Virus record (IMG/VR): IMGVR_UViG_3300043754_000023
Location: 1 to 40,668 of that record
Origin: a virus
Lineage: Duplodnaviria; Caudoviricetes
Reading direction: 5' to 3' (one strand)
Length of the DNA stretch: 40,668 nucleotides
Positions 1 through 40,668 of this stretch are shown here, one piece after another (the first letter of the stretch is position 1; each line of letters begins with the position of its first letter). A program made the translations under genes and the position numbers. The notes beneath the pieces were generated by a model. That model made no database searches, was not told the DNA's origin, and worked only from the letters and a program-made list of their open reading frames with translations.

Positions 1-127
1 CACGACTGCGGCGTACCCGCCGCTGCCAGTGGACGCCGTTGCAGGCGTCGACACAGTTCCATTCGGGTCCGTGACCGTAAGGGTCACGGTTGGGGTTCCA
101 GTAACCGGATTCCCATTGTCGTCAAGA
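1..127. repeat. Terminal 127-bp direct repeat (circular assembly overlap with 40542-40668)
   Basis: 1-127 is identical to 40542-40668, and a reading frame runs continuously across the junction. Confidence 0.95.
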
Positions 128-180
128 ATGGTTTCGGTAACACCAACGTCTTGCCCGACGTAATAGATCGTCTGAGTCAC
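1..180 (-). CDS. 5' part of head-to-tail adaptor gene (continues across the origin into 40541..39837)
   Basis: GGAGGTG RBS then GTG at 180; MTQTIYYVGQDVGVTETILDDNGNPVTGTPTVTLTVTDPNG... joins ORF 39837..40628 in frame; 294 aa in total. Confidence 0.85.
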   Translation of the reverse strand, partial: MTQTIYYVGQDVGVTETILDDNGNPVTGTPTVTLTVTDPNGTVSTPATASTGSGGYAAVV

Positions 181-191
181 TACACCTCCCC

Positions 192-638
192 CTACCTGTG
201 TCGACGGTGGACAATGTGAGCCCTGCGGGCTTCATGGTGGCCACGCCTTTGATGCGTGGCTTTCGGAATGTGATGCGCGGCAGTCCGCGCTTTCCGTACG
301 GCACGAAGCGTTTTGCGCTTCGCTACCTTCTTCCGGTGCTTGACCAGATGACGATGGCCGTGCAAGAGGATGCGCACGGCCTTTTTATGCTTGGCATGCG
401 TCTTGTGGACGACACGCTTCTTCTTGGTGGTCTTGTTGTGCGTCACATGCCGGAGCTTCTTGCCCTTCGGATGCTTCTTGATGGGCTTCAGCCGAGGGCC
501 CTTAGGATGGGCCCTCTTCTTGTGGGTAGCCTTCTTGTGCGCATGGCTCTTTACAGAGCGGCGTTTCAGCTTGTGCGCATGGCGCAGACGCGGAATGAAG
601 CGGCGGACCCTGTGTCGCCGATGAACAATTCGAAGCAC
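192..638 (-). CDS. His/Lys/Arg-rich, protamine/H1-like basic protein of unknown function
   Basis: AGGAGGTGA RBS before GTG; fills the gap between neighbours; hand count 26 H, 29 K, 28 R, 1 E, 0 D in 148 aa. Confidence 0.8.
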   Translation of the reverse strand: MLRIVHRRHRVRRFIPRLRHAHKLKRRSVKSHAHKKATHKKRAHPKGPRLKPIKKHPKGKKLRHVTHNKTTKKKRVVHKTHAKHKKAVRILLHGHRHLVKHRKKVAKRKTLRAVRKARTAAHHIPKATHQRRGHHEARRAHIVHRRHR

Positions 639-651
639 AGGGTCTCACCTC

Positions 652-855
652 CTACTTGACGTCAATGACCTCAGCAAGCCGGCTGACGACGTCAGAGAAA
701 TGCGCCTTGCCCTCCTCTTCGAGGGTGGAGACATCGAACTTCTTGATCTCCTCGGACGCCCAGGAGAGTTCTTTCAGGATGGCGTCCTTATCAGCCTTCT
801 TGCTGACGAACGTCAGCTCACGCATAAGGCCATCGGCGTAGTTGACCGGATTCAC
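652..855 (-). CDS. Small head-module hypothetical protein
   Basis: GGGGG RBS-like run upstream; directly follows the capsid gene. Confidence 0.75.
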   Translation of the reverse strand: MNPVNYADGLMRELTFVSKKADKDAILKELSWASEEIKKFDVSTLEEEGKAHFSDVVSRLAEVIDVK

Positions 856-871
856 TCCAACCCCCTAAGAA

Positions 872-2221
872 TTAGAAGGTCGGGGCAACCAGACCAGTGC
901 CGTTGATCAGAGAGATCGACTTCGGGTAACGGCCCGCCTGGAAAGAGAAGTAGTTGTACAGGCGGACGAACACCGACATGTTCTGAGCGTAGGTCTGCTG
1001 GAAGGCCTCAGCGCGAACGTTGGACTCCCACAGGACAAGGTCGCTCATGCGGGCGACAAGGATGAAGTCCTGGTTAGTGCCAGCGCCCAGGTTGGTCGGG
1101 ATCGTGGCGTCCACGTAGACCGGGAGACCGAGCATTTCACCGACAAGACCCTGAGACGCGGTGCCGTCCATGGCACCAACGGGGTTGTAGGCACCGGCGC
1201 GCGGGGTAACAAGCGGACGGTTGGCGGTGTCCGACTGCGACAGGCACCAGGCCCAACGGGTCGGGTGCATCACGATCGCGTCCGGAGGCAGGAAGCGATT
1301 CGTGTGAACGAGCTGAATGGCGTTCGCAAGCTTCGGGAACAGAGCGTTCGCGCCCGTACCACCCAGGGTCGGCGACGCCGAAGTGAAGGTAACGGCGTTG
1401 GTGCCAGACAGGGTGGAAATGCCAGTGACAGTGCCGCCGGTGCCGGCGCCAGTCAGAACCTGAGTATTCAGCTTCTGCGCGTAGTCCGCAGCAAGATCCT
1501 GAAGGACGACATTGTCAATGTTCAGCGGAGACTGCTCCAGGAGCTGGAGAGAAACCGTCTGACCACCAGCAATGGTGACGACCGGAGACGAAACCGAAGT
1601 GGTCGTCAGGTCGGTGTTCTGAACACCCGTGTTCTGCGAGGACTGCGGAGCAACCGCAGTACCGCTGTTGACCTTCGGGATGTTAATGGAGTCAGTGCCC
1701 GGAGGCAGATCCATCGTCGGGCACAGGTTCGCAGTAATGCGACCCGGACGAACGAACTTGATGAACTCGTCTTCCAGCCACAGGGGCGGAACGAACTCTC
1801 CACCGGCACCAGTGGTCGTGCTGATGGCACGCTTTTCGGCGACAATCTTGTCATTGCGCTGAAGGCGCGCAGACGCGTCACGGTCGCCCTTGGCGGTCGC
1901 CCGGTAAAGGTCGCGGAAGTACGAGTGAGAACCGCTGTCCTTCCGGTAAACCTCAGGCTCCGACGTCACCTTGACGCCGGAAGGCGCATAGCGCTTCGCC
2001 ATCTCGGCCGCAGCCTCGTCAGAGCGAATCTGCTCATCGAGCTCCTTGATGCGCGCGTCAAACGCGCGAACCTCAGACTCACCGGCCTCAAAAGCCGAAC
2101 GCTCTTCGTCGCTGAAAGACTTGTCCTCGCGGGCTTCAGCCGCAGACAGAAGACCATCGAGCTCAGCGCGCTTCGCGGCGCGCTTAGCCGTCAGGTCGGC
2201 AATCATGGCACGCTTGTCCAT
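872..2221 (-). CDS. Major capsid protein, HK97 fold with N-terminal delta domain
   Basis: Coiled-coil N-terminus, GGEFVPP motif, MHP..W and GLPVYVD motifs; AAGGAGG RBS; portal-protease-capsid synteny. Confidence 0.95.
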   Translation of the reverse strand: MDKRAMIADLTAKRAAKRAELDGLLSAAEAREDKSFSDEERSAFEAGESEVRAFDARIKELDEQIRSDEAAAEMAKRYAPSGVKVTSEPEVYRKDSGSHSYFRDLYRATAKGDRDASARLQRNDKIVAEKRAISTTTGAGGEFVPPLWLEDEFIKFVRPGRITANLCPTMDLPPGTDSINIPKVNSGTAVAPQSSQNTGVQNTDLTTTSVSSPVVTIAGGQTVSLQLLEQSPLNIDNVVLQDLAADYAQKLNTQVLTGAGTGGTVTGISTLSGTNAVTFTSASPTLGGTGANALFPKLANAIQLVHTNRFLPPDAIVMHPTRWAWCLSQSDTANRPLVTPRAGAYNPVGAMDGTASQGLVGEMLGLPVYVDATIPTNLGAGTNQDFILVARMSDLVLWESNVRAEAFQQTYAQNMSVFVRLYNYFSFQAGRYPKSISLINGTGLVAPTF

Positions 2222-2245
2222 GTATTACCCTCCTTAGGGTTAAGT

Positions 2246-2333
2246 GCGCCTGCCATGGGAAACGGGTGGTTTCTCAGGTGGTGGCCCCTGTAAATGGGCT
2301 CCGGCGTAAGCTCCGGCGCGTTCAGGGCAGGCA
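2246..2333 (-). promoter_or_regulatory. Structured RNA leader of the capsid gene with two repeated internal loops
   Basis: Outer UGCCUGCC/GGCAGGCG stem enclosing two CGCCGGA / ACCACC internal loops (hand-folded). Confidence 0.6.
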
Positions 2334-2335
2334 TG

Positions 2336-2366
2336 AAAAAGGCGCCACACGGCTGTGTGGCGCCCC
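2336..2366 (-). terminator. Intrinsic terminator after the protease gene
   Basis: GGCGCCACAC-AGCC-GTGTGGCGCC followed by TTTTT on the minus strand. Confidence 0.8.
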
Positions 2367-2382
2367 TAAATGGTTGGCTGGA

Positions 2383-3054
2383 CTACTTGTCCAGCATGAA
2401 GGCCCTGGCCTTGTAGTAGGCCAGGGAATCGCCCTTGACGGGCTCCTTGGGGGCTTCGGCCCCTCGCAGGGATTGAATGTATTCCTGCACCCGTGCCATG
2501 TCGTCATCAGACAGGCCACGGAGATTCGTGAGGCCACCCGTGTGCGGGTTGGCCCCATAGTTCACGACACTGACGTCACCCTTAGAGAGGTTAACCTCAT
2601 TGATCCAACGCTCTGTGTAGTCGTTGTTCCACTCCTGCCGCGTAACACGGAACGCAAAGGACATCTCGTCAAGGTCACCGCGCTCCATAGCGCTCTGAAT
2701 GCTCTGGACGACAGGATTACGGGCGTCGAGATCTGCCTCAACATGCAGGCCTGTGGAGTCCTCAGACAGGCGCATGGTGCCGGACTTGGTCCGGGCAAGA
2801 GTCATTCCGTCATGATTGAGCTTGAACGGAACATCTGCGCCTTCGGCAAGAGTCTTCTTGAAGGCGCCACGACTGACGGTCTCCGTGTAGGCACCGATGA
2901 AGTCTTCTATCTCGTACGGAGTGTCAGTCACAGAGGCGTAGCCAGTGAATGTCAGCGTATTGCCATCATCCTTGGAGCGCAGCTCCATGCCCTCGAAAGG
3001 CGTACGCCGGGTTTCAGGGACGTTCCGGCGTTCCGCCCTTGGAGTGTTAGTCAT
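2383..3054 (-). CDS. HK97-family prohead protease
   Basis: FTGYASV, ETVSRGAFKKTL, LNHD, MSFAF and DVSVV motifs. Confidence 0.93.
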   Translation of the reverse strand: MTNTPRAERRNVPETRRTPFEGMELRSKDDGNTLTFTGYASVTDTPYEIEDFIGAYTETVSRGAFKKTLAEGADVPFKLNHDGMTLARTKSGTMRLSEDSTGLHVEADLDARNPVVQSIQSAMERGDLDEMSFAFRVTRQEWNNDYTERWINEVNLSKGDVSVVNYGANPHTGGLTNLRGLSDDDMARVQEYIQSLRGAEAPKEPVKGDSLAYYKARAFMLDK

Positions 3055-4328
3055 TTACCCTCCTTGGGAGGTTCGGCCGGCGCCGCCGGCTCTTCAGCGG
3101 GCTCAGGCTCTTCCTGGCCCGGTTCCCAACCGGGATCGGTGGTGTGCGCGCTGTTCAGCGGCGCGAAGATGTCTTCACCCTTGCCGTCAGGCAGGGGGTC
3201 AAGATTCTCGTCAGCTCGGATCTCGTCAATGGTCTTGATGGCTGCGTTCCGCGCCTGCATGTAAATGGCGTAACGACCAGACGTGTCAGTCCTAAGAAGC
3301 GCATCCACATTGAAGTAGGCAGTCTGAGTGCCCGGCAGCATGCCGGACCAGGCATCCTCAAAGGCGTTGATCCAGTCGACTAGCGTGTAACGCAGGAAGC
3401 CCAAAGACTGCTGCTCAATGCCAGTACCCCAAGACGTAGTCCTGTCGACCTGACCAAGCATGTGCGGCGGGACGCCGAACAGCATCGCAATATCAAGGTT
3501 CTGAGCGGCACGAGTGCCCAGGAACTGGGCATCTTCAGGAGAGACCGAGATAGGGCGCCATTCAGCGCCACCAGTCAGCACGCCAACGGTGTGCGCGTTC
3601 CTGAGACCGCCGTGTGAGGCGGTAAAGCTCTCCTTGAGCTGGCGAGCCCGCTCCTTGTCCAAGTCTCCAGGGACTTGGACGATGCCGGACATGTGGGCTC
3701 CGCTCCCGAAGAAGCGGGCACCGAATTCCTCGGCCGCAAGACCGAGACCGATAGCGTTCCTGGCATGGGAGATAACCGAGATCCCCGTAGGGCTCTCGGG
3801 GTAGGACAGACCGATCAGGTGGACCATGTCCATTGCGTCAACCGGGATGCGGTTGACCTCGTAGACCCTGTTCCAGTTCTCATCAAAGACACAGGCGACA
3901 CGATCAGGGTGAAGAACCCTGAGCTGTGAAGGGCGGTTGAACGTGTCCCTTGCTACGACCAACGCGTAAGCGTTGCCCCTGAGCAGAAGGGAAACCATCA
4001 TCTGCTGAAAGCCTTCACGGCGCTTCAAGAGCGCCGTATTGCCTGTCCCGCCCCCAAAGGGGTTTGAGATGATGGGCGGAGGCGGCTCAATAGGCTTCCG
4101 GACCTTGCCGACCTTGCGGACGGCATCAAAGGGGAGGTTTGCAACGGCGTTCGTGATGATGCGAACGCATGCAGCCACGGCCAGGAGCTGCATCGCCGTG
4201 TCCTCAGTGACAGGCACGCCGGCCGCAGTGACTGCGGCAAGCGATCCGTTGGACGGGATCGCCCAAGGGTCACCGGCCCCGGAAGGGCTGAAAAAGCGCT
4301 TCTCAACGCTCTTGCTGAGAAATCCCAT
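3051..4328 (-). CDS. Portal protein (HK97 family)
   Basis: LLLRGNAY, DAQFL..R, IAMLFGVPPHMLG and DEIRA.ENL.P motifs. Confidence 0.95.
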   Translation of the reverse strand: MGFLSKSVEKRFFSPSGAGDPWAIPSNGSLAAVTAAGVPVTEDTAMQLLAVAACVRIITNAVANLPFDAVRKVGKVRKPIEPPPPIISNPFGGGTGNTALLKRREGFQQMMVSLLLRGNAYALVVARDTFNRPSQLRVLHPDRVACVFDENWNRVYEVNRIPVDAMDMVHLIGLSYPESPTGISVISHARNAIGLGLAAEEFGARFFGSGAHMSGIVQVPGDLDKERARQLKESFTASHGGLRNAHTVGVLTGGAEWRPISVSPEDAQFLGTRAAQNLDIAMLFGVPPHMLGQVDRTTSWGTGIEQQSLGFLRYTLVDWINAFEDAWSGMLPGTQTAYFNVDALLRTDTSGRYAIYMQARNAAIKTIDEIRADENLDPLPDGKGEDIFAPLNSAHTTDPGWEPGQEEPEPAEEPAAPAEPPKEGK

Positions 4329-4513
4329 TAGTCAATCGCCCTCCCCACCAGAAAGAGGGCGATACCGAGCGATACAAGCCCCACAACAGGAATCCACCAC
4401 CATGCAGCGCCAACCAGGCAACCAACACCAGCTAGCTCAATGACACTGGAGGTGGTCTGGCGAGGCTCATTTAGGCGCACTTTTGGCAGTTTGAGACGCT
4501 GTAGCCAACGCAT
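4328..4513 (-). CDS. Small membrane protein between terminase and portal
   Basis: GGAGG RBS; two hydrophobic segments; TAATG overlap with portal. Confidence 0.75.
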   Translation of the reverse strand: MRWLQRLKLPKVRLNEPRQTTSSVIELAGVGCLVGAAWWWIPVVGLVSLGIALFLVGRAID

Positions 4514-4524
4514 ATTTCCTCCAA

Positions 4525-6039
4525 TCAGAGGTCATTCCAGCTGAAAAATTGTGGAATTGGTTCCCTTTCGGGCTCTTGAACGGCCCTTTCGAGGGCCATG
4601 ATTGCCGAGACGGCAAGGTCAATCTTCCGTGGTGAGCCTTTGAACTCCTTCGAGATCATCGCGCCACGGTTATTGGTCTTGATGATGGCGTTCCCCAGAT
4701 GCCGCGCTAGGCGCGGGTCACCGGAGTGCGTCACGGTCTTGTTCATGACCGCTTCGTAGAAGCGCTGAGTCGCCGGAACCATTCGAGTAGGCGACTGAGG
4801 GAACTCAACGACCGGAAGACCTTCGTCTTCGAGCACTTCATACGTTCTTGCCCATCGGGCAGGGTCACAGACGATTTCCCTGACTTCCCAGCGCCGACAG
4901 GCGTTGCGAATAGCAGCTTCAACATCAAGGATCGGGACTTTCCAGTCCTGTCCGGCGTCCGCCGGCCGTTCCCATGCGTCTACGACGTCAATGTGAGGCT
5001 TGTCGTCCTCATCAATGGGGCAGCTCACGACTGTGAGCGCCGTAGAGTCGTTGTTGTAGGACCCATCAAAGCCCAGACAGACCTCAGCGCCATCAGGGAT
5101 GGCTACAGAGTCGTCTTCACAAGCCTCCCAGGTGCCTGCCGGCAACCAGGCCTGTGCGGTGCTAACCCACATATCCATACGCTTCGTCCGGAACTCCGCT
5201 TCGGGAGTCCGGAGCATGGAGGAGTGGAAATCTTCTTCGGCAACGATGTCCCCGAATCCGGGGTTCGCTGCTGCCCAAACGGCGGGGTCCTTATGGTCTG
5301 AGCCCTCGGGGGCTCCCCACCACGACATGAAGAACGATGGGTCTTCGATCTCGGCTGCCGCGACGCGGCAGCCGTACTGCCACATCGCGTAACAGAGGCT
5401 GTCATTGCCTGTGGAGTCCGTCCGGACTCCTGCGGTCGTGATACCGACCATCAGGGGTTCCTTGCGAGCGCCAGAGGCGAGAGCCATGACGTCCCAGAGT
5501 TCACGATTGGGCTGAACGTGAACCTCATCGAAAATGACCAAGTGAGGGTTGAGACCCTCCTTGGAGTACGCCTCAGCAGAGAGGACGCGGTACACGCTTC
5601 CGGTCGCCGGAAGCTCAATGGCGTCCCGATAGGTCTTGAACATGCCGCTCAACTGCGGCTCAAGCTCAATCATCTTCTTCGTTGTCGAGAAGACAATCCG
5701 CGCCTGTTCCTTGTCGCCGGCACATGAATAGACCTCACCACCGGTTGGCCCGAAGGCCAACCCGAAGAGGCCGATACCAGCCGCAAGAGCAGACTTGCCG
5801 TTCTTGCGAGGCATGCCTATCAGGGCCTGCCTGTGCTTCAGGCGCCCGTCTGCCCGACGGGCGAACAGCCGGCCCATCAAGTCTTCCTGCCATGGCCTGA
5901 GGACCATGGGCTCTCCTGCGTCGCCACCGACGCTGTCTTTGGTGATCCGAAGGAACTGAGCGAAGTCACAAAAGAGGCCACCGTCTCCGGTGGCTATCTC
6001 CCGATCAGTGACTGGAGTGAGGTATAGGGGCTTCGTGAT
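4525..6039 (-). CDS. terL: Terminase large subunit (probable ATC start at 6039; first ATG at 5907)
   Basis: PRKNGKS Walker A, IFDEVH Walker B, GFDGS and KIDLA nuclease motifs; frame open upstream to 6069 with a TerL-like N-terminus. Confidence 0.93.
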   Translation of the reverse strand: MTKPLYLTPVTDREIATGDGGLFCDFAQFLRITKDSVGGDAGEPMVLRPWQEDLMGRLFARRADGRLKHRQALIGMPRKNGKSALAAGIGLFGLAFGPTGGEVYSCAGDKEQARIVFSTTKKMIELEPQLSGMFKTYRDAIELPATGSVYRVLSAEAYSKEGLNPHLVIFDEVHVQPNRELWDVMALASGARKEPLMVGITTAGVRTDSTGNDSLCYAMWQYGCRVAAAEIEDPSFFMSWWGAPEGSDHKDPAVWAAANPGFGDIVAEEDFHSSMLRTPEAEFRTKRMDMWVSTAQAWLPAGTWEACEDDSVAIPDGAEVCLGFDGSYNNDSTALTVVSCPIDEDDKPHIDVVDAWERPADAGQDWKVPILDVEAAIRNACRRWEVREIVCDPARWARTYEVLEDEGLPVVEFPQSPTRMVPATQRFYEAVMNKTVTHSGDPRLARHLGNAIIKTNNRGAMISKEFKGSPRKIDLAVSAIMALERAVQEPEREPIPQFFSWNDL

Positions 6040-6040
6040 C

Positions 6041-6511
6041 TCAGCCCCCTCTCTTCGCCCTACTGGCCATCATCTGTTCGAGTTGGTTCTGAGCCTTCAC
6101 TTCGGCCACGCCAAGGCGTGTCCTGTCTGCCGGCGTCAGGCCGAGAGATGCCGCCATTGAGGCAATCTCCTTCTCAATGGTCGACAGCATGCCAACCAAG
6201 GGGTTGGCGTAGGCGTAGCCCTTGTCCGTGTAGAGAACGGGATCGGAAGCGGCTAGACGCCGCTTGAAGTCGGCTCGCTGATCAATCTTCTCGCACATGA
6301 TGACCATGAATGGTCGATCGCTTTCGGCGATCCATTGGCACTGGGACGTGATGAGTTCATATACGGCCGATCCATCGGCCTCAAGATGATCCGGCGCACT
6401 CGCCGTGACCGGAACGACAGTTCCGACTTCCTTGAGATCCGGGAGCGGTCTGCGACCGGGATTTCCCCGCTTTCGCTTCCGCTCCGCAGGTTGCGGAGGT
6501 GGTCCAGGCAT
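6041..6511 (-). CDS. terS: Terminase small subunit (P27-like)
   Basis: GPPP..GNPG.R N-terminus, NPLV and LGLTPADR motifs; AAGGAGGT RBS before ATG 6511. Confidence 0.9.
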   Translation of the reverse strand: MPGPPPQPAERKRKRGNPGRRPLPDLKEVGTVVPVTASAPDHLEADGSAVYELITSQCQWIAESDRPFMVIMCEKIDQRADFKRRLAASDPVLYTDKGYAYANPLVGMLSTIEKEIASMAASLGLTPADRTRLGVAEVKAQNQLEQMMASRAKRGG

Positions 6512-6544
6512 GGTTATGCAGACCTCCTTTCCGCTGGTCACAGC

Positions 6545-6760
6545 GTGTACGGGCTGTCAGCGGCCTGAAGGCCTTAGTGGGGGAGATCCCCCACCCTTCT
6601 AACCTGCGAAAATGTGCGGGGTCATGGGGGCCGGGTCTTTTGCGCGTCAGAAAACGAAGATCTACCCACCCCCCGGTACGCGGCTACAGCCGCTCACAAG
6701 TACAGAGAGTGACATCAATCAGTGCATGTGTATGCGGGAAGGATGCATAAAAGAAAAAGA
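6545..6760. other. Probable cos/packaging-initiation region
   Basis: Non-coding gap between HNH and terS with G/C runs; the usual cos position in HNH-TerS phages; exact cut site not identifiable. Confidence 0.4.
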
Positions 6761-6825
6761 TTATGCATTGCCTCTCGGCCGTGCCTCAGCACGGCTATAG
6801 TCATGGCACAACCAGGGGAGGAAAC

Positions 6826-7005
6826 ATGGGGGTCGTGCAGAACGCAGCCCTGCTGCGGACACTGGACAACGCCAGCAACAGGGAGGCAGAGCTACTGACT
6901 GCCTTACTGGCAGAGCAGCAGCAGACCAACCACCTGCTGGCACAGCTCATACACATGCTGAGCCGACAGGCTCTGCCCAGTACCACATCCTGGGGACGCT
7001 CCTAG
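6826..7005 (+). CDS. Small helical protein oriented opposite to the late operon
   Basis: GGGGAGG RBS before ATG 6826; TATAGT upstream; amphipathic LLAEQQQTNHLLAQL. Confidence 0.6.
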   Translation: MGVVQNAALLRTLDNASNREAELLTALLAEQQQTNHLLAQLIHMLSRQALPSTTSWGRS

Positions 7006-7337
7006 GCGTCCTTCTTCCTACTGTTGCAGGAGCGGCAAAGCACACGGAGATTGGCGGCACTGTCAGTGCCGCCTTTCTTCTTGGGAACAATGTGGTCAAC
7101 AGTCAGATCCCCTGAAACATGACCAGGGGTCAAATAACCTGGGCACCAGTCGCCATAAAGAGCCTTGTGTCTGGCAATCATCTGCGCCGCTGTACGGCGC
7201 CAGGAGGACGTGTAGCCACGTGCGGTAGAAGAACCACGCAGTTGCTCCTGTCGGGCCGCATACGCGGCCTGGTGGCTGTCACAGCGGCTCTTGTTGGCCG
7301 TGAGGCGGCCACAGTCCAGGCAGGGACGCTTAGGCAT
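7002..7337 (-). CDS. HNH endonuclease (terminase-associated)
   Basis: CxxC N-terminus, ARGY...W, VDHIVPK..GG...NLRVLCRSCNSRK. Confidence 0.92.
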   Translation of the reverse strand: MPKRPCLDCGRLTANKSRCDSHQAAYAARQEQLRGSSTARGYTSSWRRTAAQMIARHKALYGDWCPGYLTPGHVSGDLTVDHIVPKKKGGTDSAANLRVLCRSCNSRKKDA

Positions 7338-7473
7338 CGTCGTCTACGCCTAGATGCTGCTTGAGCTCATCACGCACCTTGCGAAGGTGCCGGTTATGGA
7401 AGACAACCACACAGGCGCCTGTGATGGCGCTGGCGACTAGGTTGGGCAGTACCTGCCCGATGAACCACGTCAT
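7330..7473 (-). CDS. Small membrane protein (47 aa, absent from ORF track)
   Basis: MTWFIGQVLPNLVASAITGACVVVFH...; overlaps both neighbours. Confidence 0.65.
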   Translation of the reverse strand: MTWFIGQVLPNLVASAITGACVVVFHNRHLRKVRDELKQHLGVDDDA

Positions 7474-7964
7474 GACGACTTGAGACTGTAGAGACAGCCT
7501 GGCGTGACATAGCCAGGCCAGCGACCGTCATGAAAGAGCTCCACACCGTTCTGCCTGTAGCAGTAGTCAACAAGCTGAGAACAGATCATGTGCTTGCTGG
7601 AAGCAACGTAGCGCTTCAGAAGGCTGTTTCCAGGGATGTGGAGCGTATGAGCCGCGATAGCGGCGTAGTCGGCAAAGCTGTAGGGAGTTCCTACGAGACT
7701 CAGCGCTGTAAGCGCGATTCCTCGACGCTGAGCGTCGGTAAGGTCGACCCAACCGGTCGACCAGAGGATGTCATCGTATTCGGAGACTGGAGAGAGCTTC
7801 GCTCCTCCGGGCTCAGCTTCTATGAGCTGATCTCCACCGACATAAATGACTGCATGCTCATAATCGGCGAACTTGTCGCCGTTGAGCCATTGACCGAATC
7901 GAATGAGGCGCCCAGCGGCGCCGTTCATCCTTACAAGACCAAAATCCCCGATCTCGGGCAACAC
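7470..7964 (-). CDS. Permuted papain-like NlpC/P60 protein (YaeF/YiiX-like)
   Basis: His (EHAVIYVG) precedes G.PY and Cys (ICSQLV); GGAGGTGA RBS. Confidence 0.85.
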   Translation of the reverse strand: MLPEIGDFGLVRMNGAAGRLIRFGQWLNGDKFADYEHAVIYVGGDQLIEAEPGGAKLSPVSEYDDILWSTGWVDLTDAQRRGIALTALSLVGTPYSFADYAAIAAHTLHIPGNSLLKRYVASSKHMICSQLVDYCYRQNGVELFHDGRWPGYVTPGCLYSLKSS

Positions 7965-8039
7965 TGATCACCTCCAAATAAGTTGACCCTGCGCTAAGCG
8001 CCAACACGAGCGTTGGCCAATCACCCGTTTACGGGTCAG

Positions 8040-8112
8040 CTCTCCAACCTGGATTCGAACCAGGAACCGACTGGGTAACAACCAGGTGCTCTACCAATTG
8101 AGCTATCGGAGA
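8040..8112 (-). tRNA. tRNA-Asn(GTT)
   Basis: TCTCCGA/TTGGAGA acceptor, GCTC/GAGC D arm, loop TTGTTAC, CCTGG-TTCGAAT-CCAGG T arm, G73; CCA not encoded. Confidence 0.92.
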
Positions 8113-8117
8113 TTGAT

Positions 8118-8180
8118 GGCCTACGGCCTGACTATCAACAGGCAGTAGATGTATCCGCTAAAGCGGGCATAGCGTAGGCC
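8118..8180 (-). ncRNA. Structured RNA module (three-way junction) upstream of tRNA-Asn
   Basis: GGCCTACG/CGTAGGCC stem enclosing CCGC-TTTA-GCGG and GCCTG-N8-CAGGC hairpins; strand inferred from context. Confidence 0.5.
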
Positions 8181-8197
8181 GTTGGTTAACCAACCAA

Positions 8198-8253
8198 TTG
8201 ATGGCATCGGATTGAGCATCCTCATTTAAGGCGGCACTGCTAGCCGCCACCAA
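8198..8253 (-). ncRNA. Unknown RNA motif, copy B'
   Basis: GGCGGC-TAGCAGT-GCCGCC-TTAAATGA-GGAT-GCTCA-ATCC. Confidence 0.55.
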
Positions 8254-8254
8254 G

Positions 8255-8359
8255 TTCGGTCGATGGGATTCGAACCCATGGTGAGTCACGGCGCCCAAAG
8301 GCGCCTACACCTCACACCGCCTTCGCGGCGGTCGCATTTGGCCTCTCTGCCACAACCGA
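8255..8359 (-). tRNA. Atypical tRNA-like gene (anticodon CGA, nominally Ser) with a 35-nt variable arm
   Basis: TCGGTTG/CGACCGA acceptor, GCA/TGC D stem, ACCGC/GCGGT anticodon stem, ATGGG-TTCGAAT-CCCAT T arm. Confidence 0.75.
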
Positions 8360-8367
8360 AGATTGCG

Positions 8368-8434
8368 GCTATGGCCGCTGTGTGTACAGACAGTCATTTA
8401 AGCGTCGCACTGCTGCCCAGCGACGCACCATAGC
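8368..8434 (-). ncRNA. Unknown RNA motif, copy B
   Basis: GCTATGGT/GCCATAGC closing stem; GCGTCGC-..AGCAGT-GCGACGC-TTAAATGA-CTGT-N8-ACAG. Confidence 0.55.
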
Positions 8435-8495
8435 GAGTTATGCGTAGGCTGACACGGATCATTTCTCCGTCGCCAAGGCGACTACGCAAAAAGTG

Positions 8496-8587
8496 TTCCC
8501 GTGACCGGGAATCAATCTGGACTACTAGGCGTTGGCCGGAGCACTGGGCCAACGCTGAATCAACAGAGACTCAACCAGTCACGGGAA
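8496..8587 (-). ncRNA. Long irregular hairpin at the 5' end of the RNA cluster
   Basis: 13-bp basal stem TTCCCGTGACTGG/CCGGTCACGGGAA (G-U pair only on the minus strand); apical GCGTTGGCC/GGCCAACGC. Confidence 0.55.
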
Positions 8588-8919
8588 GTTCGTGTGCGCG
8601 CTCACGCGCGTCTTTTAAGAGATATCTCTATAGCGAAGCCCTTCAAGGGCTTCGCCTAATGTCTTTCATTCAATGCCGAAGGCTTATTGCCTTCGGCTTA
8701 TTACTAACTACTCATTGGCGCCCTCAAGGCGCCTTGTTGTCGTTCGGTCGGTCGCTTCGCTCCCTCCCTCACTCTGATGTACATGTCCCTCGGTCTCCGA
8801 TGGGACACAGTCCTGAGTAAAACCTTTGCAAACCGTCATTGACCTGCGTCGATGTGGTCGACGCCAGACTGATCAGTCCCTGTTGTGACTGCCAGCGAGA
8901 GCTCTTGGAAGCTCTCGTA

Positions 8920-8957
8920 AGTCAACACTTGACACGGCGCCCCGACGGGCGCATAGT
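8920..8957 (+). promoter_or_regulatory. Operator palindrome overlapping an early promoter
   Basis: AGTCAACACTTGACA; TTGACA-N17-CATAGT. Confidence 0.75.
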
Positions 8958-8995
8958 GGTCACATCGCAAGCCGCAGAAGCGGCAAGGAGAAGCA

Positions 8996-9103
8996 ATGAA
9001 CCTCAGACAGGCCATAGGCCTTCTGGTGGCGCGGAACCTGTTCTTCATTGCGCCACTGCTCATCAGAATCGTGGTCACTCACAACACCATCACCTATCGG
9101 TGA
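8996..9103 (+). CDS. Small hydrophobic peptide (35 aa), first early gene
   Basis: AAGGAG RBS; MNLRQAIGLLVARNLFFIAPLLIRIVV... Confidence 0.55.
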   Translation: MNLRQAIGLLVARNLFFIAPLLIRIVVTHNTITYR

Positions 9104-9112
9104 GGCGGAACA

Positions 9113-9316
9113 ATGAGCATTCATCTGTACCCGTATGACCTTCCCGCTTTCGCGGATGTTTCAGTCCTTCAGTGGAACGGACAGGAATGCGTCTACTGCC
9201 CCTCAGGGCATGTCTGCGCCTCTCGGGGCGTAATGATCCCCGTGGGCTTTATCCACGGTTCTCAGATCTTCGCGCACGGCGAGTGTGCCGCAGAGCATCA
9301 GTGGGAGGAATCATGA
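9113..9316 (+). CDS. Hypothetical Cys/His-containing protein
   Basis: CVYC...H.EC; coupled to the next gene. Confidence 0.65.
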   Translation: MSIHLYPYDLPAFADVSVLQWNGQECVYCPSGHVCASRGVMIPVGFIHGSQIFAHGECAAEHQWEES

Positions 9317-9480
9317 CCGACGAAGAGAAGGAAGCGTTCAAGGCAATCGTGTCCGCTGAGGCGGACTTCTACCAGGCATCGTTCCTGTGTGGACTTCTGA
9401 AGCACAACAACAGGGACACCATTCAGTTGCACGAGCGCTGTGCTTTGCCGGCCATCGTCCGGCTATGGAAGGTGAAGTGA
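9313..9480 (+). CDS. Hypothetical protein
   Basis: GGAGG RBS, ATGA overlap; MTDEEKEAFK... Confidence 0.65.
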   Translation: MTDEEKEAFKAIVSAEADFYQASFLCGLLKHNNRDTIQLHERCALPAIVRLWKVK

Positions 9481-9671
9481 TGGAGTGGGCTCGCAAGGCG
9501 GTATTCGACTATCACGAGTACCGTGCCAGCCATGGCAACCTGAACTTCTGCATTGACGGCAAGGGGCGCGATTGGACGCTCCGAGGCTGGATTGATGGCA
9601 AGTTCAGTGTCTATGAGCACGGAGACAGCCTGAAGGCACTCAAGTCGCTTGCCGAGGAGCAAATCAAGTGA
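9480..9671 (+). CDS. Hypothetical protein
   Basis: TGATG overlap; MEWARKAVF... Confidence 0.65.
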   Translation: MEWARKAVFDYHEYRASHGNLNFCIDGKGRDWTLRGWIDGKFSVYEHGDSLKALKSLAEEQIK

Positions 9672-9787
9672 TCTGCCCTCAATGCCGTGAAGCGGCTGAT
9701 AAGGTGAAGCCCAAGCTTCACAAGAAGTGCACTGGGCACTGTGACTGCCAGCATCGTAAAGGCCAATGGATCATCAAGGAGAAGTGA
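9668..9787 (+). CDS. Small Cys-rich (Zn-binding-like) protein, 39 aa
   Basis: GAGGAG RBS; MICPQC...CTGHCDCQH. Confidence 0.6.
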   Translation: MICPQCREAADKVKPKLHKKCTGHCDCQHRKGQWIIKEK

Positions 9788-9900
9788 TGTGGTACGTACT
9801 GACGGACAACGGCCGTAAGCCGTTTGCGGACTATGACGAAGCGTGGCGGTACGCCACTACGGCTTATGGCGAAATCGGGGTGTATCTGATTGAGCAATAG
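9787..9900 (+). CDS. Small hypothetical protein, 37 aa
   Basis: AAGGAG RBS, TGATG overlap. Confidence 0.55.
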   Translation: MWYVLTDNGRKPFADYDEAWRYATTAYGEIGVYLIEQ

Positions 9901-12754
9901 CTTCGTTCATCTACACAACCACACGCAGTACAGCATGCTTGATGGAGCGGCCCGACTAGGGCCGCTCTTTTCGTCGGCCGCATCCATGGGGATGCCTGCC
10001 ATTGCCATGACCGACCATGGCAACCTGCATGGTGCCTACTCGTTTTGGAAGGCCGGACAGGAGTCCGGCGTCAAACCCATCATCGGACTTGAGGCCTACG
10101 TAGCGCCCAACGGGCGCCAGGAGCGCACAGCAGTGCGCTGGGCCAACGGTGGTGAGGACGACGTCTCTGGAGCCGGCAAGTACCTTCACATGACGCTTCT
10201 GGCGTCCAACAACGCTGGCTTGCACAACCTGTTCAAGCTCTCTTCCAGGTCTTACTCCGAAGGCATGTACGGCAAGCCTCGCATTGACTTGGAGCTCCTG
10301 GCGGAGCACGCCGAAGGGCTCATTGGGACCACAGGATGCCCCTCAGGGGGCGTTCAGACTTGGCTGCGTATTGGTGAGCCCTCCAAGGCTCTTGAGTACG
10401 CGTCAGGGCTCTCAGACATCCTCGGTCCTGGCAACTTGTTCGTTGAGCTTATGGACCATGGCTTGGAGTTGGAGACCAAGGTTCGTGGTGGCTTGCTGGA
10501 CGTCAGCCGGCAGCTTGGGCTGCCGTTGCTGGCAACGAATGACAGTCACTTCGTGTCATGGGATGACGCCAAGGCTCATGACCTCTTGCTCTGCATCGGC
10601 ACTCGGTCTGAGCTGGACGACCCAGACCGCTTCAGGTTCAACGGGAGCGGCTACTGGCTCCGTTCGCCGGAAGAGATGCGCGGACTGTTCCGCGACCTGC
10701 CAGAGGCGTGCGATAACACGCTCCGTGTAGCGGAGCGCTGTGAGGTCTCCTTCGAGTCTCGGGATCTCCTGCCGAAGTTCCCCGTACCAGACGGGTGGAC
10801 AGAGGATCTGTATTTCAGGACAGAGGTCTATCGCGGCCTTCAGCGCCGCTATCCTCGCGGGATTCCCCGCGATCGAATTGAGAGGGCAGAGTATGAGCTT
10901 AAAGTCATTGGCCAGATGGGTTTCCCATCGTATTTCCTCGTCGTTGCCGACTTCATTTCTTGGGCTAAGCGCAATGCTATTCGTGTTGGTCCTGGTAGAG
11001 GTAGCGCTGCTGGTTCGCTTGTTTCTTACGCTCTAGGCATTACAGACCTAGATCCCATTGAACACCGGTTGATGTTTGAGCGCTTCCTGAATCCGGAGCG
11101 CGTCAGCATGCCGGATATCGATATCGACTTTGACGACCGAAGGAGAGGTGAAGTCATTGAGTACGTTGCCAAGAGATGGGGACATGACCATGTCGCGCAA
11201 ATCGCGACGTTTGGTTACATCAAAGCGAAGGCTGCGCTCAAGGATAGTGCGCGTGCGTTGGGGCACGACTTTGGAGTTGGTGACGCTCTCACCAAGGCCT
11301 TTCCGGCCCCTATCATGGGTAAGGATGCATCTCTGGACTGCGTCACAGATCCTGGTCATGAGCGATATGGAGACGCGCGACAAGTACGGCAGATGGTCAG
11401 TGACGATGGTACCTATGCGTCCATTCTTGAATCTGCGCGAGGCGTTGAAGGACTCATTCGTCAGCCTGGAGTCCATGCCGCCGGAGTAGTCATCTCGGCA
11501 GAGCCATTGATTGACCATGTGCCGCTGTGGCAGAACAAGGATGGGCAGGTCATCACGCAGTTTGACTACCCGACCTGTGAGGCCTTGGGGCTTCTCAAGA
11601 TGGACTTTCTTGGTCTCCGCAATCTAACCATCATTGACGACTGCCTGAAGGAGGTAGAACGAAACCATGGCGTTCACGTTGACCTGTTGCGACTTCCATT
11701 GGATGATCAACGAACTTTTGGACTTCTGGCCGGAGGAGCAACACTCGGAGTTTTTCAACTTGATTCAGGCCCCATGCGCAAACTTCTCCAACGAATGCGG
11801 CCCGATCAGTTCGGCGACATTGCTGCCGTTCTGGCGCTCTATCGCCCCGGACCTATGGGGGTCAAAGCCCACTACGCCTACGCCGACCGAAAGAACGGAA
11901 GAGAGGCCGTTTCTCCGATACACCAGGAATTGGAATCGCCTCTATGGCCAATCCTCGGAGAAACCTACGGAGTAATCGTCTATCAGGAACAGGTCATCCA
12001 AGCTGCTCAGATCGTGGCCGGATACTCTGCCGGACAGGCAGACATGCTCCGCCGTGCCATGGGCAAGAAGAAGAAAGAGGTTCTTGATAAAGAGTTTGTT
12101 CCGTTCAGCGCAGGCATGCGCGGCAATGGCTTTTCGGAAGACGCGATTTCTGCTCTCTGGGAGACGCTTGTTCCGTTTGCTGACTACGCATTCAACCGCG
12201 CTCACGCGGCGGCATACGGACTGATCTCGTACTGGACTGCCTATCTGAAGGCTCACTACCCGGCGGAGTACATGGCCGCCGTACTGACAGGTGAGGTAGG
12301 CAAGGCCCCAGAGCAGGACTCCACAGCCTTGTACCTGAACGAGTGCAGGCGCATGTGCATAGATGTCCAGGCGCCCTCTGTCAACGTCTCTCAGGCGTCC
12401 TACACGCCCGACAACGGGCGGATCCTGCACGGCCTTGGAGCCGTGAAGGGCGTCGGTGTGGCCGGCGAAGCCATCGTTTGTGAGCGAAATGTGAACGGGC
12501 CGTACACGTCCCTGGTGGACCTCCTTGCGCGTGTTGGCACACGCGTCATGAACAAACGCGTTGTTGAAGCCCTGTCAGAGGCCGGCGCCCTGGACACGTT
12601 TGGGTCACGGCGTGAGGTCTTGGAGACCTACGAACGAGTAACTGAAACGGTGTCTGATCTGGGGAAACGTGCTGCCTACGGGCAGCACACCCTGTTCGGC
12701 AACGGACTCGTTCTGATTGGTAGTAAGTCAACAGTTGACATGCGGACCATCTAG
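9890..12754 (+). CDS. dnaE: DNA polymerase III alpha subunit (family C), C-terminally shortened
   Basis: PHP domain (HLHNH..YSMLDG, TDHG, NDSH), GRGSAAGS, PDIDID, KMDFLGL, YAFN motifs; QHTLF clamp-binding-like motif. Confidence 0.97.
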   Translation: MSNSFVHLHNHTQYSMLDGAARLGPLFSSAASMGMPAIAMTDHGNLHGAYSFWKAGQESGVKPIIGLEAYVAPNGRQERTAVRWANGGEDDVSGAGKYLHMTLLASNNAGLHNLFKLSSRSYSEGMYGKPRIDLELLAEHAEGLIGTTGCPSGGVQTWLRIGEPSKALEYASGLSDILGPGNLFVELMDHGLELETKVRGGLLDVSRQLGLPLLATNDSHFVSWDDAKAHDLLLCIGTRSELDDPDRFRFNGSGYWLRSPEEMRGLFRDLPEACDNTLRVAERCEVSFESRDLLPKFPVPDGWTEDLYFRTEVYRGLQRRYPRGIPRDRIERAEYELKVIGQMGFPSYFLVVADFISWAKRNAIRVGPGRGSAAGSLVSYALGITDLDPIEHRLMFERFLNPERVSMPDIDIDFDDRRRGEVIEYVAKRWGHDHVAQIATFGYIKAKAALKDSARALGHDFGVGDALTKAFPAPIMGKDASLDCVTDPGHERYGDARQVRQMVSDDGTYASILESARGVEGLIRQPGVHAAGVVISAEPLIDHVPLWQNKDGQVITQFDYPTCEALGLLKMDFLGLRNLTIIDDCLKEVERNHGVHVDLLRLPLDDQRTFGLLAGGATLGVFQLDSGPMRKLLQRMRPDQFGDIAAVLALYRPGPMGVKAHYAYADRKNGREAVSPIHQELESPLWPILGETYGVIVYQEQVIQAAQIVAGYSAGQADMLRRAMGKKKKEVLDKEFVPFSAGMRGNGFSEDAISALWETLVPFADYAFNRAHAAAYGLISYWTAYLKAHYPAEYMAAVLTGEVGKAPEQDSTALYLNECRRMCIDVQAPSVNVSQASYTPDNGRILHGLGAVKGVGVAGEAIVCERNVNGPYTSLVDLLARVGTRVMNKRVVEALSEAGALDTFGSRREVLETYERVTETVSDLGKRAAYGQHTLFGNGLVLIGSKSTVDMRTI

Positions 12755-12764
12755 GGCGCATGCT
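12726..12764 (+). promoter_or_regulatory. Operator palindrome plus promoter
   Basis: AGTCAACAGTTGACA; TTGACA-N18-CATGCT. Confidence 0.7.
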
Positions 12765-12805
12765 CTTCACATGGCCCCCACAAAGGGGCCGGAACCATCC
12801 GGGTC

Positions 12806-12828
12806 AGGCGCCCATCGGGGCGCCTTTC
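12806..12828 (+). terminator. GC hairpin, possible terminator
   Basis: AGGCGCCC-ATCG-GGGCGCCT-TTC. Confidence 0.5.
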
Positions 12829-12840
12829 CTAGCCCGAGTA

Positions 12841-12855
12841 AGTCAATACTTGACA
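12841..12855 (+). promoter_or_regulatory. Operator palindrome just upstream of an RBS
   Basis: AGTCAATACTTGACA. Confidence 0.75.
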
Positions 12856-12866
12856 TTGGAGTCACA

Positions 12867-12995
12867 GTGACCAAGAAGATCAGCACCGAAGAAGTCGAAG
12901 ACGTCAAGGTTCTCCGCCGGCTGGTGGACAAGGAGCGCACGCTTCAGCGCCGACAGGCGCGCTGGACGAAGACCTTCACTCGGACCAACGGCTGA
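12867..12995 (+). CDS. Small hypothetical protein
   Basis: GGAG RBS, GTG start; MTKKISTEEVEDV... Confidence 0.6.
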   Translation: MTKKISTEEVEDVKVLRRLVDKERTLQRRQARWTKTFTRTNG

Positions 12996-13009
12996 AAAGG
13001 ATCAGGGTC

Positions 13010-13240
13010 ATGGAACTCTCTCAGGTCATGCGAGTCATCAACCGCTTCAAGCGGGAAGACCACTGGACATTCGCCGCCATGGCGGTTGAGAGCACTTACA
13101 GGACCGCCGGCCCGAAGGCCGCAATGCTCCACGCAAAGCGGATTGCCGCTGCATATAACAGCCTCAGGGCTCACAGCGTTCAGGCCAGGACAGAAGCGCT
13201 CCGCGCACAGGCTCAGCGACAGGGACTGAGGTACGTCTGA
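13010..13240 (+). CDS. Hypothetical protein
   Basis: Tiles the operon; TGATG overlap with the next gene. Confidence 0.65.
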   Translation: MELSQVMRVINRFKREDHWTFAAMAVESTYRTAGPKAAMLHAKRIAAAYNSLRAHSVQARTEALRAQAQRQGLRYV

Positions 13241-13551
13241 TGAACGGCATGATCCGGACTCAAGACGCCATGCGTCTTGTCTCGGCCAACGGCCGGAACG
13301 GTGAATCGGTTTGGTCCCTGTTCTCCCTTACGCGGAGCGCAGACACCTATGCGGAGACGCTGGACTCAATCAAGCGGTACGGAGTTCAGGTTCCGATCCT
13401 GATCAGGGAAGAAGAAGTGTGCAACGGCACGCATCGCGTGACTGCCGCATTCGAACTCGGCATCGCAGAGATCCCGTTCACGGATGACCCCGAAATCGGT
13501 TGGGCCAATGAGTTTGAGTGGCCCGAAGAGAAGGAGGCGTGCCGTGACTGA
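13240..13551 (+). CDS. ParB-N-like domain protein
   Basis: L.DSIK.YGVQVPILI....VCNGTHRVTAAFELG. Confidence 0.75.
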   Translation: MNGMIRTQDAMRLVSANGRNGESVWSLFSLTRSADTYAETLDSIKRYGVQVPILIREEEVCNGTHRVTAAFELGIAEIPFTDDPEIGWANEFEWPEEKEACRD

Positions 13552-13708
13552 GATCGAAGTCCGTGTGCAGATGGCGAAGGAAATCCGGCAGCGTACCGCA
13601 GACGGATTCGAGCGGGTCAAGGGCGCCTACGGCGCCGACTACGCGGCCGGTTGGCGCTCCGGTAGGGAGCGTCTGGCAGAACTCATTGAAGAAGGGACTA
13701 TCTGGTGA
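13544..13708 (+). CDS. Hypothetical protein
   Basis: AAGGAGG RBS, GTG start. Confidence 0.6.
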   Translation: MTEIEVRVQMAKEIRQRTADGFERVKGAYGADYAAGWRSGRERLAELIEEGTIW

Positions 13709-13804
13709 CGACCGAAGAGGAGATGCGTTCTCCTGACTGGTGCTGGACGCACATGTGCCACAAGACCCAGTGTCCGACGCCGAACGACCATTAGGAGGCA
13801 TGCA

Positions 13805-13987
13805 ATGAGTGATGCGCCGCTGAATCTCAACATCGGTTCTATCCCCTTCAGGAAGGGGACTTGGCTCTCTCTTCAGCAGGGTTCGGTGATCAAGACGCTC
13901 GCCAAGTTTCGTGACAAGGAGTCGGTAGACCTGTTCATGCAGGTCATGGTAAAGGCGCAGAAGGACGGGATTAAGGTCAATGGCTGA
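13805..13987 (+). CDS. Hypothetical protein
   Basis: AGGAGG RBS. Confidence 0.7.
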   Translation: MSDAPLNLNIGSIPFRKGTWLSLQQGSVIKTLAKFRDKESVDLFMQVMVKAQKDGIKVNG

Positions 13988-14633
13988 GTTCGCCATCCCC
14001 GCGCCTGAGTTGGCGCGACTGACACACAACGCTTTGGCTTTCATGCCAGCGCGGAGCGCGGTCAAGGTCTGTCGAGTGCATCAGAACATCGGGAGTCTGA
14101 GCATCATGGCAACCGATCTGTTTACGGTTGGGCATGACAGTGTCTCGATCGAAACTGAGAACGCGACTGCGTCCATTGACCTCAGCCGTGAAGACCTTCA
14201 GTCGCTGGACAAGGTCGCTCGCGCGGCCAAGAAGGAAGACGTTCGGATCGTCCTTCGTCGTGCGGATGGATTGGAGTTCTTCTCTGAAGACGTCCATGGC
14301 GTCTACCTGGACTCCAGCGCACAGCGCGATCCGGAAGACCTGTGGGACAGGTGCCTTGAGCTTCTGACGCGCCTTGAGCGCGACACGGAGACCGTGCACT
14401 TCTCGTACCTGACTGTTGATCCCGCGCTGTTCGCGCGGTTCGGGAAGGTCAAGCTGGCAGGCGGCAAGGAGTGCATTGCTGATCTCTACTTCCAGAACCT
14501 GGACGACCAGATCCTAGTGAAGATTGGGGGCACCTTCAGGGGCGCCATCATGCCCGTCGATCGCAGTGAAGCTGCGGCATCTGAATCCATCGGGGCCGAG
14601 GGGCTTTGGTCTGAGCAGAAAGTCAATACTTGA
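13980..14633 (+). CDS. Beta sliding-clamp-like protein (about two clamp domains)
   Basis: IMATD motif and C-terminal GAIMPV resemble DnaN; 217 aa; same operon as dnaE. Confidence 0.6.
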   Translation: MAEFAIPAPELARLTHNALAFMPARSAVKVCRVHQNIGSLSIMATDLFTVGHDSVSIETENATASIDLSREDLQSLDKVARAAKKEDVRIVLRRADGLEFFSEDVHGVYLDSSAQRDPEDLWDRCLELLTRLERDTETVHFSYLTVDPALFARFGKVKLAGGKECIADLYFQNLDDQILVKIGGTFRGAIMPVDRSEAAASESIGAEGLWSEQKVNT

Positions 14634-14635
14634 CA
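14621..14635 (+). promoter_or_regulatory. Operator palindrome at a gene junction
   Basis: AGTCAATACTTGACA overlapping a stop codon and the next ATG. Confidence 0.75.
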
Positions 14636-14829
14636 TGGGATTCGGATTCCAAACGCGTGAGCCCCAGATCAGTGCGCCATATGCACTTGACGGGCTTGTG
14701 GCGATTAGCTCCGGAGAGCCCATGGGGCTGAACGGCCATGTAGTCACAGTCCATATGTCTCCCGATGAAGCGCGCCTCTATGCGCTCAAGCTCTTGAAGG
14801 CAGCAGACAAGGCGGAAGAGGGCCGATGA
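14635..14829 (+). CDS. Hypothetical protein
   Basis: MGFGFQTRE...MSPDEARLYALKLLKAA; start uncertain. Confidence 0.55.
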   Translation: MGFGFQTREPQISAPYALDGLVAISSGEPMGLNGHVVTVHMSPDEARLYALKLLKAADKAEEGR

Positions 14830-15059
14830 ACGACCGACAGAAATGGGCCCTTGCGTGGGGCGCATGGATCTCGTATCTCATCGTCGCAGAGTCCATTGCA
14901 TTGGCCTCTGACGAGCCGTCTGCGCCGCTGTGCGGCGTACTGAGGCCAATCCTCGGGGCCCGGAAGGGCAACGCCCACACGGCCCTTGGGATGGCCGGCT
15001 ATGCCGCCGGAGCGGCCTGGTTCGCAGTGCATCTGTTCGGCAAGGAGGGGCGTGCATGA
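14826..15059 (+). CDS. Small membrane protein
   Basis: Two hydrophobic helices; ATGA overlaps. Confidence 0.7.
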   Translation: MNDRQKWALAWGAWISYLIVAESIALASDEPSAPLCGVLRPILGARKGNAHTALGMAGYAAGAAWFAVHLFGKEGRA

Positions 15060-15166
15060 GTCAGGAAGAGTGGATAAAGAAGCATGTCGGGCAGGCCCCG
15101 ACCCTTCCCGACGATGTCTTGGCTCGCGCCCTGAGGCACTTCGGGGTGAAGATCAAAGCCGCTTGA
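15056..15166 (+). CDS. 36-aa RDF-like peptide, copy 1
   Basis: AAGGAGG RBS; MSQEEWIKKHVGQAPTLPDDVLARALRHFGVKIKAA. Confidence 0.65.
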   Translation: MSQEEWIKKHVGQAPTLPDDVLARALRHFGVKIKAA

Positions 15167-16631
15167 AGACTGGCGTCAGACGTTCATGGTCAATGCCGCC
15201 ACCCCTGATCCGCTTGCCGCCCTTGCTGACCATTACGGCAGAGAGAACGCTGAGGATGACGTCTCTCTGCCGCTCAATGGAGAGCTTGTCCCAGCCGTCT
15301 TTGATGACATCAGCGCTAGGCGCCTTGGCCGGACGGGAGAGGGCTACAGCCCTCTCTGCTCGAAGCTGGTCTAGCTGTCCTTCCAGCTTCTCTCTGGCGA
15401 CGACGTAAGTGGTCGTCTTGATCTCATCGTTCTTCCACATGCGCTGTAGCTCAGCGAACTCCTCTTCGGCTTCCCTGAGCTCTTCAGCCTTGTCCCACTG
15501 GGGCGTGTCCTCTTCGGTCTCCTTCTTGGCTGCGTTGGCCAGGAGGACGTTTGAGACCAGGCCCCTGATTGCATCCTCGGCATGCGGCCGAGAGATGGTG
15601 ATGTTGCCGCATCCATTCATGGTCGTAGAACATCGGTACTTGGGGTACTTCTGCCTGTGATTCCAGGCAACCATGCGGGTACCGCATTCTCCACAGCGCA
15701 GTACTCCAGACAGGATGCTGCGGACCGTGTTGCCTGTGCCGCGTGCTGCGGCATTGGCAGGCTTCTTGTTGTCCAGGATCTCAACGACCGCCCTCCAGCG
15801 GTCAATAGTCCACAGGGCCTCCCAGGGCCCCATGACGTATTCCCCGTTTTCGCCCTTAAGGGGCTCGCCCCTGAACACTCTGATCCCCGCATTGCGGGGG
15901 TTGGCGAGGATGCGCCGGACTGACGTCCGGTCATATGGCTTCCCGGTTCGGCCGGCGAAGCCTTGTTCCCTCATCCACTTCTGTACGGTGGTGACAGAGT
16001 CACCTTCAAGGATCATGTCCGCCATGGAGTCAAGTGCCTTGGCTTCTTTGGGGTCCCCAGTGACCCTGTCCTCCTTCCAGCCGAAGGCGCGTTGCCCGCC
16101 GGGCATCTCGCCCTGAAGTGCCTTGCGCTCCATCTCGCGCCTCAGGCGCCGCTTCATGTCCTCTGAAGCCTTGTTGGCGACGTTGACCATGATTCGGGCC
16201 GTGAAGCGGCCATCGGCTGTGGTGAGATCGAAGTTCTGTCCGGAGAGGGTGTGGAAGACCAGACTGCTGTCTGGCTTGTCGTAGTGGTCAATCAGCCGCT
16301 CAAGGTCTCTCGGCTGTCGGAACAACCGGTCAATGTCGTAGGCGACAACGCCCCCAAGGGCGCCTGTCCCAAGGTCCACCAGCATCTGCTCGAAGCTCTT
16401 GCGCTTCACGTTACGCTTGAAGGCAGACAGGTTGTTGTCCTCGTAGAAGATCACTGCCTGGCCTGGATACAGCCTGTCGGCTAGCTGAATGACGTCGTCC
16501 TTCTGCTTGAGGACGCCTTTGCGCTCGCGCTCCTTGGCTTGGTCGAACGTGAGCATGCCGATCCTGATCAAGTGCTTGATCTCTGCAAGGTCTGCGTCAG
16601 ACATGCGCAGGTAGCCGGCCAACGGCTGCAT
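15153..16631 (-). CDS. int: Large serine integrase
   Basis: YLRMS catalytic Ser, DRLFR, recombinase domain, LSGVLRCGECG..Y.C..C zinc ribbon, coiled coil; AGGGGG RBS before ATG 16631. Confidence 0.95.
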   Translation of the reverse strand: MQPLAGYLRMSDADLAEIKHLIRIGMLTFDQAKERERKGVLKQKDDVIQLADRLYPGQAVIFYEDNNLSAFKRNVKRKSFEQMLVDLGTGALGGVVAYDIDRLFRQPRDLERLIDHYDKPDSSLVFHTLSGQNFDLTTADGRFTARIMVNVANKASEDMKRRLRREMERKALQGEMPGGQRAFGWKEDRVTGDPKEAKALDSMADMILEGDSVTTVQKWMREQGFAGRTGKPYDRTSVRRILANPRNAGIRVFRGEPLKGENGEYVMGPWEALWTIDRWRAVVEILDNKKPANAAARGTGNTVRSILSGVLRCGECGTRMVAWNHRQKYPKYRCSTTMNGCGNITISRPHAEDAIRGLVSNVLLANAAKKETEEDTPQWDKAEELREAEEEFAELQRMWKNDEIKTTTYVVAREKLEGQLDQLRAERAVALSRPAKAPSADVIKDGWDKLSIERQRDVILSVLSAVMVSKGGKRIRGGGIDHERLTPVFKRL

Positions 16632-16685
16632 GGTGCCCCCTTGTTGCACAGGTGGTTCCCCTGGGGGCATCATAGACGCAAGTTA

Positions 16686-16731
16686 GTGCTTCTGGCGGTC
16701 GTTCTCCTGGGAGAGAGACTTCGAGAAGCAC
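16686..16731. other. Probable attP
   Basis: 22-bp imperfect inverted arms (17/22 match) around a central TG at 16708-16709, just upstream of int. Confidence 0.75.
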
Positions 16732-16759
16732 CCATGTGAGAAGGGTGTGACCAGCGAAG

Positions 16760-16870
16760 ATGTCCAAGGAAGAGTGGGTCAAGAAGTGGGCCGGGCAAGC
16801 TCCGGGCCTGCCTCAGCCTGACGTTGACAAGGCCCTTGCGGCGCTGGTTGGCAAGGGGGCGACCAAGTGA
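16760..16870 (+). CDS. 36-aa RDF-like peptide, copy 2
   Basis: MSKEEWVKKWAGQAPGLPQPDVDKALAALVGKGATK; paralogue of 15056..15166; RBS weak. Confidence 0.55.
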   Translation: MSKEEWVKKWAGQAPGLPQPDVDKALAALVGKGATK

Positions 16871-17088
16871 CCAAGCCAGTTCAGAACCACAGCGCCATGA
16901 AGACCGAGGAGTCCATCAGGGCTCAGAAGCTGATCCAAGAGACTGGCATGGACCAGTCGACAGCCATCAGGTGGGCGCTCACGTTCGCGGCCAACGTCCT
17001 TGAGCACGCATGGATCAACGGCTACGAAGAGCGGGGCAAGGTGCCCCGCATGAAGGTCTCTTATCGGAAGCTCCCCGGCAGGCAGTAG
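16867..17088 (+). CDS. Small putative DNA-binding protein (RHH-like)
   Basis: ETGMDQSTAIRWAL helix pattern; AAGGGGG RBS. Confidence 0.55.
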   Translation: MTKPVQNHSAMKTEESIRAQKLIQETGMDQSTAIRWALTFAANVLEHAWINGYEERGKVPRMKVSYRKLPGRQ

Positions 17089-17095
17089 GTCAATT

Positions 17096-17123
17096 GAGAG
17101 CCCAACATTCCGTTTGGGCCCTC
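17096..17123 (+). terminator. Hairpin, possible terminator
   Basis: GAGAGCCCAA/TTGGGCCCTC directly after a stop codon. Confidence 0.4.
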
Positions 17124-17240
17124 GACTTCATAGATATATGCACCTACTGTCATATGACGCTTACACAGTGCTCTTGTCATCGCTCGAATGCACATTCGAT
17201 TCTTCACGAGACCTTGACAGGTGAACACTGATCCTGCTTA

Positions 17241-17279
17241 AGTCAACAATTGACACCCGTCTTCATGGGCTTCTAATCT
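17241..17279 (+). promoter_or_regulatory. Operator plus repressor promoter
   Basis: AGTCAACAATTGACA; TTGACA-N18-TAATCT. Confidence 0.75.
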
Positions 17280-17308
17280 CGAACCGAGGGAGTTCGAGGG
17301 GAGACACC

Positions 17309-17779
17309 ATGACTGGCCGGCCGCGCATCTTGCCGGATGACTGGGTCCTGTTGCAGATGCGGGACGCTGAGGGATACACGGGCAAGGAGATTGCCGCCGT
17401 TTATGGAGTTGATCCGTCGGCAGTCAGTAGGCGTTTCAAGAAGATGAAACACGCTACTCGGCCCGGATTCCGGGACGTTCTTCCGTGGCGAGTCTCCGAA
17501 CGGCACCAGGCCCTGTACGCCGCACAGCGGCTGAAGGCGCACATCAAGGATCGCAGGGGCGAAGAGCTGTCTGATACGGCGCTCAAGCGACTCAGGGACT
17601 GGCGAGACCGCCTCAGGCGGGACCGTGTGGTCTTGGACTACCGAGATGTTGAGGTTGGCAATCCATGGCTGTATGTAGCCCGGGAGCCGTCTGACGAACA
17701 GCTTGTGATCAGGTGGCCGGCGGAGGCGGAGCCTCCGACTGAGCAACAGAGGGAGCTTCTGGAGCTCCCCGCCGGCTAG
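17309..17779 (+). CDS. Immunity repressor (L5 gp71-like HTH family)
   Basis: HTH GYTGKEIAAVYGVDPSAVSR; PWRV, LRDW..RL....VVLDY, W.YV.RE..D..L.IR motifs. Confidence 0.8.
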   Translation: MTGRPRILPDDWVLLQMRDAEGYTGKEIAAVYGVDPSAVSRRFKKMKHATRPGFRDVLPWRVSERHQALYAAQRLKAHIKDRRGEELSDTALKRLRDWRDRLRRDRVVLDYRDVEVGNPWLYVAREPSDEQLVIRWPAEAEPPTEQQRELLELPAG

Positions 17780-17877
17780 AACGGAACTTCTGAATCTGCT
17801 CTGAACGACAAGATCCTATGTACGTTACACGAGGTCAGGCGGTTGATCGCCTGGCCTCTGTCGTTCCGTCAGAAGCC

Positions 17878-17922
17878 TGTCAAGAGCGCATACTTGACAC
17901 TTGCACTACCTAGCCCCATTGT
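17878..17922 (+). promoter_or_regulatory. Variant palindrome plus promoter
   Basis: TGTCAAG-N8-CTTGACA; TTGACA-N17-CATTGT. Confidence 0.55.
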
Positions 17923-18003
17923 GAACATAGCGCACGCGGAACGCCCCAAACCCCCACATGGACGGCGGCACGACGGAGCGCCGCTTAATGACAGGGGGAT
18001 CAG

Positions 18004-18384
18004 TTGGCAACAGCCGCAGTACCGGTGACTACCTTCGATCCGTACCGAATCGGCCTTGGGGCCGAGATCGAAACCCCGGAGTTCTACTTTGGGGAGTCAC
18101 CCTTTGGGTATATCGTCCGCGCTAGACGCGCCAACGGGGAGATCTACTCGGTTTACTCGACCGAGCACACCACGCCGGACTACCTTGCAGAGATGTGGGC
18201 CGAGTTGCCGCAGAGCGGCCTGAACTACTACTCGTCCATTCAGTGCAGGAAGGTTCCGTCTGTCTTCGGCAGGCGGGTGAAGAAGGCTTACATTCACTAC
18301 TACGCCACTCATAGAAGGGGGCTTTTGATTGGGATCAACAAGACGGAGTTTTTCTCAGCTCAAGGAGTATTCGGATTGCAGTGA
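18004..18384 (+). CDS. Hypothetical protein
   Basis: GGGGGA RBS, TTG start. Confidence 0.65.
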   Translation: MATAAVPVTTFDPYRIGLGAEIETPEFYFGESPFGYIVRARRANGEIYSVYSTEHTTPDYLAEMWAELPQSGLNYYSSIQCRKVPSVFGRRVKKAYIHYYATHRRGLLIGINKTEFFSAQGVFGLQ

Positions 18385-19144
18385 AGCCTATCGGCTCAAG
18401 AGAATAGTTAAAGCCCCTCAGCGTCCGGCCGCGTGGTTCACACACGGTCGGGCGTTTCATTCGGCCATCGAGCACTATGAACTGAGTGGCCGTGAGGCCA
18501 CGGAGGACCAGTGCATTGCCGCCTTTGAGGCGGCATGGCAACAGGGCATCATTGAGGACTACGAGAAGCAGTCAGACCTCTCAATGTGGATGACCGGTGG
18601 CCGGCGTAAGCCGGAGACTGACATCGAGACACGCTTCGCCGAAGGCAAGCAACAGGTTCTTGACTACATGACCTACATTGCCGAATCCGGCGAGACAGTC
18701 TGGACAACCCCCGACGGCAAGAAGGCAGTTGAGCTTGAAATTGAGTTCGAGTTGTCAGGGGTCCGTGTTATCGTCTTCATAGACCAAGTCATGGTCAGCG
18801 CCAACGGCGCACGCTTCGTGCGAGACCTCAAGACTGGGTCGTCTTACAACTCCCCGATTCAGCTTGCCGTCTATGATCTCGCGCTTGAAGCGCGCTACGG
18901 TGAGCGGACAGGATGGGGAGACTTCTACAGGGCGAAGAAGGCTAAGCCCGATCCGTTAATCGATCTCCGGCCCTACACGGCCGAGCGTGTTGGGGCATGG
19001 TTCCATCAGATGGATGCGGCGCAGAACGCCGGCATCTACCTTCCCAACCCTTCTGACAAGTGCCGCAATCTCTGCGGCGTCAGCCAGTGGTGCACCGCCG
19101 TTGGAGGTGCTGAGTTTTCGGCAGTTAGTCAACACTTGACATGA
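18329..19144 (+). CDS. Cas4/RecB-like PD-(D/E)xK exonuclease
   Basis: SFSQL..Y..C, G.AFH, IDQV...RDLKTG, QLAVY, C-terminal Cys cluster. Confidence 0.88.
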   Translation: MGSTRRSFSQLKEYSDCSEAYRLKRIVKAPQRPAAWFTHGRAFHSAIEHYELSGREATEDQCIAAFEAAWQQGIIEDYEKQSDLSMWMTGGRRKPETDIETRFAEGKQQVLDYMTYIAESGETVWTTPDGKKAVELEIEFELSGVRVIVFIDQVMVSANGARFVRDLKTGSSYNSPIQLAVYDLALEARYGERTGWGDFYRAKKAKPDPLIDLRPYTAERVGAWFHQMDAAQNAGIYLPNPSDKCRNLCGVSQWCTAVGGAEFSAVSQHLT

Positions 19145-19164
19145 TGCACCAGAGGGTGCATGCT
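19127..19164 (+). promoter_or_regulatory. Operator palindrome plus promoter
   Basis: AGTCAACACTTGACA; TTGACA-N17-CATGCT. Confidence 0.75.
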
Positions 19165-19203
19165 GGTCTCAGCGCACGGGCACCAACAGAGGGAGCGAAT
19201 CAG

Positions 19204-19389
19204 ATGATTGACGCACACAACACCCGCAGGGGCGAGAAGCTTCGCATTCTGGAAGGACAGAACGTTGGTAAGATCGTCACCTTCGAACGGGCTTACCTCT
19301 CGCACAGCTTGTACGCCCTCGCGGAGAACGGCATCACGCTCCACGTGTTGAGCGCCAACATCGTTGAGAAGGTCGAAACTTCTAACTGA
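19204..19389 (+). CDS. Small hypothetical protein
   Basis: GAGGGAG RBS, ATG at 19204. Confidence 0.65.
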   Translation: MIDAHNTRRGEKLRILEGQNVGKIVTFERAYLSHSLYALAENGITLHVLSANIVEKVETSN

Positions 19390-19401
19390 CAGCCACACAC
19401 T

Positions 19402-19430
19402 AATCGCAGGGCGCCCTACGGGGCGCCCTG
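19402..19430 (+). repeat. 29-bp hairpin repeat, copy 1
   Basis: AATCGCAGGGCGCCCTACGGGGCGCCCTG, identical at 20405-20433. Confidence 0.9.
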
Positions 19431-19460
19431 TTCGTTGCACCTCAAAGCCAAGGAGGCATC

Positions 19461-19925
19461 TTGACCTACCCCGTTCAGCCTTCCCTTCCCGAGGCTCCCA
19501 TCTCTATCAACTTCAAAATCCCGGAGATTCCGGGAGCTCCTATGCTGACCATCAGGGCAGCGCAGGGCGTAGAGCTTGACGCCCTGTCGAACGATGTCGC
19601 TCGCTACGCTGCGAGCGTCGGCCGCAGTCTGACTGAGTTCAGGGCTGGCTTCCTTGCCGGTGCCGGCGTTCAGGCTGAGGCGCCTTCAGCGCCCACTCAG
19701 GCGGCTCCGGCCGCCCCGTCCAACTACCAGGCTCCTGCGGCCTATCAGGCGCCTCAGAGCGCCCCGCAGGCGCCCGTTACCGGCGGCACTGGTGCCGCAC
19801 CGACGTGCCCTCACGGCGTGAAGGAGTACAAGGCCGGAACCAATGGAAAGGGCCGGCCGTATAAGGGCTGGTTCTGCCCGTCTCGCGATCAGAACAACCA
19901 GTGCAAGCCTGAGTGGCTTTCTTAA
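19461..19925 (+). CDS. Hypothetical protein with Ala/Pro linker and C-terminal Cys motif
   Basis: AAGGAGG RBS; CPHG...GWFCP...QCKP. Confidence 0.75.
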   Translation: MTYPVQPSLPEAPISINFKIPEIPGAPMLTIRAAQGVELDALSNDVARYAASVGRSLTEFRAGFLAGAGVQAEAPSAPTQAAPAAPSNYQAPAAYQAPQSAPQAPVTGGTGAAPTCPHGVKEYKAGTNGKGRPYKGWFCPSRDQNNQCKPEWLS

Positions 19926-19933
19926 TCCGACTA

Positions 19934-19971
19934 AGTCAACACTTGACATGACGCTGCGCGTCTGTCAGTCT
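19934..19971 (+). promoter_or_regulatory. Operator palindrome plus promoter
   Basis: AGTCAACACTTGACA; TTGACA-N17-CAGTCT. Confidence 0.7.
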
Positions 19972-20018
19972 TGAGACATCGCAAGGGGTCAGCAAGACAC
20001 CTTGAGAAGGGATGCGTC

Positions 20019-20138
20019 ATGGACTGCAAGTGTGGGGCCAAGGCCTACGCCGAACACCTGAAGAAGGTGGAGAACGGATATCCCGGCCACACCTTCAAGG
20101 GCACCAATGGCATCTTCGGGAACAAGGGGTCCAAGTGA
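20019..20138 (+). CDS. Small hypothetical protein (39 aa)
   Basis: AAGGGA RBS; MDCKCGAK...; TGATG overlap. Confidence 0.55.
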   Translation: MDCKCGAKAYAEHLKKVENGYPGHTFKGTNGIFGNKGSK

Positions 20139-20383
20139 TGAACCTGATCGATCCTCCGCTCACGAAGTTCTACGTTGTTTGGGAAGGTGAGACCTTCAAG
20201 ATTGGTGATCGAGTAGAGGTGGAGATTCCTGCCGAGGGCTTCAGTCTCCGAGGGCGGATCTCGGGGATTGTCCTCCCTGAAGGGGTTACGGTCCATGACG
20301 AAGATGGGCGGGGGATTGGCTTTATCGTCAGTCAGCACCGCGTGATCCCCGAAGATGGATACACCATCCGTCGCGTGAACTAA
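20138..20383 (+). CDS. Hypothetical protein
   Basis: MNLIDPPL...FKIGDRVEV. Confidence 0.65.
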   Translation: MNLIDPPLTKFYVVWEGETFKIGDRVEVEIPAEGFSLRGRISGIVLPEGVTVHDEDGRGIGFIVSQHRVIPEDGYTIRRVN

Positions 20384-20404
20384 CAACAGAGCCGCAGCAC
20401 AACC

Positions 20405-20433
20405 AATCGCAGGGCGCCCTACGGGGCGCCCTG
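20405..20433 (+). repeat. 29-bp hairpin repeat, copy 2
   Basis: Identical to 19402-19430; followed by CCTTTT and the helicase RBS. Confidence 0.9.
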
Positions 20434-20450
20434 CCTTTTGGAGGTGACAC

Positions 20451-21254
20451 ATACTCACAATCACACAGGCCAAAAACCAGCGCGGCAACGCTGGTGAGCC
20501 ATTGCCGACTGTCTTCGAGTCCTTCGAATCGGCCGGCATCATCCTTCGGCAAGGATGGATGCACTTGATCAGTGCCGCTCCTGGCATTGGCAAGAGCGTC
20601 ATGGCTCAGACGATATGCATCAAGTCGGCGTTGCCGACCTTGTACTTCTCTGCCGACTCTGCTCAACTCGACATGTATCTTCGAGCGGCAGCGATGATGA
20701 CAGGCTGGCGCCTGTCGGACATCGAGAACGCCGTTATGAACGGTCATACCGAGACCATTGACGCGAGGCTCGATGAAGCCTCGTTCATGCGGTACAACTT
20801 CAAGGGCAGCCCGACACCGGACGACGTTGAAGAAGAGCTCAAGGCTTACGCCATGACATACGGCCAATGGCCGCAGATCGTAGTCATGGACAACATCTCG
20901 AACTTGGACTTTGGCGGCACAGCTACTGATACGGCCGCCCTTGAAGAAGCGTCCAACTTCCTGCATGACTGCGCCAGGGAAACGGGCGCGGCTGTCCTCG
21001 CTCTTCACCACGTGCAGGGCACGTACAACGATGGCAATGTCCCTGTGCCGCTCAGCGGCCTTCGAGGACAGATCGGCCGTGTTCCAGAGATGGTCCTGAC
21101 GCTGCACAACGCAGCGGACGACCTGGACGAGCAGATGGGCCGATCGGTGATCGGCGTCAACGCAGTCAAGAACAGGGGCGGCAAGGCCGACCCTTCGGCC
21201 AAGAACGTGATTGAGCTGGATTACCAGCCAGAAAGGATGGCTCTTCGTGGCTAA
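20451..21254 (+). CDS. DnaB-like helicase/ATPase (probable ATA start)
   Basis: AAPGIGKS Walker A, VVMDN Walker B, LHH, VKNRGG; GGAGGTGA lies just before an in-frame ATA at 20451. Confidence 0.88.
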   Translation: MLTITQAKNQRGNAGEPLPTVFESFESAGIILRQGWMHLISAAPGIGKSVMAQTICIKSALPTLYFSADSAQLDMYLRAAAMMTGWRLSDIENAVMNGHTETIDARLDEASFMRYNFKGSPTPDDVEEELKAYAMTYGQWPQIVVMDNISNLDFGGTATDTAALEEASNFLHDCARETGAAVLALHHVQGTYNDGNVPVPLSGLRGQIGRVPEMVLTLHNAADDLDEQMGRSVIGVNAVKNRGGKADPSAKNVIELDYQPERMALRG

Positions 21255-21477
21255 GTACACGGTTGCACTTACTGCTGTGGCCAGTGCAACGCTCACAATC
21301 GAGACTGACGAGACTGATCCTGAGGCTATTGTTGATGCCGCCCTCTCTGAAGGTGTTCCCGGCATCTGTGCGCAGTGCTCCGGTTGGAATAGGTCTCACT
21401 CCATTGACTTGGGCGACGATTGGGATCCCGTACTCAAGGAGGACGGAACTCCAGAGATTTACCCTGTAGATGACTGA
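21247..21477 (+). CDS. Acidic hypothetical protein
   Basis: AAGGA RBS, GTG start; CAQC motif. Confidence 0.65.
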   Translation: MAKYTVALTAVASATLTIETDETDPEAIVDAALSEGVPGICAQCSGWNRSHSIDLGDDWDPVLKEDGTPEIYPVDD

Positions 21478-21919
21478 GCCCCGTAAGGGCTTCCGGCAAT
21501 GCACGAAGTGCGGTAACAACCGCGCTGAGAAGTTCTTCAAGCCCCGAGGGCGTATCTGCTTCCCCTGTCAGAAGACAGGGCGTTCAGCGGCGTCACATGA
21601 CGCCAGAGTTCAGAGCACCTACGGGCTGGGGCCCGGGGAGTATGAGGCCCTGTTCGCCGCTCAGAACGGCGTATGCGCCATCTGTGGCGCTGCTAGGCGG
21701 TACCGCCTGAATGTTGACCACGACCACAAGAGCGGTGTTGTCCGTGGTCTCCTCTGCCGGCTCTGCAATGGCCGGCTACTGACAGCCGCAAGAGATAGGC
21801 CGGAAGTCCTGAGATCAGCGGCTGACTATCTGGAATCCCCACCTGCGGTGCGGGCTATCGGAGCACGGTATTTCAAGGGCGCTGAGGCGCCCCGAAGGCG
21901 AAGGAGCACTAGACGATGA
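21470..21919 (+). CDS. Endonuclease VII-like protein
   Basis: Q.GVCAIC...VDHDHK.G.VRGLLC..CN. Confidence 0.92.
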   Translation: MTEPRKGFRQCTKCGNNRAEKFFKPRGRICFPCQKTGRSAASHDARVQSTYGLGPGEYEALFAAQNGVCAICGAARRYRLNVDHDHKSGVVRGLLCRLCNGRLLTAARDRPEVLRSAADYLESPPAVRAIGARYFKGAEAPRRRRSTRR

Positions 21920-22344
21920 CCAAGAAGACACTTCCTGAGATCTACCGCGAGGCGGCTGACCTTGTTCTGAAGGCTGGCAAGGTTGAGGGAGAGATGAAGA
22001 ATTTCGAGCGGATTGAGGAGACTGACAGTGCGGGGCGCTGTCTTGGCTTCTGCACCATGGGCGCAGTCTTTGATGTGGCCGGGCACCTTGACGCCAATGG
22101 CAACTTTGTGAATTCCTACTTCGATACAACTCCCGAGTTCCTTCGTCTTGCCGGTCCTGTGGCCGATCGGATTGTCAGCTCTGGTCGCCGTGAGGCGATT
22201 GACGAAGAGGACGTTCATGAGCGCGCCTTCTGGACTATCGCCAATTGGAACGACAGCAGGAATGTCGAAGGCAAGAAGCCCACGGCTGAGGATGTTGCCG
22301 CGCTTCTGCGCGAGACTGCCGACTCTCTTGAGGTGACTGCCTGA
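21916..22344 (+). CDS. Hypothetical protein
   Basis: CTMGA...WND...TAEDVAALLR; AAGGAG RBS. Confidence 0.75.
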   Translation: MTKKTLPEIYREAADLVLKAGKVEGEMKNFERIEETDSAGRCLGFCTMGAVFDVAGHLDANGNFVNSYFDTTPEFLRLAGPVADRIVSSGRREAIDEEDVHERAFWTIANWNDSRNVEGKKPTAEDVAALLRETADSLEVTA

Positions 22345-22592
22345 TGGCTAAAGCAAGTAAGAAGGTAGTCGAGACGGTCACTCTTGAACTGTCGCCGGAC
22401 GAAGCGCGAGCGCTTCGGTTTGTCTACTCCCGCATCAGCGGGAATGAGGAGACAAGCCCCCGTAAGCACATCAAGAGCGTGTCCAAGGCATTGAACGCCA
22501 TTGGATACAGCCGCTGGGACGACTTTGACGGTTCTGATCTGGTGCACGGCAATCTGAGCTTTGACGACTACAAGGAGGACGCCAATGGCTAA
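22344..22592 (+). CDS. Hypothetical protein
   Basis: GAGGTG RBS, TGATG overlap. Confidence 0.7.
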   Translation: MAKASKKVVETVTLELSPDEARALRFVYSRISGNEETSPRKHIKSVSKALNAIGYSRWDDFDGSDLVHGNLSFDDYKEDANG

Positions 22593-22944
22593 GGCTACCG
22601 CGAGGGTTGTTGAGAAGGTTGTCAAGGAGACTCAGGGCATTGTTCTGGAGCTGACGCCCGAAGAGGCGGAATGGCTTCGGGACTATGTTGGAATGAGCAC
22701 TTCTAGCCGAGAGGCCTGTAAGGACATCTATGACGCGCTCTGCGCGCCTACCCAGACTGACGACGGTCCGGTAAAGGTCGGTGACAAGGTGCGAATTATC
22801 AAGGCGGCTTTCAACGACGGATACAACGATCGTATTGGGCACGTTAACGAGATTGACGAGCATGACAACAACGCTCACTATCGCGTGAGCTTCTCTGATG
22901 GCGATTACGACTGGGCACGCACAGTTGAGCGAGTCTACGACTAA
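22585..22944 (+). CDS. Hypothetical protein with SH3/KOW-like C-terminus
   Basis: AAGGAGG RBS; VKVGDKVRI. Confidence 0.7.
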   Translation: MAKATARVVEKVVKETQGIVLELTPEEAEWLRDYVGMSTSSREACKDIYDALCAPTQTDDGPVKVGDKVRIIKAAFNDGYNDRIGHVNEIDEHDNNAHYRVSFSDGDYDWARTVERVYD

Positions 22945-23329
22945 GCCGCCTATCGGCGACGTGATCCGGCACTACTTCCCAGACGTGGTGGTGCCGGACT
23001 CCGGCAGGACATGGGAAAAGATGTGCTGCCCGTTCCACCAGGAACGGGAGGCGTCAGCATCAATCAGCCATGAATTCAACTACTTCAACTGTTTCGCCTG
23101 TGACGCCTCCGGCGATTCATGGGCCATTATCCAGAGGGAGGAGAGTTGCGATTTCCCTAGTGCCGTCCAATTCGCAGAGGGAACTCTGGGATACAGCCAC
23201 AGCGAAGTACGCGGCGGCTCTCCAGTCAAACGCCGACGCTTTGGAGTATCTGAGGAAGCGCGGCCTGTCTCAGGCCAGCGCAGTATCCTTCAAACTCGGC
23301 GTAGTCGCCGAACCTTTGACGGGTCATGA
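22925..23329 (+). CDS. DNA primase zinc-binding (CHC2) subunit
   Basis: CPFH.E...S......FNCFAC...GD; start uncertain. Confidence 0.85.
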   Translation: MSESTTKPPIGDVIRHYFPDVVVPDSGRTWEKMCCPFHQEREASASISHEFNYFNCFACDASGDSWAIIQREESCDFPSAVQFAEGTLGYSHSEVRGGSPVKRRRFGVSEEARPVSGQRSILQTRRSRRTFDGS

Positions 23330-23798
23330 GCAGTACCAGGGCAGGCTTGCAATCCCCTACCTGACGCGCTCAGGCGCGGTAGGGATGGCCTTCAGGTGCA
23401 TTGCCCATGACGACTGCAAGGCCGCAGGACACAAGCAAAAGTACTTGTGGCCCGAAGGCCAGACACGGAGAATGTTCAATACTCCGGCACTCGATATGCC
23501 TTCGTCCTTCATCTGTGTCTGTGAAGGCGAGATGGATGCGATCACCGCATCCCAGTGCGGCCTACCGGCCGTGGCCATTCCAGGTGTACAGAGTTGGCAG
23601 GCTTTCTGGGCCAGGCCCCTGAAGGGCTATGACGTCGTCTACATCCTCCGGGATGACGATGATGCCGGACAGGGCATGGCCGACAAGGTCTGCCGTGACG
23701 TGCCTCAAGCACGTCCAGTCGCCATGACCGGCGGAGACGTCAACAGCTTTGTGCTGGAGCACGGTGAGGGCGCCCTGAGGGCGCGGATTGGGGTGTGA
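23151..23798 (+). CDS. DNA primase TOPRIM subunit (probable ATT start or frameshift)
   Basis: YLRKRGL, GRLAIPY, CEGEMDAI, DDDDAG, DVN motifs. Confidence 0.88.
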   Translation: MSLVPSNSQRELWDTATAKYAAALQSNADALEYLRKRGLSQASAVSFKLGVVAEPLTGHEQYQGRLAIPYLTRSGAVGMAFRCIAHDDCKAAGHKQKYLWPEGQTRRMFNTPALDMPSSFICVCEGEMDAITASQCGLPAVAIPGVQSWQAFWARPLKGYDVVYILRDDDDAGQGMADKVCRDVPQARPVAMTGGDVNSFVLEHGEGALRARIGV

Positions 23799-24460
23799 TG
23801 ACGCCGAAGGTGCTTGATCTGTACTGCTGCGCCGGCGGAGCCGGAGCCGGGTACGCACGAGCGGGATTTGAGGTCCATGGAGTCGACGTGGCCGACAGGC
23901 CTAATTACCCGTACAACTTCCGCCGGCGAGAGGTCATCGGCTTTCTGACCAACCAGGCCCGATGGTGGCTCAGGGGCTTCGCCCTCATCCATGCGTCTCC
24001 GCCATGTCAGAAGGATGCTGCGATCACGAAGGGGACGAACGCGCATCTGCGCGAGACGTATCCAGACCTGTACCAGCCAACCAAGGATCTCCTTGAGGAG
24101 ATTGGAGTTCCCTACGTCATAGAGAATCCGGCCGCACGGCCGGACGTCGTTCTCTGTGGCGAGATGTTCGGGCTAGGTGTCATCCGACACCGGAACTTCG
24201 AGCTTGGCGGTTGGAAGATGGAACAGCCCAAGCACATCAAGCATCGTGGCCGTGTCCGTGGCTATCGCCACGGAGAATGGTTCGATGGGCCCTACGTGGC
24301 CGCCTACGGCCAGGGTGGCGGCAAGGCCACCGTTCCGGAGATGCAAGAAGCCATGGGCATTGACTGGACCGACGTCCGCGAAGAGCTGACTGAGGCGATC
24401 CCGCCGGCGTACACGGAGTACATCGGGAAGCACCTGATGTCTTTCCTTATGGCCAATTAG
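23795..24460 (+). CDS. C5-cytosine DNA methyltransferase-like protein
   Basis: DLYCCAGG SAM motif, ASPPCQ catalytic motif, IEN, R.RNFE, EAIPPAY. Confidence 0.85.
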   Translation: MMTPKVLDLYCCAGGAGAGYARAGFEVHGVDVADRPNYPYNFRRREVIGFLTNQARWWLRGFALIHASPPCQKDAAITKGTNAHLRETYPDLYQPTKDLLEEIGVPYVIENPAARPDVVLCGEMFGLGVIRHRNFELGGWKMEQPKHIKHRGRVRGYRHGEWFDGPYVAAYGQGGGKATVPEMQEAMGIDWTDVREELTEAIPPAYTEYIGKHLMSFLMAN

Positions 24461-24473
24461 TCAATACTTGACA
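24459..24473 (+). promoter_or_regulatory. Operator palindrome just upstream of an RBS
   Basis: AGTCAATACTTGACA. Confidence 0.75.
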
Positions 24474-24486
24474 TGAAGGAGCACGC

Positions 24487-24726
24487 ATGAGTAACGAGAA
24501 CGAAGACTTTGATTTCGGTGCCATCTTCGGGGAGTCGAAGGCAGAAGAGATCGAGATTGCCGAGATGGAGACGGTCATTCGTGATAGCTGGTCGGCTATC
24601 ACCCACGTCGCCGGAGGCGTCTACAGGGATGCCCTTGCCAATGGACTGCCCCCGGCAGTCTCTGAGTACGTGACAAAGGAGTTTCTTTACAGCTCCCTGA
24701 CGGCACTCCGGAAGGAGGGCATTTGA
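24487..24726 (+). CDS. Acidic hypothetical protein
   Basis: AAGGAG RBS. Confidence 0.7.
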   Translation: MSNENEDFDFGAIFGESKAEEIEIAEMETVIRDSWSAITHVAGGVYRDALANGLPPAVSEYVTKEFLYSSLTALRKEGI

Positions 24727-25544
24727 GCAAGACCATTGTGGTGGTTCCTGATATCCAGGCACCCAAGCATGATAAGGCGGCTCTCGCCAATGTGGTTCAG
24801 TTCATCGGCGACATTCAGCCTGACGAAGTGATTCAGATCGGTGATGCCCTCGACTTCGAGGGCCCTGCCCGATGGACGAAGGACACCAGGGAAGAGTATG
24901 AGGGCGACGTCTTCCAGGAGGCCCATGACTTCCGGGATGAGTTCATTGCCACCATCCGGGCCCGGTATGACGGGCCGTTCGGAATCATCGAGGGCAATCA
25001 TGACTTGCGCCCTCGCGCATACCTTGAGAAGTATGCCCCGGCCCTTGTCAGTAAGGACCGCACTTACTGGATTGACGTCATGTGCGACTTCGAGGAGTAC
25101 GGCGTCAAGCTCCTTGACCCCTTCTACGAGTTCCATCCTGGCCACATTGCCACCCATGGCCATCTTGGGCGGATCGCCCTTCGGCCCGTGGCCGGCATGA
25201 CAGCCCTCGGGGCTGCAATGCGATTCAACAAGTCCGTCATCATGGGCCATACCCACCGTATGGCCGCCATTCCCTATACCACTGGCGTTGGTGAGGCACG
25301 AACCATCTGGGGCGTTGAAGTCGGCAATCTGATGGATCCCGCTCAGGCGGGATACCTGAAGGGCACTCCTGGCAACTGGCAGCGTGGATTCGCTGTCATC
25401 CATTGCGCCAAGTCTGGCGCTATCCAGCCGGAGTGCATCTACTTCCGGCCGGACAATTCATTCGACTATCAGGGCCAGTGCTGGACTCCGCCAGGAGCTC
25501 CAGCTAGGGATGCCAATGGACGATTCACGAAGAAGGGGGCTTAA
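24723..25544 (+). CDS. Metallophosphoesterase (Bxb1 gp47-like)
   Basis: PDIQ, GDALD, GNHD, HGH, GHTH motifs. Confidence 0.88.
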   Translation: MSKTIVVVPDIQAPKHDKAALANVVQFIGDIQPDEVIQIGDALDFEGPARWTKDTREEYEGDVFQEAHDFRDEFIATIRARYDGPFGIIEGNHDLRPRAYLEKYAPALVSKDRTYWIDVMCDFEEYGVKLLDPFYEFHPGHIATHGHLGRIALRPVAGMTALGAAMRFNKSVIMGHTHRMAAIPYTTGVGEARTIWGVEVGNLMDPAQAGYLKGTPGNWQRGFAVIHCAKSGAIQPECIYFRPDNSFDYQGQCWTPPGAPARDANGRFTKKGA

Positions 25545-25546
25545 CG

Positions 25547-25906
25547 ATGGCAGTTGAGAAGGGTCAGAAGTACAAGGGCAACCTGTCGGGGAAGGTCTAC
25601 GAGATTCTTTCGGACGTCTTCCAGATGGACGACGTTGACTATGTGGTCTGGCGTGAGCCGTCGCTGCGCGGGGGAAATCCTCAGGTTGACACCGTAGAGA
25701 GCTTTAAGGACTCTTCCCTTTACACCCTGATCCGAGAGCCCAAGTTCAAGGTTGGGGACAAGGTGGCCGCCTATAGCGACAACTGGACTATTGATGCGGT
25801 CAGCTCAAAGGCTGACCCTTATGGAGAGTTTGTCTATATTGGCACGAACCTAGATGGCTACTTCCAGACCATCTATGAGAACTCCATTGCCAAGGCGGCT
25901 GAGTGA
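25547..25906 (+). CDS. Hypothetical protein (small beta domains)
   Basis: AAGGGGG RBS; PKFKVGDKV. Confidence 0.7.
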   Translation: MAVEKGQKYKGNLSGKVYEILSDVFQMDDVDYVVWREPSLRGGNPQVDTVESFKDSSLYTLIREPKFKVGDKVAAYSDNWTIDAVSSKADPYGEFVYIGTNLDGYFQTIYENSIAKAAE

Positions 25907-26625
25907 CTACCATTCCTTCCGTCGACTGGACGGAAATCAGCGAGATTGCCATTAAGGTTGGCCGCAAGGTGGCCAGCCGCTGGCCGGGCATTGATGCCGA
26001 AGACTGCGCTCAGGAAGCGCTGAAGGCCGCTATCGCGCGCCCTGCGCTCATGACTGACAGGCAGGAAGACAAGGGCTTCGTCTTCGCCTTCATGGAGAAG
26101 GTTGCTACCCAGTACGCATCCAATGAGCGGTACGAGTACATGATGCGCTCTGCGCAGTACATCTACACCCCGAAGGAAGTCAGGCGACTCCTTGAGGGAT
26201 TCTGGAATGAGGATGCCCGCTCCGTTCCGGACGGGGAGGATGACCAGATCAATCCGAAAACTGATTCTGCTACCGGCTACCTGGACATGGACTCTGCCAT
26301 GAAGGAGATGCCAGGAGACGATGTATGGCGCCTTCAGCGCCGCTACTTGGATGGCCTTGAGTATCCCAGCCCCGCCGCTCGTAAGGCGGCTGACAGGGCG
26401 GTAGACCGCCTTACGAAGCTCATGAACTACCGCGCCAACGGCGCCGGCCCGGAACGGGGCGTCAGCCCCAAGGAGGTGCGACAGCCCTTCTCTCCGGTTG
26501 TCGTTACCACGATGGCGCCCAAGGCGCCGTACACAGGTGACGTCAGTCGCGCACTGTGGGAGGTGAGGCCCGGAGAGCGGGCCGAGTTCACGACTGCTCG
26601 GAATCGTGACACACGATCCGTATAA
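25903..26625 (+). CDS. Sigma-factor-like/HTH transcription regulator
   Basis: DAEDCAQE region-2-like segment, YIYT..EVR.LL, C-terminal helical region. Confidence 0.6.
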   Translation: MTTIPSVDWTEISEIAIKVGRKVASRWPGIDAEDCAQEALKAAIARPALMTDRQEDKGFVFAFMEKVATQYASNERYEYMMRSAQYIYTPKEVRRLLEGFWNEDARSVPDGEDDQINPKTDSATGYLDMDSAMKEMPGDDVWRLQRRYLDGLEYPSPAARKAADRAVDRLTKLMNYRANGAGPERGVSPKEVRQPFSPVVVTTMAPKAPYTGDVSRALWEVRPGERAEFTTARNRDTRSV

Positions 26626-26732
26626 GGAACTCTGGAAGACGTACGAACGGCGCGGGACACCCCGCGCCGTTCTGGAACGACTCAAGAAGGTGGCCGGCCG
26701 ATGGGCCGGAGAGAAGCGACGTTAGGAGCATA

Positions 26733-26936
26733 GTGACTGAGATCAGCTTCGTGTTTGTCGACGGCAAGAAGGCCAAGTTCCGAACCATGGCAGTCAGGTC
26801 AGACCTTGTTGAGTACCTGACTGACGTTGACGCCAACTCAGAGTTCTTCTCCTTCTACCAGGAGGACGGCACCCTGACTTGGGTTGCCTTCGATCAGATT
26901 CGCCACTTCTCTGTGAAGGAGATTGCTGTTGTCTGA
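26733..26936 (+). CDS. Hypothetical protein
   Basis: AGGAG RBS, GTG start. Confidence 0.7.
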   Translation: MTEISFVFVDGKKAKFRTMAVRSDLVEYLTDVDANSEFFSFYQEDGTLTWVAFDQIRHFSVKEIAVV

Positions 26937-27501
26937 CACTTGGTACATCTCAGGCCCGATGAGGGGCCTGCCCGACTTCAACTATCCGCTGTTCAATGAG
27001 GTTGCCAAGACACTTCGAGCGGCGGGGTTCAACGTCCTTAACCCCGCAGAGAACTTTGATGGAGACACGTCGCTGGAGTTCAGCGACTACATGTATCAGG
27101 ATCTCACCCAGCTTATGGGGTCCAACGGAATTGTGATGCTGCCAGGATGGCAGGACTCCGAGGGCGCACGGATTGAGTACATGGTGGCCAAGTCCCTTGG
27201 CCTTGAGGTCAAGTTTCACGGCAAGGCGTCCCAGGATGAGCCGGCGGAGATGGTTGCAAGCCGGATCGTCCGCAATGGTGAGCGGCAGGCCGTGTACGGC
27301 CATCCTGCCGATGACTTCCGCCGCACGGCGGCTATGTGGTCTGTCACCTTCGGCGTTGAGGTCACGCCACTTCAGGTGGCGATTGCCATGGGGCAGTTGA
27401 AGATGTCCCGACTCATCGGGACCCCTGGACACAGGGATTCAATCGTTGATCTGATCGGCTACGCCGTTTGCTATGAGCGCATTGCGGAGTTGACTGAGTG
27501 A
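26929..27501 (+). CDS. DUF4406-like (deoxyribosyltransferase fold) / DUF6378-like fusion
   Basis: YISGPM.G...N.P.F, LPGWQDS.GAR.E; then R.AVYG.P...F, DSIVDLIGYA. Confidence 0.75.
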   Translation: MSDTWYISGPMRGLPDFNYPLFNEVAKTLRAAGFNVLNPAENFDGDTSLEFSDYMYQDLTQLMGSNGIVMLPGWQDSEGARIEYMVAKSLGLEVKFHGKASQDEPAEMVASRIVRNGERQAVYGHPADDFRRTAAMWSVTFGVEVTPLQVAIAMGQLKMSRLIGTPGHRDSIVDLIGYAVCYERIAELTE

Positions 27502-27698
27502 ACGAGCGGGACGCATGGCGAACCATCTGCATGATGGAGTACCGGATTTCAGGCGATATGCAGAAGGCGACAGCCCTTGCAGACCAGATCACAAAGGGCA
27601 TTGCCCATGAACTTGCCGAGAAGATTCGTAGGCATCCGTTCACTGACATGGACTTCCCGTCGGATGCCGCTGACCTGATTGACCCCGAGAAGAGCTAG
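27498..27698 (+). CDS. Hypothetical protein
   Basis: GTGA overlap; ends at a terminator. Confidence 0.65.
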   Translation: MNERDAWRTICMMEYRISGDMQKATALADQITKGIAHELAEKIRRHPFTDMDFPSDAADLIDPEKS

Positions 27699-27708
27699 GC
27701 AAGACAAC

Positions 27709-27740
27709 GCCCCCCGTCCCTGAGGACGGGGGGCTTCTTG
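27709..27740 (+). terminator. Intrinsic terminator ending the early operon
   Basis: GCCCCCCGTCC-CTGA-GGACGGGGGGC-TTCTT. Confidence 0.8.
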
Positions 27741-27792
27741 CGTCTGGCGGACGCCGGTACTGCATGGCCATCGTACCGGGTAGCCTCCCGGC

Positions 27793-28041
27793 ATGACCAT
27801 CGAAGACACAGAGTACGACCTGGACGGTCCCGGCATGGCCGGCAAGACAAGGGACTTCGGCTCCGTGCCTGAGCTTCTGGCGAAGCTGGAAGGCAAGGTT
27901 GCCATGTACGAGCGCATCGCGCGTGACGCTGCCGAGAAGGCAGGAGACTTCGAGCGGGCCGCTCAGGCGGTCCGCGAGGGATCAAATTCGGTCATTGTCG
28001 GTCGTACTACATACAACCTGCGTGCAGAGGCTACTGACTGA
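27793..28041 (+). CDS. Hypothetical protein
   Basis: TAGCCT -10-like hexamer 6 nt before the ATG (possibly leaderless). Confidence 0.65.
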   Translation: MTIEDTEYDLDGPGMAGKTRDFGSVPELLAKLEGKVAMYERIARDAAEKAGDFERAAQAVREGSNSVIVGRTTYNLRAEATD

Positions 28042-28102
28042 CGGGTAGCCAGCTACCCTGAGCTTGCTCCTTCACCACCGTGACGTAGGAGAAAACTCAA
28101 TC

Positions 28103-28444
28103 ATGACCCAAGCGGACAGCGTCTCTCAGACGCTGGGAAGGTCGCTTGAAGAGACGCCGGGAGCTCCCTCCCGGTCCTTCAGGCCGTTCCCTGCCCCGGC
28201 GTACTCACCCTTCCTGCACACGCCCTCACGGCGTGGCGGGCCCACGGTCCAAGAGGACCCCATCAGCCTGACAGACCCTCTTGAGCACCTTGAACCGGTG
28301 CCTGTTGAGGGGTGCCGCATCTGTGCGGCACTGGGCAGGCAGCGCGCCGAAGCGCGCGAGGCAGGAGACCTCTCGAAGGTCTCTGACTGCAACGTGGAGA
28401 TCTATCTCCACCCCCACCCCAAGAAGCGCCGGGGGCGGGGCTGA
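28103..28444 (+). CDS. Hypothetical protein with CxxC..C..H motif
   Basis: PVEGCRICAAL...SDCNVEI..HPH; start uncertain. Confidence 0.55.
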   Translation: MTQADSVSQTLGRSLEETPGAPSRSFRPFPAPAYSPFLHTPSRRGGPTVQEDPISLTDPLEHLEPVPVEGCRICAALGRQRAEAREAGDLSKVSDCNVEIYLHPHPKKRRGRG

Positions 28445-28683
28445 TGAAGATGGACGACTTCAAAGCCGCCACAGCGGCGGCTGAAGCTGCGGAGAATGCC
28501 CTTCGGGATGGACTCCTTGCTGTGGGAGTCCCGGAGAAGACCCTGGACCAACTCCGGTCAAGGGTCCTGGCCAACGGACGATCCGTTGTCATGGTCGGCT
28601 CTTGGCCGACAGAGGTTGCAGAGAAGGTTGCTGCGGCCCTTGAGATGTCGGCCGCAGTGATGCGGATACCTGAAGACACCTAA
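28444..28683 (+). CDS. Hypothetical protein
   Basis: TGATG overlap; ends at a terminator. Confidence 0.65.
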   Translation: MKMDDFKAATAAAEAAENALRDGLLAVGVPEKTLDQLRSRVLANGRSVVMVGSWPTEVAEKVAAALEMSAAVMRIPEDT

Positions 28684-28688
28684 GCAAC

Positions 28689-28729
28689 AAAAAAGAGGGC
28701 CCCTCCTGCCGACACAGGAGGGGCCTTTT
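28689..28729. terminator. Bidirectional terminator between convergent early and late units
   Basis: A-tract, GGCCCCTCCTG-CCGACA-CAGGAGGGGCC, T-tract. Confidence 0.85.
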
Positions 28730-28736
28730 CGTGTTT

Positions 28737-29024
28737 CTACTGGTGGTACAGAACGAGGGAGATCAGGGCAACGACTGTTGCCACTACGCCGGCCACGGCA
28801 GCAGACCATGCTGCCGCACGATTGCTCTTCTGCCTTAAGTCCTCTTCGGTCACGAAGTCAGCTTGAGCCGCTTCAACGGCCCTGAGTCTGGTCTCGTGAT
28901 CCTTCGTGGCGTCCAGGACGCCATCCAACTTCACAGTCAGCCTCTGAACGTCACCACGCATACCCACGATCTCTCTATACATGTCGGTTGGAGTGATGGT
29001 GACGCTAGAGGACTCTTCCCCCAT
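28737..29024 (-). CDS. Lysis-cassette membrane protein (coiled coil plus C-terminal TM)
   Basis: DHETRLRAVE coiled coil; hydrophobic C-terminus. Confidence 0.75.
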   Translation of the reverse strand: MGEESSSVTITPTDMYREIVGMRGDVQRLTVKLDGVLDATKDHETRLRAVEAAQADFVTEEDLRQKSNRAAAWSAAVAGVVATVVALISLVLYHQ

Positions 29025-29030
29025 GGGCGG

Positions 29031-29420
29031 TTAGACCTGAGCCGGCGCCTGAGGCGCGACAGGAGCCGGAGCGGGGGCCGAAGCCCCCGTGGCCTTCTCA
29101 ACGCTCTCAGCGAGCTTACGGAGCTCTTCAGCGGCGCTGTGACGCGCCTTGGCAACCTCCGCTTCGACGTCGGACTTGATGGCCGCGTACTTGGACTCAA
29201 TGGCCTTCGCGAGCTCAGGATCATGGGTCTCGACAAAGTCAACGACGCCGTGAGCGTCGTGCTTCAGAGCCTTCGCGTTGCCGCTCTCCACATCTGCGGC
29301 AACCTTCTGAGCCGCAGACACAACCGGCGCGGTGACGCGCTTGAGAACGTACTGAAGGGCGTTGTGAAGAGTCACACCACCAAAGACCAGACCCAGCAAG
29401 TCATGAAACGAGGGGTACAT
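29031..29420 (-). CDS. Holin-like protein
   Basis: N-terminal hydrophobic segment; TAATG overlap with endolysin. Confidence 0.6.
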   Translation of the reverse strand: MYPSFHDLLGLVFGGVTLHNALQYVLKRVTAPVVSAAQKVAADVESGNAKALKHDAHGVVDFVETHDPELAKAIESKYAAIKSDVEAEVAKARHSAAEELRKLAESVEKATGASAPAPAPVAPQAPAQV

Positions 29421-30871
29421 TACAGACCCACCTTCTTCGCAATAGAAGTGAGCAGAGTCTTCAGCTCTGCGACATCGGACTTCAGGGCCTCGATATCGGC
29501 AAAGCCCTTCATGGCTGCGGCGTTGGTCGCAGCTTCGTGCTCCCCAAGGGAGTGCTTGACCCCGTCCACCTGGGACGGGATGGACTTGGTGGCAACGGCG
29601 TCATAGACGCCGACCAGCATTGCGTAAGCGTCGGAAGTCTGGCCGTTCTTGTACGACCAGACATCAACAGGTGCAGGCAAGGGATCTCCAATCGTTGCCG
29701 CCGCAGTAGCGGCGTAAGTGAAGCCAGCCTTTCCCTTGAGATTGGGATCAGCGGTTGTGACGCCTTCCTTGAAGGCCGGAAGGCCATAGCCGTACACGTA
29801 AGTGTCCGTGCGGACACGGGTCTTGTCGTAGACCCCGTCGCCTTCGGCAGAGCCGTTGGTGTTGGTATTGCCCTCGTAGACATGGATGTTCGTGCCGTCA
29901 TACGAATGGACAATGCCCGTATGGGCGCTGCCACCAGCGCCGTAGAAGACTTGGGCGCCAATCGCCGGATAGTCGCTCCAGCGACCCTTGGCCTGGAACC
30001 AGGCAACGCCAGTTGCGCAAGACGCAGTGACCGGGTACAGAGAGGCCATGTTCGCCTTCATGGCGCACCAGGCGACATAGACGCAGCACCAGGGCTGTCC
30101 ATCGGACCAGCCAAGTCCAGGGACTTGCTCAGAGTACTTCTGAATGTTGTCCCAGCCGGAAGCGTTCTTGCCCTCGTGATAGCCGACTTCACCGGCGGCT
30201 ATCGTCAGGACTGCATCAGCGCTGAGAAGCGCTGCGGGAGCAGGAGTAGGCGCCGGCGCAGGAGCCTTGGCCGGCGGAGCTGGAGTGGGCGCCTGAGGGC
30301 GCGGGTACTGCCCATAGTCGGCAGTCTCTGCCGTATCCCAGTCGGCATTGCCTGACAGGGTCGTAGACCCATCCTGGTAGATGCGCGCGTGAGCGCTTAT
30401 CTTGCCGTTGGACCAGGCAACCGTCTGCCATCCGAACGTCGCCGTGGCAGGCGAGCTAAAGACGTCCTCCAGGACGTAGTACCCGCCATAGATGCCGGTA
30501 CGGCTCAGGCCGATGACTGAGGCTACGCCTCGAAGATACTCATTGACCGTGTGGAACTGCGTTCCCTGAGCATCGAAGTCACAGCCGAAGTAGATCGGCA
30601 TGTTTGACGGGAGGCCTACAGCCGCCCGTTGGACTTCAGCGGCAATGGCGTCAGCCACGCCAGCGGCCTTGCCGCTCAGCATGCGATTGGCCGAAGACTC
30701 CCAAACGACGACCACGCCAAGGCCGTTGGCCTTGTAGTCGGCTACCTCTGCCTTGGTAATGTTCTTGGTGGAGTCAGGAGACAGATAGCGCGCAACGAAA
30801 TGCGCGCCGGCCGCCTTTATCTGCGCGGTCGTAGGGCGCGACCACGCTATGTCTACGCCCTTGAGCGTCAT
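29420..30871 (-). CDS. Endolysin: DUF1906/GH25-like glycoside hydrolase + Pro/Ala linker + CHAP domain
   Basis: FVARYLS, IYFGCDFD, GIYGG, WQTVAWS; PWC...HTGIV...EGNT. Confidence 0.9.
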   Translation of the reverse strand: MTLKGVDIAWSRPTTAQIKAAGAHFVARYLSPDSTKNITKAEVADYKANGLGVVVVWESSANRMLSGKAAGVADAIAAEVQRAAVGLPSNMPIYFGCDFDAQGTQFHTVNEYLRGVASVIGLSRTGIYGGYYVLEDVFSSPATATFGWQTVAWSNGKISAHARIYQDGSTTLSGNADWDTAETADYGQYPRPQAPTPAPPAKAPAPAPTPAPAALLSADAVLTIAAGEVGYHEGKNASGWDNIQKYSEQVPGLGWSDGQPWCCVYVAWCAMKANMASLYPVTASCATGVAWFQAKGRWSDYPAIGAQVFYGAGGSAHTGIVHSYDGTNIHVYEGNTNTNGSAEGDGVYDKTRVRTDTYVYGYGLPAFKEGVTTADPNLKGKAGFTYAATAAATIGDPLPAPVDVWSYKNGQTSDAYAMLVGVYDAVATKSIPSQVDGVKHSLGEHEAATNAAAMKGFADIEALKSDVAELKTLLTSIAKKVGL

Positions 30872-30879
30872 GAGGCTCC

Positions 30880-31131
30880 TTAGCTGAAGGTCGGGGGATT
30901 GACGTTGGTGTCGGTCGCGTAGGACGTGTTTGAATAGCTGTACTTTTGCACGCTCACCGTGATATTGGTGTAGTAAGTGGGCCAGACAATCGCCTTTAGG
31001 GTCTCGTAAAAGGCCCCTGCGGCGGCATCATCCATGCTGGACCCGGGAACCTGAAGGGTGACCATTGGTTCTGCGGCCTGATCGCTGTTTACCGAAAAGC
31101 TGTAATAGGTCTGTGCATCAGTGGTGGACAT
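30880..31131 (-). CDS. Small tail-associated protein
   Basis: AAGGGG RBS; position after tail genes. Confidence 0.7.
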   Translation of the reverse strand: MSTTDAQTYYSFSVNSDQAAEPMVTLQVPGSSMDDAAAGAFYETLKAIVWPTYYTNITVSVQKYSYSNTSYATDTNVNPPTFS

Positions 31132-31139
31132 GATTCCCC

Positions 31140-31658
31140 TTAGCTGTTAGACACCCATGTGCACGTGAGATACGGGCCATAGGTGCCATTGGTTGTGGTC
31201 GCAACTGCGGTGCCAGAGGTAGCGGCCATTTCCACATAGTCACCGACATTGAGCTGTACCAGGGTGCTTACGTTCATGGCCTGAGTAATGCCTGAAACGC
31301 CGATGGCCGTTACGCGGCCACCAGGCGCGAAGCTTCCGTTCACCAGAATGTCTAGGATTCGATAGGTGGCGGAGTTACCGCCCCATCCAAGGTTTGCAGT
31401 CAGAAGATAGAGGCCTGGCACCTGAACGGTGTACCGGGTCGGACTAGCCCCTGAATGACCGCCGTAGTTGTCATAGATCGTGGTGTCCATCACTAGGGTT
31501 GTCTGGGTTGAAACAGTCGTAGAACTAGTGCAGTACCCCTTATATCGGGGCGGATTGAGAAGGAATCCCAAGGGGTTGTACATCTGGTTGTACAGGTAGC
31601 TCTGACTGAGGGGCGTACCGACAGCAGGAGGTGTCAGGTTGGGAAGAGTGAAAGTCAT
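31140..31658 (-). CDS. Minor tail protein with C1q/TNF-like domain
   Basis: RYTVQVPGLYLL...LNVGDYVE. Confidence 0.75.
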   Translation of the reverse strand: MTFTLPNLTPPAVGTPLSQSYLYNQMYNPLGFLLNPPRYKGYCTSSTTVSTQTTLVMDTTIYDNYGGHSGASPTRYTVQVPGLYLLTANLGWGGNSATYRILDILVNGSFAPGGRVTAIGVSGITQAMNVSTLVQLNVGDYVEMAATSGTAVATTTNGTYGPYLTCTWVSNS

Positions 31659-31667
31659 TGCACCTCC

Positions 31668-34601
31668 TTAAAGGCCGATGAGCGGCGTGTAGCCGCCGGT
31701 GAGAGACGAGTTGTCGAAGCAAGACGGATACGTGCCGCCGGGCGGCAATGCGATAGTCCCCGGATTAATGTCGCACAGATAGTCATTGGTGCTGTGCGAC
31801 TTGGTTGTTGCTGAAGCGAGCGTGACTTGCACGCTCGTGTACCCAGGAGAGACAGTCTGGACAGACAGGACTGTCACAGTCTCGGCGTTAGCCGTGCCGT
31901 ACCCCAAAGTCATCTGATACCCGGCACCGCCGGGAATGACATACTGAGCAGCTTCCAGGGAGAGCCCGTTGAGCGGGCCCACAGTGACGACAGTCGCCCC
32001 GGCGCTCACGCCGGCCGTAAGCTTCCCCCAGGTAGCCGAGATGACCCCGTACTGATACTGGGATGCCGGAGACATCTCGAAAGCCGCCTTGAGCGTCTTT
32101 CCTGTGTCGTCGCCAGACCAAGTCACTTTCTCGATGAAGCAGGACAGGGACTTGGAGGGCGCCGAAGTAGGGCGCCTGTTCACCATGACCAGATCTGCGA
32201 AGTTCAGCGTCATCAACGCCGAAAGGGCATTGGGATTGCTGGCACACTCCACATTCAGTCCTGCGAGCCGCGTATGCGGATCCTTGAACTGAGACAACAG
32301 ATAGTCGGCAACGTTCTTGCCGCCCTGAACAACCTGGGGATTGGTTGTCTTCTGAAGCGTCTGAGGGAAGTAATTCGCCTGAGACGTCGCATCCTGCGAC
32401 TCCTGAAGGCTGTTCGCATCGGTCAGGTCAGAAGACCCATCACAGGTGACCTGGATATCATTGAACAAGTGCGCAGGGTCTTGTTCGAAGGTGATGTCTG
32501 CCTGGTAGGGGATCTCGCCGGCAGAGACGTTCTCTCCGAACGTCGCCCTTGGTGAATTCTGAATCCAGCGCCAAAGCTGCCCATACAGAGTCGGGACGCC
32601 ATTACGGTCAATGGCGAACTGACCGACTTCAGTGTCGGCAGACTCCTGCAAGACGTCCAGGGGCGAACGGCCATTCATGGTGACGCCTCCGAGGAAGGCG
32701 TCAGAACCGATGATCTGAGAACGGGCAAAGCCCCCGGGCTGGAAATTGGCCTGAGTCATGATTCTGTTCAGGCGATTGCCGTTGCTCTCGCCAGACCACC
32801 CATTGGAAAAGCCGTTAGAGATATCGATCTGAGTGGCCACAGACAGCTCAGTCTGCCACTGGGCAACCCATGCCATGTCGCCGTTGAACGGCTGGGTGTT
32901 GAGACCAGCCGTTGTGACATAGGAGCCGATGGCGTCAGTTGTGTAGGTGTTTGAGAAGACGCTGGTTGCAGACGTTCCGAAGAACCACGTTCCGTCGACA
33001 GTCAGATGGATGGTCTTCCCGTCGGAAGACAGGGAAGCGATAGCACAGTGCCAGTCCCCGTCTGTCACGGTGACATAGGTGTTGATCCTGACAATGTTGG
33101 TCCCACCAGAGTTCTGGACGTTCAGACCGACATTGCCGTTGCTGTTGATGTACAGATAGGCGCCCGACTGGTCGCCAGAACCAGTGGCGAACCCTGCGGA
33201 GTTCGCGCACCACAATGACGACAGGCCATAGGTGCTGTTCTGTCCAGGGACGAGACTCGTCCTGAAGCAGACCATTCGGGTCCACCCGCCGCTAGCGGGA
33301 AAGGCGACGCCTTTGCCAGCGTAGGTCGCCCATTGCAGGTAGCTTGCGCCGGAGGTGTTGCCAAGGCTTGCAGCCTGGTTGTTGGCCATGGTGATGACGG
33401 GACCCGGAGTGTTCCAAAGGGTCCCGTTCTGATTCGTGCTGGAAATGCTGACATTGGTCGTGATGGCAGAGCCGACCAAGTCAAGGCCAACAGTATTGCC
33501 ATTGAGGTCATTGAACGCTTTGGCGTTCGCAACATCAGGGGCCGTGCCAACGGCGCCCAAATCCATCTGGTACGTGGTGTTCTGAGTCTTCATGTAGTTC
33601 GCCATGACATTGGCGAACGTGAGCTGGCTCAGGGGAGCCAGGGCATCAACTGCGGTGATGTCGACAAGACCGTACTTGCCGTTCTTGTCGTAGCGCTGAG
33701 GCCAGCGCTCAACAAAGCCTTGCCACATCTGCTGCCAGCCACCAGAAGTAACGTATGCAGTTGCCGAAGAAGACTCCTCGAACTGCCACGCAGTGGCCTG
33801 GACAGTCGTTGCTGCGGTCGTCGCCTGTTCGGTGACGACGACAGGGATTGCAAAGGCGGCGCCGGCAGGAGCCGTACCGGACACAGTCATCCGCCTGTTG
33901 GCGGTTGTGAGAGCCGTTGTGGTGGTGGCAGAGCCACCCAGGAGAGAGCCAGTCAGGGAGTAGAACGCGACCTGAACCTGAACGTTCAGGCTGGACATGC
34001 CTCCGGCCGCAAGCCGGAGATCTACTCCGGCCGAGTAGGCGCGGCCGGCCACCACGGTCACTGCGTTGTTGTCGGTCGTAGACCAGGACTGCGTAGCCCC
34101 TGTAGGGCCGTACACGGCCCCCGTAGACGCTGCGTTGGGCAGCGCCCAAGTGATGGCAGTAGTAAGGCCAGACTGCGACGCAGACAGCCCTGAGGCTGTC
34201 CCCAGCGTCCCCGTGGAAGCTGCCTGAGACTGAGAGTTCGTCCCATTGGCCATCCACGGGTAGGCAAGGTTCCTTGTCGGGTTGGCCATGAAGACCAGCC
34301 GGCAACGCCGGTACGGCAGAACATAGCCGTTGAAGAATGAGGACGTGTTGTCGGGATCAAACTGCCCGTCAAGATTGTCCAGAGTGAATGTCAGCGATCC
34401 GGACTCGATGGAGTCCGACTCGTACTGCCGGCCAGCAAGCGTGGCTTTCCAGGAGCCACGCAGCCTCTCAGAGACCGTGTACCAGTGATTGGGGGCCGTC
34501 GTGTTGCCTCCGGCATTCCAGGCAATCTGCACGAGGACTCTCGGCCAGGTGCTGATAGTAGCGCCACCAGTGGTGGCGAAGCCGGGAGGATTGAAAGTCA
34601 C
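31668..34601 (-). CDS. Minor tail/baseplate protein with carbohydrate-binding and LamG-like domains
   Basis: LDNLDGQFDP, W.G.VE.W, DGDWH (LamG), LFNDIQV; follows tape measure. Confidence 0.85.
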   Translation of the reverse strand: MTFNPPGFATTGGATISTWPRVLVQIAWNAGGNTTAPNHWYTVSERLRGSWKATLAGRQYESDSIESGSLTFTLDNLDGQFDPDNTSSFFNGYVLPYRRCRLVFMANPTRNLAYPWMANGTNSQSQAASTGTLGTASGLSASQSGLTTAITWALPNAASTGAVYGPTGATQSWSTTDNNAVTVVAGRAYSAGVDLRLAAGGMSSLNVQVQVAFYSLTGSLLGGSATTTTALTTANRRMTVSGTAPAGAAFAIPVVVTEQATTAATTVQATAWQFEESSSATAYVTSGGWQQMWQGFVERWPQRYDKNGKYGLVDITAVDALAPLSQLTFANVMANYMKTQNTTYQMDLGAVGTAPDVANAKAFNDLNGNTVGLDLVGSAITTNVSISSTNQNGTLWNTPGPVITMANNQAASLGNTSGASYLQWATYAGKGVAFPASGGWTRMVCFRTSLVPGQNSTYGLSSLWCANSAGFATGSGDQSGAYLYINSNGNVGLNVQNSGGTNIVRINTYVTVTDGDWHCAIASLSSDGKTIHLTVDGTWFFGTSATSVFSNTYTTDAIGSYVTTAGLNTQPFNGDMAWVAQWQTELSVATQIDISNGFSNGWSGESNGNRLNRIMTQANFQPGGFARSQIIGSDAFLGGVTMNGRSPLDVLQESADTEVGQFAIDRNGVPTLYGQLWRWIQNSPRATFGENVSAGEIPYQADITFEQDPAHLFNDIQVTCDGSSDLTDANSLQESQDATSQANYFPQTLQKTTNPQVVQGGKNVADYLLSQFKDPHTRLAGLNVECASNPNALSALMTLNFADLVMVNRRPTSAPSKSLSCFIEKVTWSGDDTGKTLKAAFEMSPASQYQYGVISATWGKLTAGVSAGATVVTVGPLNGLSLEAAQYVIPGGAGYQMTLGYGTANAETVTVLSVQTVSPGYTSVQVTLASATTKSHSTNDYLCDINPGTIALPPGGTYPSCFDNSSLTGGYTPLIGL

Positions 34602-34616
34602 GACGACCCCCTTTCG

Positions 34617-37115
34617 TTACTGGGCAAGTGAAAGCCCATTGGACCGGTTACGACGGTTGTACTGAAGGGTTGCCTTCTGCATTCCCTTGAAAAGCGTCTG
34701 TCCGTCAAGCTGGAAATAGATCTCCTGCTGAAGCGGGACGCCATTGCCGCCGTTGGCGGCTGCGTAGGAGCTGTAGGCGCCTGTTTCGAGCATCACAGAG
34801 CCAAGGTCTGCTCGCTCTGAAGCGAGATTCCTAGCAAGGCTTGAAACACTCGCATGAGCCAAATGAGCATGGTCGTCAACACCCTTTGCGATGCCCTCAG
34901 GGATCGCCATACCAACGACGCTCGCGAAGACCTTCGAAGGCGAGTTGATGCCCAGGAAGGACTTGGCCGCATTCAGTGCGGACGAAGCGAGACCCTTCAG
35001 GGAGTTGAAGAGGCTTCCGGCGGAAGACTCAACACCATTGATGATTCCCCAGACGATAGAAGAGCCAATGCTCTTGAACCAAGAGCCAACGTTCTTCACT
35101 GCGTCCCAAGCCTTCACCAGTCCATTCCAGATGGACGTAGCAATATTGCTGATGACGCTGACTATCGAGTGCCAAGCACTCGTGAGCGGGTTAATCATCG
35201 CGGTCTTGATGGAGTTCCAAAGGCTGACAGCAGAACTCCGGATGGAGTTCCACCTGGAAACCAGCCATGTGTATATGGCGTTCCATACCGACTTCAGGAA
35301 GTCGTACACAGCCTGGATAGGCTGAACAATGTATTCCTTGATGAAGGCCCAATCGCCCTTGGCGGTCGCCTTCATCTCGTCCCAGACCTTCTTGAGGAAC
35401 GAGGATATCCAATTCCATACAGTCTTGACCACGTCCATGATCTGCTTATGGAAGTGATTCCAGAGAGCAACGATCGCAGCAATGTACGGGAAGAAGATGA
35501 CCAGGAGCAGTGGCCACCACTTCTTGAAGAATCCAAGGATGGCATTCCAAATGGTCTTCGTGAAGTTGACGACGCTGTTCCATGCGCTCACGATCGGATT
35601 GACGACCGCGTGCCACGCAGTGGCGAAGAAGTTGGCTATCGCATGCCATGCCGTAGTGATGGCGTTGCCAACCGCATTCCAAGCCGTTATGGCTCCGCTC
35701 TTGATCCCGTCCCAGACGGTCTCAAGGAAGTGCCAGACATCTAGTGCGACTTCCTTGATGAGTCCCCAGACCTGTTTCCAGTGGGTGGCAAGAAGGAGAA
35801 TCACAACGATGATGGCCGTAATAGCGGCCACCCAGGGGATTGCTTCCATGACAGCCGCTGAAGTGATCCATGCGTACATGGCGTAAGTGACAGCCACAAT
35901 GGCGCCCACCAGGGCTGTGCCAATCAGGATTGCCAGAGACTCAGCAATCGTCTTGTGCTTTGTCAGCCACGTGACGACAGTGCCGAAGGCCTTGGCCATC
36001 TTGGACACCCAAGGCAGAAGCACGTTACCGATCTCAATGCCCAGAGCTTGCAGGGAGGCCTTCGCCTCCTTCATTCTCTGACTGAACGTCGCCTGAGTTC
36101 CTGCCCATGCACTCTGGAATCCGGAAGCGCCCTTGGCGACTTCCTTCACCTTCGAGTTGTACCGGTCAAGCTGTCCCAGAAGGACAGCGAGGCCTGAGCC
36201 GGCCTTCTTGCCGAAGATCTCAGTGATGGTGGCGCCCTGATCCTTGGCAGTGATGCCGGCAGCACGCATGTGCTGCATCAGGTCGTTCAGGGCCCCTGTA
36301 AGGCCATGCTCTTGCATCTCCTTCTGAAGGGATGTCGTAGACAGTCCCATGTTCTTCAGGGCCTCAGTACCCGCCTTAGCGGGGACCGCAAGAGCCTGCA
36401 CAGCCATACGCAGATCAGTAGCGGCGTTGGCGCCGCGAATGTTGTTGTCACCAAACGTTGCCAGGGCGGCACCAACGTCATTCAGGGTGACGCCATAACC
36501 CTTCACAATGGCGAGGACACCGGTACCCATGGCGTCGGCCAAGTCCTGCATCTGCATGTCACCAGAACCGACGATGGCATTCAGGGCACCCATGGCCTGG
36601 CCGTAGTTCTCGACGCCAGGGATGCCGGACGCAATAGCAGCATCAAGAGCGTTCTGAACGTCCACCAAGTTGGCGTGGCCGACTGCGGCGCCTTCCGCCG
36701 CAACCTTCAGAATGTCCAAGGCCTTTTGACCGGTAATGCCGGTTGAGGCGAACGACGACTCAACGTGATACAGGGACTCCGCCAGGGAGTCCGGGGAGAA
36801 TCCGACTTGGCCGGCAAGGGCCAGGACACCATCACCAAGGCCCTTGATCTTATCTTTGCTCACACCCGCCTGAGTGTTAAGCTTGGTCATCTGGTCCTGG
36901 AAGTCTGCTGCCATTTTGACCGTGCCTACAGCCGCAGCAGCAGCGGCAATACCAATGCCCATGACTGCGGCCTTGGACACGCGGCCGAACTTGGAGAACG
37001 AGGTTTCGCCTTCGGCTGCGGCCTTTCCTGTCTCGGCCTTGATGTCCGCCATGGCGGTCTTAATACCTGTGGACTTGCCAAGGAACTCAACGAACACCGG
37101 AGGCAAACCGGCCAT
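34617..37115 (-). CDS. Tape measure protein
   Basis: Ala-rich TMP domain, periodic Trp repeats, GINSPSKVF. Confidence 0.95.
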   Translation of the reverse strand: MAGLPPVFVEFLGKSTGIKTAMADIKAETGKAAAEGETSFSKFGRVSKAAVMGIGIAAAAAAVGTVKMAADFQDQMTKLNTQAGVSKDKIKGLGDGVLALAGQVGFSPDSLAESLYHVESSFASTGITGQKALDILKVAAEGAAVGHANLVDVQNALDAAIASGIPGVENYGQAMGALNAIVGSGDMQMQDLADAMGTGVLAIVKGYGVTLNDVGAALATFGDNNIRGANAATDLRMAVQALAVPAKAGTEALKNMGLSTTSLQKEMQEHGLTGALNDLMQHMRAAGITAKDQGATITEIFGKKAGSGLAVLLGQLDRYNSKVKEVAKGASGFQSAWAGTQATFSQRMKEAKASLQALGIEIGNVLLPWVSKMAKAFGTVVTWLTKHKTIAESLAILIGTALVGAIVAVTYAMYAWITSAAVMEAIPWVAAITAIIVVILLLATHWKQVWGLIKEVALDVWHFLETVWDGIKSGAITAWNAVGNAITTAWHAIANFFATAWHAVVNPIVSAWNSVVNFTKTIWNAILGFFKKWWPLLLVIFFPYIAAIVALWNHFHKQIMDVVKTVWNWISSFLKKVWDEMKATAKGDWAFIKEYIVQPIQAVYDFLKSVWNAIYTWLVSRWNSIRSSAVSLWNSIKTAMINPLTSAWHSIVSVISNIATSIWNGLVKAWDAVKNVGSWFKSIGSSIVWGIINGVESSAGSLFNSLKGLASSALNAAKSFLGINSPSKVFASVVGMAIPEGIAKGVDDHAHLAHASVSSLARNLASERADLGSVMLETGAYSSYAAANGGNGVPLQQEIYFQLDGQTLFKGMQKATLQYNRRNRSNGLSLAQ

Positions 37116-37126
37116 GGGTTACCCCC

Positions 37127-37603
37127 TTACAGTCGTATGGCTTTGTCCCAAGCCTTCATCCAAATTGCTTCCATGCCCTTTGAGGCGGATTCAACGCCGG
37201 GCTTGAAATACGGGTACTTGCCCTCAACCTTGCTGCGGTACATATTCGTGGTGGAATGAGTACCGCCAACGCCTACACCGCCCTTGAAGCCACCAAGAGT
37301 CTTCTTGGGCCTCTTGACGCCGCCAACGGCGCGGGAAAGGTGGCCCGTAAACTTTCCAGGGCCACCACCCTTGGAAACGTGGTGAGGACTTAGGTGAAGA
37401 TTCACGCTATTGTCATAGACGCGGGACTTCCCGCGCTGATCCCAGCGTGGCCGACCACGCATCTTGGACCGAATGTTTTTCTTAGCAAGACTCTGTGTCG
37501 CCTTCAGGGCGGACACGGTGGCCACATCAATGCGTTTAGAGACAGCGTCCAGGGCGGCGTGAAGGTCGCCCGCGATGACGCGATACCCAAATTCAGCGGG
37601 CAT
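37127..37603 (-). CDS. Tail completion protein (HK97 gp10-like)
   Basis: Basic protein; PGKFTG.L.R, VEG.YPYFKPG. Confidence 0.65.
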   Translation of the reverse strand: MPAEFGYRVIAGDLHAALDAVSKRIDVATVSALKATQSLAKKNIRSKMRGRPRWDQRGKSRVYDNSVNLHLSPHHVSKGGGPGKFTGHLSRAVGGVKRPKKTLGGFKGGVGVGGTHSTTNMYRSKVEGKYPYFKPGVESASKGMEAIWMKAWDKAIRL

Positions 37604-37823
37604 TGGCTTCCGCCTCTTTCTCCGCCTTGAACTCCTTCACAATTTTGTCCACAGCCAAGAGCCAGTCCAGCTCAAGAGCCGATTCCTCTTCCAGCTCAGA
37701 AGGGCGGCAATGCAGGAGACTGCACAGCCGCCATAGCCGGTACTCCTCCATGGGGAGTTCATGAATGGGGTAGTCCATCCCCCCCAACGCAGCCTTTAGG
37801 CGTTGGAGGGAGCGGTAGGGGAA
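37593..37823 (-). CDS. Tail assembly chaperone -1 frameshift extension
   Basis: -1 frame opens at TTC CCC (37823) and runs to 37593; LHCRPSELEE motif. Confidence 0.65.
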   Translation of the reverse strand, partial: FPYRSLQRLKAALGGMDYPIHELPMEEYRLWRLCSLLHCRPSELEEESALELDWLLAVDKIVKEFKAEKEAEANAR

Positions 37824-38236
37824 TCAGACTCGGTAGTCGGATCGAAGGAGGGGTTAAGCCCCGACTGGTAAGGCGCAGCCGCCTCACGCAGCGCGTCAAG
37901 CGCTGCGCTGGGGATGTCCAGGAGTCCGTCAGGGGTAATCTCCTGAGCAAAGCTCCAGCCGCGCACAGCGGCGCAGACCAAGCGATCCTGGAGCTCTTCG
38001 AGGATGTCGAACGAGTCTCCCATAACGGCGGCAATCTGAAGCTGTTCCGCCTGAGTCATTTCCTTGCCCTGTGCGGTCTGCACAGCGTTGACAAACTCAG
38101 GGTGAGACGCAAGCTGCGTCGACAGCTTCTTGATCGGTCGGCGCATTCGCTCCGTGATGTCAGAGACGGGACGGAAGTCCGCCCAAGCGCCATTCGGAAG
38201 ACCAACCCGGTTGGGGACAGTGATGTCAAGGGCCAT
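37796..38236 (-). CDS. Tail assembly chaperone
   Basis: Follows major tail gene; VRGWSF; ends DSPTAPSNA. Confidence 0.8.
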   Translation of the reverse strand: MALDITVPNRVGLPNGAWADFRPVSDITERMRRPIKKLSTQLASHPEFVNAVQTAQGKEMTQAEQLQIAAVMGDSFDILEELQDRLVCAAVRGWSFAQEITPDGLLDIPSAALDALREAAAPYQSGLNPSFDPTTESDSPTAPSNA

Positions 38237-39195
38237 TAGTAAGTACCTCCCGCAACGGCGTTGGTAAGCGTCGCCTTGATAGGCGAGTAACCGCCAGAGG
38301 CTCCAATGTCGGTCGTATTGGCATAGGTCTTGTAGCTGACAGGCAGCTCAATGTAATCCTTGCCGTACGAAGGCGTGCCGCTGTCCCAAGCAGCAGTACT
38401 GCAATGCAGCGTCAGACCAGTCTGAGTGGAACCCGTACCATTGGTAAACGAGAACTCCACAGGCTGAATGGTCGAAGACTGGAAGTTCGTCCGCTCCGTG
38501 TTGTTCTCCATGACCAGCGTGAGCTTTCCGCTCACGTCAATGTCGCCAGACCAGATGGCGTACGGGTCCTGAGACCCGTTCGCACCACGAATGACCTCAA
38601 CATTCCTCTTGATAGTCATCTCACCATCGATCACAAAGACCTGAGTTCCGTTGACCTTCGTCAACGTGGTCCAGTTGGCAACCGGCTTCACGCCGGAGAA
38701 AGACGCAGTCGGCTTCGTGCCAGTGGCGTACTTCCAGCCCATGCCCTTTGCGGTGTACGAGAACAGGCCATCGGCAGTCCACTTGAAGCCAAGCTCCGAG
38801 AGCTTGACGCCGGGGTACTGCCAAGTGCCCAGGGGGTCATCAATAGTGAACGTCAGAGAATGCCCCTGAGTGTCACCAGAGCACAGCGTGCTGAACGCAG
38901 TGCTATAAGGCGCAGCGGCGCCTGTAGTCGTCATGTCGGGAAGAAGCGACTGGATAAGGAATCCGAGAGAGTCGGCGAAGACGTCGCCGCCAAAGTCAAG
39001 CTCAGATCCCTTCTGACCCTGGACAAGCCCAAAGGAAGCAACCGGCGCACCACGCTGGCCGGTGTCGTCAATCAGGGTGACGTCATCCTTGGGAGTCAGC
39101 GTCTTCCAGGGAATCCACTGAGTGGGGACAACCGCCGTACCCGGCGTGGTCTCCTTGCCAACAGAGAATGTTGCAAGATGTGAAGGCTTAGGCAT
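38236..39195 (-). CDS. Major tail tube protein
   Basis: GKETTPGTAV N-terminus; beta-rich, 319 aa; AAGGAGG RBS. Confidence 0.88.
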   Translation of the reverse strand: MPKPSHLATFSVGKETTPGTAVVPTQWIPWKTLTPKDDVTLIDDTGQRGAPVASFGLVQGQKGSELDFGGDVFADSLGFLIQSLLPDMTTTGAAAPYSTAFSTLCSGDTQGHSLTFTIDDPLGTWQYPGVKLSELGFKWTADGLFSYTAKGMGWKYATGTKPTASFSGVKPVANWTTLTKVNGTQVFVIDGEMTIKRNVEVIRGANGSQDPYAIWSGDIDVSGKLTLVMENNTERTNFQSSTIQPVEFSFTNGTGSTQTGLTLHCSTAAWDSGTPSYGKDYIELPVSYKTYANTTDIGASGGYSPIKATLTNAVAGGTY

Positions 39196-39352
39196 TCTCT
39201 ACCTCCTTCTCGGGAGGCGTGACAGCCTCTTCAGTAGTGGCCCAAAGGCCATCATCGGGATTGTGGTCAAGTTCGTAGACACCGCCCGGAATCGGAGTGA
39301 TCCCAAACGCGGGGTAATACCGGCCCTCAGGACCGGAATACTTGAGGTGCAT
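39188..39352 (-). CDS. Small hypothetical protein (54 aa, absent from ORF track)
   Basis: AAGGAG RBS; MHLKYSGPEGRYYPAFG... Confidence 0.65.
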   Translation of the reverse strand: MHLKYSGPEGRYYPAFGITPIPGGVYELDHNPDDGLWATTEEAVTPPEKEVENA

Positions 39353-39363
39353 AGGAGCACTCC

Positions 39364-39840
39364 TTAAAGGACGTTCATTACGTCAATGGTGATTTCAACG
39401 TCAACGCGAGGGCCCATGTGCTCCTTGTCCCATTCCGGCGTGTAGGTCACAGAGGCAGGGCGGGCACGGTCAACAAGCCCGCCCAACGACGGATCAGACC
39501 TGACGTAATTGACAATGAGATTGGTGAGCGCAGAGGCGCGGTTCATCACAAGGGCAGTGTCCTCACCACCACGGATGACAGACACACAGATGGACTGCTG
39601 ATAGTCCTCGCGAAGCCACAGGGGGCCACCCGTTCCCACGGTGGCCTCAGGACTATAGGTCTGATGTGTAGACCCGATATAGACGATGTCCTCAGGCTGA
39701 TAGGTGCCAGGCTCTCCCTGGCACACCAAGAGGCCATCAGCCTCGGGATCGGGCGTCAAAAGGGCCGTGAGGCCCGTCAGAAGGTACGTCTGCGCCGCAG
39801 GGATTGAGGACGCTGGGATGTCCCCTATTGGGTATGTCAT
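39364..39840 (-). CDS. Tail terminator-like protein
   Basis: LREDY..SI.V, VRSDPSLGGLV; synteny. Confidence 0.7.
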   Translation of the reverse strand: MTYPIGDIPASSIPAAQTYLLTGLTALLTPDPEADGLLVCQGEPGTYQPEDIVYIGSTHQTYSPEATVGTGGPLWLREDYQQSICVSVIRGGEDTALVMNRASALTNLIVNYVRSDPSLGGLVDRARPASVTYTPEWDKEHMGPRVDVEITIDVMNVL

Positions 39841-40668
39841 GCGATCCCCGGCGGGCGACGGAACGGAGACCAGAGCTCAACAACACGATCGGGGAGGGCG
39901 AAGCCTGTCGGCACAACGCCTTCACCAAGCTCTGCTGCCGCGCCAATGCGCGGCCTGCCCGCCTGTTGAGTCATGGACCAGAGATGCCGGATGAGCTCAA
40001 GTGCGCCAAGGCGCACCGTGAACGGAACGCTTGAACGTCCCGACGTATAGACAACTTTGATGTTTTTCGCCCCGATGGCGAACATGGCCGGCTGACCGCC
40101 GAAGGTTCGGCGGGTGATCTGGCCAGTCTCATAATCGGCAGTGAATGCAAAGGCGTTCATCTGGGAACCCAGGGGCTGTTCTGTCAGGGGGAACGCCGAC
40201 AGGCCGTAATACTCGGTCGCAGACTGAATGGTCTGCAACGGAAGCCAGTCAGGGACGATGGTGTTCCCGCCACCATCAAAGAACTGGGTGTGCTGCTCGG
40301 GCAGGAACGGCCCGCAGACGTCACGGGCCTGGTCTGCGGCCATCAGGATGAAGCCCTGGAGTTCGTCATCAACCGCTGTGTTGGACAGCGGGATGTTCAG
40401 GTGCTTCTTCACGCTGTTCAGGTCTACGAGCTGTTCAACACCCATCGGGCGGACAGTGAACTGTCCCTCGGAGGCAAATCCGATACCCGTACCGGTGGCG
40501 GTCCACCGGAAGAGCCAGATGCCGGCCGCAGAGGCGGCCGGCACGACTGCGGCGTACCCGCCGCTGCCAGTGGACGCCGTTGCAGGCGTCGACACAGTTC
40601 CATTCGGGTCCGTGACCGTAAGGGTCACGGTTGGGGTTCCAGTAACCGGATTCCCATTGTCGTCAAGA
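39837..40668 (-). CDS. Head-to-tail adaptor (3' part; start at 180 across the origin)
   Basis: LVDL.SVKKHLNI...DDELQ.FI..A, VVYTSGR..VP.TVRLGALELIRHLW. Confidence 0.85.
   Translation of the reverse strand, partial: LDDNGNPVTGTPTVTLTVTDPNGTVSTPATASTGSGGYAAVVPAASAAGIWLFRWTATGTGIGFASEGQFTVRPMGVEQLVDLNSVKKHLNIPLSNTAVDDELQGFILMAADQARDVCGPFLPEQHTQFFDGGGNTIVPDWLPLQTIQSATEYYGLSAFPLTEQPLGSQMNAFAFTADYETGQITRRTFGGQPAMFAIGAKNIKVVYTSGRSSVPFTVRLGALELIRHLWSMTQQAGRPRIGAAAELGEGVVPTGFALPDRVVELWSPFRRPPGIA
40542..40668. repeat. Terminal overlap copy
   Basis: Identical to 1-127. Confidence 0.95.

Follow-up and report, generated by a model that had tools for sequence, protein, structure and literature searches.

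Our analyses indicate that a 40,668 base virus record, which was analysed whole and is referred to here as the window, very probably carries a real modular array of small structured RNAs on its minus strand, located directly upstream of an NlpC/P60-like gene and ahead of the packaging genes. The eight units that the original prediction had delineated within 7982-8587 (-) were confirmed from the sequence and from the folding of each unit, but its list of units lacked both a leader hairpin (8591-8610) and a palindrome (8181-8194). The explanation of this array that we favor, at a probability of roughly 0.45, is that a late polycistronic RNA would be cut into small decoy RNAs.

The window carries the gene set of a temperate phage, including an HK97-type head module, a serine integrase, a DnaE polymerase, and a sigma-like gene. 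The first gene downstream of the array is the NlpC/P60-like gene (7470-7964 (-), identified by annotation search), followed by genes for HNH (7002-7337) and TerS (6041-6541), and then by TerL, portal, protease, and capsid. A 47 aa ORF with a hydrophobic N-terminus, which falls below the ORF cut-off used, is present between the NlpC/P60-like gene and HNH (7330-7473 (-)) and also in the related locus L042. Relatives of TerS are found in Streptomyces and Actinacidiphila and the DnaE shows 56-57% identity to that of cultured Streptomyces phages; hence, the host is probably a streptomycete.

In phage phiC31, the equivalent slot has a late lytic promoter that is annotated and, separated from it by 116 nt without annotation, a tRNA-Thr; HNH, cos, and TerS come next. 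Because this slot has an annotated late promoter in phiC31, the array is presumably transcribed late, and an A/T-rich stretch on the minus strand (8612-8632) is likely to be the core of the late promoter. In L042, L043, L403, L404, L405, and L410, too, the sequence ahead of the leader hairpin is A/T-rich, and no sigma-70 match was found on the minus strand. A phage-encoded sigma-like factor (phrog_354; 25903-26625 (+)) is a candidate activator of the late promoter. The region upstream of the array (8633-8733) contains a run of inverted repeats with a common GAAGG, which is retained in L042 and L403-L410 and may represent an origin, operators, or terminators. In the phiC31-type relatives (L050 2760-2870, L055, L061, L062, L072, and L461), an A/T-rich core immediately ahead of the late promoter lies between the two halves of a GTGACG..CGTCAC inverted repeat.

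The units of the array are closely packed, with measured spacers of 7, 6, 8, 1, 17, 5, and -1 nt, in agreement with the spacing of about 0-17 nt that had been predicted, and the linkers between them are 66% A/U compared to 41% for the genome. The claim that no credible ORF is present also held, as the sole overlapping ORF of at least 60 aa is located on the plus strand (8440-8820, 126 aa), matches no Pfam family, and is interrupted in a close relative by indels of single bases. The proposed searches with ARAGORN (default) and Rfam (gathering threshold) call only the tRNA-Asn at 8040-8112. When run in E-value mode, Rfam also reports a tRNA at 8255-8359 (37.8 bits; gathering 29), the other seven of the nine matches in the array having E-values of at least 0.98, and riboswitch and ribozyme families at E<=10 gave only chance-level matches. 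Six of the eight units are thus without an Rfam family, the two that can be named being the tRNA-Asn and a Ser-like tRNA look-alike. Among the 28 possible pairs of units only motifs B and B' are related (score 40, 0/1000 shuffles). No meaning could be attached to the common end GCCAUCAAU that had been noted in two modules, the similarity of B' and the three-way junction being within chance (122/1000 shuffles), and no tandem repeat family was found in the array.

In comparisons with shuffled sequences, the array folds with a z-score of -4.78 on the minus strand and -6.49 on the plus strand, and 8101-8700 is the lowest-z 600 nt block among 406 genome tiles (block mean -3.22), in a genome whose mean z is already negative (-1.15). 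Energy alone does not choose the strand; the minus strand assignment of the original prediction is set by the tRNAs and by conserved G-U pairs. Every predicted unit, 50-105 nt in length, pairs closed on itself. The folding of the individual units is strong for the long hairpin (z -6.56), the tRNA-like unit (-4.11), the junction (-3.70), and module 2 (-3.05), and weak for B (-0.54), B' (-1.45), and the last module (-1.65), which fold no better than shuffles; the true tRNA-Asn also scores only -1.30. A second strong folding block (28001-28700, mean z -3.09) is found at the end of the early genes, where it precedes a bidirectional terminator near 28690-28730 and holds two small ORFs, one of which was checked and had no PHROG or Pfam match.

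The leader hairpin at the 5' end of the array (8591-8610 (-), CGCGC..GCGC, identified by stem search) is also found in L042, L043, and L403/404/405/410, and the same six loci carry homologs of module 1 (8496-8587 (-)). This module is a long hairpin whose GAGUC/GAUUC helix carries a UU bulge and whose apical loop reads (G)UGCUCC. Five of its 27 pairs are altered on both sides in an alignment of three sequences, and across seven sequences its basal 18 pairs show 98.4% of cells paired with 8 double-change cells, whereas slid alignments used as a control gave 25-59% paired. The UU bulge, the GAGUC/GAUUC helix, and the UGCUCC loop are present in all seven sequences, though their length varies from approximately 65 to 125 nt. 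A search for antisense targets of the GUGCUCC loop gave a null result (10 GGAGCAC sites vs. 8.4 expected).

Module 2 (8441-8488 (-)) consists of a closing stem around a predicted small pseudoknot, in which a 3 bp GUC/GAC stem crosses a UGGC/GUCA stem, together with a GGA/UCC hairpin. Three of its 14 pairs show double changes. The short stem (variants GUC/GAC, GCU/AGC, and GUU/AGC) is possible in five of six sequences, and the crossing helix is 100% paired in all six, with one double change only and 83 of 500 shuffles scoring as high. We infer that these two helices would coexist as a small pseudoknot. A covariance model of this module recovered only its own six training sequences from 53 sources and missed a diverged unit in L405; in 151 genomes it gave two weak hits (approximately 24 bits) in GC-rich DNA without tRNAs, which were judged to be due to chance.

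Motif B (8368-8434 (-)) was recognized from its sequence and its similarity to B' and has a predicted three-way fold made up of a UGGU/GCCA closing core, a P1 loop ending in GCAGU, a UUAAAUGA linker, and P2. Motif B' (8198-8253 (-)) has homologs in L043 and in the soil contigs X2 and X3, that in L043 sharing 94% identity, and a G-C pair of P1 has become C-G there, a compensatory change. A 3 bp GCA/UGY loop-loop pairing is predicted in both motifs from sequence alone. A B' model built from two sequences found only these two in 91 sources and did not detect motif B. Chromosomal templates for B (401 genomes) or module 2 (151 genomes) were not found. The original prediction counted an absence of covariation among the findings that would speak against it; compensatory changes were found in modules 1, 2, and B', in counts that rest on 3-7 related sequences, and the alignments indicate that the array is partly under structural selection.

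The unit at 8255-8359 (-) has a minimum free energy structure that is a cloverleaf with D and T arms, a CGA at 8325-8323, a 35 nt variable arm (8315-8281), A73, and no encoded CCA. Its anticodon loop (C-G-CGA-A-G) has G rather than U at position 33, and default ARAGORN makes no call. The discriminator identity of tRNA-Ser is G73, from which the A73 of this unit departs. Owing to G33, A73, and the 35 nt arm, this look-alike is, as judged from its sequence, unlikely to be a normal decoder. In X2, the look-alike and B' together differ at only 2 of 162 nt, compared to 28 of 345 in the next gene (Fisher p 0.001), an identity that may be due to recent exchange and not to selection. The tRNA-Asn(GUU) (8040-8112 (-); ARAGORN, Rfam 64.4 bits) has U32/C38 and no encoded CCA, and its nearest match observed is the tRNA-Asn of phage Rowa (84%). 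The remaining units are a three-way junction module (8118-8180 (-)) with a possible CUAU/AUAG pseudoknot and a last multi-hairpin module (7982-8040 (-)), the least supported of the units; neither has a significant match in 27 related arrays and both are missing from X2/X3. The perfect 14 bp palindrome (8181-8194) has counterparts in many related arrays, which perfect palindromes terminate (cluster 2, 7 arrays).

The original prediction of a modular small RNA cassette is supported both by this covariation and by the clean loss and swapping of modules in a close relative. The contigs of this relative, X2 and X3, come from two soil runs and, as they share the same variants, represent one genotype. 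In these contigs position 7978 is joined to 8199, so that the palindrome, junction, tRNA-Asn, and last module are dropped, and 8361-8439 (motif B) is replaced by 73 other letters with its neighbors kept. Modules 1 and 2 are common to the L042 and L043 arrays; a tRNA-like unit and a tRNA-Trp complete that of L042, and another unit and B' that of L043. Searches of IMG/VR with DNA patterns gave 49 hits of which one was true (L043), 30 hits of which two were true (L042 and L043), and, in another search, 0 hits. A single scan of metagenome data with the HNH query gave no new array of the window type among the matches listed. When the array was compared by BLAST with 50,697 phage records, only tRNAs matched; BLAST of the L404 array against phage records found nothing, and the window's own modules had no sequence match in cultured phages, including Shawty, Rowa, Shaeky, Shady, and phiC31.

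A wider family of phages, with TerL 70-79% identical, fills the same slot in a similar manner. Most of 27 related arrays, the limits of which were set by hand with loci too short to reach the slot excluded, mix tRNAs, tRNAs with odd loops, and recurrent unnamed modules, and Rfam on 13 related array loci identified only tRNAs. Calls of tRNAs cover 6957 of 17052 nt (41%) in 28 arrays, the window included. Among 92 relaxed ARAGORN calls, 14 are without a 3 nt anticodon (some of them miscalls, as for the look-alike of the window), and U33 is missing from 13 of the remaining 78; hence, non-decoding look-alikes appear to be routine cargo. Units resembling tRNAs but without a D stem were observed in L056, L058, L061, and L214.

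BLAST clustering of 26 arrays identified recurrent non-tRNA modules, the largest present in 15 and 10 arrays. Module Z, approximately 110 nt long and without an Rfam match, has AGUA/GAA internal loops, a predicted loop-loop pairing, and double changes in 7 of 17 pairs (9 sequences); it is circularly permuted in L045 and is joined to a T-arm in L045 and L068. Arrays are also present in some prophages, viz. L122 and 3 of 16 regions upstream of TerS-related prophage genes (L387 and the near-identical L389/L390). The other 13 regions show none, which indicates that the array is confined to some lineages. The cultured phages Rowa, Shawty, Shaeky, and Shady likewise carry arrays, in which the non-tRNA modules are unannotated. 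In Shaeky (MT701595.1, L459 1768-1849), an unannotated 82 nt tag-less tmRNA (59.3 bits; gathering 47) is found inside the tRNA array. Small H-type pseudoknots with A-rich linkers were observed in L044 (3621-3651 and 3756-3819), L057, and L075; by eye we take them to resemble preQ1/SAM-II or type III antitoxin folds, and Rfam on the L044 and L057 loci gave no match.

In the explanation that we favor, a late promoter near 8612-8632 would give a single precursor that begins with the leader hairpin. The two cloverleafs, both of which keep acceptor and T arms without an encoded CCA, would be cut by RNase P and a 3' tRNA nuclease, enzymes of tRNA processing, and the A/U-rich linkers by a single-strand endonuclease. 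The self-closing folds would then persist as RNAs of 50-105 nt and serve as decoys or mimics, occupying host proteins that bind RNA in defence or translation. The late position of the cassette that had been proposed is supported by analogy with phiC31, but the proposal that tRNA processing is the general means of release is not: the L043 array has four units without any tRNA, so that tRNAs are not required, and modules 1, 2, and B, with no tRNA between them, could not be released by tRNA processing alone. We consider release as separate RNAs to be probable, and give a decoy or mimic function somewhat less than an even chance. The decoy reading is suggested by the turnover of the cargo, which is like that of anti-defence genes, by the look-alike that is unlikely to decode normally, by the odd-loop tRNAs in the slot of relatives, and by the mini-tmRNA of Shaeky, a nameable passenger of the slot that is a cut-down host RNA. 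When compared with one genome of the Streptomyces family, the seven window units other than tRNA-Asn showed no resemblance to its rRNA operon or to its RNase P, tmRNA, and SRP RNAs, and the mini-tmRNA, used as a positive control, did match. Phage tRNAs have been proposed as a counter to host anticodon nucleases (PMC10264068, in part). A bolder form of this reading, which we regard as unlikely, is that the slot is an RNA-only counter-defence island in which each 50-100 nt module is a separate inhibitor that either acts as a decoy of a tRNA nuclease or an RNA-sensing immune protein or, as an aptamer, soaks up an immune signalling nucleotide; if so, streptomycete phages shuffle RNA cassettes as others shuffle small anti-defence proteins.

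An unlikely alternative is that the array is a cis-acting structured leader of the late mRNA which provides roadblocks, antitermination, or translational control of the packaging genes, with the tRNAs as passengers. Modules 1 and 2 keep to the 5' end (in all seven arrays and in six of the seven, respectively), which is compatible with such a role: in the window and its relatives the leader hairpin and module 1 always come first, and module 2 is usually next. The phiC31-type arrays also always begin with a leader and a CUCC-loop hairpin (as a loose motif in 26 of 27), and no terminator-like site was found on the minus strand between the array and the downstream gene, the single minus strand hit inside the array (8511-8496) being weak. 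A leader of this kind is difficult to reconcile with downstream modules that come and go freely and with the arrays of L068/L122 and L071, which end in a terminator-like hairpin before genes on the opposite strand. Slightly less likely again is that some of the units act as aptamers, soaking up metabolites or nucleotide signals, or cut the array as self-cleaving ribozymes of a new type. Consistent with this are the pseudoknots predicted in module 2 and B/B', which are compact and have invariant unpaired bases (in B/B', the linker and GCAGU), and the theta ribozymes that trim phage tRNAs elsewhere (PMC10879173). Type II hammerheads above the Rfam cut-off are also present upstream of the array on the opposite strand, between early-strand genes, in 4/4 relatives of the DnaE clade (L403 3885-3948, L404 2662-2725, L405 2690-2754, and L410 3097-3160, all (+)); none was found in the window. 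The chance-level matches of the array to riboswitch and ribozyme families argue against this alternative, and so does the pairing of the two ends of the RNA with one another in B' and the last module, which lie 3' of the cloverleafs, as this is unlike the HDV fold. A rough HDV-like and hammerhead descriptor, used without a positive control, gave 0 hits in 26 arrays.

It is improbable that the tRNAs alone matter, replacing nuclease-cut host tRNAs or supplementing codons, with the other units being neutral cargo or decayed tRNA pieces that would be kept folded to allow processing. The weak folding scores of B, B', and the last module and the dominance of tRNA-Leu(UAG) (18) and tRNA-Asn(GUU) (13) among the 92 calls are in keeping with this; against it stand the invariance of unpaired loop and linker bases while stems covary, the retention in L043 of four non-tRNA units with zero tRNAs, and the recurrence of module Z in 10 metagenomic arrays (e.g., L074 4021-4133) and four cultured phages (Shawty, Shaeky, Shady, and Rowa). 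Very improbable is the suggestion that B/B' and the A-rich pseudoknots of the relatives mimic type III antitoxin RNAs, as does the pseudo-ToxI of phiTE. The combination of hairpin, A-rich linker, and loop pairing in B/B' is one that we take to resemble the ToxI pseudoknot plan. No Rfam match to ToxI was obtained, and the tandem repeats of an approximately 36 nt pseudoknot that characterize ToxI are absent from the window. In 401 Streptomyces genomes a motif B pattern was matched 9 times, compared to 5 for the reversed control, and the full fold was present in none of these matches. A search for ToxN (PF13958) was silent in all 201 genomes and in the control genomes alike. RNA mimicry of ToxI is itself established (PMC3475682, in part). 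The view that the array is one large ornate RNA of the GOLLD/ROOL type with embedded tRNAs, which the original prediction had allowed for, has an equally slender chance and is largely refuted by the independent gain, loss, and swapping of modules among relatives. The dense structure of the array and a 10 nt complement between module 1 and the last module are in its favor, and GOLLD and ROOL do occur close to phage tRNA islands (10.1101/2024.12.08.627333, in part), but the units are self-closing, no GOLLD or ROOL model of Rfam matches, and no single long fold is conserved.

Several known phage systems are comparable to the array as we interpret it. The TLD-only tmRNA of mycobacteriophage DS6A is a phage-borne, cut-down mimic of a host RNA, and a comparable RNA is present in the slot of Shaeky but absent from the window, where there is no ARAGORN or Rfam call of a tmRNA and no similarity to host tmRNA. 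A molecule similar to that of Shaeky is reported to inhibit tmRNA (PMC4131195 and PMC11915505, both in part). The pseudo-ToxI of phiTE is a non-coding phage pseudoknot RNA that disarms a defence by mimicry (PMC3475682, in part), but it consists of tandem near-identical repeats of a known antitoxin whereas the window units are dissimilar and have no known template. GOLLD, ROOL, manA, and theta ribozymes are likewise structured phage RNAs beside tRNA genes; the window units differ in being independent, 50-105 nt long, and without an Rfam match, and no HDV-like fold was seen. We found no account of these modules in the literature surveyed, the scope of which did not extend to subscription papers such as the original work on the phiC31 cos region. 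The supplementary tables of PMC10690425 list 10,006 candidate RNAs, most of them from IMG/VR, and may include some of the window modules.

Further precedents are provided by T4 and phiC31. The RNAC and RNAD of T4 (species 1 and 2) are non-tRNA small RNAs from a phage tRNA region whose role is unknown (PMC3014915, in part), and the window array similarly has non-tRNA, non-coding units in a tRNA region, a likeness of arrangement. It differs in having six non-tRNA units which are interchangeable across a phage family and whose processing is predicted. As T4 has this same kind of arrangement (PMC3014915, in part), the description of the array as an undescribed system was overstated; what is new here is several uncatalogued RNA folds in a known kind of arrangement. 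Such unnamed RNAs of phage tRNA regions have been without a known role for decades, and in the present family a single slot provides many units that are compact, covary, and can be interchanged. Should these prove to be decoys or sponges, anti-defence factors would gain a class made of RNA only, and new small RNA folds would be added as well. The phiC31 locus (Lomovskayavirus; Shawty, Rowa, Shaeky, and Shady) occupies the same slot upstream of the HNH and terminase genes and shares with the window a leader, a first hairpin whose loop is CUCC-rich and whose GAG helix has a UU bulge, and unannotated modules between tRNAs; the bulged helix is, by eye, of opposite polarity to that of the window, and the window TerL is only 39% identical to that of phiC31. 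The conserved leader (CCGCGCA..GGCGG) and first hairpin of phiC31 (L461 1570-1703) and 26 other arrays are unannotated in phiC31, phiBT1, and TG1, and the CUCUCUCC loop of this hairpin resembles the 3' end of 16S rRNA (CACCUCC). As the slot is present in phiC31 and in other cultured Streptomyces phages, the role of such RNAs is directly testable.
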